This document shows, piece by piece, positions 1 through 20,116 of a stretch of DNA of 20,116 nucleotides. Source of the DNA: a virus; UHGV virus genome UHGV-1705587. One strand, given 5' to 3'. Numbering within the stretch: the stretch's first letter is position 1; each line of letters opens with the position of its first letter. Both the position numbers and the translations under genes were made by a program. The notes below the pieces were generated by a model, which saw nothing but the letters and a program-made list of their open reading frames with translations, had not been told where the DNA came from and made no database searches.

Positions 1-27
1 ACTGATGGAAAGACATCGGTTATTGCA

Positions 28-93
28 GAGACCATTCAATGAGTGGTCTCGACAATGGCTTATACCCTACACGGGATAACTTAACTGATATCC
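28..93 (+). promoter_or_regulatory. Two dyad-symmetric elements in the leader upstream of the terminase small subunit gene
   Basis: Perfect inverted repeat GAGACCA (28-34) / TGGTCTC (44-50) with 9-bp spacer; second inverted repeat GGGATA (73-78) / TATCCC (88-93) with 9-bp spacer. Region 1-119 has stops in all frames, so it is non-coding. Function (operator, activator site, packaging site) not determinable from sequence. Confidence 0.3.
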
Positions 94-119
94 CTTTTAA
101 CGGATAAACGGAGCCAACA

Positions 120-674
120 ATGGCAAAGCTCACAGACAAACAAGAGCTGTTTGCCCGTGAGTACCTGAAAGATTTAAACGCCACTCAGGCAGCTATCAGG
201 GCGGGTTACAGCGAGAAAACTGCTCGCGCCACTGGTAGCGAGAACCTGTCAAAACCTGACATAGCAGATCGCATTGCTGAGCTAAAGGCTGAACGCAATG
301 AAGAGGTAGGTATAGACGCTGCCTATGTATTGCGACGGCTGACTGAAATCGATCAGATGGACGTGCTTGACATTCTGCTTGCCAATGGCGAACTGAAGCC
401 GATTAAAGACTGGCCTAAGGTGTGGCGTACAACGCTATCAGGAATGGATGTCGTCGAGATGGCATCAGCAGATAGTGCTGCTCTCCTGAAGAAAATCAAA
501 TGGCCTGATAAGGTTAAAAACCTTGAGTTGCTCGGGCGTCATGTTTCTGTTCAGGCGTTTAAAGACAATGTCAAAAATGAAGTGACTGGTGCTGACGGAG
601 GACCAGTCAGAACAGAAATTACCAACTTAACGCCGGAGCAGGCTGCAGAAGCGTATAAAAAAATGATGGGCTAA
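120..674 (+). CDS. Phage terminase small subunit
   Basis: 184-aa ORF with GGAG 6-7 nt upstream of ATG. N-terminus [16 protein letters not shown]...[12 protein letters not shown]...[15 protein letters not shown] is the characteristic helix-turn-helix DNA-binding N-terminal region of small terminase subunits. Lies immediately upstream of the large subunit. Confidence 0.8.
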
Positions 675-676
675 GT

Positions 677-2299
677 ATGCCGTTACCATTTCCCTTCGAT
701 TTTAAACATCCTGATTACCAGATGGTTTTTGAATGGCGGATGGAGCGCTTACAGCGCATTCGCCAGAACCCTGAAATGCTGCCAGCGCTAAAGCAGTTTT
801 ATCGCACCAACCCGGCACAGTTCATCATCGACTGGGGTATGACTACTGACCCGCGTAACATCGATTATGGCCTGCCGGTCACCATCCCTTTTCTGCTGTT
901 CCCGAAACAGGAAGAGTGGATTCACTGGATCATGGAGCGGCGCGAACGGCTGGAGAACGGCATCACCGAAAAGAGCCGCGAAATGGGGCTCAGCTGGACG
1001 GCGATCGGGCTGGCCTGTTCGCTCTGCCTCTTCAACAAAGAAATGGTCATCGGCTTCGGCTCCCGTAAAGAGGAATACGTCGACAGCACCGGTGACCCGA
1101 AGGCGCTGTTCTGGAAGGCGCGCAAGTTCGTGGAAACGCTGCCCGTCGAGTTTCGCGGTTCGTGGGACGAGAAGAAGCACGCGCCGTACATGCGCGTTGA
1201 GTTTCCAGATACTGGCGCGGTTATCAAAGGCGAGGCTGGCGACAATATCGGACGTGGTGACCGTACCACGCTCTACCTGGTGGATGAAGCTGCATTCCTC
1301 CAGCGTCCTCTGTTGATTGATGCGGCGCTGTCGCAAACCACCCGTTGCCGTATTGACCTGAGCTCGGTTAATGGCATGGCGAACCCGTTCGCGCAGAAGC
1401 GTCACGGCGGGAAGATACCGGTATTCACATTCCACTGGCGGGATGATCCTCGCAAGGATGAAGAGTGGTATCGCAGGGAGTGCGAGAAAATCGACAATCC
1501 GGTGGTGGTGGCGCAGGAACTTGACCTGAACTACAGCGCATCTGCGGAAGGCGTCCTGATCCCGTCCGACTGGGTACAGGCTGCCGTCGACGCGCATATT
1601 AAGCTGGGCATCCAGCCAACGGGCAAACGCCTGGGCGCGATGGACGTCGCCGACGAAGGCCGGGACAAAAACGCCTTTTCGACCCGTCACGGCTTCCTCC
1701 TGGAGAACGTGCGTGAATGGTCCGGCGTTGGCAGCGACATTTACCAGTCTGTTGAGAAGGTCTTCGGCTTTTGCGAACAGGACAACCTCGAAGAGTTTCG
1801 CTTCGACGAGGACGGCCTGGGTGCTGGCGTTCGCGGCGATGCGCGCGCCATCAACGAACTGCGTTACGCAGCGCGCCGACCGTCAATACTCGCCACACCG
1901 TTTCGTGGTAGCGGCGCGGTATTTGATCCGGACGATGAAGCGGTGCGCGGGGACAACGGACAGGCCGCACGCCTGAACAAGGACTTCTTCGCCAACGCCA
2001 AGGCCCAGAGCTGGTGGTGGCTACGCAAGCTTTTCCAGAACACCTATCGCGCCGTGGTTGAGGGCATGGCCTACAACCCGGACGAAATCATCTCAATCAG
2101 CAGCGCCATGGCGAGCAAAGACAAACTCATCATTGAGCTGTCGCAGCCGACCTACTCCATTAATGGCGTGGGGAAAATCGTTGTTGATAAACAGCCTGAT
2201 GGCACCAAGTCGCCGAACCTCTCCGACTCGGTGATGATCAGCTACGCGCCAATGAATTCAGCCCTGAACATCTGGGAGCTGCTAGGGAGACAGGCCTGA
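677..2299 (+). CDS. Phage terminase large subunit (ATPase/nuclease)
   Basis: 540-aa ORF. Deviant Walker A of terminase type ([13 protein letters not shown], a K-S-R-x-x-G-x-S pattern) and Walker B-like LYLVDEAAF. Sits between the small terminase and portal genes; stop overlaps the portal start (TGATG). Confidence 0.8.
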
Positions 2300-3768
2300 T
2301 GGCACGAAACAAGCAATCCTCTCAGCGAACGGCACAGGCCACCGCTGACGGCTACGAGAACTTCGTCGCCCGCGTTGGGATGCAGACGCCTAACCAGCAT
2401 TCAGCATCGACCTACCGGGCGAACTTCACCAGCCGCAACCGCATGCTGGTGGAATGGTCATATCGCGGTTCGTGGGTTATCGGTGAAGCGGTCGACGCTA
2501 TCCCGGACGATATGACCCGAAAGGGCATTCGCATCACTTCGGAGATTGACGCCAAAGACCGTGGCACCCTCGAAGCGCAACTGGATGAGTTGCAGATCTG
2601 GGATGCGCTGAACGACGTGCTGAAATGGTCGCGTCTCTACGGCGGCGCGGTCGGCTTCATCATGATCGAGGGGCAAGCACCAATGACCCCGCTGCGACTC
2701 GAAACCATTGGCGAGGGCAAGTTTAAGGGCATTCTCCCGCTCGACCGCTGGATGATTAACCCGGTGCTGACACGCCGCATTAAAGAGATGGGGCCGGACC
2801 TCGGCAAGCCTGAGTTTTACGACGTGGTGACCACCGCAACGGGCATTCCGGCCTGGCGCATCCATCACAGCCGCCTGATCCGCTTTGATGGCGTCACGCT
2901 GCCATTCCAGCAGAAGATGACCGAAAACGAATGGGGAATGTCGGTTGTAGAGCGTATCTGGGATCGGCTTACTGCGTTCGATAGCGCCACTGTCGGCGCG
3001 GCGCAGCTGGTCTATAAAGCGCATCTGCGTACCTATAGCGTGGAGAAGTTGCGCGAGCTTATCGCGCTTGGAGGCCCGGCGTTCGAAGCGTTGCTGAAGA
3101 ACATCGACCTGATCCGCCAGTTCCAGAGCAATGAAGGTATGACGCTCATGGACTCGCGGGATAAGTTCGAAACCCACCAGTACAGCTTTAGTGGTCTGGA
3201 TGACATTCTTTCGCAGTTTGCTGAGCAGATCAGCGGTGCCGTTGGTATCCCGCTGGTACGCCTGTTCGGTCAATCCCCGAAAGGCTTCTCTACTGGTGAT
3301 GCAGACCTCGCCAACTATTACGACCGGGTGAGCTCATTGCAGGAGCGCCGCTTACGGCTGCCGATGCGCCGGATACTGGACATTATGCACCGCTCGGAAC
3401 TCGGAAAGCCGCTGCCGGACGATTTCACGTTTGAGTTTAACCCGCTATGGCAAATGTCAGACGTTGACCGATCAACGGTGGCCGTAAACACCACCAACGC
3501 GATCAGTACCGCGCTGGGCGACGGATTGATGACGCGTAAGGCGGCGATGACCGACCTGCGCGAAAACTCTGACGTCACCGGCATCGGGGCATCCATTACC
3601 GACGAGGATATCGAGAATGCCGAAGACGAAGCGCCGCCAGGCATCGGCGAACTTGGCGACAAACCGCCAGAGCCGCCAGGCGGAGATCCGATATCGAACG
3701 AGCCTACGGCAGATAGCGCGGGCGGTCGGGGATATCGTAAATGGTCGCTACGATGGTTCAAACGATAG
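2299..3768 (+). CDS. Phage portal protein
   Basis: 489-aa ORF immediately after the terminase large subunit with start/stop overlap; size and position typical of a portal. The C-terminal roughly 50 codons overlap the next ORF in another frame, so the true C-terminus is uncertain. Confidence 0.7.
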   Translation: MARNKQSSQRTAQATADGYENFVARVGMQTPNQHSASTYRANFTSRNRMLVEWSYRGSWVIGEAVDAIPDDMTRKGIRITSEIDAKDRGTLEAQLDELQIWDALNDVLKWSRLYGGAVGFIMIEGQAPMTPLRLETIGEGKFKGILPLDRWMINPVLTRRIKEMGPDLGKPEFYDVVTTATGIPAWRIHHSRLIRFDGVTLPFQQKMTENEWGMSVVERIWDRLTAFDSATVGAAQLVYKAHLRTYSVEKLRELIALGGPAFEALLKNIDLIRQFQSNEGMTLMDSRDKFETHQYSFSGLDDILSQFAEQISGAVGIPLVRLFGQSPKGFSTGDADLANYYDRVSSLQERRLRLPMRRILDIMHRSELGKPLPDDFTFEFNPLWQMSDVDRSTVAVNTTNAISTALGDGLMTRKAAMTDLRENSDVTGIGASITDEDIENAEDEAPPGIGELGDKPPEPPGGDPISNEPTADSAGGRGYRKWSLRWFKR

Positions 3769-4390
3769 CGTCACCGAAATAATGGATGCGCTGGAGCGCT
3801 ACAGCGAAATCATCACCCCCTGGGCGACGAAGGTTGCTGAGAACTTCACCGCAGACATAGCGCGCCAGAATGAAAAGCAGTGGCGTCAGCACAGCCGGAA
3901 CATCAGCGCAGAGCTGCGCAACATGGTTGACCGCGCCCCGGTAGGCCAGGTGATGAAATCCATCGTTGACGAGCAAATTAAGTACATTAAATCGCTGCCT
4001 CTTGAGGCCGCCGATCGGGTGTATGACATTCAGAACAAAGCCATCGAGGCTGTTGTGACTGGTGGCCGCGCTGAGCCATTCGCGAAAGAGATAGCTGCTT
4101 CCGGTGACGTGTCACGCTCACGAGCGAACCTTATCGCCCGGACTGAGCTTGGGCGCGCAACCGGTGCACTGGATCAGGCGCGTGCGCTGTCAATCGGCTC
4201 GAATGGTTATATCTGGCGTACAGCCGAAGATGGCGACGTCCGGCATTCTCATCGAGAGATGGAAGGGAAGTTTGTCGAATGGGGCCGACCTCCAACGCTT
4301 GACGGCATGACCGGTCACGCTGGCGAGCTCCCGAACTGCCGCTGTTACAAAGAAATCGTCTTCCCCAACCCTCATTCTTATCTCGCCTGA
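3617..4390 (+). CDS. Head morphogenesis protein, phage Mu gpF / SPP1 gp7 family
   Basis: C-terminal region YIWRTAEDGDVRHSHREMEGKFVEWGRPP...GELPNCRCY matches the conserved core of Mu F-like minor head proteins (W-T-D-RVR-SH ... NCRC). The longest-ORF start at 3617 overlaps the portal by 152 nt; an alternative ATG at 3782 lies 14 nt past the portal stop. Start uncertain. Confidence 0.7.
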   Translation: MPKTKRRQASANLATNRQSRQAEIRYRTSLRQIARAVGDIVNGRYDGSNDSVTEIMDALERYSEIITPWATKVAENFTADIARQNEKQWRQHSRNISAELRNMVDRAPVGQVMKSIVDEQIKYIKSLPLEAADRVYDIQNKAIEAVVTGGRAEPFAKEIAASGDVSRSRANLIARTELGRATGALDQARALSIGSNGYIWRTAEDGDVRHSHREMEGKFVEWGRPPTLDGMTGHAGELPNCRCYKEIVFPNPHSYLA

Positions 4391-4404
4391 ATCGCAGGTA
4401 AACC

Positions 4405-5637
4405 ATGAAATATTTTTTCAATACCCGGCTGGGGGAAACCCGTTATCAGCTGGCTGACGGCTCGCTGCTGTGCAAAGACGTGCCGATAGGACGAACAGGT
4501 AAGCAGCTCTATGGTGCTGATGACCTGCCAAAACTGAAACCCGATAAGTTCGGTGAAATAGTCGTAACGCGCTCTCCTGAGCAGGTATTCCATCCGGCCA
4601 CGCTCGCCTCATTCGAAGGGATGAGCATCACGATCCTGCATCCTGAAGATGAAAACGGAAATGTGCGGCTGGTCAACCCCGAGAACTGGAAAGAGCTTGC
4701 GGTCGGGCATCTTCAGAATGTCCGGCGCGGGACGGGTGTGCAGTCTGATTTGATGCTGGCTGACCTTATCGTCAAAGACGAAAACGCCATTCAGCTGATC
4801 GAAGATGGCCTGCGCGAAGTGTCGTGTGGCTATGACGCGGAATATAAGCAGACTGAGCCGGGTAAGGCTGAGCAGGTTGATATTACCGGAAACCATGTGG
4901 CTCTTGTCCCTAAAGGCAGAGCCGGAAATCGTTGTGCAATTGGAGACAGAGACACAATGGCAAATCAAAAGAAAAGCTGGTGGACCCGCATGCGCACGGC
5001 CATCAAAACGGGTGACGCTGACACCATGAACGAACTGCTGGACTCTGCGCCAGCGGCGGTAACGGGTGACGAAGGGGATCTGCCGAGCGGCGTTAACCTC
5101 AACATTAACCTTTCACCGCAGCAACCATTGCCGGACAAAAAGCCGGAAATGGGCGGAGAGCCAACCGGCGACGGCGAGGACGATATCAAAACCTTGCTCA
5201 AAGCCCTGCTGGCTAAGCTCGAAGGAACTGCGACGGGCGATAACGACAATAAGCCTGACGGCAAAGATAACAAAGACCCTACCTGCGACGGTGAGGACGA
5301 CGAAGAGGAAACCACGATTACCGGTGACGCTGCTTATCGTGCCGAAGTTATCGTTCCGGGTATCGATCTGAGCCGTAAGGTGAAACCGACCGCGTTCAAA
5401 CGTGATGTGCTGTCCGCCGCTGACAAAACACTGGTTCGCCAGGTTGTCGGTGATGCAGATATCCGCAAATTGCCCAAGCAATCGGTCGATATGGCGTTTA
5501 ACGCCGTGTCTGAGATTGCCAAAGGGCGAAACACCCGCAGCACCACGGGCGATGCACAACGTCCAAATATGGGCATGACCAGCATCGCTTCCCTGAACAA
5601 ACAAAACGCCGACTTCTGGTCTAACCGCAAAGGATAA
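4405..5637 (+). CDS. Putative head scaffolding / prohead protease-like protein (DUF2213-like by position and composition)
   Basis: 410-aa ORF between the morphogenesis and capsid genes. Contains a long acidic low-complexity segment (GDGEDDIKTLLKALLAKLEGTATGDNDNKPDGKDNKDPTCDGEDDEEETT) typical of scaffolding proteins. Family name is from memory of similar gene clusters, not a search. Confidence 0.5.
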   Translation: MKYFFNTRLGETRYQLADGSLLCKDVPIGRTGKQLYGADDLPKLKPDKFGEIVVTRSPEQVFHPATLASFEGMSITILHPEDENGNVRLVNPENWKELAVGHLQNVRRGTGVQSDLMLADLIVKDENAIQLIEDGLREVSCGYDAEYKQTEPGKAEQVDITGNHVALVPKGRAGNRCAIGDRDTMANQKKSWWTRMRTAIKTGDADTMNELLDSAPAAVTGDEGDLPSGVNLNINLSPQQPLPDKKPEMGGEPTGDGEDDIKTLLKALLAKLEGTATGDNDNKPDGKDNKDPTCDGEDDEEETTITGDAAYRAEVIVPGIDLSRKVKPTAFKRDVLSAADKTLVRQVVGDADIRKLPKQSVDMAFNAVSEIAKGRNTRSTTGDAQRPNMGMTSIASLNKQNADFWSNRKG

Positions 5638-5641
5638 TCCA

Positions 5642-6145
5642 ATGACTGCATATCTGTACCGGATGCCTGTTGGCATTGCCGGGGCTATCTCTCGCCCGCA
5701 GGACTTAACCGTCGAACCGGTGATCCTTAAATCCGCTAACGCCTTCGCTGCCTATGGTCTGGCTGGCAAATACGACGCTGACGGCTTTTTCGTGCCGCTG
5801 GCGGACGGTGACACCGCCGACAAGGTGAAGGGGATCTACGTTCGTCCGTATCCGACCACATCACAGCCAGACATGGTTCGCCAGGTGGGGACGGATAAGA
5901 ACTTCCCGGGTGACGCCATGAAGCGTGGCTACATGACCGTTAATCTCGGTTCTGATTTTGATGCCAGCACCATCAAAAAAGGCGACCCGGTATACGTTGT
6001 CGTCTCCACTGATGAATCCATCAAAGTGCCGCTGGGCGGCTTCATGTCCACGTCCGTCAGTGGCAAAAACGTGGCGCTGACCAACGCCGAATTCACAGGG
6101 GCCGGTGACGCTAACGGCAATGCAGAAATCTCCTGGAAGATTTAA
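5642..6145 (+). CDS. Hypothetical head protein (possible decoration/cement protein)
   Basis: 167-aa ORF with AGGA RBS, immediately upstream of the major capsid gene. No recognisable motif; called on position and coding quality only. Confidence 0.45.
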   Translation: MTAYLYRMPVGIAGAISRPQDLTVEPVILKSANAFAAYGLAGKYDADGFFVPLADGDTADKVKGIYVRPYPTTSQPDMVRQVGTDKNFPGDAMKRGYMTVNLGSDFDASTIKKGDPVYVVVSTDESIKVPLGGFMSTSVSGKNVALTNAEFTGAGDANGNAEISWKI

Positions 6146-6156
6146 GGAACAGACGA

Positions 6157-7098
6157 ATGATTACTTTTGATCAGGCAACCGTTGATAGCTCTGGTGCCTT
6201 TCTCATCGGGGAGCTGGAGCGACTCGACCAGACGCTGAACCTGCCGCTGGTGGGTTACACCTGGACCCGCGATATTCAGCTGCGTGAAGACGTTTCTATC
6301 GCAGATGACATTTCCAGCTGGACTAACACCAGTTTTGGCGCTGCTGGTACTGGCGCAAATCCGAATGGTAAAAACTGGGTAGGCAAAGACTCCACCGCTA
6401 TTGCTGGCGTGAACGTGGATATCAGCAAAGACGGCAATCCACTGAACCTCTGGGGTATGGAACTGGGCTGGACCGTTGTAGAGCTGGCAGCAGCTCAGCA
6501 GGTAGGTCGCCCGATTGATACCCAGAAGTACGACGGGATGCAGCTCAAATGGCAGATGGATAACGACGAGCAGGTTTACATTGGCGATGATGCGCTCGGC
6601 CTGAAAGGGCTGGCAAACCTTGTCGGTGTGACGCTGAACAATGCGCCGAAGACCTGGGCGAACTCAACCAACGACGAGATCCTCGATAGCGTGAACAGCA
6701 TTCTGTCTAATGCCTGGGCAGCATCCGGTTATTCCATCGTGCCTTCTGATCTGCGCATTCCGCCAGAGCAGTATTCACTGCTGGCGAGCCGTAAGGTTTC
6801 CGAAGCGGGTAACCAGTCACTGCTGACCTATCTGGCTGTGAACACTATCGCTTTCCACCAGAACGGCGTTCCGCTTGAAATCAAAGCGGTCAAATGGCTG
6901 AAAGGGCGTGGGGTTGGCGGTAAAGACCGTATGATCGCCTACACCAACGACAAGAAATACGTGCGCTATCCGCTGGTGCCGTTGCAGAGCGTTCCTGTCC
7001 AGTATCGCGGTCTGTACCAGATTGCGACCTACTACGGCAAGCTCGGTGCGGTTGAGCCAGTGTACAAAGAAACCCTGTCCTACGTGGACGGTATCTGA
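6157..7098 (+). CDS. Major capsid protein
   Basis: 313-aa ORF with AGGAA RBS, located after the scaffold-like gene and followed by tandem stops (TGATAA) and a GC stem with GAAA tetraloop (7111-7122). Position and size fit a major capsid protein of the DUF2184-type head module; assignment is by synteny and recollection. Confidence 0.6.
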   Translation: MITFDQATVDSSGAFLIGELERLDQTLNLPLVGYTWTRDIQLREDVSIADDISSWTNTSFGAAGTGANPNGKNWVGKDSTAIAGVNVDISKDGNPLNLWGMELGWTVVELAAAQQVGRPIDTQKYDGMQLKWQMDNDEQVYIGDDALGLKGLANLVGVTLNNAPKTWANSTNDEILDSVNSILSNAWAASGYSIVPSDLRIPPEQYSLLASRKVSEAGNQSLLTYLAVNTIAFHQNGVPLEIKAVKWLKGRGVGGKDRMIAYTNDKKYVRYPLVPLQSVPVQYRGLYQIATYYGKLGAVEPVYKETLSYVDGI

Positions 7099-7139
7099 TA
7101 ACCAGAACGACCCCGAAAGGGGCCAGAAGGAAACTGAAA

Positions 7140-7550
7140 ATGGCGAAAGAAAAGCTGGTTACCATCCATGTTCACACCCCGTTTACGCTGACGCTCGGCG
7201 ATCAGTCAAAAAGGGAGTTTGGCCGGGGACGGCATAACGTACCGGAAGAGGTCGCGTTGCACTGGTTCACCCAGGCGCACTCTGAGCTTTCCGAAAGCGT
7301 GATTAGCGACACCGATGATCTGCAACCCATTATCGACAGCCTGCAAGCGCAGATTGCCGACAAAGATAAGCAGATTGCCGACAAAGATAAGCAGATTGTC
7401 GATAAAGATCAGCTGATTGCCGATCTGAAAGAAGCGCTGCTCAAGCTGCAAGAGCAGAACGACAGCCTGCAAGCGCAGATTGCTGCCGCCCAGACTGGCG
7501 GTAATGGGGCGAAAGATGCCAAAGAATCAAAGCCTGCCAACAGTAAGTGA
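7140..7550 (+). CDS. Coiled-coil protein with tandem heptad repeats (possible capsid or neck accessory protein)
   Basis: 136-aa ORF with AGGAA RBS. Central region encodes [28 protein letters not shown] from four 21-nt tandem repeats, flanked by two copies of DSLQAQIA. Lysine-rich C-terminus. Confidence 0.55.
7350..7433 (+). repeat. Tandem 21-bp repeat, about 4 copies with the last two degenerate, flanked by a 23-bp direct repeat at 7335-7357 and 7461-7483
   Basis: cagattgccgacaaagataag occurs at 7350-7370 and 7371-7391, then cagattgtcgataaagatcag (7392-7412) and ctgattgccgatctgaaagaa (7413-7433). gacagcctgcaagcgcagattgc occurs identically at 7335-7357 and 7461-7483. Confidence 0.85.
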
Positions 7551-7923
7551 TTTTCGCCGCGACTTCCCGCAGTTTGCTGACCCTGCCAAATATCCCGAAG
7601 CGCAAATCGAGTTTCGTCTGAATCTGGCCGATGTGCTGCTAAGCGAAAAGGTCACCGGCAAAAAGTTGTTTCCGTATTTTGCCGAGTTGTTCGTTGCGCA
7701 CTACATGACGCTTTGGGCGGCAGATAGCCGGGCGATGCTGGTTGGCGGCCCGGGCGGTTCAACCAATGGTGTTCAGTCCTCTAAGTCCGTTGACAAGGTA
7801 AGCGTCAGCTATGACACCAGCGCGACGCTAAACCCTGACGCAGGCTTCTGGAATAACACCCGATATGGCGCTGAATTTTATCAGCTGATCACGATGTTCG
7901 GTGCAGGCGGTCGCCAGCTATGA
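7516..7923 (+). CDS. Hypothetical head-tail connector / head completion protein
   Basis: ORF open from 7480; ATG at 7516 (or 7504) is the more likely start, overlapping the upstream gene end. Position just after the capsid module. Family (possibly DUF4054-like) is a guess from synteny. Confidence 0.45.
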
Positions 7924-8474
7924 GTTTCAAAAGCGGTGTAACAACGAGGGTGGATAACGCTAAGGCCATTCTGGATGCGCTCAGGTCGTTAACCAAAAAA
8001 GATGTGCTGGTCGGCATCCCGGAAGAAGACAGCGAGCGTGAGGATGTTCCGTTTGGTAATGCCGGGATCGGTTACGTCAACGAATACGGCTCACCAGCGC
8101 AAAACATACCCCCACGCCCGCACCTGATCCCCGGCGTTAAATCCGTAGAGGAACAGACGGTGCCGCAGCTCAAAGCAGCGGCGCAGGCTGCGCTTGATGG
8201 AAATGCGGCGGGTGCGGAAAGAGCGCTTAACCGCGCCGGAACGCTGGCCGCGAATGGCGTCAGGCGTTACATGACCATTACCGGCTTTACACCGCTTGCT
8301 GATAGCACCGTTGAAGCACGCGCACGCCGTGGGCGCAAAGGGGCAAAAGAGGAACTTGCGCGGCGCGCTGCTGGCGAGTCTCCCGGAACCGACCTGGTGA
8401 AACCGCTAATTGACACCGGGCAATATCGCAGAGCCATTACCCATGTTGTGAGGGATAAAGATGCCGACTCTTGA
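7920..8474 (+). CDS. Hypothetical neck / head-tail joining protein
   Basis: 184-aa ORF; ATG overlaps the upstream stop (ATGA). Basic Arg-rich C-terminal region. Placed between head and tail modules. Confidence 0.45.
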
Positions 8475-8850
8475 TGTGACGGACGTACTTTTTGACCCCG
8501 ATTTTTGCGACTTCAATTTGTGGGTAACACGCCGAGTGCAAACGGTGGATGAGGACGGGATCGGCAGCGACAGTGAAGTTAAAAAGCAGTTTGCCGGGGA
8601 TGTTACTGTTGACCGCTCCCTGGAAAACCGACGTATGCAGTCCGGCCAGGTTATCAGTGGCGCGATTCTCATCGTGACAACTGAGCGGCTGACGCAGGGG
8701 CAGACTGGCCGTGACGCCGATATTGTGACGTACCAGAACCGTGATTATCGTGTGACATTCGTTGACCCGTACACGGCTTACGGTGCTGGCTTCGTCCAGG
8801 CTCATTGTGAATTACTGCCGTTTGATGGGGGAACTCCCATTGAGCAATAA
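8461..8850 (+). CDS. Hypothetical neck / tail completion protein
   Basis: 129-aa ORF overlapping the upstream gene by 14 nt; coding-like composition; position between head and tail-sheath genes. Confidence 0.45.
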   Translation: MPTLDVTDVLFDPDFCDFNLWVTRRVQTVDEDGIGSDSEVKKQFAGDVTVDRSLENRRMQSGQVISGAILIVTTERLTQGQTGRDADIVTYQNRDYRVTFVDPYTAYGAGFVQAHCELLPFDGGTPIEQ

Positions 8851-9388
8851 CACCAGCACAGAGCGCGGCTGGCTGACACCCACCAGCGGCGATCCGGCTT
8901 ATGACGAAGCGCTCGACAGGCTGCTAAGCCAGTGGATGCGCAATGTTTCCGGCTTGCCGTCTGGAATGGTTCGTCCGCGCTGGCAGAAAAATCAGCCGCC
9001 ACTGCCACCCGTTGAAACGAACTGGTGCGCGTTTGGCGTTACCGGGTTGCTCATTGATAACAACCCTGCATTCACCAATCAGAACGACGAGGGCGCTCAG
9101 CTCTGGCGGCATGAAACGTTCGAGTGCATGGCGTCGTTCTATGGCCCGGCTGGTATGTCTTATGCGTCCCGTTTTCGCGATGGCATATCTGTCCCGCAAA
9201 ACAATGCTGAGCTGAACGCGCTTGGTTTGTCTCTGGGCGACTATACCGGTCTGACCCCTTTCCCCGAACTTATCAACCAGCAATGGGTTCGCCGCTACGA
9301 CATGACGGTGCGCCTGCGCCGGAAGGTCGTGCGCGAGTACGGCATTAAATCGCTGGTGGAAGCGCCAGTCACCTTTTTTGGAGAATAA
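8825..9388 (+). CDS. Hypothetical tail completion / sheath terminator-like protein
   Basis: ORF open from 8762. Likely start is ATG 8825 or TTG 8840 (GGGGGA upstream), overlapping the previous gene end. Immediately precedes the tail sheath gene. Confidence 0.45.
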   Translation: MGELPLSNNTSTERGWLTPTSGDPAYDEALDRLLSQWMRNVSGLPSGMVRPRWQKNQPPLPPVETNWCAFGVTGLLIDNNPAFTNQNDEGAQLWRHETFECMASFYGPAGMSYASRFRDGISVPQNNAELNALGLSLGDYTGLTPFPELINQQWVRRYDMTVRLRRKVVREYGIKSLVEAPVTFFGE

Positions 9389-9391
9389 ACT

Positions 9392-10552
9392 ATGACGCAG
9401 GGCTTACCTGTATCCAACGTTGTAAACGTTGATGTGATCATCTCGCCGAAAGCGGCTACTGGTCGTAACTTCGGCGCACTGCTGATCCTCGGTTCTTCCA
9501 CTGTCATTCCGGTGCAGGAGCGCGTTCGCCTTTATGCGTCCGTTGATGACATTGGCGAGGACTTCGGAGTCGACAGCCCGGAATATGAAGCGGCGCAGGT
9601 TTTCTTCAGCCAGTCGCCGAAGCCGACGCAGGTTTATGTTGGCCGCTGGGCGAAGACGCTGACCTCTTCCGAAGGTGGAAGCGTGGAAACCATCGTGCAA
9701 GCTGTTAATGCCTGCCTGCAGTATACCAACTGGTATGGGCTGGTTGTCGCTGATGATGTTGCTGATGGCGATGATGTGCTTGATGCTGACGACGTGATTG
9801 AGGTTGCTAAACTCATCGAAGCGTCCAGCCTGAGCCGCATTTTCGGGGTAACGTCAGCCGACGCTGAGATCATCAGCACGACTTCGACGACCGATGTTGC
9901 GTCTAAATTAAAGGCCGGTAAGTATTCCCGTACCTTTATTCAATATTCCACCAGCAGCCCTTATGCGGCGGTTTCAGCTTTCGGTCGCGCGTTTACTGTC
10001 AATTTCAACGGCAGCAATACCACCATTACCCTGAAATTCAAACAGGAACCGAGCGTAACCTACGAAACGCTGACGGTAGGACAGGCGGCGGCTGTGGATG
10101 CGAAGAATGCGAACGTGTTCGTGTACTACGCCAACGACACGGCGATCCTGCAACAGGGTGTCATGGCGAACGGTGACTTCTTCGACGAGCGCCACGGGCT
10201 CGACTGGTTGCAGAACTACGTTCAGACCAACCTCTATAACCTGCTTTACACCAGCACCACCAAAATTCCGCAGACTGATGCCGGTGTGACCCGTCTGCTT
10301 TCCAACGTTGAACAGTCCATGGATCAGTCCGTCACGAACGGTCTGGTAGCGGCTGGCGTGTGGAATGGTGGCCCTATCGGACAGCTGAATTCCGGCGATA
10401 CGCTGACCAAAGGCTATTACGTGTATGCGCAACCGCTGTCCGAACAGGCGCAGGCCGACCGCGAAGCGCGCAAAGCACCGTTAATCCAGGTGGCCTGTAA
10501 GCTGGCTGGCGCAGTTCATTATGCCGATGTGCAGATCAACGTGGTTCGCTAA
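9392..10552 (+). CDS. Tail sheath protein (contractile tail)
   Basis: 386-aa ORF with GGAG RBS, directly upstream of a 146-aa tube-like gene, a chaperone and the tape measure gene: the sheath-tube-chaperone-tape measure order of contractile-tail phages (P2 FI-FII-E-T-like). Confidence 0.6.
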
Positions 10553-10562
10553 GGAGCGATAA

Positions 10563-11003
10563 ATGGCAACTTATTCTTTTCTCGATGTAACCGCGTCGCT
10601 CACCGGGCCGACCGGCGTTATCGATCTTGGTCAGGGTTCCGCCAACTCTGAGGAAGGTATCACCCAGACCATGGGCGGCAACAAGAACACCATGACCATC
10701 GGTGCCGATGGCGAAGTGATGCACAGCCTGCACGCCGATAAGTCAGGCACCATTACGGTGACGCTGCTGAAATCCTCCCCGGTGAACAAGAAGCTGTCTC
10801 TGGCGTATAACGCGCAAAGCCAGTCCTCTGCCACCTGGGGCAATAACGTGATCGTCATTCGCAACACGGCATCGGGTGATATTTCTACTGCGCGTTCGTG
10901 TGCATTCCAGAAACAGCCTGATTTCAATAACGCCAAAGAGGGCGGAACCGTCGCCTGGGTATTCGACTGCGGCAAGATTGACCAGCTGCTCGGGGAGTTT
11001 TAA
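10563..11003 (+). CDS. Tail tube protein
   Basis: 146-aa ORF with AGGAG RBS between the sheath and the tail assembly chaperone; size and position match a tail tube protein. Confidence 0.6.
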   Translation: MATYSFLDVTASLTGPTGVIDLGQGSANSEEGITQTMGGNKNTMTIGADGEVMHSLHADKSGTITVTLLKSSPVNKKLSLAYNAQSQSSATWGNNVIVIRNTASGDISTARSCAFQKQPDFNNAKEGGTVAWVFDCGKIDQLLGEF

Positions 11004-11006
11004 CGC

Positions 11007-11432
11007 ATGGAATTCGAAATTAAAGGCGTGAAATATCGCACCGCAAAGCTCAGCGTTTTCGAACAGCTGAAGGTGTCCCGCAAGCTGTTGCCGGTGCTGG
11101 CCGGGATGGTTTCTGACTTCCGGAGCGTTCAGGAGAAAATCAGCAGCAAAGACACCGAAGGCGCGATGGCTACCATCCTGCCAAAAATTGCGAATGCTGT
11201 GTCCGATCTGAGCGATGGCGACGTGGACGCTATCCTGTTCCCCTGCCTTTCCGTCGTTTCACGCGAGCACATGAAAGCCTGGGTGCCGGTCTGCCAGCAT
11301 GGCGAAATGGCGTTTGACGATATCGACCTGCTGACCATGCTGCAACTGGTGGCGCGGGTGGTCGCCGACTCGCTGGGAAATTTTTTGCAAGGACTCCCTA
11401 CCAGCGAGACGCCCACCCCGCCAGCGGAATAA
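11007..11432 (+). CDS. Tail assembly chaperone (P2 gpE-like), zero-frame product
   Basis: 141-aa ORF immediately upstream of the tape measure gene. Contains the slippery run AAATTTTTTG at 11378-11387 near its 3' end, and is followed by a 177-nt gap lacking an ATG-initiated ORF but open in the -1 frame. Confidence 0.65.
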   Translation: MEFEIKGVKYRTAKLSVFEQLKVSRKLLPVLAGMVSDFRSVQEKISSKDTEGAMATILPKIANAVSDLSDGDVDAILFPCLSVVSREHMKAWVPVCQHGEMAFDDIDLLTMLQLVARVVADSLGNFLQGLPTSETPTPPAE

Positions 11433-11620
11433 CCTTCAATAGCCTGCCGGGCGGTGAAGATTTTATTCTTCGTCCGGCGCTTGCCTTCCATATTGACCAG
11501 AAAGACCTTAACAGCGGTGCGGTAGACCTCTGCCGCATCGCGCTTCTCAATGACTACCTCGACATGCGCGAGGATAACGACGCCCGGGTAGATAAATGGA
11601 GAGCGGACAATGAGCGGTAA
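11387..11620 (+). CDS. Predicted -1 frameshift extension of the tail assembly chaperone (P2 E+E'-like); fused product spans 11007-11620
   Basis: The -1 frame is open with no stop from the slippery site T_TTT_TTG (11381-11387) to TAA at 11618-11620, filling the gap and overlapping the tape measure start by 11 nt. Predicted extension: ARTPYQRDAHPASGITFNSLPGGEDFILRPALAFHIDQKDLNSGAVDLCRIALLNDYLDMREDNDARVDKWRADNER. Fused product about 204 aa. Confidence 0.55.
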   Translation, partial: ARTPYQRDAHPASGITFNSLPGGEDFILRPALAFHIDQKDLNSGAVDLCRIALLNDYLDMREDNDARVDKWRADNER

Positions 11621-13877
11621 CGCAGATACGATTAAAGATTTCCTTGTTTCGCTGGGATTCGATATCGATCAGGCTGGCGCTAATAAGTTTGAAGCCGTGC
11701 TGAAAGGCGTTACAGCTAACGTTCTGAAGGTCGGCGCGGTGGTGGAAGGCGCAGCGCTGAGCATTGTCGGATTTACCACTCAGATCGCGAACGGTCTGGA
11801 TAAAATTTACTGGGCATCCCAGCGGACGGGGGCCAGTGTCCAGGGCATCAAAGCGCTGGGATACGCCGCATCGCAAACCGGTGCCAGCGCCGAGTCGGCT
11901 ATGTCCTCCCTCGAAGGGCTGGCCGGTTTCATGCGTAGCAATCCGGGGGCGGAAGGCTTCCTGAACCGTCTTGGTGTCCAGACCCGAGATGCCAGCGGAA
12001 AGATGCGTGATACTGCGGCCATCTTTACTGGCGTTGGGCAAAAGCTCAACAACATGCCGTATTACCGCGCGAAGCAATACGCGCAGATGCTTGGCATCGA
12101 TGAAAACACGCTGATGGCGATGCGGCGCGGCATGAATGGCTTTACCGCCGATTACCAGTCTATGCTGCAAAAGACAGGGTTCAACGCTGATAAGGCGGCT
12201 GTGCAGTCCAATAAATTCATGACGTCCATGCGCGGGCTTACGTCGCTGTTCGGCATTATGCGGGACAAGATCGGCTCAAACCTCGCTGGTGGTCTTGCTG
12301 GTTCGCTGGACAGCCTGCGGCGGCGCATCCTCGACAACTTCCCGAAGATTGAAGAGACGCTGACCAGAGTTATTAAAGGCGTGATCTGGCTTGCGAACGC
12401 CTTCACGCGAATGGCGTGGCGGCTCATACAGGGCGCTGGCTCTGTCATTGACTGGTGGAAGCGTCTTGACGATGGCAGTAAAAATCTGCTGAAAATATTC
12501 GGTGCTCTACTTGTCGCATGGCGTCTGCTTAATTCTGCGTTCCTGAAATCCCCGATTGGAATTATCACCACGCTGATTCTGGCGATCGGATTACTCTATG
12601 ACGATTATCAGACGTGGAAAGAAGGCGGTAAAAGCCTGATTGACTGGTCCAAGTGGGAGCCTGCAATAGAAAAGGCGAAAAAGGCAATTCTCTGGCTGCG
12701 CGATAAGCTTCTGGGGCTGAAAGATTCTGTTGGTGGATGGCAGAACTCGCTGGAAATTTTGGCTACTTTCATCGCTGGGGTATGGGTAACAAAAGTATTG
12801 GGAGCATTCGCAAAAATATCCGGTCTTCCGATACCTCCATGGCTTAAATTATGGGGAGCGTATGCTGGTTACCTGGTTTCAGATCGTGAAAACATAAAAG
12901 CCAGTGCTAAATCATCTTTGGACTATACCAAAAGGAACATTGGTGATGCTCTTGCTACGGTTGGCATCAAAACCGACCTTGGGCGAAAAGATGTTAGCGA
13001 GGTAAGAGAATGGCCCGCATGGATGGATTGGCTGCATGGTGGCCCAGGTAAGATTATTCGTCAGGCGCAAAGCAATGGCGTCGTTTATGGCGATAATGTT
13101 CAGCCTGACATTCCCGGGGCGGAACAGCATGTTCGTAGTAATGAAATTGCCCCGCATGAAAGAGATGAAATAAAAAACCGTCAGCAGGCTGCTAATGGTT
13201 ATCTTGAAAAAATCTCAGACGGGATTGCCAAAATCGGTAATTTATTTTTCTCCCCGGCTGGAGCTGCTGAAATCTCTCCAAATATATCGGGTGACCCCTC
13301 CCAGTTTGCGCAATCAGTCAAACGTCCACAGGCCACAGCCCAGGGCAAAGTATTGCTCGACTGGATGGGGCCAATGTTCAATAAACTTGAGTCGCTTTAT
13401 CAACTTCCAGCTGGTCTATTGAAAAGTGTGGCGATAACCGAGTCAGGTGGTAACCAGTTCGCCATGTCCGGCGCGGGTGCAAAGGGGCTGTTCCAGTTCA
13501 TGGATGGCACGGCGCGAGACATGGGCCTGCGTGGTAACGATGTGTTCGACCCGGAAAAGTCAGCTCAGGCAGCCGCTAAGTACCTTAGCCAGCTATTGCG
13601 GCAGAACGGCGGAGACCTTAGCAAAGCACTTGCATCATATAACTGGGGAATCGGGAACGTTCAACGTTATGGAATGGGGCTAATGCCGCAGGAAACGCGC
13701 AATTACATTCCGAAAGTAATGAGCAATATGCCCACCAGCGCCCCGGTGATTCAGCAGGAAACGAACATTAACATCCACGGCGTTTCCGATCCTCGCGAAG
13801 CTGCCCGTTTGACTGTTGACCGTCAAAAGGGTGTGAATTCACAGTTAACCCAGCAACTCCCCGCAGGACCGAGATAA
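11610..13877 (+). CDS. Tail tape measure protein with C-terminal lytic transglycosylase (SLT) domain
   Basis: 755-aa ORF with GGAGAG RBS, after the chaperone/frameshift region. Two hydrophobic segments (LLKIFGALLVAWRLLNSAFLKSPIGIITTLILAIGLLY and LEILATFIAGVWVTKVLGAFAKI). C-terminal region has SLT catalytic signatures ESGGN...GAKGLFQF...YNWG (about nt 13390-13700). Confidence 0.8.
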   Translation: MSGNADTIKDFLVSLGFDIDQAGANKFEAVLKGVTANVLKVGAVVEGAALSIVGFTTQIANGLDKIYWASQRTGASVQGIKALGYAASQTGASAESAMSSLEGLAGFMRSNPGAEGFLNRLGVQTRDASGKMRDTAAIFTGVGQKLNNMPYYRAKQYAQMLGIDENTLMAMRRGMNGFTADYQSMLQKTGFNADKAAVQSNKFMTSMRGLTSLFGIMRDKIGSNLAGGLAGSLDSLRRRILDNFPKIEETLTRVIKGVIWLANAFTRMAWRLIQGAGSVIDWWKRLDDGSKNLLKIFGALLVAWRLLNSAFLKSPIGIITTLILAIGLLYDDYQTWKEGGKSLIDWSKWEPAIEKAKKAILWLRDKLLGLKDSVGGWQNSLEILATFIAGVWVTKVLGAFAKISGLPIPPWLKLWGAYAGYLVSDRENIKASAKSSLDYTKRNIGDALATVGIKTDLGRKDVSEVREWPAWMDWLHGGPGKIIRQAQSNGVVYGDNVQPDIPGAEQHVRSNEIAPHERDEIKNRQQAANGYLEKISDGIAKIGNLFFSPAGAAEISPNISGDPSQFAQSVKRPQATAQGKVLLDWMGPMFNKLESLYQLPAGLLKSVAITESGGNQFAMSGAGAKGLFQFMDGTARDMGLRGNDVFDPEKSAQAAAKYLSQLLRQNGGDLSKALASYNWGIGNVQRYGMGLMPQETRNYIPKVMSNMPTSAPVIQQETNINIHGVSDPREAARLTVDRQKGVNSQLTQQLPAGPR

Positions 13878-14479
13878 TGGATATTTTATCAGCGATTTTT
13901 CGCCAGCAATCACGGCGAATTGGCCTGCTGATCCCCAGCGTGGTCGTTTCCGAAAAGCATTCTGATGCGCTCGAAATTACTGAGCACCCGGTGGAGAAGC
14001 CAACAACGAATAGCGCCTCGGGTTTCATCGCCGATCATGCGTATAAGCGCCCCAGCGAAGTCACAATGGAATGCGGCTTCGCTGGGGGCGGTTCGTTGCT
14101 GGACTTCATTGATACATCTTCAATCGGCCTCAGCGCCGGACTGAGCCCGAAAGAGACCTATCAGCAACTGCTGGATCTCCAGTCCTCCCGGATGCCGTTC
14201 GATGTGGTGACCGGGAAGCGGGTGTACAGCAATATGCTGGTGAGAGCCATCGAGGTGACAACGGACAAAACCAGCGAGAACGTGCTGAACTGCACGCTTA
14301 CCCTGCGTGAAGTGATCATGTCGCAAACGCAGAGCGTTAGCGTTGCTGATAAATCAGATATGCAGGATGGCGTCAGCACATCGGCGGTGCAAAATTCCGG
14401 GACGAAATCCACTACACCGCCAAACGAATCTTTGCTGAGCCAGCTGGGCGGAAGCGTTACATCAGCATTCGGGGGATGA
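13877..14479 (+). CDS. Hypothetical tail protein (P2 gpU-like position)
   Basis: 200-aa ORF; start overlaps the tape measure stop (TAATG). Position equivalent to P2 gpU; no diagnostic motif. Confidence 0.45.
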   Translation: MDILSAIFRQQSRRIGLLIPSVVVSEKHSDALEITEHPVEKPTTNSASGFIADHAYKRPSEVTMECGFAGGGSLLDFIDTSSIGLSAGLSPKETYQQLLDLQSSRMPFDVVTGKRVYSNMLVRAIEVTTDKTSENVLNCTLTLREVIMSQTQSVSVADKSDMQDGVSTSAVQNSGTKSTTPPNESLLSQLGGSVTSAFGG

Positions 14480-14480
14480 T

Positions 14481-14786
14481 ATGCAGTTTAACGAAATACC
14501 GCTTTCTCCTGACAATCAGCAGTTCCGCGTTTTGCTGGGCAATACTACGTATACGCTCAGGATCATCTGGCGCGATGCGGCTGGTTGGATTATGGACGTG
14601 ATGGATAGCGGCGGTGCCGCGCTTCTCTCTGGCGTACCTCTACTGACCGGCGTGAACCTTTTACGACAATTTCCACAGCTTGGCATTGATGGTGCGCTGG
14701 TGGTGGCGACCGATAAGGGCGCACCAGACGAGCCCACCAAAACCAACCTCGGCACATACAGCCACCTCATTTTCGTGCAGGAGTAG
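14481..14786 (+). CDS. Hypothetical small tail/baseplate protein (P2 gpX-like position)
   Basis: 101-aa ORF with GGGGGA RBS between the gpU-like and hub-like genes. Confidence 0.45.
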   Translation: MQFNEIPLSPDNQQFRVLLGNTTYTLRIIWRDAAGWIMDVMDSGGAALLSGVPLLTGVNLLRQFPQLGIDGALVVATDKGAPDEPTKTNLGTYSHLIFVQE

Positions 14787-14788
14787 AA

Positions 14789-15853
14789 ATGTCTCTTAAC
14801 TGGATGCGCCATTTTGAGTTGCAGCTGTTGGACCAGAACGGGCAGGGTATTTCCCTGTCTGATTTTAAGGTCACGTTCCAGATCGAGTGGGCAGATACAC
14901 GCTGGCCGCGCGTGGCAAACGTGAAAATTTACAACCTTTCGACCGATACCACGAACAAGATACTGGGGCAGGAGTTTGCAAAAATTCGCATCATTGCCGG
15001 GTATGACGGTATTGCGCCGGATGTTGATGCGAGCCAGGTTGGTGTCGCCCGGGAGATTTCACCAGACCAGGTAGGGCAGGTGAACGGTCAGAACTACGGC
15101 CTGATATTTGACGGTGATATTCGCTTCACCGTCACCGGGAAGGACAACATCACCGATTCCTGGGTGCTGATTCAGGCCATCAGTAACCACGAAGCGTTCC
15201 TCTACGCGACTACCATCACCACGCTTGCCGCTGGCTATACCGTTGCGGATCTGCACCGGGCGACGATGCAGGATTTCAACGCGTTCGGCGTGACACAGGG
15301 CATTACCGGCGATTTTCCTGATACCGTGTTTCCTCGTGGCCGCGCGATTTACTCATCCAGCCGCAACGTGATGGATAATATTGCTGCGCAGTGCAAAGCG
15401 ACATGGCAACTGGTGGATGGTCAGGTCCAGATGGTGCCGGAGGATAAATATATTCACGAAGCCATTGTGTTGAATGCCAATACTGGCCTGATCGGTATGC
15501 CGCAACAAACGATGGGCGGCGGAGTAAACGTGCGGTGCCTGATAAACCCAAACATCCGTATTAATGGTCTTATCCAGCTCGATCAGGCTTCGGTGTACCG
15601 CGCCACGCTCGGCAAGAGCGAAATAGCACAGTCGCCCGGGCGTATCACCGAAACAGAAGAGAACGGCAACCGTGTGCTGACCGGCACGACGTCACAGGCT
15701 GCCAGCATTGCGACGGATGGCGTTTATATCGTCAAAGCTATCGACTATACTGGCGACACCAGAGGTCAGGCGTGGTACATGGATTTGATGTGTTTTGCGC
15801 GTGGTGCTCGTGAAATGGTTAGTCAGGACACGCTTAAAAAATGGCAGGTATAA
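14789..15853 (+). CDS. Baseplate hub protein (P2 gpD / late control D-like)
   Basis: 354-aa ORF with AGGAG RBS, last gene of the FI-FII-E-T-U-D-like block. Size and position match a hub protein. Confidence 0.55.
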   Translation: MSLNWMRHFELQLLDQNGQGISLSDFKVTFQIEWADTRWPRVANVKIYNLSTDTTNKILGQEFAKIRIIAGYDGIAPDVDASQVGVAREISPDQVGQVNGQNYGLIFDGDIRFTVTGKDNITDSWVLIQAISNHEAFLYATTITTLAAGYTVADLHRATMQDFNAFGVTQGITGDFPDTVFPRGRAIYSSSRNVMDNIAAQCKATWQLVDGQVQMVPEDKYIHEAIVLNANTGLIGMPQQTMGGGVNVRCLINPNIRINGLIQLDQASVYRATLGKSEIAQSPGRITETEENGNRVLTGTTSQAASIATDGVYIVKAIDYTGDTRGQAWYMDLMCFARGAREMVSQDTLKKWQV

Positions 15854-15854
15854 G

Positions 15855-16205
15855 ATGGGTAAGGCCAAACTTCTAATTTGTGGTGTTCTTTTATCAGTTG
15901 TCGGCACGTCAGAGGCCTTAGCTGATACTCAGTGCGGGCCGTATCGCCTCACTGCGGGCAAAGAAGGACTAATGCTTATTAACGGGGTAAAACCTGAAAC
16001 GCAAAAAATGTCTTTTCTCAAGTCTAAAGATGACTACCAAAACATGAAAGCAGAATGGATGGTTGCAACCGACCAACCCGGCCGCTGGGTTGGGCTTGAG
16101 TACATCAAGCGCAACGGCAAAGCCATTCTCAACGCACAGTGGTTGCAAGCCAGCATGGATTCGCCGCGTCAGTATGCAACATACGACTGCGTAAAAATTA
16201 AATAA
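15855..16205 (+). CDS. Moron gene A: small Sec-secreted (periplasmic) protein of unknown function
   Basis: 116-aa ORF starting 1 nt after the hub stop (the longest ORF from 15795 would overlap the hub gene). N-terminus MGKAKLLICGVLLSVVGTSEALA-DTQ looks like a signal peptide with an AxA cleavage site. Mature protein about 93 aa with two Cys (one near each end). About 47% GC by hand count versus 55-60% in flanking phage genes. Confidence 0.55.
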   Translation: MGKAKLLICGVLLSVVGTSEALADTQCGPYRLTAGKEGLMLINGVKPETQKMSFLKSKDDYQNMKAEWMVATDQPGRWVGLEYIKRNGKAILNAQWLQASMDSPRQYATYDCVKIK

Positions 16206-16216
16206 GCGACTCATCT

Positions 16217-16447
16217 ATGAAGATAACTATTTTTTCTGATGATCATGTCCAGTCAGTTGATGCCCCTGATGGAACTTTAAGCTGGACCATGCTGAACTCT
16301 GATGGCTCCAAATCAGAGGCTAAAGTAGAAATGTATGAATATCGAGAATTATCGGTTCATAAATTCTGTTATATCGCTCGCTTTAGGGACGTTGAAATTA
16401 GTGAGATGCGACATGCCGCTGTTAAACATGGCTATGACGTAAATTAG
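16217..16447 (+). CDS. Moron gene B: small cytoplasmic protein of unknown function
   Basis: 76-aa ORF 11 nt after gene A, no signal peptide, weak RBS. About 39% GC by hand count, the most AT-rich coding segment in the window. Followed by a 176-bp AT-rich spacer and an intrinsic terminator. Confidence 0.45.
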   Translation: MKITIFSDDHVQSVDAPDGTLSWTMLNSDGSKSEAKVEMYEYRELSVHKFCYIARFRDVEISEMRHAAVKHGYDVN

Positions 16448-16585
16448 TGCAATATTAGGATCGCAGAGAGCAGATTTTTTGATTATCATTTATTTGAGCA
16501 TTTGACTGGGTGTTATACACCAAGCGCCACCCGAAAGGGGAAAGGGAGACGATAAGCCGTTTCAGGTTAAATGCTCACATCTCAT

Positions 16586-16612
16586 AAGGTCGCCATTGTG
16601 CGGCCTTTTTTT
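16586..16612 (+). terminator. Rho-independent terminator downstream of the moron cassette
   Basis: Stem GGUCGC (16588-16593) pairs with GCGGCC (16600-16605), one G-U wobble, 6-nt loop, optionally extended by two A-U pairs, followed by T7 at 16606-16612. Located 11 nt upstream of the spike gene ATG. Confidence 0.5.
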
Positions 16613-16623
16613 ATGGGGTTTTT

Positions 16624-17361
16624 ATGCCAATTCCAACTCAATCACAGATCGGCGGAGAGCAGCAGACCGCGCAGGCCATAGCCGATTCGGTGTCTACCCA
16701 GATGCGCGTAGCGATGCCCGGCATCATTCAGTCGTTCGATCCTGATACTGTTACCTGCACGGTAGAGGTGGCGCTACGCGGTATTGTTGGCGACGGCTCC
16801 ACCGAATTAAAACCGCTGGTGGATGTGCCGGTTATCTTCCCGCGCGGTGGCGGTTGCACACTGACCTTTCCGGTTAAAGAAGGCGACGAGTGCCTGCTGA
16901 TCTTTGCCGACCGTTGCATCGATTTCTGGTGGCAGAGCGGCGGCGTTCAGGAGACCGTCGACCCGCGTCAGCATGATTTATCGGATGCGTTCGCCATCGT
17001 TGGCCCGCAGTCGCAAGCACAAAAAATCGGTGGAATCAGTACCGGAGCAACGCAGCTGCGCAGCGACGATGGGAGCACGTATTTTGAGCTCAACCCCACC
17101 ACGCAGAAAATTAAAATTGTAGCGCCAGGCGGCCTGGATGTTATCGCGCCTGAATCGACATTCTCAGCGAAGGTAACGATTACCGGTCTACTCACCTGGA
17201 TGGGGGGGATGGTCGGCAGTCTTGCCAGCGGAACAGCGGCGAAAATTACTGGTGCGATTGAATTCTTTGGGACGCTTAAATCTAACGGTAAATCTATTGA
17301 TGACACGCACACCCACAAAGGCGTTCAGACGGGTAGCGGCAATTCTGGTGGGGTAAACTGA
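16624..17361 (+). CDS. Baseplate central spike / baseplate assembly protein V-like
   Basis: 245-aa ORF, first gene of a V-W-J-I-H-like block. Gly-rich C-terminus with an HTH (His-x-His) motif (nt 17308-17316), reminiscent of the metal-binding apex of gpV-type spikes. Confidence 0.55.
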   Translation: MPIPTQSQIGGEQQTAQAIADSVSTQMRVAMPGIIQSFDPDTVTCTVEVALRGIVGDGSTELKPLVDVPVIFPRGGGCTLTFPVKEGDECLLIFADRCIDFWWQSGGVQETVDPRQHDLSDAFAIVGPQSQAQKIGGISTGATQLRSDDGSTYFELNPTTQKIKIVAPGGLDVIAPESTFSAKVTITGLLTWMGGMVGSLASGTAAKITGAIEFFGTLKSNGKSIDDTHTHKGVQTGSGNSGGVN

Positions 17362-17714
17362 TGCGATACCGACGAGAAGATGCTGACGGCGATTACACTT
17401 TCGGGCAGGGTGACGACACCTTCCTTATCGACAGCCCGGAGTGTGTCGCCCAGGCCGTAAAAACCCGTTTCGAGCTGTGGCGCGGTCAGTGGTTTCTCGA
17501 TCTGACGGAAGGCACGCCGTATGTTCAGTCGGTGCTTGGTAAACAGCGATCTGACGTCTACATCCTGGCTATACGTGAACGCATACAGGACACACCGGGC
17601 GTTCTGTCGATTCTTTCCTTCGATACCAATTATGACGGCACCAGCCGTCGCGTCACCTTCACTTCCTCCATTGACACAATCTACGGCCAGACGACTGTAA
17701 CAAGCGAGGCATAA
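17361..17714 (+). CDS. Baseplate wedge protein (P2 gpW / T4 gp25 / Mu gp46-like)
   Basis: 117-aa ORF; start overlaps the upstream stop (TGATG). Size and position between spike and J-like genes match the gpW/gp25 family. Confidence 0.55.
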   Translation: MRYRREDADGDYTFGQGDDTFLIDSPECVAQAVKTRFELWRGQWFLDLTEGTPYVQSVLGKQRSDVYILAIRERIQDTPGVLSILSFDTNYDGTSRRVTFTSSIDTIYGQTTVTSEA

Positions 17715-18914
17715 ATGGCTTTGAACCTCGACACGCTGGGGCTATCGGCAACGGTAACCGCCCAGGGGATTAGTGCGCCTGATTACCAGACAATCCTAGA
17801 TACACTGACCAGCTATTTCAGGCAGATTTACGGTAGTGATGCCTACCTCGAACCAGACAGCAAAGACGGGCAGATGGTCGCGCTGGTGGCTCTTGCCGTG
17901 CATGACGCTAACAACACCGCTATCGAGATTTACAACTCGTTTTCACCGACGACAGCGCAGGCCGCAGCGCTTAGCAGCAATGTGAAAATTAACGGGATCA
18001 CGCGAAAAGTAGCGACAAACTCTACTGCTGACCTTCTGTTAACCGGTACGGCAGGCACGACTATCACGAATGGCTCCGCACGGGATAAAAACGGCATTAT
18101 CTGGAATTTTCCCGCAAGTGTAGCGATCGGCGTTGATGGTACTGTGCTGGTGACGGCCACATGTGCGAATAGCGGTTCGGTTGCTGCGATGGCCGGGACT
18201 ATCACCACCATTAATACACCGACTCGCGGCTGGGTGTCGGTAACCAACCCGGCTGCGGCTACTGTCGGATCACCAGCTGAAACCGACGCAGAGCTGCGCA
18301 TTCGGCAGGGGCAAAGCGTCGCGCTACCATCGATCACACCGTTTGAAGGTGTCGACGGTGCAATAGCTAACGTTGCTGGCGTGACACGTCACAAGTTGTA
18401 TGAGAACGACACAGGAACAACAGACAGCAACGGGCTGCCGCCGCACTCAATTTCCGCCATCGTCGATGGTGGGGATGTTACCGAAATAGCCCAGACCATC
18501 AGGGGGAATAAAGGACAGGGAACGGCAACCTACGGGACAACTTCTGTCACGGTGCCGGATACTTATGGTAATCCTCACGTCATCAGTTTTTCGCGCTCTA
18601 CCGACGTACCGATTTTCGTAGCCATTACCCTGAAAGTTTTTACCGGGTATACCTCTCAAATCGGCGAGCAGATTAAACAGGCTGTTGCCGATTATATAAA
18701 TGGCCTAACAATTGGCGACGACGTTCTGCTGAGCCGTATTTATTCCCCGGCAAACCTCGGCGTTGTGAGCGGCGGGAATGCCCGCTATTACGATATTACC
18801 GACCTGCTGATCGGTAAGTCGTCTGGCAGCGTATCGGCATCAAACATTGATATTGCCTATGATGCTTCTGCGTCCTGTAGCACCGCGAATATCAGTATCA
18901 CGGTGACCTCATGA
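17715..18914 (+). CDS. Baseplate J-like protein (P2 gpJ / Mu gp47 family)
   Basis: 399-aa ORF with GAGG RBS. Contains ETDAELRIRQ, resembling the conserved acidic-Arg motif of Baseplate_J proteins. Follows the W-like gene as in P2. Confidence 0.65.
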   Translation: MALNLDTLGLSATVTAQGISAPDYQTILDTLTSYFRQIYGSDAYLEPDSKDGQMVALVALAVHDANNTAIEIYNSFSPTTAQAAALSSNVKINGITRKVATNSTADLLLTGTAGTTITNGSARDKNGIIWNFPASVAIGVDGTVLVTATCANSGSVAAMAGTITTINTPTRGWVSVTNPAAATVGSPAETDAELRIRQGQSVALPSITPFEGVDGAIANVAGVTRHKLYENDTGTTDSNGLPPHSISAIVDGGDVTEIAQTIRGNKGQGTATYGTTSVTVPDTYGNPHVISFSRSTDVPIFVAITLKVFTGYTSQIGEQIKQAVADYINGLTIGDDVLLSRIYSPANLGVVSGGNARYYDITDLLIGKSSGSVSASNIDIAYDASASCSTANISITVTS

Positions 18915-19591
18915 GCAAATACACCGAACTGATCACTAACTACCACGCTACCAAGCCACTCTTTTTTGACCATATAGATCTGAGCACCCGCCCGCTGATT
19001 GATGTGTCCAGCACTATGTCAGGGCTTATAACAGCCTTCGATATTGATACTGCTGTCGGTGTACAGCTCGACATCCTCGGTCTGTGGATCGGACGCAGTC
19101 GCATAGTCAGCCAGCCAATTAGCGGAGTTTATTTCAGCTGGGACACTGACGGGCTTGGGTATGACCAGGGCATCTGGCAAGGGCCATATGATCCTGATTC
19201 TGGCTATACGACGCTAAGCGATGAGACGTACCGCATCATTCTGAAAGCGAAAATCGCTATCAACAACTGGGACGGTCGGAACGACTCTCTGCCTCCCATC
19301 CTTGACGCTGCGACTGAAGGCTCAGGCCTGAGGATGCAAATTGTCGACAACCAGGACATGACGATATCGGTTTGGGTATTCCCCGAGACTGATATTTCTG
19401 ATGTGTCTCTTGAACTGATTGCCGCTATCAAACAGGGCTATCTCACCGTTAAAGCAGCTGGCGTATGGGCCGGTGATGTTGAAACGCCTTCGGTAGAAGC
19501 ACCATCCGAGGGCTCTAAATTCTTTGGGTTTGATATGGATAACGAATACATCGGCGGGTTCGATGTTGGAGCATGGGGGACAATACTCTAA
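18911..19591 (+). CDS. Baseplate / tail fiber attachment protein (P2 gpI / Mu gp48-like)
   Basis: 226-aa ORF overlapping the J-like stop (ATGA) and ending in TAATG coupled to the tail fiber start. Position matches gpI. Confidence 0.5.
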   Translation: MSKYTELITNYHATKPLFFDHIDLSTRPLIDVSSTMSGLITAFDIDTAVGVQLDILGLWIGRSRIVSQPISGVYFSWDTDGLGYDQGIWQGPYDPDSGYTTLSDETYRIILKAKIAINNWDGRNDSLPPILDAATEGSGLRMQIVDNQDMTISVWVFPETDISDVSLELIAAIKQGYLTVKAAGVWAGDVETPSVEAPSEGSKFFGFDMDNEYIGGFDVGAWGTIL

Positions 19592-20116
19592 TGGCAATAA
19601 ACAACTTTAAACCTTTCGCGCTTGATCCGAACGCTAACGTCACCTCACAAGCTGACTGGGAAGCACTTCCGGCTCTGCTTTCAGGGTTTACGGCAGGTAA
19701 AGCATCCAGCGCACAGGTCAACAAAGCTATTCGGCAAGCCAGCTTTATCGCGGCAGCGTTGGCGCAGTACACCGCCAACAAAAGCAGGCTGGATGTGCTT
19801 GATGATGGAGACCTGAACGGGTTTATATCCAAAATGGGGACCGCTTTCGGGAAAGATTTCCAGGCGCTTGATGCCACGCTGTCGGCATTAGCTGGGCTCG
19901 CAACAGGTGCAAATAAACTCCCATATTTCACTGGAAATGATACAGCTGCGCAGACTGATTTAACTTCTGTTGGACGTGACATTATCGGTAAAAATACTAT
20001 TGCAGACATTCTCACATACCTTGGATTAACCAACGCGATAATTGGTGATACCTGTAAAGAAGCAGGGTTCTACTCAGGAAGTGCCCTTGCCCCTTATCTT
20101 ATGCATGAGGACACTC
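19591..20116 (+). CDS. Tail fiber protein, N-terminal part (partial, continues beyond the window)
   Basis: Not in the ORF track because no stop falls inside the window; the frame from ATG 19591 is open to 20116 (about 175 codons). Contains ATLSALAGLATGANKLPYFTGNDTAAQTDLTSVGRDIIGKNTIADILTYLGL, matching the widely conserved tail fiber motif (TALAGL...PYF..ND...LT.VGRDIL...YLG) of P2 gpH and lambda Stf as I recall them. Confidence 0.75.
   Translation, partial: MAINNFKPFALDPNANVTSQADWEALPALLSGFTAGKASSAQVNKAIRQASFIAAALAQYTANKSRLDVLDDGDLNGFISKMGTAFGKDFQALDATLSALAGLATGANKLPYFTGNDTAAQTDLTSVGRDIIGKNTIADILTYLGLTNAIIGDTCKEAGFYSGSALAPYLMHEDT

Follow-up and report, generated by a model that had tools for sequence, protein, structure and literature searches.

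The DNA analysed in this study, referred to as the window, is a 20,116-nt stretch of the virus genome UHGV-1705587, and it represents the late region of a temperate, SEN34-like myophage. Its genes run in the order terminase, portal, Mu-F-like protein, DUF2213 protease/scaffold, cement protein, PF09950 major capsid protein, the gene studied here, DUF4054 adaptor, neck proteins, sheath, tube, tape measure, and baseplate (Table 1). The protein encoded by the studied gene matched the NCBIfam family NF047914, "STY1053 family phage-associated protein", over residues 8-49 (74.2 bits, cut-off 40), and it matched phrog_2619, to which no function is assigned, over its full length (E=2.8e-44). The same ORF is included in the RefSeq annotation of E. 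coli AW1.7, in which the same head module is joined to lambdoid early genes and the prophage adjoins dacD. The closest deposited phages are Citrobacter phage Omnitron (92% amino-acid identity) and Salmonella phage SEN34 (76%; genus Brunovirus), the latter a plaque-forming phage with myovirus morphology (PMC5261728). The slot between the PF09950 capsid gene and the DUF4054 adaptor gene was likewise held by this gene in E. coli, Citrobacter, Enterobacter, metagenome, Izhakiella, and Arsenophonus loci as well as in phages SEN34 and vB_EcoM-683R1, and the gene order was conserved even at the loci of divergent STY1053-family members. The role of the E217 gp27-type protein as a head-to-tail adaptor has been described in the E217 and Pa193 structures (PMC10329688, PMC11456595).

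Table 1. Features of the window in and around the STY1053-family gene.
Feature	Position	Strand	Remarks
DUF2213 protease/scaffold gene	4405-5637		
Cement protein gene	5642-6145		
Major capsid protein gene (PF09950)	6157-7098	+	Pfam E=6.8e-82; phrog_264; upstream of the STY1053 gene
GNRA-tetraloop hairpin	7108-7125	+	Between capsid stop (7098) and STY1053 start (7140); outside the repeats
STY1053-family phage-associated protein gene (136 aa)	7140-7550	+	ORF; NF047914; phrog_2619; RefSeq annotation of AW1.7
N-terminal domain coding region	7140-7300	+	About residues 1-53; four beta-strands, then a helix
Left bracket copy, 24-nt direct repeat	7334-7357	+	Encodes DSLQAQIA; end point of large deletions and duplications
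21-nt tandem array	7349-7432	+	One heptad QI[AV]DKD[KQ] per unit
Right bracket copy, 24-nt direct repeat	7460-7483	+	Exact match to the left copy
Gly/Lys-rich C-terminal tail coding region	7484-7547	+	Predicted disordered; last 35 nt shared with the adaptor gene
DUF4054 / E217 gp27-type head-to-tail adaptor gene	7516-7923	+	PF13262 E=3e-27; AW1.7 annotation
Sheath gene	9392-10552		

Three further features of this neighbourhood were recorded. The end of the STY1053 gene overlaps the start of the adaptor gene by 35 nt (7516-7550) in another frame, and the same overlap was present in all alleles examined, the 73-aa and 94-aa forms included; this arrangement suggests translational coupling, together with a double coding constraint on the Lys-rich tail. 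Directly 3' of the capsid gene, a GGCCCC-GNRA-GGGGCC hairpin was found in 13 related loci, with GAAA, GTAA, or GCAA loops. The window copy carries one stem mismatch (G-to-A at the outer stem base) and is not followed by a T-run on the + strand, and a divergent relative (L022) has a different hairpin in the same gap. The hairpin may serve as an mRNA stabiliser, or as an attenuator that fixes how strongly the capsid gene is expressed relative to the genes after it. The tape-measure ORF (11610-13877, 755 aa) is mosaic relative to that of AW1.7, with 79-87% identity at the ends and an unaligned middle of about 680 nt; the AW1.7 gene is the shorter, making this a second length-variable gene of the module.

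Two nested repeat systems lie inside the STY1053 gene. Tandem Repeats Finder reported a single array at 7349-7423 with a period of 21, 3.6 copies, 90% matches, and a score of 122. The initial annotation had described four 21-bp tandem copies, two identical and two degenerate. The identical pair was recovered, with no differences between units 1 and 2 (7349-7369 and 7370-7390), and unit 3 (7391-7411) has 3 mismatches; the count of four is slightly generous, because the half-degenerate unit 4 (7412-7432) keeps 11 of the first 12 nt and diverges thereafter. The second system is a pair of bracket repeats, CGACAGCCTGCAAGCGCAGATTGC, which had been given as 23 bp from position 7335 with a spacing of 126 bp. 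Their identity and spacing proved correct (exact copies, starts 126 nt apart), while the true length is 24 nt and the true start 7334. The first tandem unit opens with GCAGATTGC, the letters with which the left bracket copy closes, and the repeats are therefore truly nested. Neither pattern occurred in any of 100 dinucleotide-preserving shuffles of the window, with up to 3 mismatches allowed.

Both repeats are in frame within the ORF on the + strand and encode the peptide DSLQAQI ... (ADKDKQI)x2 VDKDQLI ... DSLQAQI, so that translation reproduced the annotated QIADKDK heptads and the twofold DSLQAQIA. Two independently produced complete assemblies of E. coli AW1.7 both contain a 411-nt gene 99% identical to that of the window, which rules out an assembly artefact as the source of the window allele. 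We also observed a 15-nt inverted repeat with 87% complementarity (7330-7344, TTATCGACAGCCTGC; 7391-7405, GCAGATTGTCGATAA), which has one arm at the left bracket repeat and the other in tandem unit 3 and is probably a by-product of ATCGACA/TGTCGAT codons.

We then searched 5.8 billion proteins and obtained 143 homologues, of which 101 full-length ones were parsed by counting the heptads between the first and last LQxQI motifs. The results showed 0, 4, 5, 6, 7, and 8 heptads in 15, 35, 31, 13, 3, and 4 proteins, corresponding to lengths of 94, 122, 129, 136, 143, and 150 aa, respectively. A 164-aa allele with 10 heptads, in which a five-heptad unit is duplicated, was found in the complete genome of E. 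coli EC2001. All differences among these lengths are multiples of 7 residues. Alignment and unit counting had been proposed as the check on the repeats, and with 0-10 heptads an identical repeat number in all homologues is clearly excluded. The extra heptads are copies of KD[KQ][QL]I[AVI]D, and the 8-heptad forms carry a duplication of the whole four-heptad unit. The distant homologues parsed (Rahnella, Edwardsiella, and Symbiopectobacterium among them) have four heptads, with the single exception of P0109, which has eight in two diverged copies; four heptads were therefore taken as the ancestral state. Other repeat-mediated variants were a duplication of LQEQNDS (P0064) and a 7-aa deletion between DDLQ and DSLQ (P0047).

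Two side observations concern individual alleles. Three sequences (P0105, P0106, and L018, the latter at 2501-2845 of Apirhabdus apintestini CP138906) carry a frameshift inside the repeats, reading ...QIVDKD|RADCRSER..., and the shifted frame stops just upstream of the adaptor start; these could be real pseudogenes or sequencing errors. E. coli EC2001 (L014, NZ_CP133811) harbours two related prophages, one with the 164-aa allele (RHN94_RS16365) and one with a 129-aa allele (P0233, RHN94_19190), and such a two-allele genome is an opportunity for exchange between prophages.

At the DNA level, the gene was aligned across 12 loci in a 21-nt register. The 94-aa alleles contained a single copy of GACAGCCTGCAAGCGCAGATTGC and nothing between the bracket positions, which is an exact repeat-to-repeat deletion. 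The 150-aa allele of Citrobacter braakii (CP183064) is an exact 84-nt tandem duplication and the 164-aa allele an exact 105-nt tandem duplication, both bounded by the bracket repeat. Because there were 0 differences between their 84- or 105-nt copies, these large duplications are recent. The 129-, 136-, and 143-aa alleles are single 21-nt units apart, the 143-aa allele having one unit more than the window. In the ancestral four-heptad allele, a 9-nt microhomology, GATTGCCGA, recurs 21 nt apart and is likely the seed of the first heptad duplication. Thus, as anticipated from the repeats, natural homologues have expanded and contracted in frame, by way of the 21-nt units as well as of the 126-nt bracket; copy number varies among homologous genes and the junctions lie at unit boundaries, as in a coding VNTR or minisatellite.

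The two bracket copies were compared over the 21-nt core of their DSLQxQI-coding sequence in nine lineages. The copies differed on average at 1.9 positions within a genome, compared with 3.6 between genomes. Both copies carried GCG to GTG in Enterobacter and GCG to ACG in L028 and L029. Changes were likewise paired in Rahnella, with GCG to TCG plus a synonymous AGC to AGT, and in Dryocola, with AGC to AAC plus synonymous CAA to CAG and ATT to ATC. In another lineage (L030), the copies showed 8 mostly synonymous differences, indicating that protein constraint alone does not require identity of the DNA. Such concerted change, synonymous sites included, carries the signature of continuing exchange between the bracket copies, which may proceed by gene conversion or by cycles of duplication and deletion. 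It lends independent support to the recombinational part of the idea put forward in the initial annotation.

These data bear on whether the length classes are still being generated. Among E. coli complete genomes, 103 of 5,426 carried the gene. There were 41 close matches, 30 of 390 nt, 8 of 369 nt, 2 of 411 nt (both AW1.7), and 1 of 495 nt; the other 62 carriers matched the first 242 nt of the query only, and the one of them examined (L004) proved to be a more diverged 369-nt allele. Among the best 80 IMG/VR loci, 75 encoded 129 aa, 3 encoded 136 aa, and 2 encoded 122 aa. Alleles of equal length were not uniform inside: those of 143 aa showed three different unit orders and those of 136 aa at least four arrangements, indicating that same-length alleles arose separately. 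We also found five different large duplications on different unit sequences, and at least five flank signatures specific to a lineage were associated with 94-aa deletions, each of them having a relative without the deletion. Many homologue pairs had 0 amino-acid differences in the flanks and yet unequal numbers of heptads.

One reading of the length classes is that each arose once, long ago, and has since been inherited or shuffled as a static lineage marker, with the window repeats inactive. The great stability of the 4- and 5-heptad alleles is consistent with this, as the 129-aa class comprises 79 loci over flank divergences of up to 18%, and prophage mosaicism could carry a few old alleles onto many backgrounds. 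However, a single origin is excluded by the different unit orders of same-length alleles, the large duplications are exact in their DNA, the deletion alleles retain lineage-specific residues on both sides, and concerted evolution of the bracket copies requires ongoing exchange. We therefore consider static inheritance very unlikely.

The tempo of change was estimated on a neighbour-joining tree of 1.4 kb of flanking DNA from 95 loci, with a length of 0.97 substitutions per site. The tree required 14 length changes, where the minimum possible is 6 and the mean after shuffling 15.8, or, relative to tree length, about 14.5 changes in length per substitution per site; as the flanks are mosaic and alleles moved by recombination inflate event counts, these parsimony figures lean upwards. 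The DNA-flank count was used in place of an earlier parsimony count on amino-acid flanks (35 steps, 85 taxa), which was regarded as inflated because its tree was unresolved. For many alleles the source is a short-read or metagenome assembly, in which repeats can be mis-assembled; all length classes were also found in isolate or complete genomes, except for the 129- and 136-aa alleles with unusual unit orders. No near-identical prophages with unequal lengths were found among the 95 loci, the closest such pair being 1.5% apart in the flanks. From the assembled sequences, length changes are recurrent but slow.

This tempo is relevant to the possibility that the gene is a hypermutable contingency locus, in which repeat number switches at high frequency within a population. 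Two identical 21-nt units and exact 24-nt repeats are classic substrates for slippage, and the length states are scattered almost randomly over the flank tree. Nevertheless, the near-identical units number only 2-3, and the rate given above is far below that of contingency loci. In large 90%-identity clusters (155-308 member sequences), the sampled STY1053 members were uniform in length within each cluster; some of these member sequences lie on hundreds of contigs, and some from Salmonella on more than 1000. The two AW1.7 assemblies agreed in length, as did the sister strains CX08 and CX12. The uniformity of clonal clusters and the 1.5% distance of the closest different-length pair indicate that this is not a contingency locus. 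Moreover, the events of 21, 84, 105, or 126 nt are all multiples of 3; with a unit of 21 nt, on/off frameshifting is not possible, and phase variation was ruled out because all events stay in frame. We regard high-frequency switching as extremely improbable. As an aside, the 90%-identity cluster of one 129-aa protein (P0034) listed three DUF2213 proteins of 309-413 aa among its members, which looks like a database clustering artefact rather than biology.

Next, we considered what the repeats encode. The AlphaFold2 model of the protein has four parts: an N-terminal domain, a low-confidence acidic linker, a long helix, and a disordered Gly/Lys-rich tail. The N-terminal domain was modelled with strands at residues 6-35 and a helix at 36-48/52 (core pLDDT about 88-92), and its invariant residues include H12, T13, P14, F15, H41, W42, F43, and H47. 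Residues 55-120 were predicted in the monomer as a single uninterrupted helix (pLDDT >92), and the tail (residues 125-136) had a pLDDT below 50. One heptad register fitted all alleles, with I/L/N at position a and L/K/A at position d; in the window allele, core hydrophobic residues fill 12 of the 17 a/d positions, and in the inserted heptads position a is Ile and position d is Lys. The helical prediction and the register, unbroken in every allele, support the helical, heptad-repeat character that had been proposed for this segment; the DKDK-rich inserted heptads might form a single stable alpha-helix as an alternative to a bundle. The predicted helix spans about 16 residues (about 2.4 nm) in the 94-aa form, 58 (about 8.7 nm) in the window, and 86 (about 12.9 nm) in the 164-aa form. 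As all changes come in multiples of 21 nt, none of them disturbs the reading frame, the phase of the heptads, the C-terminal tail, or the overlapping adaptor start.

We further assessed the distribution of these forms among phages. Plaque-forming SEN34 has the 122-aa form and phage Omnitron the 129-aa form. A 73-aa form without the coil occupies the same gene slot in vB_EcoM-683R1 and in E. coli and Shigella prophages, and the 94- and 150-aa alleles sit among intact head genes. The 94-aa alleles were found with both major capsid gene types, indicating that length is not coupled to capsid type. Since the coil-less 73-aa and 94-aa forms keep the gene slot, the helix appears to be a dispensable, length-tolerant spacer and not a strict ruler. 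A HMMER scan with the N-terminal domain against 1.84 billion representatives yielded 98 clusters (50% identity) of proteins of 50-223 aa, and this domain was the only part common to all. It lay nearly always at or near the N-terminus and was present in two copies in three members. The segment after the domain was very variable (coiled coil, Ala/Glu/Lys-rich, Pro-rich, or absent), and most members, distant ones included, had a Lys-rich C-terminus. In P0131, P0136, and P0137 (171-221 aa), the domain occurs twice in tandem with a Pro/Asp/Glu-rich linker between the copies.

The helix might alternatively be an exposed stalk or a ruler, for instance in a head or neck fibre, whose length is tuned by selection, either diversifying or specific to the host, and whose repeats would be retained for the useful variants that they generate. 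Fibre-like proteins have a similar architecture, with an N-terminal anchor domain and then a coiled coil, seven length classes coexist among closely related prophages, and several lineages keep the bracket repeats identical in their DNA, so that the locus would stay mutable. On the other hand, concerted evolution is an expected by-product of unequal exchange without selection, forms without the coil are common and also occur in deposited phage genomes, length is uncoupled from capsid gene type, and one or two length classes dominate large populations. In addition, Lys at the core d position of the added heptads looks like tolerated filler and not like an optimised stalk. Adaptive tuning of length is thus, in our judgement, unlikely.

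Taken together, the region is very probably a coding minisatellite located within the helical spacer of a small protein of the phage head module, and its length may drift largely neutrally. The starting point was four heptads between two DSLQxQI copies, as in the distant genera examined (e.g., Rahnella and Edwardsiella). In the Escherichia/Citrobacter/Salmonella/Enterobacter lineage, one heptad was then duplicated, creating the 21-nt tandem repeat, and further duplication of different units in different lineages gave 5, 6, and 7 heptads. With the bracket copies as end points, deletion of the interval yielded the 94-aa form and duplication of the whole unit the 150- and 164-aa forms. Judging from the junctions, the short direct repeats may have produced these events by slippage during replication or by exchanging unequally. 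The helix would act as a length-tolerant spacer of about 2.4 to 13 nm, if fully helical, between an N-terminal docking domain and a basic tail. The tolerance of so many lengths would fit largely neutral drift rather than programmed switching, although most carriers are prophages that may or may not be viable.

Length polymorphism of coding VNTRs in coiled coils is known from streptococcal M proteins and the stalks of trimeric autotransporter adhesins. As in these proteins, the in-frame units of the STY1053 gene are whole structural periods and copy number differs among close relatives; slippage or unequal recombination and the homogenisation of repeats by concerted evolution are likewise shared. 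In contrast, the STY1053 protein is a phage head-module protein of 94-164 aa, rather than an adhesin of the bacterial surface, with only 0-3 extra units. In E. coli, Lovett and colleagues have reportedly described deletions and duplications that arise without RecA where short direct repeats slip or misalign during replication. The present locus resembles those systems in having repeats of 21-24 nt that lie 21-126 nt apart and in showing precise deletions and tandem duplications, and it differs from them in that the mechanism is read from the junctions alone. Phage recombination functions (NinB and RusA are annotated in the AW1.7 relative) could contribute instead. The locus adds a further case of a well-known phenomenon, from a protein family that has not been studied before, and reveals no new mechanism.

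The function of the protein was approached through its genomic position. A literature search for STY1053 returned no mention, the structure papers on E217, Pa193, and XM1 describe no homologue, and a profile search of PDB sequences gave no match. Searches of Pfam, PHROGs, and NCBIfam for a function returned only coiled-coil noise and "unknown function" families. A phage scaffolding protein (PF06810 / phrog_194) was considered and rejected, as PF06810 scored 18.1 bits against a cut-off of 35 and aligned over the coiled coil only; in the related phage Pa193, it is the DUF2213 protein, a neighbour in the module, that is the putative scaffold (PMC11456595). In position, the STY1053 protein is comparable to the lambda DNA-packaging chaperone gpFI (132 aa), which is also small and encoded directly after the capsid gene and before a head-tail joining gene. 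Both appear to consist of one small alpha/beta domain and a helical or charged flexible segment, with the domain order reversed in the STY1053 protein. The B. subtilis prophage protein YqbF is listed beside gpFI as a close known system. At the sequence level, Pfam Packaging_FI gave no match to the window protein or 84 family members at E up to 10, and hhalign against lambda FI gave a probability of 1.8%, with no sequence or profile similarity.

The same capsid-adaptor slot is filled by Pa193 gp27 and PB1 gp25 in the homologous head module of Pbunaviruses, which has the order DUF2213 protein, cement protein, PF09950 capsid, slot ORF, and DUF4054 adaptor. These proteins are positional analogues only, as PB1 gp25 showed no similarity to the STY1053 family (hhalign probability 0.05%). 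Pa193 gp27 was detected in virions by LC-MS and has no location in the cryo-EM maps (PMC11456595). By this positional comparison, it is possible, though tentative, that the STY1053 protein is an accessory head-assembly or DNA-packaging factor in the position of lambda gpFI, or a protein loosely attached to the head or neck. More speculatively, and with rather low probability, STY1053 proteins may make up a widespread and so far unrecognised class of accessory proteins of the head module, with a function equivalent to that of lambda gpFI or of a filament tethered to the capsid or neck. In such a class, the at least 98 clusters may always combine an N-terminal domain of about 45 aa with a freely variable spacer and a Lys-rich tail.

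In conclusion, the prediction made from the raw sequence was fully borne out by the comparative data, as both repeat systems have made the predicted in-frame alleles, and the bracket repeats provide a textbook case of concerted evolution over just 21-24 nt. For the annotation of related phages, this means that differences in STY1053 length between similar prophages are not to be taken as errors or pseudogenes, and the locus could be used to type SEN34-like prophages of Enterobacteriaceae. Because the central helix is deleted or tripled in nature, the protein is unlikely to be a strict ruler, which constrains the possible roles of this common head-module protein. If the family does form an accessory class, the length of the spacer would be free to evolve, and the series of 0-10 heptads found in nature would be a ready-made experiment on tether length versus packaging or assembly.

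Follow-up and report, generated by a model that had tools for sequence, protein, structure and literature searches.

Chaperone frameshifts in tailed phages

A frameshift in the tail assembly chaperone (TAC) gene is conserved among long-tailed dsDNA phages and has been described for gpG/gpGT of phage lambda (Levin 1993; Xu, Hendrix & Duda 2004, 2013, 2014, via PMC5009743). The two lambda products occur at a ratio of about 30:1 (PMC5009743). In the contractile-tailed phage P2 (Peduovirus), gpE and gpE+E' are made by a -1 frameshift at T_TTT_TTG, a site without a known downstream RNA structure (PMC3091744, citing Christie et al. 2002). A frameshift has also been predicted for the TAC-N/TAC-NC pair of phage Adele (Pakpunavirus, Vandenendeviridae), where an 'intergenic' ORF between the TAC and tape measure genes corresponds to the -1 extension (PMC12846349).

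Closer relatives of the locus described here are found in GenBank. The frameshift is already annotated there for two homologues, Klebsiella phage Mulock (CPT_Mulock_014/015, MN098327; ∼55% identity over the fusion) and Burkholderia phage Magia (CPT_Magia_015/016, MT701587; ∼36% identity), as joined CDSs named 'tape measure chaperone frameshift product'. These entries are curator predictions, and the announcement of the Mulock genome makes no mention of a frameshift. Mulock carries the same GGGAAATTTTTTG run as our locus, and Magia has C_CCT_TTT at the homologous position. In Citrobacter phage Omnitron, which shares 98.4% nucleotide identity with our sequence, the extension is unannotated.

Here we examine a TAC gene in the virus genome UHGV-1705587, of which a stretch of 20,116 nucleotides was analysed (hereafter the window). 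Sequence comparison suggests that a long and a short chaperone are made from this gene by programmed -1 ribosomal frameshifting, a reading to which we assign a probability of roughly 0.88.

An open -1 frame between the tail tube and tape measure genes

The features of the locus are as follows.

9392..10552, + strand: tail sheath gene, given as context (Pfam DUF3383, E 5.6e-104; phrog_205 'tail sheath')
10563..11003, + strand: tail tube gene, given as context (Pfam KPP10_Orf10 / Phage_Tube_PhiTE, E 1.7e-59)
11007..11432, + strand: short tail assembly chaperone (TAC-N), zero frame, 141 aa (Phage_TAC_15, phrog_1688)
11356..11361, + strand: GGGTGG, possible Shine-Dalgarno (SD)-like element 5' of the slip run, speculative (allele counts)
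11375..11387, + strand: slippery run GGGAAATTTTTTG (three overlapping in-phase heptamers)
11387..11620, + strand: -1 frame extension (TAC-C), 77 codons plus TAA (DUF6889, phrog_4364)
join(11007..11387,11387..11620), + strand: predicted long product, 204 aa (reading-frame analysis)
11498..11611, + strand: DUF6889 core of the extension, residues 38-75 of 77, predicted to be helical (Pfam match coordinates)
11610..13877, + strand: tape measure protein with a C-terminal SLT lytic transglycosylase domain (phrog_2276, E 7e-220; Pfam SLT, E 1e-24)

Along the locus the order is sheath, tube, TAC, extension and tape measure, with the TAC and extension ORFs overlapping each other between the tube and tape measure genes. 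The open stretch of the -1 frame begins at 11318. As the first-pass annotation had described, it continues for 77 codons from the slip run (11387-11617), crosses a 177-nt gap 3' of the TAC gene and runs over the start of the tape measure gene; the predicted fusion of 204 aa is likewise correct (127 + 77). The extension stops at TAA 11618-11620 and overlaps the tape measure gene by 11 nt, so that the tape measure ATG (11610) lies inside the last extension codons (AATGAGCGGTAA), with GGAG 8 nt 5' of it. The module has just one other large gap, and a scan of 11433-11609 for a promoter or a terminator found neither. Off-frame ORFs do occur in DNA of ∼55% GC, and at 3.1% of in-frame positions in the window at least 77 open -1 codons follow. 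These figures give some ground for a chance open frame next to a fortuitous T-run, in which case the gap would be a non-coding spacer or a decayed gene; we return to this reading with the comparative data.

Anatomy of the slip site

The TAC ORF contains AAATTTTTTG at 11378-11387, and the zero-frame codons across the slip run are GGA (11376), AAT (11379), TTT (11382) and TTG (11385). Both in-phase heptamers recognised on first pass, A_AAT_TTT (11378-11384) and T_TTT_TTG (11381-11387), are present; a third, G_GGA_AAT (11375-11381), had been overlooked. The 25 ORFs of the window (6,446 codons) hold 11 in-phase X_XXW_WWN heptamers, three of them at the chaperone slip site, and the combination of slip run and open frame exceeds chance. 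The fusion junction depends on which heptamer is used. The junction first proposed, GNFF/ART, would follow from a slip on G_GGA_AAT or A_AAT_TTT or from P-site slippage, but not from a tandem slip on T_TTT_TTG of the kind annotated for P2, which would give GNFL/ART.

Folds of the 63-133 nt of RNA 3' of the site were no better than those of shuffled sequences (z-scores +0.85, -0.68 and -1.01), RNAalifold over 28 diverse alleles returned 0 pairs, and no part of the window matched Rfam. Together, these negatives argue against stimulated -1 frameshifting of the dnaX or IS3 type, with a hairpin or pseudoknot 5-9 nt downstream. Because no stimulatory RNA structure was found, the motif by itself must account for the efficiency of the site. 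The U_UUG tetramer on its own gave only 1.8-3.6-fold over background in E. coli reporters (PMC4066793), and in the passages covered U_UU.U_UU.G is absent from that paper's list of motifs that exceed 0.1% without a stimulator.

One candidate for an upstream element is GGGTGG, 13-19 nt 5' of the heptamers. Among 82 alleles (described below), GGTGG occurs in 68 and GGGTGG in 53, and codon choice at the element is uneven (Arg is CGG in 54/82 and Val is GTG in 77/82). A role as an SD-like stimulator is speculative, being inseparable from the coding of R-V-V and from shared ancestry.

Comparison with P2, lambda and Adele

The analogy with P2 drawn on first pass is correct: P2 has GGT TTT TTG in the same phase, and its E' stop overlaps the start of gene T (PMC3091744; GenBank AF063097). 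Both phages have the contractile-tail order sheath-tube-chaperone-tape measure, and in both the extension stop lies over the tape measure ATG (AATGAGTAA in P2, AATGAGCGGTAA in the window). The corresponding slip codons in the window are AAT TTT TTG, with T_TTT_TTG in equal phase, and neither site has a known downstream RNA structure. Unlike in P2, the T-run of the window forms part of a 13-nt stretch in which three heptamers overlap. The protein sizes also differ (141/204 aa in the window, 91/142 aa in P2), as do the families (Phage_TAC_15 plus DUF6889 in the window, Phage_TAC_7 plus Phage_P2_GpE in P2). BLASTP of P2 gpE against the fusion gave E 46 and hhalign of P2 E' against the extension profile a probability of 0.35%; together with the Pfam assignments, these results show no detectable sequence homology to P2 E/E'. 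By these measures, the window chaperone is best described as an analogue of P2 E/E+E' and not as a sequence homologue.

Lambda, a siphovirus, differs from the window in slipping at G_GGA_AAG and in having proteins from unrelated families. What lambda and the window presumably share, by analogy, is a division of labour in which the N-terminal part binds the tape measure protein and the C-terminal part the tube or major tail protein. The Adele case resembles ours in its conserved poly-T motif, in the lack of -1 stops across many genomes and in a related, E217-like virion architecture, whereas its motif (GTTTTT), protein families and hosts differ.

A conserved domain in the -1 frame

The TAC matches Phage_TAC_15 (PF21822; E 5e-33, 114.7 bits against a gathering cutoff of 22) and phrog_1688 (E 1e-56), and the extension matches DUF6889 (PF21829; E 8e-12, 45.1 bits against a gathering cutoff of 23.9) and phrog_4364 (E 1e-17). 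With the fusion as query and E values up to 10 allowed, Pfam gave no families other than PF21822 and PF21829. Six extension residues are invariant (G44, D47, L48, D56, N64 and W71), and the A-R-T-P that follows the slip is conserved as well, with R2 invariant and P4 kept at 90% or above. The profile matches and conserved residues indicate that the DUF6889 extension is coding and belongs to a conserved protein family.

In a natural homologue with a 7-T run (P0004/L167), both parts are fused in one frame, with the junction GNFFA. An AF2 model was built on this homologue. The model reached a pLDDT of 77 and a pTM of 0.69 overall, with a pLDDT of ∼87-90 in the C-domain, and it matches BFVD models named 'tail assembly chaperone' (E 7e-9 and 4e-8). 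Foldseek of the model against the PDB gave no match below E 1, and phmmer against PDB sequences gave a chance match only, so that the predicted chaperone fold resembles that of phage TACs as seen in predicted models only.

In a 98.4%-identical E. coli prophage, RefSeq/PGAP annotates the same region as a separate CDS of 63 aa, and databases hold hundreds of such stand-alone DUF6889 ORFs, which would suit an independent small gene with a start codon of its own (a 'DUF6889 family protein'). However, the PGAP start is an ATA, equivalent to window position 11429, without an SD, and the called stand-alone lengths scatter from 49 to 102 aa. The -1 frame of the window has no ATG, GTG or TTG before 11564, a position inside the conserved domain, and in 58 of the 82 alleles there is no start codon upstream of the conserved LP motif. 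The other 24 do have some ATG, GTG or TTG 5' of the conserved core, but the positions of these sporadic starts are not conserved and almost all lack an SD, a weak SD-like match standing at two only. When the -1 frame was searched for starts preceded by an SD, none proved to be conserved across the alleles. The extension has no start codon or ribosome-binding site of its own. Moreover, the conserved A-R-T-P lies upstream of any candidate start, and the coding pattern of the -1 frame is visible even within the overlap with the TAC. We consider an independent gene highly improbable.

Conservation across alleles and distant phages

We compared 82 different alleles, taken from genome and viral contigs, whose TAC identity goes down to 46%. 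In 81 of them the -1 frame remains open over 75-82 codons and ends at the tape measure start; like the other counts given here, this one represents non-independent events, because the alleles share ancestry. Stops in the -1 frame of relatives had been named on first pass as evidence that would speak against a frameshift; among ∼83 usable alleles we found one that is truncated (L029), by an apparent indel. Codon-position entropies of the -1 frame are 0.73, 0.62 and 1.41 bits across the 82 alleles, with position 3 about twice positions 1 and 2, and the conserved P, G, D, L, D, N and W residues of the extension accept synonymous change. This pattern points to purifying selection on the extension in the -1 frame.

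The slip run is GGAAATTTTTTG in nearly all 82 alleles, and its codons appear to be constrained at the nucleotide level. GGA is kept in 81/82 alleles against a background of 11%, AAT in 80/80 against 39%, TTT in 81/81 against 51%, and TTG in ∼74/78 Leu-coding alleles against 11%; two rare codons, GGA and TTG, are thus fixed at the run. Third-position entropies of the four codons are 0.10, 0, 0 and 0.42 bits, compared with 1.2-1.7 in most codons just upstream, and the run is the lowest of the 133 four-codon windows in the gene (0.49-0.52 bits; median 5.65).

Beyond these alleles, the comparison took in eight distant phages. At 30-40% identity, the -1 DUF6889 extension is still present in phages of Acinetobacter, Burkholderia, Ralstonia, Bordetella and Edwardsiella. 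Their heptamers differ, but they have an in-phase T_TTN at the homologous LG(N)F motif. A frame that stays open in 81/82 alleles and in homologues down to 30% identity, with a codon-position pattern of substitution, significant Pfam and PHROG matches and slip codons frozen at synonymous positions, is not what a chance frame would leave; the comparative data refute that reading, to which we attach next to no weight.

Individual variants bear on where and how the frame is entered. One allele (L033) has a -1-frame TAG immediately 5' of the T-run, so frame entry must happen at the T-run. Another (L042) keeps T_TTT_TTG as its sole heptamer. In a Salmonella allele (L060) and in Bordetella phage IFTN9 the T-run is broken, leaving G_GGA_AAT plus T_TTN only. 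Four phages (Magia, E192a, ZHS and Ab105-1phi) keep the extension with a run of only four T.

The T-run also invites an explanation at the level of transcription, in which RNA polymerase would add one U to the U6 and yield a subset of mRNAs with an in-frame fusion. The homopolymeric T6 stands right at the junction, a single added T produces precisely the frame of the fusion, which is what the natural 7-T allele shows, and the protein products could not be told apart from those of a -1 frameshift at the upstream heptamers. Efficient slippage by bacterial RNA polymerase, however, generally needs runs of about 8-9 or more A/T, for which T6 is short, and the extension is retained with four T or, in L060 and IFTN9, with less. 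The conserved feature is instead the phase of X_XXY_YYZ or T_TTN relative to the zero frame, which matters to tRNA re-pairing and not to the polymerase, and for P2, with an identical site, the annotated event is a frameshift in translation (PMC3091744). Transcriptional slippage is highly improbable as the source of the fusion.

Proposed mechanism

Programmed -1 ribosomal frameshifting in the TAC gene, as first proposed from the window alone, is supported by comparison: the two domains, the coding signature of the -1 frame, the frozen slip codons and the lack of an own start all argue for it. We infer that two proteins are made, and likewise their ratio, the heptamer used and their binding partners. 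Most ribosomes would read 11007-11432 and produce the 141-aa short chaperone, and a minority would slip back one base on GGG AAA TTT TTT G (11375-11387). This would most probably involve a shift of tRNA-Phe and tRNA-Leu from UUU-UUG onto UUU-UUU, possibly with a contribution from the two heptamers further 5'. Slipped ribosomes would bypass the stop at 11430, add 77 residues with a predicted helical DUF6889 domain and terminate at TAA 11618-11620, atop the tape measure start codon.

If the chaperone works like lambda G/GT and P2 E/E+E', the N-domain common to both forms would coat the tape measure protein and the rare C-domain would recruit tube subunits, at which point tail polymerisation would start. 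On the lambda model (PMC5009743) both forms would be needed for tail assembly, and neither is expected in the virion. The presumed partner of the C-terminal domain of the long form is the tube protein, as for lambda gpGT-gpV (PMC5009743).

A more detailed version, which we hold tentatively and regard as rather unlikely, is that the three heptamers of GGGAAATTTTTTG, perhaps together with GGGUGG, form a compound slip site with useful efficiency without RNA structure and with two isoforms (GNFF-ART and GNFL-ART). In that version DUF6889 would be a module, so far unrecognised, that recruits the tube in contractile tails of the E217/Pam3 type, a counterpart of lambda T and P2 E' without being related to either.

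Implications

As an ordinary instance of the tailed-phage chaperone slip that gives short and long forms, the window case is well supported, and it leaves the understanding of the frameshift mechanism unchanged. Its compact, structure-free slip site may be usable for studies of motif-only frameshifting in E. coli.

The larger consequences concern annotation and protein function. PGAP treats the extension as an ORF of its own, a 'DUF6889 family protein', and gives it non-canonical or arbitrary starts, and older records name the same ORF 'NTP pyrophosphohydrolase' or 'lytic transglycosylase'. Reading it as a chaperone extension would correct a systematic misannotation that touches hundreds of Enterobacterales prophages. 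Among the papers searched, none mentions DUF6889; the present analysis would give DUF6889 and phrog_4364 a function as the C-terminal domain that frameshifting adds to the Phage_TAC_15 chaperone. It would also extend the tail-chaperone frameshift rule to E217/Pam3-like temperate myoviruses.

Module layout and the -1 reading frame

The window is the structural module of a contractile-tailed phage or prophage of the E217/Pam3/XM1 type. Among phage records, Citrobacter phage Omnitron, which is unannotated, is the nearest (98.4% nucleotide identity), and near-identical prophages occur in genomes of E. coli, Enterobacter, Pantoea, and Shimwellia.

Genes of the module, in order, on the strand presented
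First genes: small terminase, portal, Mu-F-like protein, cement protein, major capsid
After the major capsid group and before the sheath: neck terminator
9392-10552: sheath (DUF3383)
10563-11003: tube
11007-11432: tail assembly chaperone (TAC) ORF, 141 aa (Pfam Phage_TAC_15, E 5e-33; phrog_1688 'tail assembly chaperone')
11610-13877: tape measure protein, 755 aa; SLT lytic transglycosylase domain at residues 589-689, near the C-terminus
After the tape measure gene: baseplate genes

The 177-nt gap 3′ of the TAC ORF is among just two sizeable gaps in the module, and no promoter- or terminator-like signals were found in it. The TAC and tape measure ORFs (starts 11007 and 11610) share one reading frame; the extension discussed below is -1 relative to both. 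Elsewhere in the module, a low-GC island at 16217-16620 (37-38% versus ∼55% in its flanks) encodes a 76-aa ORF without a Pfam match, followed by a 176-nt gap with a hairpin and T-run (∼16588-16615) at its end and then a baseplate gene at 16624. The island resembles a moron insertion among the tail genes.

The first-pass annotation had placed a programmed -1 frameshift at A_AAT_TTT (11378-11384) and T_TTT_TTG (11381-11387). Both heptamers lie exactly there and in X_XXY_YYZ phase, because the zero-frame codons CTG GGA AAT TTT TTG begin at 11373. A third in-phase heptamer, G_GGA_AAT (11375-11381), which that annotation did not list, lies directly 5′ of these two, and together they form a 13-nt compound slippery run (the slip run). 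The -1 frame, open from 11318, encodes the proposed 77 residues from 11387 (ARTPYQ...WRADNER) and ends at a TAA (11618-11620) 11 nt inside the tape measure ORF (AATGAGCGGTAA), giving a predicted fusion of 127 + 77 = 204 aa. From the comparative sequence evidence, we put the probability that a -1 ribosomal frameshift makes this long chaperone at nearly nine in ten. In most alleles the slip run and the zero-frame stop 3′ of it are exactly 43 nt apart.

The extension as coding sequence

At the protein level, the 77 residues hit Pfam DUF6889 (E 8e-12, past the gathering threshold) as well as phrog_4364, a family of 'unknown function' (E 1e-17). One-per-species genomes contributed 76 loci and IMG/VR another 80; removal of broken and duplicate loci left 82 distinct alleles, with TAC identity down to 46%. 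Conservation of the -1 frame in related phages had been proposed as a check, and the frame is open for 75-82 codons, stopping at the tape measure start, in 81 of the 82 alleles. Codon-position entropies in the portion of the codon alignment without gene overlap are 0.73, 0.62, and 1.41 bits, and third bases change freely where the amino acid is invariant (P, G, D, L, D, N, and W). Over the 15 codons shared with the 3′ end of TAC, the entropies again fit the -1 frame (1.00, 0.71, and 1.24 bits).

An open -1 frame beside a T-run could arise by chance. The 25 plus-strand ORFs of the window total 6,446 codons and contain 11 in-phase X_XXW_WWN heptamers, three of them at the slip run, and at least 77 open -1 codons lie downstream of only 3.1% of in-frame positions. 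The comparative data exclude chance.

An apparent indel cuts the -1 frame to 37 codons in locus L029, and two Apirhabdus loci (L067 and L075) carry early stops within TAC; prophage decay or assembly error is the probable cause in all three. TAC loci of the enterobacterial type (52-81% identity) also occur in records of Chryseobacterium sp. 18061 (L059), Bacillus sp. AFS073361 (L076, a 395-bp contig), and Elizabethkingia phage EKP1 (H41), which suggests either assembly contamination or an unexpectedly wide host range in these Bacteroidota and Bacillota records.

The conserved extension might instead be an independent small gene, as it is annotated elsewhere. In a 98%-identical E. coli prophage, RefSeq/PGAP calls a separate 63-aa 'DUF6889 family protein' (locus L157, 2030-2221, equivalent to window 11429-11620), whose start codon is ATA, four bases 5′ of the TAC stop. 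Protein databases hold hundreds of stand-alone DUF6889 calls of 49-102 aa, a length scatter as expected if starts were assigned arbitrarily to an ORF that has none. Many carry the mistaken names 'NTP pyrophosphohydrolase' or 'lytic transglycosylase'; the SLT domain of the adjoining tape measure protein probably explains the latter. In the window, the extension frame contains no ATG, GTG, or TTG from its upstream stop (11315-11317) to 11564, a position within the conserved domain. No start codon precedes the conserved LP motif in 58 of the 82 alleles; in the other 24 its position is not conserved, with an SD-like match, weak at best, in only two. Coding evidence joined to the absence of a usable start of its own contradicts an independent gene.

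The slip run and the site of the proposed shift

Codon choice among the alleles argues for selection on the slip run at the nucleotide level.

Codon use at the slip site and elsewhere in the same genes
Gly GGA: slip site 81/82; background 11%
Asn AAT: slip site 80/80; background 39%
Phe TTT: slip site 81/81; background 51%
Leu TTG: slip site ∼74/78; background 11%

Third-position entropy at these codons is 0.10, 0, 0, and 0.42 bits, compared with 1.2-1.7 bits at most codons just 5′, and the 4-codon window over them (0.49-0.52 bits) is the lowest among 133 in the gene (median 5.65).

Variant alleles bear on where the ribosome would slip. In L033 (GGT AGT TTT TTT C) a -1-frame TAG lies directly 5′ of the T-run; the -1 entry must therefore be on T_TTT_TTT. 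T_TTT_TTG is the sole heptamer kept in L042 (GGA AGT TTT TTG), and five alleles lack the first G of G_GGA_AAT. The final base of the run may be G, A, C, or T, leaving in every case a TTN codon able to re-pair with TTT. The T6 run is gone from Salmonella L060 (GGGAAATATTTTG) and Bordetella phage IFTN9 (GGA AAT ACT TTC), which retain G_GGA_AAT, their only canonical heptamer there, and an in-phase T_TTN. Distant homologues (30-40% identity) all carry the -1 DUF6889 extension, with differing slippery motifs at the homologous LG(N)F position.

Motifs at the LG(N)F position in distant homologues
Burkholderia Magia: C_CCT_TTT
Burkholderia E192a: TCT TTT A
Edwardsiella ZHS: GAT TTT A
Acinetobacter Ab105-1phi: G_GGA_AAT + A_AAT_TTT
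Ralstonia PY059: G_GGT_TTT + T_TTT_TTC

Thus, the family-wide core is an in-phase T_TTN. In the enterobacterial clade T_TTT_TTG is the best slip candidate, to which the two upstream heptamers may add. The junction originally predicted, GNFF/ARTPYQ, holds if the upstream heptamers or P-site slippage are used; a tandem slip on T_TTT_TTG would replace it with GNFL-ART.

Transcriptional slippage on the T6 would yield the same frame as a ribosomal shift, and one natural homologue (P0004, L167 1895-1910, Logan SRR23924998) has seven T rather than six (GGGAAATTTTTTTG), joining TAC and DUF6889 in a single 213-aa ORF with the junction GNFFA. The seventh T may be genuine, making this a fusion-only variant, or may be a homopolymer error of the assembly. 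Six T is, however, a short run for RNA polymerase slippage, distant relatives carry T4 or less, and the conserved feature is codon phase, to which tRNAs are sensitive but a polymerase is not. These points oppose slippage by the polymerase and favor the ribosomal shift.

We found no evidence of a downstream stimulatory RNA structure: fold energies were no better than those of shuffles, RNAalifold predicted zero pairs across 28 alleles, and Rfam gave no match. P2 and its relatives likewise have no reported downstream structure (PMC3091744). In E. coli reporter assays, stimulator-free U-rich motifs were weak, with U_UUG 1.8-3.6-fold over background (PMC4066793). A GGGTGG at 11356-11361, 13-19 nt 5′ of the heptamers, is found in 53-68 of 82 alleles; it requires the Arg codon CGG (54 of 82) and encodes a conserved R-V-V. 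It is tempting to speculate that GGGTGG is an SD-like frameshift stimulator, or it may just reflect R-V-V coding.

Relationship to known tail chaperone frameshifts

Frameshifting in tail chaperone genes has been textbook knowledge since 2004. The P2 precedent holds: GenBank AF063097 lists a 91-aa gpE and a 142-aa gpE+E′, with a -1 shift at GGT TTT TTG (also PMC3091744), the same phase as here. The 3′ end of P2 E′, ...AATGAGTAA, overlaps the ATG of gene T, a layout that the window closely mirrors (PMC3091744). Homology to P2 gpE was rejected (BLASTP E 46), as were P2 family membership (the Pfam families differ) and homology to E′ (hhalign with the extension profile, probability 0.35%). With the layout mirrored and no sequence relationship, the locus is therefore, by analogy, one that would work like P2 E/E+E′ and lambda G/GT (PMC5009743) as a member of neither family.

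In an AF2 model of P0004, the natural fusion (pLDDT 77, pTM 0.69), a disordered linker (residues 140-149) separates an N-domain from a helical C-domain that is predicted with confidence. Its top BFVD matches are predicted phage tail assembly chaperones (E 7e-9 and 4e-8); the PDB gave no match.

GenBank already holds a joined CDS, 'tape measure chaperone frameshift product', for Klebsiella phage Mulock, whose slip run is identical to the window's, and a similarly curated joined CDS for Burkholderia phage Magia. The Mulock paper does not mention the frameshift, and DUF6889 is unmentioned in the literature searched. A parallel in-silico argument has been published for Pakpunaviruses (PMC12846349). 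Beyond prior annotation, this analysis adds quantitative comparative support, a third heptamer, and a localization of the shift; it also recognizes DUF6889 and phrog_4364 entries, and PGAP's 'DUF6889 family protein' CDSs, as the frameshift extension of a tail assembly chaperone.

Follow-up and report, generated by a model that had tools for sequence, protein, structure and literature searches.

What occupies the junction between the baseplate hub and baseplate spike genes of this phage, and is it one acquired cassette or a set of elements with separate histories? The window, i.e. the whole stretch of 20,116 nt analysed, corresponds to the late structural operon of a temperate myovirus of the SEN34-like (Brunovirus) type, regulated in the lambdoid manner. 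The gene order of SEN34 is Q, lysis genes and then terS through the tail fibre, all on the same strand. The hub and spike genes of the window are syntenic with SEN34_19 (‘baseplate hub’) and SEN34_22 (‘baseplate spike’), respectively. The elements of the junction are as follows.

14789..15853, + strand: baseplate hub gene, left boundary of the junction (Pfam PF22759 E217_GP41, E 4e-6, slightly below the curated cut-off)
15723..15751, + strand: weak promoter-like site in the 3' end of the hub gene, TTTATA-17-TATACT (a hint only)
15855..16205, + strand: gene A, encoding a 116-residue precursor with predicted export (PHROG 3443); lineage-conserved accessory gene
15855..15923, + strand: signal peptide of gene A, MGKAKLLICGVLLSVVGTSEALA, read from the sequence, with predicted cleavage before Asp24
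16217..16447, + strand: gene B, encoding a 76-residue acidic orphan protein, predicted cytoplasmic; mobile cargo (moron)
16448..16494, + strand: AT-rich segment of 47 nt with 30% GC, containing the -10-like hexamer TATCAT at 16484-16489
16495..16577, + strand: structured RNA element with three hairpins inside an outer stem P1
16586..16615, + strand: intrinsic terminator, AAGGUCGCC-AUUGUG-CGGCCUU with a U-run, immediately 5' of the ribosome-binding site of the spike gene
16624..17361, + strand: baseplate spike gene, right boundary of the junction (Pfam PF18352, E 1.4e-41)

Layout and composition of the junction

The ATG of gene A lies one base past the hub stop codon and gene B starts after a further gap of 11 nt. 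The spacer between B and the spike gene (16448-16623) opens with the 47 nt of 30% GC, and the terminator hairpin (16586-16607) with its T-run stands 16 nt upstream of the spike start codon (ATG, 16624). Thus the coordinates and composition bear out the sequence-only reading, which had placed two small low-GC genes, an AT-rich spacer and a terminator between hub and spike. Its statement that the structural operon is otherwise uninterrupted also holds: the genes are tightly packed elsewhere, and the only other gaps longer than 20 nt are 7098-7140 and 11432-11610.

The GC content is 0.473 for A and 0.394 for B versus 0.534 for the hub and 0.556 for the spike gene, in agreement with the earlier values of about 47% and 39% for the two small genes; the 55-60% given for the flanks was slightly high. 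The contrast is sharper in GC3 (0.50 for A and 0.35 for B versus 0.63 for the hub and 0.60 for the spike). The 593-nt region of A and B, with a GC content of 0.444, belongs to the lowest 1.6% of windows of equal size along the whole stretch. All 593-nt windows with GC at or below 0.444 overlap the hub-spike junction, the lowest non-overlapping one having 0.457, and the junction is the GC minimum of the window.

A variable slot in related prophages

With the hub protein as query, 61 loci were recovered from species-representative Enterobacterales genomes, and 56 of their junctions were informative. The length of the hub-spike junction varies among these 56 from 52 bp to 2.6 kb. Gene A follows the hub in 46/56 junctions, being accompanied by extra cargo in 38 of them and standing alone in 8; the junctions without A are either empty (3/56) or filled with other genes (7/56). 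Only the most distant relatives (L062, L064 and L071) have the hub gene directly next to the spike gene. The distance from A to the spike gene ranges from ~10 nt to >2 kb, and the variable slot is located between A and the conserved terminator upstream of the spike. In two relatives (L015, L066) A is followed directly by the terminator and the spike gene, so B and the RNA element are extra DNA in the window compared with these relatives.

The cargo of the slot in relatives falls into >40 unrelated clusters. Among them are PD-Lambda-1 (three loci, E 5e-83), PDC-S57, PDC-S42 and Mrr/type IV restriction (mREase_IV), all of which match PADLOC-DB 2.0, as well as Phd/Doc, YafO, T5orf172 and DUF4236. 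PD-lambda-1 is identical with SNIPE, a membrane-located nuclease that cleaves the DNA of a phage as it is injected (PMC13190303). These comparisons show the hub-spike junction to be a true site of cargo, with validated defence genes in relatives, and uphold the early view of it as a place for cargo. A literature search for a described baseplate defence hotspot gave nothing relevant; as far as found, the location in the baseplate part of a SEN34-like myovirus late operon is new.

Gene A encodes a conserved signal-peptide protein

The product of gene A has a typical Sec signal (MGKAKLLICGVLLSVVGTSEALA followed by DT), and the mature protein is predicted to have 93 residues and a pI of 9.2. The N-terminus of its homologues is hydrophobic and variable in sequence, with an AxA-type end in nearly all of them. 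The whole family retains Cys27 and Cys112, which do not vary in the alignment of 45 sequences; the cleavable Sec-type signal, as predicted, together with this Cys pair points to the oxidising periplasm. Structure prediction suggests an eight-stranded beta-barrel. The dN/dS ratio of 0.13-0.18 indicates a real gene. The sequence-only reading, in which A was secreted and B cytoplasmic, agrees with these predictions and with the lack of a hydrophobic segment in B. It had recognised neither protein, while A does carry a family label (PHROG 3443, function unknown) and RefSeq lists one homologue as ‘STY1065/STY2022 family phage-derived protein’; both names are without function, and a literature search for STY1065/STY2022 returned nothing relevant.

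E. coli, Salmonella, Klebsiella, Yersinia and Serratia all have prophages with genes of the A type. A is syntenic with the hub even in phages whose hub is only ~54% identical, and its presence after the hub in most informative junctions, across many Enterobacterales genera, means that it is a conserved lineage gene and not recent cargo. In all relatives A has a low GC content; its composition is therefore a family trait and not a sign of recent arrival. Of the earlier proposal of a horizontally acquired moron, the part concerning a recent arrival of A is accordingly not supported. In close comparisons the synonymous divergence of the 3' half of A is far below that of the 5' half (pS 0.18-0.34 vs ~0.9), and one locus (L077) retains just the last ~17 codons of A. 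Both observations indicate a recombination joint within A.

Longer lipobox-bearing variants, in which the A domain forms the C-terminal part, occur in L014 and L025, and unrelated lipoproteins replace A in L030 and L077. From these lipoprotein fusions and replacements it follows that the first slot always encodes an envelope protein. In one sub-lineage (L044, L047, L048, L050, L052 and L053) hub, A and spike are tightly coupled without a terminator, and A resembles an ordinary late-operon gene. Circumstantial signs of an exclusion protein, as far as they can be read from the sequences, are the predicted periplasmic export, the position in the tail module and the lipoprotein variants.

Profile and structure searches of A and B against known exclusion or defence families gave no match, nor did either protein match the PADLOC-DB 2.0 models at E up to 1, and a fold search of BFVD with A had no match with E of 0.001 or lower. 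A role of A as an MliC/PliC periplasmic inhibitor of lysozyme or transglycosylase was considered and rejected, there being neither a PF09864 profile match nor support for an MliC/PliC fold. What had suggested this role was the SLT domain of the tape-measure protein.

Pantoea stewartii ATCC 8199 contains five related prophages, each with a distinct A variant. This speaks against broad exclusion by A and is compatible with type-specific exclusion. By analogy with the small envelope proteins discussed below, A would act at the cell envelope, where it is probably a periplasmic block of phage entry (superinfection exclusion).

Gene B is a rare mobile gene

B has no hydrophobic segment, a pI of 5.4 and no Shine-Dalgarno sequence in the window, and it is too small for any recognisable catalytic domain. 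Its dN/dS ratio of 0.12-0.16 shows that it is a real gene under purifying selection. B is a rare orphan. Besides the Brunovirus hub-spike slot, it has two sites where A is absent (L075 and L081), one of them between Q and the lysis genes of a lambdoid prophage of Yersinia, the other between the lysis genes and terS of another phage. In Salmonella it stands behind an unrelated lipoprotein gene (L077-L079 have such a non-A lipoprotein before B). A terminator follows B in all three contexts, with AGGTCGCC...GCGGCC and a T-run in the window, L075 and L081. Rare, low in GC, followed by a terminator and placed at three different moron sites, B is, by its sequence and distribution, a real moron; here the proposal of horizontal acquisition stands. 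To judge from its slot neighbours, B is probably a small phage-conflict protein, either of defence/exclusion or of counter-defence.

A toxin-antitoxin or paired defence operon of A and B was also considered; it is contradicted by the separate distributions of the genes, neither of which matches PADLOC.

A structured RNA element follows gene B

The RNA element of ~85 nt has the invariant core AAGCGCCA-CCC GAAA GGG-RAAAG and a hairpin loop AUAAGC. Its fold has a z-score of -3.1, and the covariance model matches the window at 16489-16584 with 100 bits. Among 13 distinct sequences 97% of the cells are paired and 14/25 pairs are changed on both sides, versus 26-47% paired in slid alignments; 0/500 shuffles reach the observed value. 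An independent MAFFT alignment gives 93% paired and 7 pairs with double changes. In Rfam release 15 no family was found for the element (the best plus-strand match was Phe_leader with 22 bits against a gathering threshold of 55, E 0.67), and an Rfam search with the PT1 and MQ-4 copies gave nothing.

Copies of the RNA are present in unrelated phages and also occur without B. Across five gene contexts, represented by PT1, MQ-4, IMG/VR contigs and metagenome contigs, the core does not vary. The RNA of L086 and L088 is located shortly after a Q antiterminator gene and ahead of the holin. The -10-like hexamer of the window reads TATAAT, TATAGT or CATAAT in other copies and precedes, always by 6 nt, the GAGC with which the outer stem begins. 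In the Q-adjacent copies the outer stem reaches into these 6 nt, which points to a transcription start further upstream and makes the hexamer ambiguous as a promoter of the RNA. A boxA-like UGCUCUU occurs in some copies and is absent from that of the window.

Competition of the RNA with the terminator in the manner of a riboswitch was rejected, since the minimum-free-energy fold keeps both and no alternative pairing is evident. A type I/III toxin-antitoxin system of B and the RNA was rejected as well: B is neither hydrophobic nor a ToxN-like nuclease, and the RNA is non-repetitive, lies downstream of B and occurs without it.

Terminator and promoter signals

Across the lineage a terminator hairpin precedes the spike gene, whatever the cargo and even in empty junctions; the stems vary and the pairing is kept. 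In L003, L074 and L076 the stem is conserved and the loop varies. A terminator of the same type stands after B in L075 and L081 and after the RNA element in L089-L093. Consequently the terminator, which had been counted as part of the cassette, belongs to the junction, where it is present even in relatives without an insert. Of the marks of a moron according to Juhala/Hendrix as summarised in PMC3594210, extra DNA, deviant GC and an own terminator are found here; a further mark is a promoter of its own that works in the repressed prophage. The ‘own terminator’ is to be read with the caveat that relatives without cargo also have a terminator at the hub-spike junction.

No promoter-like site was found between the hub stop codon and B. 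The sole sigma-70-like match in 15500-16900 is the site at 15723-15751 (9/12), no more than shuffles give. In 52/60 divergent hubs the Thr321 codon, from which the -10 has its last base, is unchanged as ACT (entropy 0.71 vs 1.86 for the next Thr), and the codon of Tyr320 varies between TAT and TAC. These codons give a hint of synonymous constraint on the -10 of the site. As no convincing promoter precedes A or B, their expression may be late-lytic only, which fits poorly with a lysogen-protective role.

Proposed organization of the junction

We consider it somewhat probable that the junction, with the roles proposed here, consists of three layers: an ancestral terminator, a fixed exported A and a cargo slot holding B and the RNA. 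The first layer is the intrinsic terminator just 5' of the spike ribosome-binding site. The second is A, an old accessory gene fixed in the lineage directly after the hub, whose product would pass by Sec export into the periplasm as a small beta-barrel, probably disulfide-bonded. At the envelope it probably blocks incoming phage, as HK97 gp15, T5 Llp, TP-J34 Ltp and T4 Spackle do. The third layer would be a recombination-driven slot between A and the terminator, the homologous anchors being the conserved 3' half of A on the left and the terminator with the start of the spike gene on the right. The slot of the window contains B, which moves between moron sites of different prophages, and a separate RNA module of ~85 nt sharing the terminator. 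During lytic growth Q-modified RNA polymerase would read through the terminator, so that A, B and the RNA may be expressed at least late.

A more ambitious version can be formulated, in which the junction is an undescribed defence/cargo hotspot, A a new family of periplasmic entry-blocking barrels and at the same time the recombination anchor, B a new minimal stand-alone anti-phage or anti-defence protein hopping between moron sites, and the four-helix RNA a new class of phage regulatory RNA, either a trans-acting sRNA or a cis element that helps polymerase past the terminator by which it is always followed in this context. We regard it as unlikely that all of these hold jointly.

Several other explanations have to be weighed against the three-layer reading. 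It was originally supposed that A and B are one acquired two-gene moron, expressed from the lysogen and working as a pair in exclusion or conversion. Both genes are indeed low in GC and adjacent with a terminator after them, and E. coli-type, Enterobacter, Cedecea-type and compost-metagenome loci also have A and B together; but A stands without B in 46/56 junctions, B stands without A at other sites (see above), the A variants upstream of B diverge widely (61-77% identity) and the low GC of A is shared by all relatives. The two genes do not form a cassette in this sense, and we hold the paired moron to be very improbable. It is also improbable, if slightly less so, that A belongs to the baseplate as a structural or assembly protein, kept beside the hub because it is required for building the tail tip. 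Tight A-hub synteny over deep divergence would suit such a role, as would the sub-lineage in which A is translationally coupled on both sides; against it stand the predicted export to an oxidising compartment, the lipoprotein fusions and the complete baseplate modules without A in L062, L064 and L071, besides the unrelated lipoproteins that replace A elsewhere. The faintest chance is given to A as a diverged avidin/streptavidin-family protein binding biotin or a similar periplasmic ligand. W68, W78 and W96 of A in the window align with the biotin-pocket Trp residues of avidin and streptavidin, yet they become Met/Leu, Tyr/Phe and Leu/Ala/Val in distant members, 0/45 members of the A family match Pfam Avidin (PF01382) at E up to 10, and the matches to PDB profiles have single-domain E values of 0.4-3.

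For B, a late-lytic accessory that serves the phage, e.g. a counter-defence inhibitor, in place of a lysogen-protective protein, is a doubtful but serious possibility. All three contexts of B are within Q-dependent late units (Q-lysis, lysis-terS and hub-spike), no upstream promoter is evident, the Brunovirus slot leaves it 11 nt without a Shine-Dalgarno sequence, and the protein is small and acidic, as are many phage inhibitor proteins. Conversely, genes in the same slot of relatives are mostly host-protective defence or toxin-antitoxin genes, and B has no match to an anti-defence family. As to the region from B to the spike, it could be imagined as inert AT-rich filler plus a terminator, with an RNA fold arising by chance: no compensatory changes distinguish the four closest copies from one another, and Rfam has no family for the element. 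With the copies from unrelated phages added, the covariation described above appears and the pairing exceeds that of the slid controls, and the core stays invariant across five gene contexts; a chance fold is thus highly unlikely.

Relation to known systems

HK97 gp15 is a tail-operon moron and an envelope-located superinfection-exclusion protein (PMC3594210). Like A, it is encoded by a small accessory gene in the tail operon of a temperate phage with lambdoid regulation, with deviant GC, an envelope product and a terminator after it. The gp15 protein is YebO-like and located in the inner membrane, and its gene has a promoter of its own and demonstrated expression from the prophage (PMC3594210), in contrast to A, which is predicted to be a soluble periplasmic beta-barrel, has no detectable promoter and is fixed in its lineage instead of being sporadic. 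There is no sequence or fold relation between the two.

T4 Spackle, T5 Llp and Ltp of Streptococcus phage TP-J34 are small exported phage proteins that block entry, acting outside the cytoplasm on the tail tip of the incoming phage or on the receptor; Spackle is helical. They include soluble as well as lipid-anchored proteins, as the A family does; no sequence or structural similarity to A was found. The resemblance of A to avidin/streptavidin is limited to the predicted eight-stranded barrel, the pocket residues being unconserved and the disulfide pattern different. A is a widespread, strongly conserved phage protein with predicted export in prophages of pathogens. If it blocks entry, this would bear on the host range in phage therapy of E. 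coli, Salmonella, Klebsiella, Yersinia and Serratia.

Prophage cargo hotspots are a productive source of new bacterial immune genes, and P2 and P4 provide such defence hotspots in a prophage and a satellite. The present slot resembles them in its fixed position between conserved phage genes and in the alternation of defence and toxin-antitoxin genes, and holds SNIPE homologues in three loci. It differs in lying within the baseplate late operon, with the gene of an exported protein as left anchor and a terminator as the right one. Since it is bounded by hub and A on one side and by terminator and spike on the other, the junction is easy to locate; and as it holds validated SNIPE/PD-lambda-1 along with dozens of unannotated Enterobacterales families, it offers a ready list of candidates, B included.

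Short late-leader RNAs of lambdoid phages include lambda 6S RNA, LPR2 and StxS of Stx phages (PMC7547250, bioRxiv 10.1101/2024.10.31.621285). In L086 and L088 the RNA element occupies the position of the pR'-tR' short transcript, like lambda 6S, LPR2 and StxS, and in the window it is followed, as late-leader RNAs are, by a strong terminator with a U-tail. It has no known sequence relation to these RNAs and, unlike them, is located in the window in the baseplate region, 3' of B. Supported by covariation, present in several phage types and not in Rfam, the element enlarges a very short list of conserved non-coding RNAs from phages.

Composition and layout of the hub-spike junction

The structural genes of the window lie on one strand and are tightly packed in the order terS, terL, portal, capsid, sheath, tube, SLT-domain tape-measure, Dit-like, Pam3-gp18-type plug, hub, spike, sheath initiator, baseplate J and wedge, the spike gene being called from accession PF18352 and synteny. 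Between the baseplate hub and spike genes the following features are found:

15855-16205 (+): gene A, exported protein; ATG one base past the hub stop codon
16217-16447 (+): gene B, small orphan gene; start 11 nt past A
16489-16584 (+): structured RNA element
16586-16607 (+): terminator hairpin with T-run (to 16615), 16 nt upstream of the spike ATG

The GC content is 0.473 in A and 0.394 in B versus 0.534 in the hub and 0.556 in the spike gene, and at third codon positions 0.50 and 0.35 versus 0.63 and 0.60. The A-B stretch ranks among the lowest 1.6% of windows of equal size, with every non-overlapping window higher, and the first 47 nt of the spacer 3' of B have 30% GC. The low-GC anomaly noticed in the sequence-only reading is thus confirmed by coordinates, GC, third-position GC and window ranking. 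The cargo site proposed there also stands, but its proposed anatomy, a two-gene cassette, does not: the junction combines gene A, which is fixed in the lineage and encodes an exported protein, with a recombination slot that ends at an ancestral terminator, the rare mobile orphan B and a portable structured RNA. As a kind of feature, morons and defence hotspots of temperate phages are well known; for this location, its anchor gene A, gene B and the RNA no earlier description was found among the libraries searched. The sole other large gap of the operon, 177 nt at 11432-11610 between the tail-chaperone-like and tape-measure genes, may reflect the frameshift extension that is usual for such chaperones.

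Conservation of gene A

Among deposited phages, Citrobacter phage Omnitron and Salmonella phage SEN34 (Brunovirus) are closest, along with Klebsiella, Escherichia and Yersinia temperate myoviruses. A hub-based scan with one genome per species yielded 61 loci from ~25 Enterobacterales genera, 56 of them with informative junctions: A with further genes (38 loci), A alone (8), other genes and no clear A (7), or empty (3). An A-family gene therefore directly follows the hub in 46 of 56 junctions, and is recognisable even where hub identity drops to ~54%. The family shares a signal peptide, two cysteines and the motifs ING, SQK.xFL, G..YG.E and LN. Its low GC is seen in all relatives, so that this composition is a family trait and no evidence of recent arrival; the view of A as recently acquired cargo is not sustained. 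Of complete E. coli genomes, 53 match the hub and spike flanks at 91-98% identity, with the middle of the query left uncovered in all of them. Searched alone, the A segment matches 40 genomes (73-98%), and neither the B segment nor the spacer matches any.

Gene A belongs to PHROG 3443, to which no function is attached, and one homologue bears the RefSeq name 'STY1065/STY2022 family phage-derived protein'; no match was found in Pfam, NCBIfam or PADLOC. Weak HMM and hhalign signals trace to a single hairpin, in which a short motif resembles avidin. Assignment as an avidin was rejected: none of 45 family members matches Pfam Avidin, and the tryptophans mimicking a biotin pocket are not kept in distant members.

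Cargo slot and terminator

Over 40 unrelated gene clusters occupy the space between A and the terminator in the relatives; this is the other cargo that the sequence-only reading had suggested looking for at this junction. They include:

PD-Lambda-1 (E 5e-83): L024 2830-4059, L040 6498-7724 and L061 3407-4636
PDC-S57, PDC-S42 and PDC-S02
Mrr/type IV restriction enzymes
Phd/Doc and YafO toxin-antitoxin pairs
T5orf172/MUG113, tRNA_anti-like, DUF4236 and P22 antirepressor domains

The PD-Lambda-1-matching proteins of the three loci have 408-409 aa and a T5orf172/MUG113 nuclease domain; PD-lambda-1 is now named SNIPE, a membrane nuclease cutting phage DNA during injection (PMC13190303).

In close comparisons, synonymous divergence within A is 0.18-0.34 in the 3' half versus ~0.9 in the 5' half, and in Salmonella loci A is reduced to its last ~17 codons with a different gene in front. 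The low divergence and the surviving codons indicate recombination joints within A. For cargo exchange, homologous anchors would be provided on the left by the conserved 3' half of this gene and on the right by the terminator with the spike start.

A GC-rich hairpin with a T-run immediately precedes the spike ribosome-binding site in nearly every locus (L001-L071). Its stems vary with pairing kept (CCCGCC/GGCGGG, AGCCGC/GCGGCT, GGTCGCC/GGCGGCC), and one sub-lineage (L044, L047, L048, L050, L052, L053) lacks it. It is present irrespective of slot cargo, the three empty junctions (L062, L064, L071) included; it is thus a long-standing element of this junction rather than part of an insert, contrary to its proposed membership of a cassette. 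Its conservation implies obligatory read-through within the essential late operon. The regulation of SEN34 is lambdoid (repressor, CII-like regulator, O/P replication genes, NinB/NinG, Q-like antiterminator), with lysis and all structural genes on one strand downstream of the Q-like antiterminator. In lambda, Q-modified polymerase ignores intrinsic terminators. Given this and the Q-type antiterminator of the lineage, the junction terminator would be read through in lytic growth, and in the lysogen it would halt stray or moron-driven transcription.

Gene B is rare and mobile

Homologues of B form only nine clusters among 5.8 billion proteins, with about five small full-length relatives among 1.84 billion representatives; neither 50,697 phage records nor complete E. 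coli genomes nor the 56 species-level junctions yielded any. Its dN/dS of 0.12-0.16 shows that B is a real gene. The predicted structure (pLDDT 78) has five strands and a C-terminal helix, and the structure search suggested in the sequence-only reading returned no resemblance to any solved fold. B was found at three kinds of site:

Brunovirus slot: E. coli-type, Enterobacter, Salmonella, Cedecea-type and compost-metagenome loci
L075 3001-3228: Yersinia lambdoid prophage, between Q (PF03589) and lysis genes
L081 3001-3228: another phage, between lysis genes (Rz) and terS

A terminator follows B at all three, and in both foreign contexts it closely resembles that of the window (AGGTCGCC...GCGGCC). 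B is mobile cargo of the junction. Three of the four hallmarks of a moron are present (extra DNA, deviant GC, terminator); no promoter, the fourth, was found at the window locus, where B also lacks a Shine-Dalgarno sequence.

Structured RNA in the spacer

Positions 16495-16577 (+) fold into an outer stem around three hairpins (z-score -3.1). The whole element has ~85-95 nt, four helices and an invariant core: AAGCGCCA, then CCC-GRAA-GGG, RAAAG and a 6-bp hairpin with the loop AUAAGC. Copies were found by BLAST and pattern scans (L082 ~1482-1579, L083 1471-1565, L084-L093, L095-L098) in at least five different phage gene contexts, among them:

3' of the integrase gene: Salmonella phage PT1 and Serratia phage MQ-4
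directly 3' of the Q antiterminator gene (PF06323), upstream of holin: IMG/VR contigs
3' of lysis genes, between DUF2560 and DUF551 genes
flanked by two glycosyltransferase-like genes and sharing the terminator of the window

With the covariance model, the window copy reaches 100 bits; in a scan of all Brunovirus junctions, the model finds the RNA only where B is present. An alignment of 13 distinct sequences has 97% of its cells paired, with both-side changes in 14 of 25 pairs, versus 26-47% paired in slid controls; a model-independent alignment gives 93%. The G-U pairs assign the RNA to the plus strand. No Rfam family was matched. A conserved -10-like hexamer lies 6 nt 5' of the element, and the outer stem spans these 6 nt in some copies, which makes a candidate transcription start from this hexamer ambiguous. 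The RNA may act in trans as an sRNA, derive from the 3'UTR of B or work in cis in connection with the adjacent terminator.

The outer-stem 3' strand of Q-adjacent copies (L084, L086, L088, L083) reads UGCUCUU(U/A), which we take to resemble the boxA antitermination motif; the window copy has UGCUCACA at this position. The placement of the Q-adjacent copies resembles that of the short pR'-tR' transcripts in lambdoid phages, namely 6S RNA of lambda, LPR2 and StxS (PMC7547250; bioRxiv 10.1101/2024.10.31.621285).

Possible roles of A and B

In two loci, L014 (6099-6989) and L025 (6075-6941), a lipobox and ~200 extra residues of an unknown domain precede a C-terminal A domain, and in L030 (6089-6811) and L077 (2201-2926) unrelated lipoproteins take the place of A. 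All that remains of A there is its final ~17 codons in the L077 gene and a short A-like trace in L030. These four lipobox proteins have 240-296 aa, and no Pfam domain was found in them. Such fusions and replacements mean that the first position after the hub always holds an envelope-protein gene. A structural role for A is unlikely because of its absence from three complete baseplate modules, its export signal and its cysteine pair, which would be oxidised in the periplasm. As the best reading, we infer by analogy that A may be a periplasmic entry blocker, since some envelope-located exclusion proteins are encoded in tail regions, as is HK97 gp15 (PMC3594210); the likeness is that of an envelope-targeted product from a tail-region gene. 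However, broad exclusion expressed in the lysogen fits poorly with Pantoea stewartii ATCC 8199 (NZ_CP046558.1), where five related prophages or tail modules (L012, L031, L043, L052, L053) coexist, each with a different A variant and slot content, or with the terminator-less sub-lineage, in which hub, A and spike are translationally coupled.

For B, a role in phage-phage or phage-host conflict is favoured on account of its company in the slot. Its three sites all fall within Q-dependent late units, which makes a late-lytic, phage-serving function such as counter-defence a serious alternative.

One minor observation concerns the hub gene, where Tyr320-Thr321 are encoded at 15746-15751. In 52 of 60 divergent hub genes the Thr321 codon remains ACT, which overlaps the final base of a -10-like TATACT; the adjoining Thr codon varies freely. 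It is possible that an embedded promoter or another constraint at the nucleotide level is responsible.

Follow-up and report, generated by a model that had tools for sequence, protein, structure and literature searches.

To our knowledge, the ways in which phage entry is blocked in the periplasm rank among the most poorly understood forms of phage resistance, and few mechanisms are known (Spackle, Llp/Cor, Sim and Imm). Temperate phages also carry morons, in the sense defined by Hendrix and colleagues, of which lom, bor and HK97 gp15 are examples from HK97 and lambda. Spackle (gp61.3) of phage T4 is a periplasmic superinfection-exclusion protein with a 75-aa mature form containing one disulfide (PMC7677548, PMC7650644), and it inhibits the tail lysozyme (PMC7677548). 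Llp of phage T5 is a small lipoprotein in which a disulfide constrains the termini and which jams FhuA from the periplasmic side; its gene adjoins that of the receptor-binding protein pb5 (PMC9586334).

Here, we describe Gene A, which lies in a 20 116-nucleotide stretch of viral DNA (UHGV virus genome UHGV-1705587; referred to as the window). The late region of a temperate myophage makes up the window, with the terminase, portal, protease and capsid genes followed by the tail genes. Like Spackle, the Gene A product is a small phage protein for which an export signal, one disulfide and a periplasmic location are predicted, and an action on envelope penetration by a contractile tail, as known for Spackle, is proposed for it. 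Spackle is however an α-helical bundle, whereas the model of Gene A is all-β, and profile and structure searches of the PDB gave no sequence or fold match between Gene A and Spackle (PDB entry 6X6O). The gp5 lysozyme that is targeted by Spackle has no counterpart in the spike encoded here, the wall-degrading domain being located on the tape-measure protein instead. The Spackle gene furthermore belongs to the early genes of a virulent phage and has no hub gene beside it, whereas Gene A adjoins the hub gene.

Llp and Cor (of phages T1, phi80 and N15) are likewise small exported phage proteins that are encoded within the tail gene region, and they block re-infection from the periplasmic side. A disulfide that constrains the termini, as in Llp, is plausible for Gene A as well. 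Both are lipoproteins with a lipidated Cys1, whereas Gene A has no lipobox (its cleavage site lies between ALA and DTQC), and the Llp gene is found beside that of the receptor-binding protein and its product targets FhuA, whereas Gene A is found between hub and spike. The original prediction had pointed to Cor and Llp as precedents. A specific link to these two is not supported: Gene A has no lipobox, shows no detectable similarity to any characterized family and is not situated beside a receptor-binding protein gene. It shares the logic of Spackle and Llp but differs from them in fold, sequence, lipid anchor and gene position, and is thus a member of neither family. It is an uncharacterized family within a well known kind, the exported accessory proteins of temperate phages.

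Gene A occupies the junction between the hub and spike genes

The tail genes surrounding Gene A are arranged as follows.

9392–10552: sheath, with the tube gene next
11610–13877: tape-measure protein with a lytic transglycosylase (SLT) domain at about residues 560–755 (RefSeq/Pfam annotation)
13877–14479: Dit-like protein
14481–14786: plug
14789–15853, + strand: baseplate hub, 354 aa (phrog_196, baseplate hub, E = 1.7e-84)
15846–15849, + strand: Shine–Dalgarno-like AGGT, 6 nt ahead of the Gene A ATG, read from the sequence
15855–16205, + strand: Gene A, with ATG at 15855, stop codon at 16203–16205 and a product of 116 aa
16217–16447, + strand: Gene B, 76 aa, orphan cargo outside the Gene A family, no family match
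16624–17361, + strand: baseplate spike, 245 aa (PF18352 N-terminal domain, E = 1.4e-41; Apex motif)
17361–17714: sheath-initiator/W-like protein
17715–18914: J-like wedge protein

The hub scores 26.6 bits against PF22759 (E217_GP41), slightly below the cut-off of 27 bits, and the spike also matches TIGR01644 (phage_P2_V) with an E value of 3.1e-09. The spike gene is the first late gene past the accessory slot. The GC content is 45–50% for Gene A and 37–38% for Gene B, compared with 51–58% for the flanking hub and spike genes. A scan of positions 15500–16800 against Rfam returned only chance matches below threshold.

The ATG of Gene A is positioned 1 nt past the hub stop codon (TAA, 15851–15853), and the junction between the end of the hub and the start of Gene A, AGGTATAAGATG, is seen again in close alleles. 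The translated product consists of MGKAKLLICGVLLSVVGTSEALA followed by DTQCGPY...YDCVKIK. The original prediction was correct in these coordinates, in the sequence and in the 1 nt spacing. It had also considered an upstream ATG at 15795 as the possible true start. The in-frame codon at 15795 is a TTG, not an ATG, and the extension is not conserved among the alleles, many of which have an in-frame stop 0–3 codons ahead of the start of the signal peptide, so that the extension from 15795 cannot be a conserved start. The mature part of Gene A has pairwise dN/dS values of ∼0.10–0.12, which is the same range as for the neighbouring structural genes, and purifying selection at this level (about 0.1) shows that it is a real gene. 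A mis-annotated start or an extended ORF from 15795 was rejected on the basis of the TTG, the in-frame stops and the selection on the annotated frame.

The conservation of this arrangement was assessed in two sets of loci. In the first, which was anchored on Gene A and consists of 80 IMG/VR loci and two E. coli prophages, the order hub, Gene A, a gap of 62–1714 bp and spike is found in all 82 loci, and Gene A starts between −4 and +9 nt from the hub stop in every resolved junction, which supports a tight coupling to the hub gene. The second set was collected via the hub alone, with one genome per species, in order to guard against circularity, and contains 63 evaluable loci. A family member directly follows the hub in 53 of these. 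The seven loci without one have the most distant hubs (43–48% identity), and in six of the seven the spike starts about 50–120 bp after the hub with nothing in between. In these distant tails the spike comes straight after the hub, and Gene A is therefore dispensable for the baseplate. In the remaining three loci another gene is present in the first slot, in each case encoding an exported protein or lipoprotein: a 379-aa lipoprotein (locus L099), a 182-aa protein with a Sec signal (L103) and a 246-aa lipoprotein-like protein (L115). Together with the lipoprotein-fused relatives described below, these three replacements indicate that the position directly following the hub is set aside for an exported protein, which can be drawn from various families and domain combinations.

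The slot on the 3′ side of Gene A contains variable cargo: a Phd/Doc toxin–antitoxin pair, DUF4236, HEPN with a partner, or various unknowns. In the window this cargo is Gene B, which has no family match (PADLOC included), has only nine related clusters among 5.8 billion proteins and occurs in none of the 80 Gene A loci from IMG/VR.

The locus resembles a moron in being an extra unit between late genes with a lower GC content, a terminator at its end and a candidate promoter of its own, and in being present in some syntenic relatives and absent from or replaced in others. Unlike a classical moron, Gene A is close to fixation in its clade (53 of 63 loci) and its translation is coupled to that of the hub gene. 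It is therefore less free-standing; the truly variable moron slot sits just downstream of it. What is noteworthy is this near-fixed position, welded to the hub gene, and a first slot that apparently always encodes an exported protein.

Signal peptide and cysteine pair

The product of Gene A is divided into two parts.

15855–15923, + strand: signal peptide, 23 aa (MGKAKLLICGVLLSVVGTSEALA), predicted type I cleavage after A23
15924–16205, + strand: mature domain, 93 aa, plus stop codon, predicted eight-stranded up-and-down β-barrel

The signal peptide was assigned using rules (a positive n-region, an h-region of 7–15 hydrophobic residues and small residues at −3/−1) together with comparative evidence. 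Lys3 and Lys5 form the n-region, the h-region is LLICGVLLSVVG with a best nine-residue Kyte–Doolittle mean of 2.9, and the c-region has Ala at both −3 and −1. By these rules the Gene A product is a predicted substrate for Sec export and type I signal peptidase. The same plan is common to its relatives. Among 78 distinct family proteins, a hydrophobic core is present in 77, an N-terminal Lys or Arg in 74 and a small-x-small site at most eight residues ahead of the first Cys in 76, while all 78 have a mature domain with exactly two Cys residues. The mean column identity in these proteins is 0.37 for the signal region versus 0.68–0.89 for the mature domain. A signal region that keeps its character and not its sequence is the usual signature of a real signal peptide. 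Ala23 (−1) and Asp24 (+1) are each at least 90% conserved in an alignment of 61 sequences (alignment A2). The cysteines of the mature protein, at positions 4 and 89, are Cys27 (15933–15935) and Cys112 (16188–16190); both are invariant in alignments A1–A3 and, with one Leu, they are the only residues that are invariant throughout the family.

The original prediction of a real, small exported protein, having a signal peptide with an AxA site and a mature chain of about 93 aa with one Cys near each end, is upheld by these comparisons: the n-, h- and c-regions are all present, the plan recurs in 74–77 of the 78 relatives, the mature chain is 93 aa long with Cys residues that are invariant among the relatives, and dN/dS is ∼0.1. 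Judging from the sequences, the product of Gene A is almost certainly exported. We infer that the signal peptide is cut after Ala23 and that Cys27 and Cys112 form a disulfide.

The possibility that Gene A is a lipoprotein was considered and rejected, as there is no lipobox and the first mature Cys is at +4 after the cleavage site. Gene A fails the pattern [LVI][ASTVI][GAS]C with Cys at +1: Cys10 follows Leu-Leu-Ile, in which Ile at −1 is disallowed, and Cys27 is three residues past the A-x-A. Relatives of Gene A that are fused to a lipoprotein do exist, for example P0072 with LSGC, and occupy the same slot. When compared by eye, the extra domain of P0072 resembles the N-terminal domain of the 379-aa lipoprotein of L099, the C-terminal domain of which resembles the 246-aa protein of L115.

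Family and distribution

Gene A is a member of phrog_3443, a family of unknown function, with an E value of 1.7e-45 and 154 bits (residues 6–116 on profile positions 5–114 of 115). The PHROG profiles gave nothing else for Gene A, there was no match in Pfam, NCBIfam or PADLOC, and no model of NCBIfam release 20 was found at E ≤ 0.1. The protein WP_042043841.1, which occupies the same slot in an E. coli prophage and is 75% identical, is named 'STY1065/STY2022 family phage-derived protein' in RefSeq. This name probably derives from some rule or model outside the NCBIfam release 20 set that was searched. In the literature searched, STY1065 and STY2022 are not mentioned in this sense, and no paper deals specifically with an exported protein encoded next to a hub gene. 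In public sources the relatives of Gene A are labelled 'hypothetical' or 'secreted protein'.

A search of 5.8 billion proteins returned 70 relatives of Gene A, and only 57 were recovered at E ≤ 0.001 when 1.84 billion cluster representatives were searched exhaustively with a profile. It is a narrow, enterobacterial family that occurs widely in prophages of E. coli, Salmonella, Klebsiella, Citrobacter, Enterobacter, Serratia and Yersinia, and the same arrangement is found in Salmonella phage SEN34 (Brunovirus), Klebsiella phage Mulock and E. coli phage vB_EcoM-683R1 with 32–40% identity. More distant relatives, found by exact-protein look-ups, are single chromosomal, non-phage genes in Erwinia and Mixta, one of which is located between cls/yciY and yciI/tonB and another near tsx. 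One distant chromosomal relative is ∼1.4 kb from an Hcp gene. The Erwinia and Mixta genes hint at a function that needs no phage, which counts against phage exclusion.

The proximity to Hcp, the periplasmic location, the allelic diversity and a tandem array of paralogues (see below) would all fit an immunity protein or decoy against an envelope attack that does not come from a phage, such as by a tailocin, a bacteriocin or a type VI effector. The Hcp neighbourhood is however single and anecdotal, the other chromosomal relatives are situated among housekeeping genes, and no toxin partner is found beside Gene A in about 150 loci. We consider this role to be very unlikely.

Predicted fold

The AlphaFold2 model of Gene A, calculated from 61 sequences, is an eight-stranded up-and-down β-barrel with a mean pLDDT of 83; from residue 21 onwards the means over ten-residue blocks are 83–94. 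The strands comprise residues 25–27, 30–34, 40–42, 49–54, 63–71, 77–86, 89–98 and 107–114. Cys27 is located in strand 1 and Cys112 in strand 8, and because these strands are adjacent in a closed barrel, a disulfide joining the two ends of the protein is plausible.

In general fold and size the model is similar to the avidin/streptavidin barrels of the calycin superfamily: it has the eight-stranded up-and-down topology, bacterial avidins are also secreted, and one β-hairpin aligns in register with Gene A. A barrel of this type that binds a small ligand could benefit the lysogen by sequestering a vitamin, lipid or signal, which would have nothing to do with exclusion. The similarity is nevertheless weak, with 6–8% identity, a Foldseek E value of 0.16 and TM scores of 0.45–0.49. 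Neither Gene A nor any of 18 diverse members matches the Pfam avidin family (PF01382) at E ≤ 10. In the PDB profile search single avidin domains reach only about 12 bits (E of about 0.8), the lone avidin match at E = 0.0036 comes from a dual-chain avidin whose score combines two weak stretches, and hhalign gives a probability of 50% over 36 columns. Given these weak profile scores and the lack of a Pfam match, membership of the avidin family was rejected and only a loose fold resemblance is retained. Since the invariants of the family are two Cys residues and one Leu, ligand-binding residues are not conserved, and a ligand-binding barrel fails to explain why unrelated exported proteins replace Gene A in its slot. 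Such a role is distinctly improbable.

In their general architecture the MliC/PliC lysozyme inhibitors are likewise eight-stranded barrels containing one disulfide. Gene A could accordingly be a periplasmic inhibitor of a cell-wall-degrading enzyme, similar to MliC/PliC or to Spackle, with the SLT domain of the tape-measure protein (11610–13877) as its target. Spackle, which is also small, periplasmic and disulfide-bonded, provides a precedent for inhibition of such an enzyme (PMC7677548). A search against MliC/PliC (PF09864) gave neither a profile match nor a close fold match, and the allele comparisons given below argue against a simple inhibitor directed at the phage's own tail. We regard enzyme inhibition as quite improbable.

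In the viral structure library the top match of the model was a 'lipoprotein' from Serratia phage Scapp (E = 0.078, TM score 0.44), which was uninformative and was dropped.

Gene A alleles are shuffled independently of the structural genes

Pairwise identities among the structural genes correlate with each other (r = 0.52–0.88). For Gene A against the structural genes the correlation is r = 0.19–0.32, and r = 0.42 with the C-terminal half of the hub. Against the spike of the same phage it is r = 0.24 and against the SLT domain r = 0.25. A partner that co-varies with Gene A was sought among the SLT domain, the Dit-like protein, the plug, the hub, the spike, the W-like protein and the J-like protein, and only the adjacent hub C-terminus correlates. 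A simple lock-and-key inhibitor aimed at the tail of the same phage would be expected to co-vary with its spike or SLT domain, and this absence of co-variation argues against one.

Gene A is the most diverse gene of the block (mean identity 0.79), and near-identical baseplates carry Gene A alleles that are just 60–65% identical. For most pairs of alleles the synonymous sites are saturated and dN/dS is low, from which it follows that the alleles are old and have been exchanged as cassettes. The left breakpoint of the cassette falls in the last codons of the hub, where differing hub 3′ ends pair with differing Gene A alleles. The alleles of Gene A are thus reassorted without regard to the structural genes. 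They differ mostly in the signal peptide and in the N-terminal half of the mature chain; the last 46 residues are conserved at 0.89. At one Serratia aquatilis locus the hub is followed by five tandem paralogues, one of them frameshifted, and then by an IS256-type transposase.

These comparisons bear on whether Gene A encodes a baseplate assembly or structural protein, or is an artefact with a different true start. A fixed position within the baseplate gene block would fit the former, and an ORF that can be extended upstream to the TTG at 15795 the latter. A cleaved Sec signal, however, removes the protein from the cytoplasm, where tails assemble, seven related tails do without Gene A, and its divergence is decoupled from that of the structural genes, while the stops directly ahead of the start in many alleles and the purifying selection on the annotated frame speak against an artefact. 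Both readings are largely refuted and scarcely credible. The claim that Gene A is not part of the virion agrees with its export signal, its absence from these seven tails and its decoupled divergence. We conclude that Gene A very probably encodes an exported accessory protein of the moron type and not a building block of the virion, as far as can be judged from sequence comparison.

Candidate promoter and conserved terminator

Two signals that could make Gene A and its cargo a transcription unit of their own were located.

15723–15751, + strand: candidate sigma-70 promoter in the hub 3′ end (−35 TTTATA, 17-nt spacer, −10 TATACT), ∼100 nt upstream of Gene A
16586–16612, + strand: intrinsic terminator (AAGGTCGCC-ATTG-TGCGGCCTT followed by T7), 11 nt before the spike ATG

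The candidate promoter matches nine of the 12 consensus positions, and the scan found one such site where 1.7 were expected, which is not above chance. In 133 distinct hub sequences the synonymous third positions of Tyr313 (TAT), Lys316 (AAA) and Thr321 (ACT) are 93–94% conserved, whereas of 261 degenerate sites in the hub only 4% are conserved to this degree; this conservation is confounded with the invariant hub peptide and with phylogeny. The hexamer TATACT is kept in all three loci with another exported protein and is absent in all seven loci with an empty slot, a distribution that is likewise confounded by phylogeny.

A perfect GC-rich hairpin of at least 5 bp followed by five or more T residues is present within 60 nt upstream of the spike start in 123 of 141 loci, and the stems show compensatory double changes in at least four versions (CCCGC/GCGGG, CCAGC/GCTGG, GCCGC/GCGGC and CCCAC/GTGGG). 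The terminator closes the whole slot and not Gene A alone, and it bounds the accessory unit on its right side. Loci in which the spike directly follows the hub or Gene A lack it; the latter is the case in one sub-clade of six loci (L130, L134, L135, L137, L139 and L140). Taken together, the signals suggest that a promoter–genes–terminator unit, as in a moron, lies inside the late operon, and we infer that Gene A is expressed in the lysogen. Because it is translationally coupled to the hub gene, Gene A can be produced together with the late tail genes, and the lack of a terminator between Gene A and the spike in the sub-clade indicates that late co-expression may be the older mode. Gene A there looks like a plain late-operon gene, which counts against exclusion.

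A helper of the late phase would be made only with the tail genes, be exported shortly before lysis and act on the dying cell's envelope, where it might mask a receptor or another entry component, sparing progeny that would otherwise be lost on debris or already infected cells, or might tune lysis. The start of Gene A within −4 to +9 nt of the hub stop in all resolved junctions, the six loci without a terminator and an internal promoter that is a weak candidate only would all fit this role, as would the 'lytic conversion' logic of T5, where Llp has been proposed to prevent non-productive adsorption (PMC9586334). On the other hand, a −10-like hexamer that is conserved at synonymous sites and a near-universal terminator point to an autonomous unit, the adjoining cargo (Phd/Doc and HEPN) is of a kind that is expressed from prophages, and the chromosomal singleton relatives have no late operon. 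A purely late role is unlikely in our view.

Proposed role

We propose that Gene A protects the lysogen or the infected cell against further phage attack. The protein would be exported via Sec, with removal of its signal peptide, and in the periplasm a single disulfide would tie together both ends of the 93-aa, eight-stranded barrel. It would be made with the late tail genes from the late transcript and probably also alone, from the promoter in the hub end to the terminator before the spike. Its periplasmic target could be a component of the host envelope or a part of the incoming tail (the spike tip or the tape-measure protein with its lytic transglycosylase), and binding to this target would block envelope penetration or DNA entry.

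A protective factor is suggested by the exported product, the polymorphic alleles, the analogous exported replacements and the array of paralogues, as well as by a position beside defence cargo and the puncturing device. The shuffling of alleles, the replacements, the array, the cargo and the moron-like signals point indirectly to a conflict-type role such as superinfection exclusion. Searches of PADLOC, Pfam and NCBIfam gave no homology of Gene A to any exclusion protein. The near-invariant C-terminal half (0.89) is unlike a fast-evolving arms-race surface and counts against exclusion; with the chromosomal relatives, it would fit a conserved host target. Periplasmic superinfection exclusion is put forward tentatively, with the balance tilting somewhat against it. 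The account as a whole, an exported disulfide barrel that travels as an accessory passenger of the tail operon and protects the cell from phage, we place a little short of an even chance.

In a bolder version, which we consider rather unlikely, Gene A may found an uncharacterized class of periplasmic β-barrel gatekeepers that are welded to the hub in Brunovirus-like temperate myophages, with the slot after the hub as an 'exported exclusion protein' locus. If this is true, each allele would jam an entry step of a different set of contractile-tail phages. The gatekeepers would be polymorphic and exchanged as cassettes, sometimes lipid-anchored through an extra domain and sometimes arrayed, and several unrelated families would fill the locus.

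Implications

Gene A is small, soluble and easily expressed, and occurs as many alleles beside near-identical tails, and it therefore provides a ready-made system for mapping specificity. If it does not exclude phages, a plausible candidate is removed and a late-phase or ligand-binding role is indicated instead. If it does, it would affect the host range of phages used in therapy against clinically important Enterobacterales, and the hub–spike junction would be a predictable site at which to look for new exclusion and defence genes.

Cargo between Gene A and the spike gene

The interval between Gene A, which encodes a predicted exported β-barrel protein, and the baseplate spike gene is a cargo hotspot. 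It was delineated in the window and in three comparison loci from other genomes (L numbers):

Window 16206-16623, cargo stretch between Gene A and spike
L001 3434-4254, the same
L115 5991-7155, the same
L002 3291-4069, the same

The content of this stretch varies among near-identical prophages and comprises a Phd/Doc toxin-antitoxin pair, DUF4236, unknown genes, or a HEPN protein encoded together with a 260-aa partner. In the window it is occupied by the orphan gene B (16217-16447; GC content 37-38%), for which only nine related protein clusters were found.

Gene A and the slot downstream of the hub gene

The slot directly 3' of the baseplate hub gene, usually taken by Gene A, is also occupied by lipoproteins, none of which (L083, L096, L109, L099 and L115) has a family annotation.

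L083 6001-6879, slot lipoprotein P0072
L096 5099-5989, slot lipoprotein
L109 5075-5941, slot lipoprotein
L099 5068-6207, slot lipoprotein
L115 5071-5811, slot lipoprotein
L128 5092-7745, five tandem Gene A paralogues, Serratia aquatilis chromosome
L087 6001-6327, distant Gene A family member
L089 6001-6339, distant Gene A family member
L086 6001-6342, distant Gene A family member

Compared by eye, the sequences of these lipoproteins consist of shuffled domains: one form joins an N-terminal domain of ∼170 aa to the Gene A barrel, a second combines a similar N-terminal domain with a different C-terminal domain, and the latter stands alone in a further locus. In S. aquatilis the five paralogues, one of them frameshifted, lie directly 3' of the hub gene, and after them the prophage is cut short by an IS256-family transposase. 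The distant relatives in Erwinia/Mixta-type genomes are single chromosomal genes outside prophages: one is located in the cls/yciY to yciI/tonB interval, another near tsx and a third ∼1.4 kb from an Hcp gene.

Residues 76-98 of Gene A (window 16080-16150) form a hairpin, WVGLEYIKRNGKAILNAQWL, similar to FTGQCFIDRNGKEVLKTMWL of chicken avidin, and both hairpins occupy the same barrel strands. The resemblance is not statistically significant and may reflect convergence.

Other tail and portal genes

The tape-measure protein (window 11610-13877) has an SLT lytic transglycosylase domain at its C-terminus (residues ∼585-710), which places the predicted wall-degrading activity of this tail type on the tape measure and not on the spike. 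A 257-aa ORF (3617-4390) shares ∼150 nt, in a different frame, with the 3' end of the portal ORF (2299-3768).

Nucleotide-level features around Gene A and the cargo region

Window 15716-15790, unusual synonymous-site conservation, hub codons 310-333
Window 16586-16612, intrinsic terminator inside the tail late operon

Synonymous-site conservation in these hub codons reaches 94%, compared with a gene mean of 70%. They include a −10-like TATACT, which is missing from relatives with no genes between hub and spike, and may harbour an embedded promoter or a different kind of nucleotide-level element. The terminator recurs at the corresponding position in 123 of 141 loci, 11-25 nt upstream of the spike start, and its stem exists in at least four versions that differ by compensatory changes. 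Its position within the operon implies that expression of the spike and wedge requires antitermination or read-through.

Follow-up and report, generated by a model that had tools for sequence, protein, structure and literature searches.

The DNA analyzed here (20,116 nt of UHGV virus genome UHGV-1705587; hereafter the window) covers the late region of an E. coli prophage whose virion genes are of the E217/phiTE type. It runs through TerS, TerL, portal, MuF, head genes, sheath, tube, tape measure, Dit-like and plug genes to the baseplate hub, two small genes that we call A and B, the spike, the sheath initiator and baseplate J. The question raised by this locus is what gene B is. A reading made from the letters alone (the sequence-only reading) had left even its reality uncertain, and had offered it either as a partner of gene A or as an independent small factor. 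Our preferred explanation as a whole, held with reasonable rather than strong confidence, is that gene B is real and constitutes a mobile late-operon moron cassette lying behind gene A. Coordinates are collected in Table 1, where loci compared with the window carry L numbers.

Table 1. Features of the hub-spike region of the window, and the genomic contexts in which gene B was found.
Feature	Position or loci	Strand	Description
Baseplate hub gene	14789-15853		
Variable cargo slot between hub and spike	15805-16600	+	Similarity to Omnitron interrupted
Gene A	15855-16205	+	116-aa secreted protein with signal peptide; phrog_3443 at E 1.7e-45
Degenerate ribosome-binding region	16197-16216	+	SD pairing -2.1 kcal/mol; proposed coupling/re-initiation site
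Gene B	ATG 16217 to TAG 16447	+	76-aa ORF; 8.8 kDa, pI 5.4, acidic, cytoplasmic
Structured RNA motif, gene B 3′ UTR	16495-16577	+	Long outer stem enclosing three hairpins
Intrinsic terminator closing the A-B unit	16586-16614	+	AAGGTCGCC-ATTGT-GCGGCCTT plus T7 run
gp138-type spike gene	16624-17361		176-nt spacer after gene B
Context: hub - gene A - B - spike	window, L001-L004, L007-L017		
Context: MuF-like head protein - B - Pa193_gp24-like gene	L024, L035, L036		
Context: Q antiterminator - B - holin	L005		
Context: Rz - B - small terminase	L006, L021, L022, L039, L040, L041		
Context: small terminase - B - large terminase	L023, L037, L038		

Gene B had been described as the most deviant coding segment in the window, at about 39% GC, and it is: its GC content (0.394, with GC3 0.351) is the lowest among the 25 tabulated ORFs, followed by gene A (0.473) and TerS (0.481), against 0.540 for the whole window and GC 0.50-0.58 and GC3 0.55-0.72 for the virion genes. 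All 231-nt segments with GC at or below the gene B value start at 16143-16326 and overlap the ORF, and homologs stay at GC 0.38-0.42 regardless of context. The earlier statements that the protein has no signal peptide and no recognizable motif also hold. Its hydropathy profile gives no signal peptide or transmembrane segment (maximum Kyte-Doolittle 19-residue mean 0.08, GRAVY -0.49), and searches of Pfam, PHROG, NCBIfam and PADLOC with the window protein returned no family match. The identical protein occurs on 19 contigs, deposited as an E. coli hypothetical protein.

A word-indexed search found 9 clusters of gene B at 90% identity and a profile search found 30, which are 32-96% identical to the window protein. 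Homologs from these approximately 30 clusters are 72-76 aa long, two longer start calls excepted, and the extra relatives from an exhaustive HMM search of 1.84 billion representatives are all of the same length as gene B. Named hosts are E. coli, Salmonella, Enterobacter, Raoultella, Serratia, Yersinia and Edwardsiella, and a further copy lies in a lambdoid phage genome deposited as a 42.6-kb Klebsiella “plasmid”. No DNA-level copy was found in 5,426 complete E. coli genomes, and no protein-level match in 50,697 phage records or in the GTDB species representatives.

The alignment has 23 invariant columns among the first 10 sequences, 9 of which are still invariant after adding four distant relatives (down to 33% identity). 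Conserved stretches are the N-terminus MKI(V/T)IF and YEYRELSVHKFAYIAxFR. The ORF is intact in the window, and its closest relatives are 96% and 89% identical at the protein level. For window vs. L013, dN/dS is 0.12 (17.5 synonymous and 11.5 nonsynonymous differences), with 0.16 for window vs. L007, 0.09 for L007 vs. L013 and a range of 0.09-0.20 over the comparisons; at deeper splits synonymous sites are saturated and the proteins are still 48-64% identical. Frame conservation and synonymous excess, the check that the sequence-only reading had proposed, thus both appear across relatives. The doubt about reality is settled in favor of a gene: the family is conserved under purifying selection, and from comparative data gene B is almost certainly a genuine, selectively conserved protein-coding gene.

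The sole frame-affecting change found in the family is the loss of 7 nt close to the 3′ end of the homolog in the Enterobacter lineage L001-L004 (6190-6225), which converts the conserved C-terminal HGYDV to QMFN and affects only the last five codons. This variant, from Enterobacter asburiae and others, is the most widely sampled one (36 collection blocks). Because of the deletion, some copies of gene B may be decaying.

The weak Shine-Dalgarno (SD) sequence noted earlier is borne out by pairing energies. With a predicted pairing to the 16S 3′ end of -2.1 kcal/mol, the 20 nt upstream of gene B rank last among 10 tail genes tested; the others range from -3.0 to -8.6 kcal/mol. mRNA structure near the start (-8.1 kcal/mol) is low but unexceptional. 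The weak SD had been taken to allow that the ORF is not translated at all. It would then be a decaying remnant, or a spacer or the 5′ part of a transcript serving the structured RNA downstream. The SD rank among the tail genes would fit such a reading, as would the frame-changing 3′ deletion in one lineage and a covarying RNA motif (described below) directly downstream in the same terminator-bounded unit. Evolution contradicts it, however, with a steady 72-76 aa, the N-terminus MKI(V/T)IF and dN/dS of 0.09-0.20 in the family, and with an intact copy here, 96% and 89% identical to its nearest relatives, whose substitutions are strongly biased toward synonymous sites (omega 0.12 against L013). 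The exact protein moreover recurs on 19 contigs. Eight of nine viral contigs with the RNA motif lack gene B, and most gene B contexts lack the motif, so the two are separable. We regard an untranslated ORF as improbable.

SD strength instead divides by context. In contexts without gene A (ten loci) the gene B SD is strong, at -6.3 to -8.6 kcal/mol, vs. -2.1 to -4.7 kcal/mol in all four A-coupled lineages, where the gap from gene A stop to gene B start is 11-13 nt (11 nt in the window, after the TAA at 16203-16205). This split, together with the short gap, makes translational coupling plausible: ribosomes terminating at the gene A stop would re-initiate at the gene B start 11 nt downstream, and it is fairly likely that gene B translation is coupled to gene A termination. 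The SD remnants behind gene A (TAGGCTGAACGTT, AAGCGAGCCCTCA, AAGCGACTCATCT) resemble the TAGGCGAGGTTGT of the free cassette, so the SD has decayed since capture behind gene A.

Gene A has a signal peptide (…SEALA/DTQ) and a conserved Cys pair, and matched no Pfam family. One homolog is annotated “STY1065/STY2022 family phage-derived protein”, a family name for which a literature search found nothing relevant. Gene A is near-universal in this phage group, and its 90% cluster counts 47 members, spread over hundreds of contigs, vs. 4 members for gene B. It occurs without gene B in L018, L019, L020 and L034 and in Citrobacter phage Omnitron; 42 E. coli genomes match the flanks with gene A, and none of the 42 matches the gene B region at the DNA level. 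Gene B for its part is found in four other contexts, at no fewer than 12 loci, where there is no gene A homolog and its sequence is still conserved. In Salmonella loci L008, L010 and L012 most of gene A is replaced by a 241-aa lipoprotein-like ORF (5201-5926) with lipobox LTSC and no family match, and approximately the last 10 codons of gene A remain before an intact gene B.

The sequence-only reading had suggested that gene B could be a partner of gene A, as its chaperone, regulator or immunity protein, and had named co-occurrence with gene A homologs as a check. The two genes are adjacent and co-oriented with a gap that suggests coupled translation, and the pair recurs across several prophage lineages. 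Yet co-occurrence proved inconsistent, not that of a two-gene module: each gene occurs without the other, which leaves the partner reading unsupported. Gene B is conserved where gene A is absent and intact in the Salmonella loci that lost most of it; gene A is far commoner and is followed by unrelated cargo in relatives; and gene A is periplasmic by its signal peptide, gene B cytoplasmic. We give a dedicated partnership very little credence. The other suggestion, an independent small factor, is supported by the four late-operon contexts that lack gene A, and we conclude with high confidence that gene B is an independent mobile cassette and no partner of gene A.

The site that gene B occupies in the window is itself variable. 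The closest deposited phage is Omnitron, with 96% identity over 81% of the window; blastn aligned 14701-15804 and resumed at 16600, and the gap in Omnitron holds the gene A homolog and then an unrelated 128-aa secreted protein. E. coli prophages whose flanks are 81-98% identical likewise carry gene A and then other cargo: Phd/Doc, an inverted DUF4236 gene, or a pair of 185-aa and 70-aa ORFs, the former membrane-like. This interchangeable cargo between gene A and spike marks a cargo slot. The terminator hairpin that ends the cargo differs from one to the next and always abuts a common TTTTTTTATGGGGTTTTTATG junction just before the spike start; all these phages therefore have a terminator in the middle of the baseplate operon.

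Variable hotspots of prophages, of the P2/P4 type, hold defense or toxin-antitoxin genes. The present slot resembles them in that hub/gene A and spike bracket interchangeable cargo, with Phd/Doc in one relative. Gene B differs from the cargo of such hotspots; it is a single 76-aa protein without PADLOC match and without a recognizable effector or sensor domain.

In all five contexts of Table 1 gene B is co-oriented with the surrounding late genes. The corresponding head and packaging sites of the window itself are empty, with TerS and TerL 2 nt apart and 14 nt from MuF to the next gene. Judged by these arrangements, the gene B cassette has been inserted independently at at least five intergenic late-operon positions in temperate phages of Enterobacterales. 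The mobile unit would be composed of a short leader with SD, the ORF and usually an intrinsic terminator.

The moron concept was defined for HK97/HK022 and applied to the P22-like “ant moron” (PMC2629481). Like those morons, gene B is an insertion between conserved neighbors, present in some phages and absent from others, with base composition unlike that of the surrounding phage genes and a terminator on its 3′ side (in the window; absent in L023 and L037). Like them also, it probably has no morphogenesis or lysis role, and its slot shows fast flux of unrelated cargo. It departs from them in three respects: a promoter of its own could not be demonstrated, the cassette occupies five late-operon positions in different phage types, and its leader/terminator frame can carry another ORF (DUF551, in L028). 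With the promoter reserved, gene B behaves as a moron, and it is moron cargo from a narrowly distributed, uncharacterized small-protein family.

Both ends of the cassette were compared across copies. On the 3′ side of gene B in the window the terminator hairpin (16586-16607) and its T run end 10 nt before the spike gene. A terminator of the form AGGTCGCC-loop-GGCGGCC plus T run follows gene B in L005, L006, L021, L022, L024, L035, L036, L039 and L040, and belongs to the lambdoid and head-module contexts; the terminator of the L001/L008 group is of another type, and no terminator was found after gene B in L023 or L037/L038. On the 5′ side, conservation upstream of the ATG in contexts without gene A comprises the GAGGTT SD and little else, with a leader of approximately 80 nt common to some copies.

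L028 and the gene B copies of L005/L035 share a frame composed of the approximately 80-nt leader, the GAGGTTGTT SD and an AGGTCGC…GGCGGCCTTTTTT terminator. In L028 (reverse strand) a 71-aa DUF551 ORF lies within this leader/terminator frame, just downstream of the RNA motif; the cassette frame can therefore hold different cargo. The arrangement suggests a reusable cassette frame, or boundary sequences that exchange small ORFs.

A promoter conserved across gene B contexts or in the cassette leader was looked for and none was found, and promoter-like matches around gene B copies are not above shuffle expectation. The window has a weak promoter-like TTTATA-17-TATACT at 15723-15751, inside the hub gene, with 1.9 such sites expected by chance. 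An extended -10-like TGGTATACT lies upstream of gene B in L021, L022 and L039. Through such sites gene B may have a promoter of its own. In L005 two elements lie between the Q gene and gene B, one promoter-like and one resembling a terminator hairpin; by position alone they read as a putative PR′ and tR′. Because no promoter is conserved, gene B is always co-oriented with late genes and the L005 copy is placed after Q, we favor, without great confidence, transcription of gene B together with the phage late genes; its transcription would be late and antitermination-dependent.

A classical lysogenic-conversion moron would behave otherwise: expressed in the prophage from its own promoter or that of gene A, insulated by a terminator, and of benefit to the lysogen, for example by exclusion of superinfecting phages. 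The foreign composition of gene B agrees with this, as do Phd/Doc and other cargo in the same slot of relatives and the TGGTATACT upstream of three copies; the terminator directly after the A-B unit fits such a moron as well as it fits a late gene. But no promoter is common to the contexts, with promoter-like matches at or below shuffle expectation, conserved cassette sequence 5′ of the ATG is essentially only the SD, and gene B of L005 directly follows the terminator-like hairpin downstream of Q. We consider lysogenic conversion unlikely, and retain late expression as the preferred reading.

Between the gene B stop and the terminator is a structured RNA motif of approximately 83 nt with a nearly invariant core of approximately 45 nt (AAGCGCCACCCGNAAGGGRAAAGRGAGAYGATAAGCCGTCTCAGG). 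Its minimum free energy has a z-score of -3.49 vs. shuffled sequence. Twelve aligned copies share a consensus fold of 26 pairs with 97.8% of cells paired, vs. 24-49% in slid controls; 9 pairs have changed on both sides, and none of 500 shuffles reached this. Besides the window the motif is in L007, L013-L017, L023, L025-L033, L037 and L038. In the window and L023 it lies downstream of gene B; in L037 it precedes gene B, and in L028 it precedes the DUF551 cassette. The core occurs in 9 IMG/VR contigs, including the eight without gene B; away from gene B it is typically in intergenic DNA near terminase genes, the flanks having been inspected in part.

No family of Rfam 15 matched the motif. Two candidates were rejected: Phe_leader, a sub-threshold match caused by the stem-plus-terminator architecture, and DicF, a fragment match on the other strand. 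The element is possibly a phage RNA motif not described before, and cassettes of the gene B type may use it as a boundary for recombination. Separately, isrJ-like matches below the gathering score of 37 lie approximately 340 nt upstream of the motif in L026 (1445-1515, + strand, 35.3 bits) and L025 (5986-6056, - strand, 30 bits).

An AF2 model of the gene B protein made with 14 sequences has pLDDT 92.9 and pTM 0.77, with strands at residues 2-7, 10-15, 22-26, 32-44 and 47-55 and a helix at 61-71; no structural neighbor was found in PDB or BFVD. By its sequence and model, the product is soluble, mildly acidic and beta-rich, without enzymatic motif. Residues 17-32 (PDGTLSWTMLNSDGSK) match the propeller blade hairpin “DGTLxWxxLxSDGTK” (hhalign 90% over 16 columns), a hairpin shared with FG-GAP and PQQ-type beta-propeller blades. 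Unlike those propellers, gene B has one copy of the 16-residue motif and no tandem blades, and its model is a five-strand sheet plus helix; no Pfam repeat family reached threshold with the window protein or any of the 14 members. Matches to large proteins (E 6e-35 to a 4717-aa protein, and the designed propellers “Cake” and “Scone”) were rejected as family assignments, because their scores sum the 16-residue hairpin over many repeats and do not reflect whole-protein homology.

Six of 14 gene B family members match phrog_3425 collinearly with marginal scores (best E 3.7e-4), a match that carries no functional information. This family has the same length as gene B (76 positions), and residues 3-70 of P0005 align to its positions 5-73; unlike these relatives, the window protein itself does not match it. 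The 14 members gave only sub-threshold noise against Pfam.

Since there is no catalytic motif and conservation is strongest on one long hairpin, gene B would act by binding a macromolecule. Most plausibly its protein would bind another protein stoichiometrically through its most conserved surface, the Y-E-Y-R-E-L-S-V-H-K-F hairpin. No consistent partner gene was found across contexts, and no defense or toxin-antitoxin model of PADLOC, Pfam or NCBIfam matched. The role is probably accessory, because some phages have gene B and others lack it although they share their virion genes.

A virion-associated role would contrast with this, gene B being an internal protein that is packaged and ejected, or a chaperone specific to one assembly module. 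T4 IPI* is a small packaged anti-restriction protein. Gene B may resemble such packaged proteins in size and acidity, and it is always in morphogenesis, packaging or lysis operons, co-oriented. However, it is found across head, tail, packaging and lysis modules and is missing from close relatives whose virion genes are the same, which argues against a module-specific structural role; furthermore none of 50,697 deposited phage genomes gave a match. A virion or assembly protein is accordingly quite improbable in our estimate.

More speculatively, gene B would be an accessory in phage-host or phage-phage conflict and not in virion assembly. We lean toward conflict because of Phd/Doc in the slot of a relative and anti-defense-like cargo near other copies, and a conflict-type binder is a tentative proposal, held with low confidence. 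Against it count the missing PADLOC match, the lack of a structural neighbor and the lack of a consistent partner gene. A more ambitious version, clearly unlikely at present, has the family as a new-fold, late-expressed conflict effector that spreads as a minimal SD-ORF-terminator cassette via conserved boundary sequences. It may be, for example, an inhibitor of a host defense that senses late proteins (terminase, portal, tail), or a small protein that is packaged and ejected, and the covarying UTR RNA motif may be one of the recombination boundaries. In a bolder variant, the single propeller-blade-like hairpin may let the 76-aa protein self-assemble into a ring.

For annotation, gene B is now settled as real and a wrong functional link to gene A is removed. 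An uncharacterized moron in an E. coli prophage is by itself a common finding. Gene B is a clean example of a tiny gene captured at five late-operon places, with its SD decaying behind another gene, and is useful for understanding how morons move and become integrated. Its confident predicted structure without neighbors in PDB or BFVD and a slot with toxin-antitoxin cargo in relatives make it a reasonable, though unproven, choice when small phage proteins are screened for effects on defense or exclusion. A function for the adjacent RNA motif, or activity of the protein as a new anti-defense or exclusion factor, would raise the interest.

The anti-defense-like cargo near gene B homologs was seen in two loci. 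L037 has an AcrIF11-type ADP-ribosyltransferase gene with a 63-aa companion (2436-3109, - strand) between Rz and TerS, and in L039 a portal gene with an Acb1 domain match (6912-8228) lies near the gene B homolog.

Follow-up and report, generated by a model that had tools for sequence, protein, structure and literature searches.

The cargo slot ahead of a phage spike gene: a conserved terminator and a candidate mobile RNA

The junction between the hub and spike genes

The window described here is the whole of a 20,116-nt stretch of viral DNA (UHGV virus genome UHGV-1705587). Its gene order begins with terS (120-674), terL and the portal gene, followed by head genes of the Mu-F/Pa193 type. The tail genes encode an E217-type sheath, a PhiTE-type tube, a tape measure protein with an SLT domain and a Dit-like protein, together with a plug of the Pam3 gp18 kind and a hub like gp41 of E217. 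After a spacer (16448-16623) come the spike gene (16624-17361, + strand; N-terminal domain PF18352) and the genes for the sheath initiator, Baseplate_J and DUF2612. In E. coli relatives the spike gene is annotated as baseplate assembly protein V or as membrane-puncturing spike protein. Its Shine-Dalgarno sequence, GGGG (16615-16618, + strand), lies within a stretch of backbone, TTTTTTTATGGGGTTTTTATG, that is common to the relatives.

Over most structural genes the window shares 97-99% identity with Citrobacter phage Omnitron and with a prophage of E. coli ECONIH5, and both alignments are interrupted ahead of the spike gene. Homology with Omnitron breaks at 15804 and resumes at 16600. Homology with the ECONIH5 prophage runs at 94% identity up to 16195, breaks there, and resumes at 16606, inside the T-run of the terminator described below. 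Within 16440-16640, the matches in 39 complete E. coli genomes start only from 16591, 16600 or 16606 onward. The backbone to the left (14789-16205, + strand) consists of the baseplate hub gene (14789-15853) and a conserved small gene, phrog_3443, which ends at 16205 and at whose place a 351-nt gene is annotated in relatives. The cassette that follows has a GC content of 39-43%, against 53-62% in the flanks. What fills this position differs from one relative to another: a Phd/Doc toxin-antitoxin pair, a DUF4236 gene in reverse orientation, STY1065-like genes or hypothetical ORFs. Judged by these alignments, we take the cassette to be a variable cargo (moron) slot that separates the baseplate-hub block from the spike gene.

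The first element of the cassette is an ORF of 76 aa (16217-16447, + strand), which begins only about 20 nt from the left edge. It has no Pfam or PHROG match, and its AF2 model (mean pLDDT 78) matches no fold in the PDB. The family is small (nine clusters). Members are found in the same slot both with and without the RNA described below (without it in L037-L042), and a homologue follows a Q gene in a Yersinia locus (L043).

The second element is the spacer itself, 176 nt of non-coding DNA. The initial annotation had called it the only sizeable non-coding gap in the operon, which is essentially right; the other gap of this size, 177 nt at 11433-11609, is a DUF6889 CDS in a relative. It had also called the spacer AT-rich. 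This applies to positions 16448-16494, where the GC content is 30%, but the overall value is 43% and the spacer is not empty: it holds a conserved structured RNA with a GC content of 49%. The view of the spacer as a modular junction agrees with both the edges of the slot and the breaks in homology. The accompanying comparison, in which two P2-like gene blocks are joined here, survives in so far as the junction is modular, but the analogy with P2 is positional only, as the tail is of the E217/Pam3/Gp138 type.

Morons of the lambdoid phages HK97 and HK022, reportedly described by Juhala and coworkers in 2000, provide a useful comparison. Like them, the cassette is extra DNA relative to sister phages, has a GC content below that of its surroundings, lies between late structural genes and ends with a Rho-independent terminator (16586-16612), and the slot is filled by different cargo in different relatives. 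Three features set it apart: it has no convincing promoter of its own, the position of the terminator is a property of the slot in all the relatives rather than of one insert, and the cargo is in part a structured RNA and not a protein gene. The definition of a moron includes its own promoter as well as its own terminator (PMC3594210). Here no consensus promoter is present in the cassette or just left of it. Since there is only a -10-like box (16484-16489) and only some 20 nt ahead of the 76-aa ORF, the cassette appears to be without the clear promoter of a classic moron.

The terminator and the expression of the spike block

The intrinsic terminator at 16586-16612 (+ strand) has an 8-bp stem, a 6-nt loop and a run of seven Ts. 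The stem-loop, AAGGTCGC-CATTGT-GCGGCCTT, covers 16586-16607, and five of its eight pairs are G-C and one is G-U. The T7 run covers 16606-16612, leaving 11 nt (16613-16623) before the spike ATG at 16624. The hairpin folds with -11.5 kcal/mol (z = -3.9), which none of 200 shuffles equalled. In our own scan of the + strand of the 20-kb window, it was the only hairpin (at -8 kcal/mol or lower) to abut a T-run, and a site with at least seven Ts and a hairpin of -11 kcal/mol or lower arose in three of 100 dinucleotide shuffles of the window. Both the GC-rich hairpin and the U-tract expected of an intrinsic terminator are thus present on the transcribed strand. It may be added that a bare hairpin, similar to that of the terminator, lies 3′ of the major capsid gene at 7108-7125.

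All the relatives inspected have a GC hairpin followed by six or seven Ts ahead of the spike ATG (12 loci in all), and the arrangement is retained with six different cargoes. At least seven types of stem are found; pairing is kept at the homologous position and the stem sequences differ, so that it is the structure and not the sequence that is conserved. The stem-loop reads AAGCCGC-ATACA-GCGGCTT in Omnitron (L001), AACCCGCC(G/A)CCGAGCGGGTT in L028, L031 and L032, AAACCAGC-TTCG-GCTGGTTT in L029, ACCCGC-TTCG-GCGGGT in L030, and GACCCGCC-ACCC-GGCGGGT in Salmonella and Enterobacter relatives (L037, L040 and L041); variants of AGGTCGCC...GGCGGCC are found in L017, L044 and L045. From the end of the T-run to the ATG there are about 11 nt in the window, L017, L044, L001 and L028-L032, and about 22 nt in L037, L040 and L041. 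The initial annotation had proposed the hairpin with T7 at a distance of 11 nt from the spike ATG, and coordinates, folding energy and the terminators of the relatives all agree with it.

One hairpin is common to three different cargoes (those of L028, L031 and L032); other cargoes bring their own. The type found in the window (AGGTCGC-loop-GCGGCC-T6-AT) also lies 3′ of unrelated cargo in L043, L005 and L016. As the same type follows unrelated cargo and the stems in the slot are varied, a terminator at this position is under selection. Terminators are exchanged along with the cargo by recombination in or near the T-run. In sum, 16586-16612 is a genuine intrinsic terminator directly upstream of the spike gene and, from the alignments, a conserved edge of the slot rather than a peculiarity of the window phage.

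How, then, is the spike block expressed? The ECONIH5 prophage has a Nin region, an annotated antiterminator Q, a tRNA, holin, lysozyme and Rz genes, and then terS and onward. Omnitron has NinB, RusA and a 247-aa ORF that belongs to the Q-like phrog_753 (E = 1.5e-57), followed by two terminators and the holin gene. The exact terS of the window occurs in four prophages, in which terL and the portal gene also have the same length. In all four, a PF06530 Q lies upstream of holin, endolysin, Rz, an optional Rha and terS in one rightward array; the Q of one of them (L058) is a DUF1133 protein with only a faint match to PF06530. In one of the four, a strong + strand terminator directly follows the lysis cassette. 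Three families of Q (PF06530, PF06323 and PF03589) are represented among the phages examined.

In the lambda paradigm, polymerase modified by Q passes tR′ and later terminators along the whole late operon. Because the relatives are lambdoid and have Q upstream of the lysis, terminase, head and tail genes, Q-modified polymerase is likely to read through the spike terminator as well. The likeness to the lambda system (late promoter pR′, qut and tR′) extends to the Q gene, promoter-like site and terminator upstream of the lysis genes in the relatives, and to their single long rightward late operon with internal terminators. It should be noted that, unlike in lambda itself, Q is known here from relatives; the Q region lies outside the window, and we infer its action on the window terminator from theirs. 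There is no room for a promoter after the T-run, as the 11 nt before the ATG include the Shine-Dalgarno sequence. Lacking a promoter of its own, the spike block is likely to be expressed by Q read-through and not from a second promoter. Of the two possibilities raised initially for this block, antitermination thus fits with the Q genes of the relatives, but the promoter was not found. The expectation that transcription would largely stop at the hairpin is unlikely to hold for late, Q-modified polymerase. Even without Q, some polymerase may get through, since the terminator is of moderate strength (one G-U pair and a 6-nt loop).

An alternative is that the terminator marks a true boundary between lytic operons, with the block from spike to fibres served, in the manner of P2, by a separate late promoter or activator in the spacer. 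We consider this highly improbable, in spite of the conservation of the terminator and the coincidence of the slot with the junction between hub-like and spike-like genes. A promoter upstream would meet the terminator, and downstream there are only the 11 nt with the Shine-Dalgarno sequence. A scan with the consensus found no sigma-70-like site. Upstream of the T-run, sequence is not conserved from one relative to another, so there is no common activator site. Finally, the phages belong to the lambdoid type, which has Q, and not to the P2 type with its Ogr.

A four-way-junction RNA and its distribution

Between the 76-aa ORF and the terminator lies an 83-nt conserved RNA element (16495-16577, + strand) with the shape of a four-way junction. 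Helix P1 pairs 16495-16507 with 16565-16577 and encloses P2 (16509-16521), P3 (CCC-GAAA-GGG, 16530-16539) and P4 (GAGACG-AUAAGC-CGUUUC, 16546-16563). The junction strand J2/3, AAGCGCCA, occupies 16522-16529, and J3/4 occupies 16540-16545. A short linker, CAUCUCAU (16578-16585, + strand), leads to the terminator; the distant members L019 and L022 have a similar one, AUCUAUAAGG, ahead of their terminator. The spacer as a whole folds with -54.8 kcal/mol (z = -3.5), its 13-bp closing helix enclosing three hairpins, with the terminator after them.

Fifteen distinct sequences of the RNA were aligned, and the consensus has 27 pairs. P1 has 14 consensus pairs that can be extended to about 23 (12-23 bp across members), P2 has four pairs and a variable loop, P3 has three pairs, and P4 has six. 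The loop of P3 is always a GNRA tetraloop (GAAA, GGAA, GCAA or GAGA), and its closing pair changes from C-G to U-A in L019 and L022. No variation is seen in this alignment in the P4 loop AUAAGC or in the junction strands AAGCGCCA and AAAG. Compensatory double changes are present in 17 of the 27 pairs. Cells of the alignment that should pair do so in 96.5% of cases, compared to 83% when partners are shuffled and 29-47% in slid controls, and on none of five measures did any of 500 shuffles reach the value observed. Every member, folded singly, takes the same shape. The members range in length from 83 to 110 nt, and our covariance model of the RNA (R1) scores the window copy at 106 bits. The compensatory changes are well beyond the controls, as expected of a conserved structured RNA.

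The strand can also be deduced. Among the cells of the pairs there are about 40 G-U but only four A-C combinations, and this imbalance identifies the + strand as the functional one. The RNA is on the sense strand in all eight of the context groups described below. Between the window and L017, the RNA differs at 5 of 83 positions (94% identity), whereas the flanks are 80-83% identical. Coding of a peptide by the RNA core was excluded, the substitutions being non-synonymous and yet compensatory in the helices.

No Rfam 15 family matches the window at the gathering threshold, nor did any match the RNA element in three other members. With relaxed filters, sub-threshold hits appear to Phe_leader (22 bits) and DicF (20 bits). 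The likeness to DicF is an antisense one, between J2/3 and the DicF 5′ end (E = 0.14, 14 of 18 positions). It was judged to be due to chance, since the longest contiguous pairing is 7 bp and lies partly inside helices. The window has no tRNA or tmRNA genes. Trans-acting sRNAs of the Hfq type are independent transcripts that combine a single-stranded seed with a terminator hairpin and a U-tail. For AAGCGCCA, the candidate seed here, the window contains no significant complement, and the complement of AAGCGCCACCC occurs there at chance level. A search of the literature for the exact string of the RNA core returned unrelated primer-type matches only. By its covariation, the element is an uncatalogued structured RNA of a new family.

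The RNA was found at 30 loci, 17 of them distinct in sequence. BLAST with the spacer gave 85% matches to the core in Salmonella phage PT1 and Serratia phage MQ-4, in both cases in intergenic DNA that follows the integrase gene. The RNA is rare: these two were the only records with it when its variants were compared with 50,697 phage records. No copy was found by the same means in 5,426 complete E. coli genomes or 72,556 plasmids. Scans with exact patterns gave 12 true IMG/VR contigs and three metagenome contigs; the matches that broader gapped patterns added in IMG/VR (L021, L027, L035 and L036) all proved to be due to chance. So did seven pattern matches in species-representative genomes, which are from unrelated phyla and have none of the rest of the motif. 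Homologues of the 76-aa ORF served as the starting point for another 11 loci (L044-L054). With model R1, each positive locus yields a single copy, and none is found in Omnitron, in the E. coli relatives or in the prophages with the matching terS.

The loci fall into eight genomic contexts. In group A (the window, L017 and L044-L054), the RNA follows the 76-aa ORF and precedes the terminator and the spike gene. In PT1 and MQ-4 (group B), it follows the integrase gene, with a terminator 107-174 nt further on. Group C (L004 and L020) has it after a phrog_17248 ORF, about 165 nt before a terminator that is followed by holin and endolysin genes. In group D (L005, L007 and L016), it comes after DUF2560 and is succeeded directly by the int-alpA motif (RF02996) and a small ORF. 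Two groups involve Q: in group E (L006) a PF06323 Q gene is followed by a promoter-like site and a terminator, and the RNA comes just past them, 153 nt after the gene, and in group G (L018, L023 and L024) it lies 155 nt after a PF06530 Q gene and 15-25 nt past a tR′-like terminator. It is located between Terminase_2 terS and terL in group F (L008, L025 and L026), and between a head-decoration-like ORF and a terminator followed by terS in group H (L019 and L022).

No protein family accompanies the RNA throughout: in an all-against-all comparison of ORFs within 4 kb, none occurred in more than three or four of the eight contexts. The families common to some contexts are ordinary lysis genes, DUF2560 and spurious antisense ORFs over the RNA. 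An obligate pairing with the 76-aa ORF was excluded, as the ORF is found without the RNA in Salmonella, Enterobacter and Yersinia loci. These comparisons suggest that the RNA is an autonomous and horizontally mobile module of lambdoid accessory slots. Groups A and H have in common the RNA, a similar linker (AUCU(C)AUAAGG) and an immediate terminator, although in P3 and P4 compensatory changes distinguish the RNAs of one group from those of the other; in these two groups only, a terminator with U7 directly follows the RNA. Their sharing of both elements suggests that RNA plus terminator is a functional form, with the hairpin and U-tail as its end.

A promoter for the RNA may be provided by the -10-like hexamer TATCAT (16484-16489, + strand), 5 nt upstream of P1. 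At this site L017 has TATAGT, whereas TATAAT is found in both L044 and L045; positions T1, A2, T3 and T6 are thus kept, and all four variants conform to TATNNT. The -35 region is poor. A transcript that starts from this box is predicted to be about 117 nt long. The hexamers TTGACT and TATACA, which the initial annotation had already found unconvincing, were excluded as a promoter, being only 6 nt apart and lying within helices P1 and P2. In the Q contexts, where the RNA lies 15-25 nt past the first terminator, there is no room for a promoter, and the RNA must be part of the late mRNA. This placement fits with a role in cis or in processing as well as with one in trans.

Possible roles of the RNA

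We lean toward the view that the terminator is the functional right-hand edge of a cargo slot in a lambdoid myovirus prophage, that Q allows read-through, and that the RNA is mobile and acts in trans. Polymerase that is unmodified, coming from the left of the cassette or from the possible -10 element (16484-16489), would halt at the terminator. This would keep the baseplate genes silent and give the cargo transcripts a defined 3′ end near 16612. In lytic growth, the late operon would be driven from the lysis genes to the tail fibres by a Q-dependent late promoter, the modified polymerase passing the spike terminator and at least one other internal terminator, and the spike block would be independent of a promoter of its own.

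The cargo in the window is the 76-aa ORF and then the 83-nt RNA, whose 3′ end would be set by the terminator. The RNA may then accumulate as a stable, compact transcript of about 115-120 nt, from P1 to the terminator, supplied by a weak promoter of its own or else processed from the cargo or late transcript, and a factor of the host or phage would be its target in trans. For the RNA itself we thus favour, and hold loosely, a stable and compactly folded trans-acting species that is freed by termination or processing and is expressed at least in lytic growth.

The order of elements in the window allows another reading. A structured domain followed by a terminator, a Shine-Dalgarno sequence and an ATG is the layout of a transcriptional riboswitch, in which an aptamer gates the terminator and would tune the expression of spike and baseplate to a metabolite or other factor. 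The weak Rfam matches to the Phe and Leu leaders mirror that layout, and the invariant junction nucleotides and the GNRA loop are aptamer-like. However, the RNA and the terminator coexist in both the minimum-free-energy and the centroid folds. There is no competing antiterminator pairing, hence none of the mutually exclusive structures by which a riboswitch works. Moreover, the next terminator may be as close as 26 nt or as far away as 430 nt, the genes downstream are unrelated or absent, and the terminator is present in relatives without the RNA. We regard this reading as very unlikely.

A second possibility is that the RNA is a cis antitermination element, like put of HK022 or the rrn leader, which enables the spike block to be expressed past the terminators downstream. 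In groups A and H, the T-run of the terminator starts 26 nt after P1, and an intrinsic terminator lies within about 430 nt downstream in the members with enough sequence, L025 and L026 of group F excepted. In six of the eight contexts the RNA is in the 5′ part of a late operon, and in some members a boxA-like UGCUCUUU is present in the 3′ strand of P1. As with put and other cis antitermination RNAs, one is dealing with a structured nascent RNA upstream of terminators in a phage operon. The put RNA of HK022 consists of two hairpins. Read-through of the put type needs two adjacent stem-loops in cis, and the RNA is a four-way junction instead. The window lacks the boxA-like string, which would moreover be base-paired. 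The distribution also speaks against this reading: relatives that lack the element retain an equivalent terminator ahead of this spike gene, which means that the RNA is not needed there; in Q-bearing phages it also occurs directly after Q, the late promoter and the first terminator; and elsewhere it follows an integrase gene and faces a convergent operon. Being dispensable in sister phages with the same terminator and co-occurring with Q, the RNA is quite unlikely to be of this kind.

Slightly less remote, although still unlikely, is an element for mRNA processing or stability, such as a site for RNase III or RNase E or a barrier to 3′ exonucleases, that segments the late mRNA. The upstream cistron would be protected, and the terminator hairpin would mildly attenuate expression downstream and so set the stoichiometry. 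In most cases some 10-45 nt separate the start of the RNA from a preceding stop codon, P1 (12-23 bp) reaches a length suited to RNase III in groups C, E and G, an AU-rich single strand lies ahead of P1 in the window, and there is the bare hairpin after the major capsid gene (7108-7125). On the other hand, a stabiliser has no need of the invariant junction strands, P4 loop and GNRA loop seen across contexts, and the RNA is absent from most relatives.

The same invariant nucleotides leave some room for a more ambitious proposal. Invariant junction nucleotides and a GNRA loop suggest a specific ligand, a protein partner or catalysis. It is conceivable, and we say so tentatively, that the RNA is a new functional class in which the junction (AAGCGCCA, AAAG), AUAAGC and the GNRA loop build a specific tertiary fold. 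Such a fold would bind a host factor or a small molecule, or catalyse a reaction, and would be portable among the accessory slots of lambdoid phages. Candidate roles would be an anti-defence decoy, an antitermination module directed at the polymerase or Nus factors, and a self-processing element.

Two known kinds of RNA deserve comparison with the trans-acting RNA that we prefer. AsxR and AgvB of EHEC are sRNAs whose genes occupy conserved moron sites in lambdoid prophages, past the Q-dependent late promoter (PMC4104026). They measure 51-60 nt and combine a 5′ seed that varies with a 3′ hairpin that is conserved (Tree et al. 2014, PMC4104026). The new RNA occupies the same region in groups C, E and G, but it has no similarity to them in sequence or in Rfam, is 83-110 nt long with a four-way junction and an invariant core, and lies on the sense strand of the late operon, often without an adjacent terminator. 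The int-alpA motif (RF02996) is likewise an orphan structured RNA from accessory regions of enterobacterial phages, and in L016 and L005 it lies directly 3′ of the new RNA. In contrast, int-alpA consists of one long hairpin with no relation to the new RNA in sequence or structure, and the new RNA does not match it.

By itself the terminator is an ordinary, textbook feature that is well understood. In its context, it suggests that the tail operon follows the logic of lambda, with one Q-antiterminated late transcript and insulated slots for cargo, and the hot-spot between hub and spike genes, with its conserved terminator boundary, should be useful for mining phage cargo. What is new is the candidate RNA family, uncatalogued, with unusually clean covariation and with invariant nucleotides of the ribozyme or aptamer kind, which appears to move among at least eight positions in the genomes of enterobacterial phages. 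Orphan structured RNAs of such quality are rare and lend themselves to direct tests, and historically they have led to new riboswitch, ribozyme or anti-defence mechanisms.

Resemblances in and around the RNA

Two points of sequence likeness in the four-way-junction RNA (16495-16577 of the window) deserve comment. The first concerns the extension of its closing helix, P1. In groups C (L004, L020), E (L006), F (L008) and G (L018, L023), the 3′ strand of this extension reads UGCUCUUU(CC) or UGCUCUUAC, which resembles the boxA of the rrn leader and of the lambda nut sites. Neither the window itself nor groups D and H have the string, and where it does occur it would be base-paired; for these reasons the likeness is probably coincidental. 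The second lies on the opposite strand: the antisense of the RNA core (16508-16535, minus strand) agrees at 14 of 18 positions with the 5′-end of DicF, a prophage sRNA. The match scores 20 bits in the Rfam search (E = 0.14), and we judged it to be due to chance. Were it real, the new RNA would be partly complementary to DicF.

Beyond the RNA's 3′-end, a stretch of about 230 nt is conserved in six loci of groups F (L008, L025, L026) and G (L018, L023, L024), where it lies about 60-300 nt downstream. Within it the motif TATGCA recurs and GTTAC...GTAAC forms an inverted repeat. The stretch is found upstream of terL in some loci and upstream of lysis genes in others. It may be a cos or a regulatory region.

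Elsewhere in the window and in related prophages

A GC-rich hairpin, CGACCCCGAAAGGGGCC(A), is present 10 nt past the stop codon of the major capsid gene (7108-7125, plus strand). It lacks a T-run. Behind the most abundant structural gene, it could serve to stabilise the mRNA or to attenuate transcription weakly. The interval 11433-11609 is unlikely to be non-coding DNA; it is probably a small ORF or an extension produced by a frameshift.

Among the relatives, the ECONIH5 prophage of E. coli (L033, 21,300-34,700) has its head module split by a copy of IS5 together with a block measuring some 12 kb. The block carries two integrases, a TOPRIM/DUF927 primase, and Icd-like and Ash-family genes; it is a P4-like satellite inserted within the prophage. 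Two group A prophages whose cassette is identical to that of the window (L051, L052) adjoin ybhB-bioA-bioB-bioF-bioC at their right flank, the classical lambda attachment region. The L051 prophage has lost most of its head and tail genes.

The late transcription units of relatives have strong intrinsic terminators of their own, all on the plus strand: one after Rz in L057 (7059-7079) and two in the Q-to-holin interval of L034 (16885-16915 and 17045-17070). In the Citrobacter phage Omnitron, the interval between the Q and holin genes also holds a tRNA-like 3′ fragment (GGTTCGAATCC...CCGCCA).

Cargo genes, their possible leaders and their terminators

The 76-aa cargo ORF (16217-16447) belongs to a tiny family of nine clusters, confined to Enterobacterales. 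In the AF2 model (mean pLDDT 78) its product forms five strands plus a C-terminal helix. The ORF had no match in Pfam or PHROG, nor its model among PDB folds. The spike protein (16624-17361) has the domain PF18352 (Gp138_N).

Terminators of the type AGGTCGC-loop-GCGGCC-T6-AT follow unrelated cargo in different phages. They are found in the window (16586-16612), in the Yersinia locus L043 (about 2755-2785), in L005 and L016 of group D, and in L017, L044 and L045 of group A. They resemble a portable terminator module of morons.

In L016 the int-alpA RNA motif (RF02996) was detected at 460-524 on the minus strand, immediately 3′ of the new RNA, scoring 38.7 bits against a gathering score of 35.8. 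Both L005 and L016 have a hairpin and leader similar to int-alpA (CATGACGAnCAACTAnGnCGAGGTTGT) upstream of a small ORF, and in L043 a similar arrangement (about 2440-2500) stands ahead of a 75-aa ORF homologous to the cargo ORF of the window. This suggests that int-alpA serves moron ORFs as a 5′ leader.
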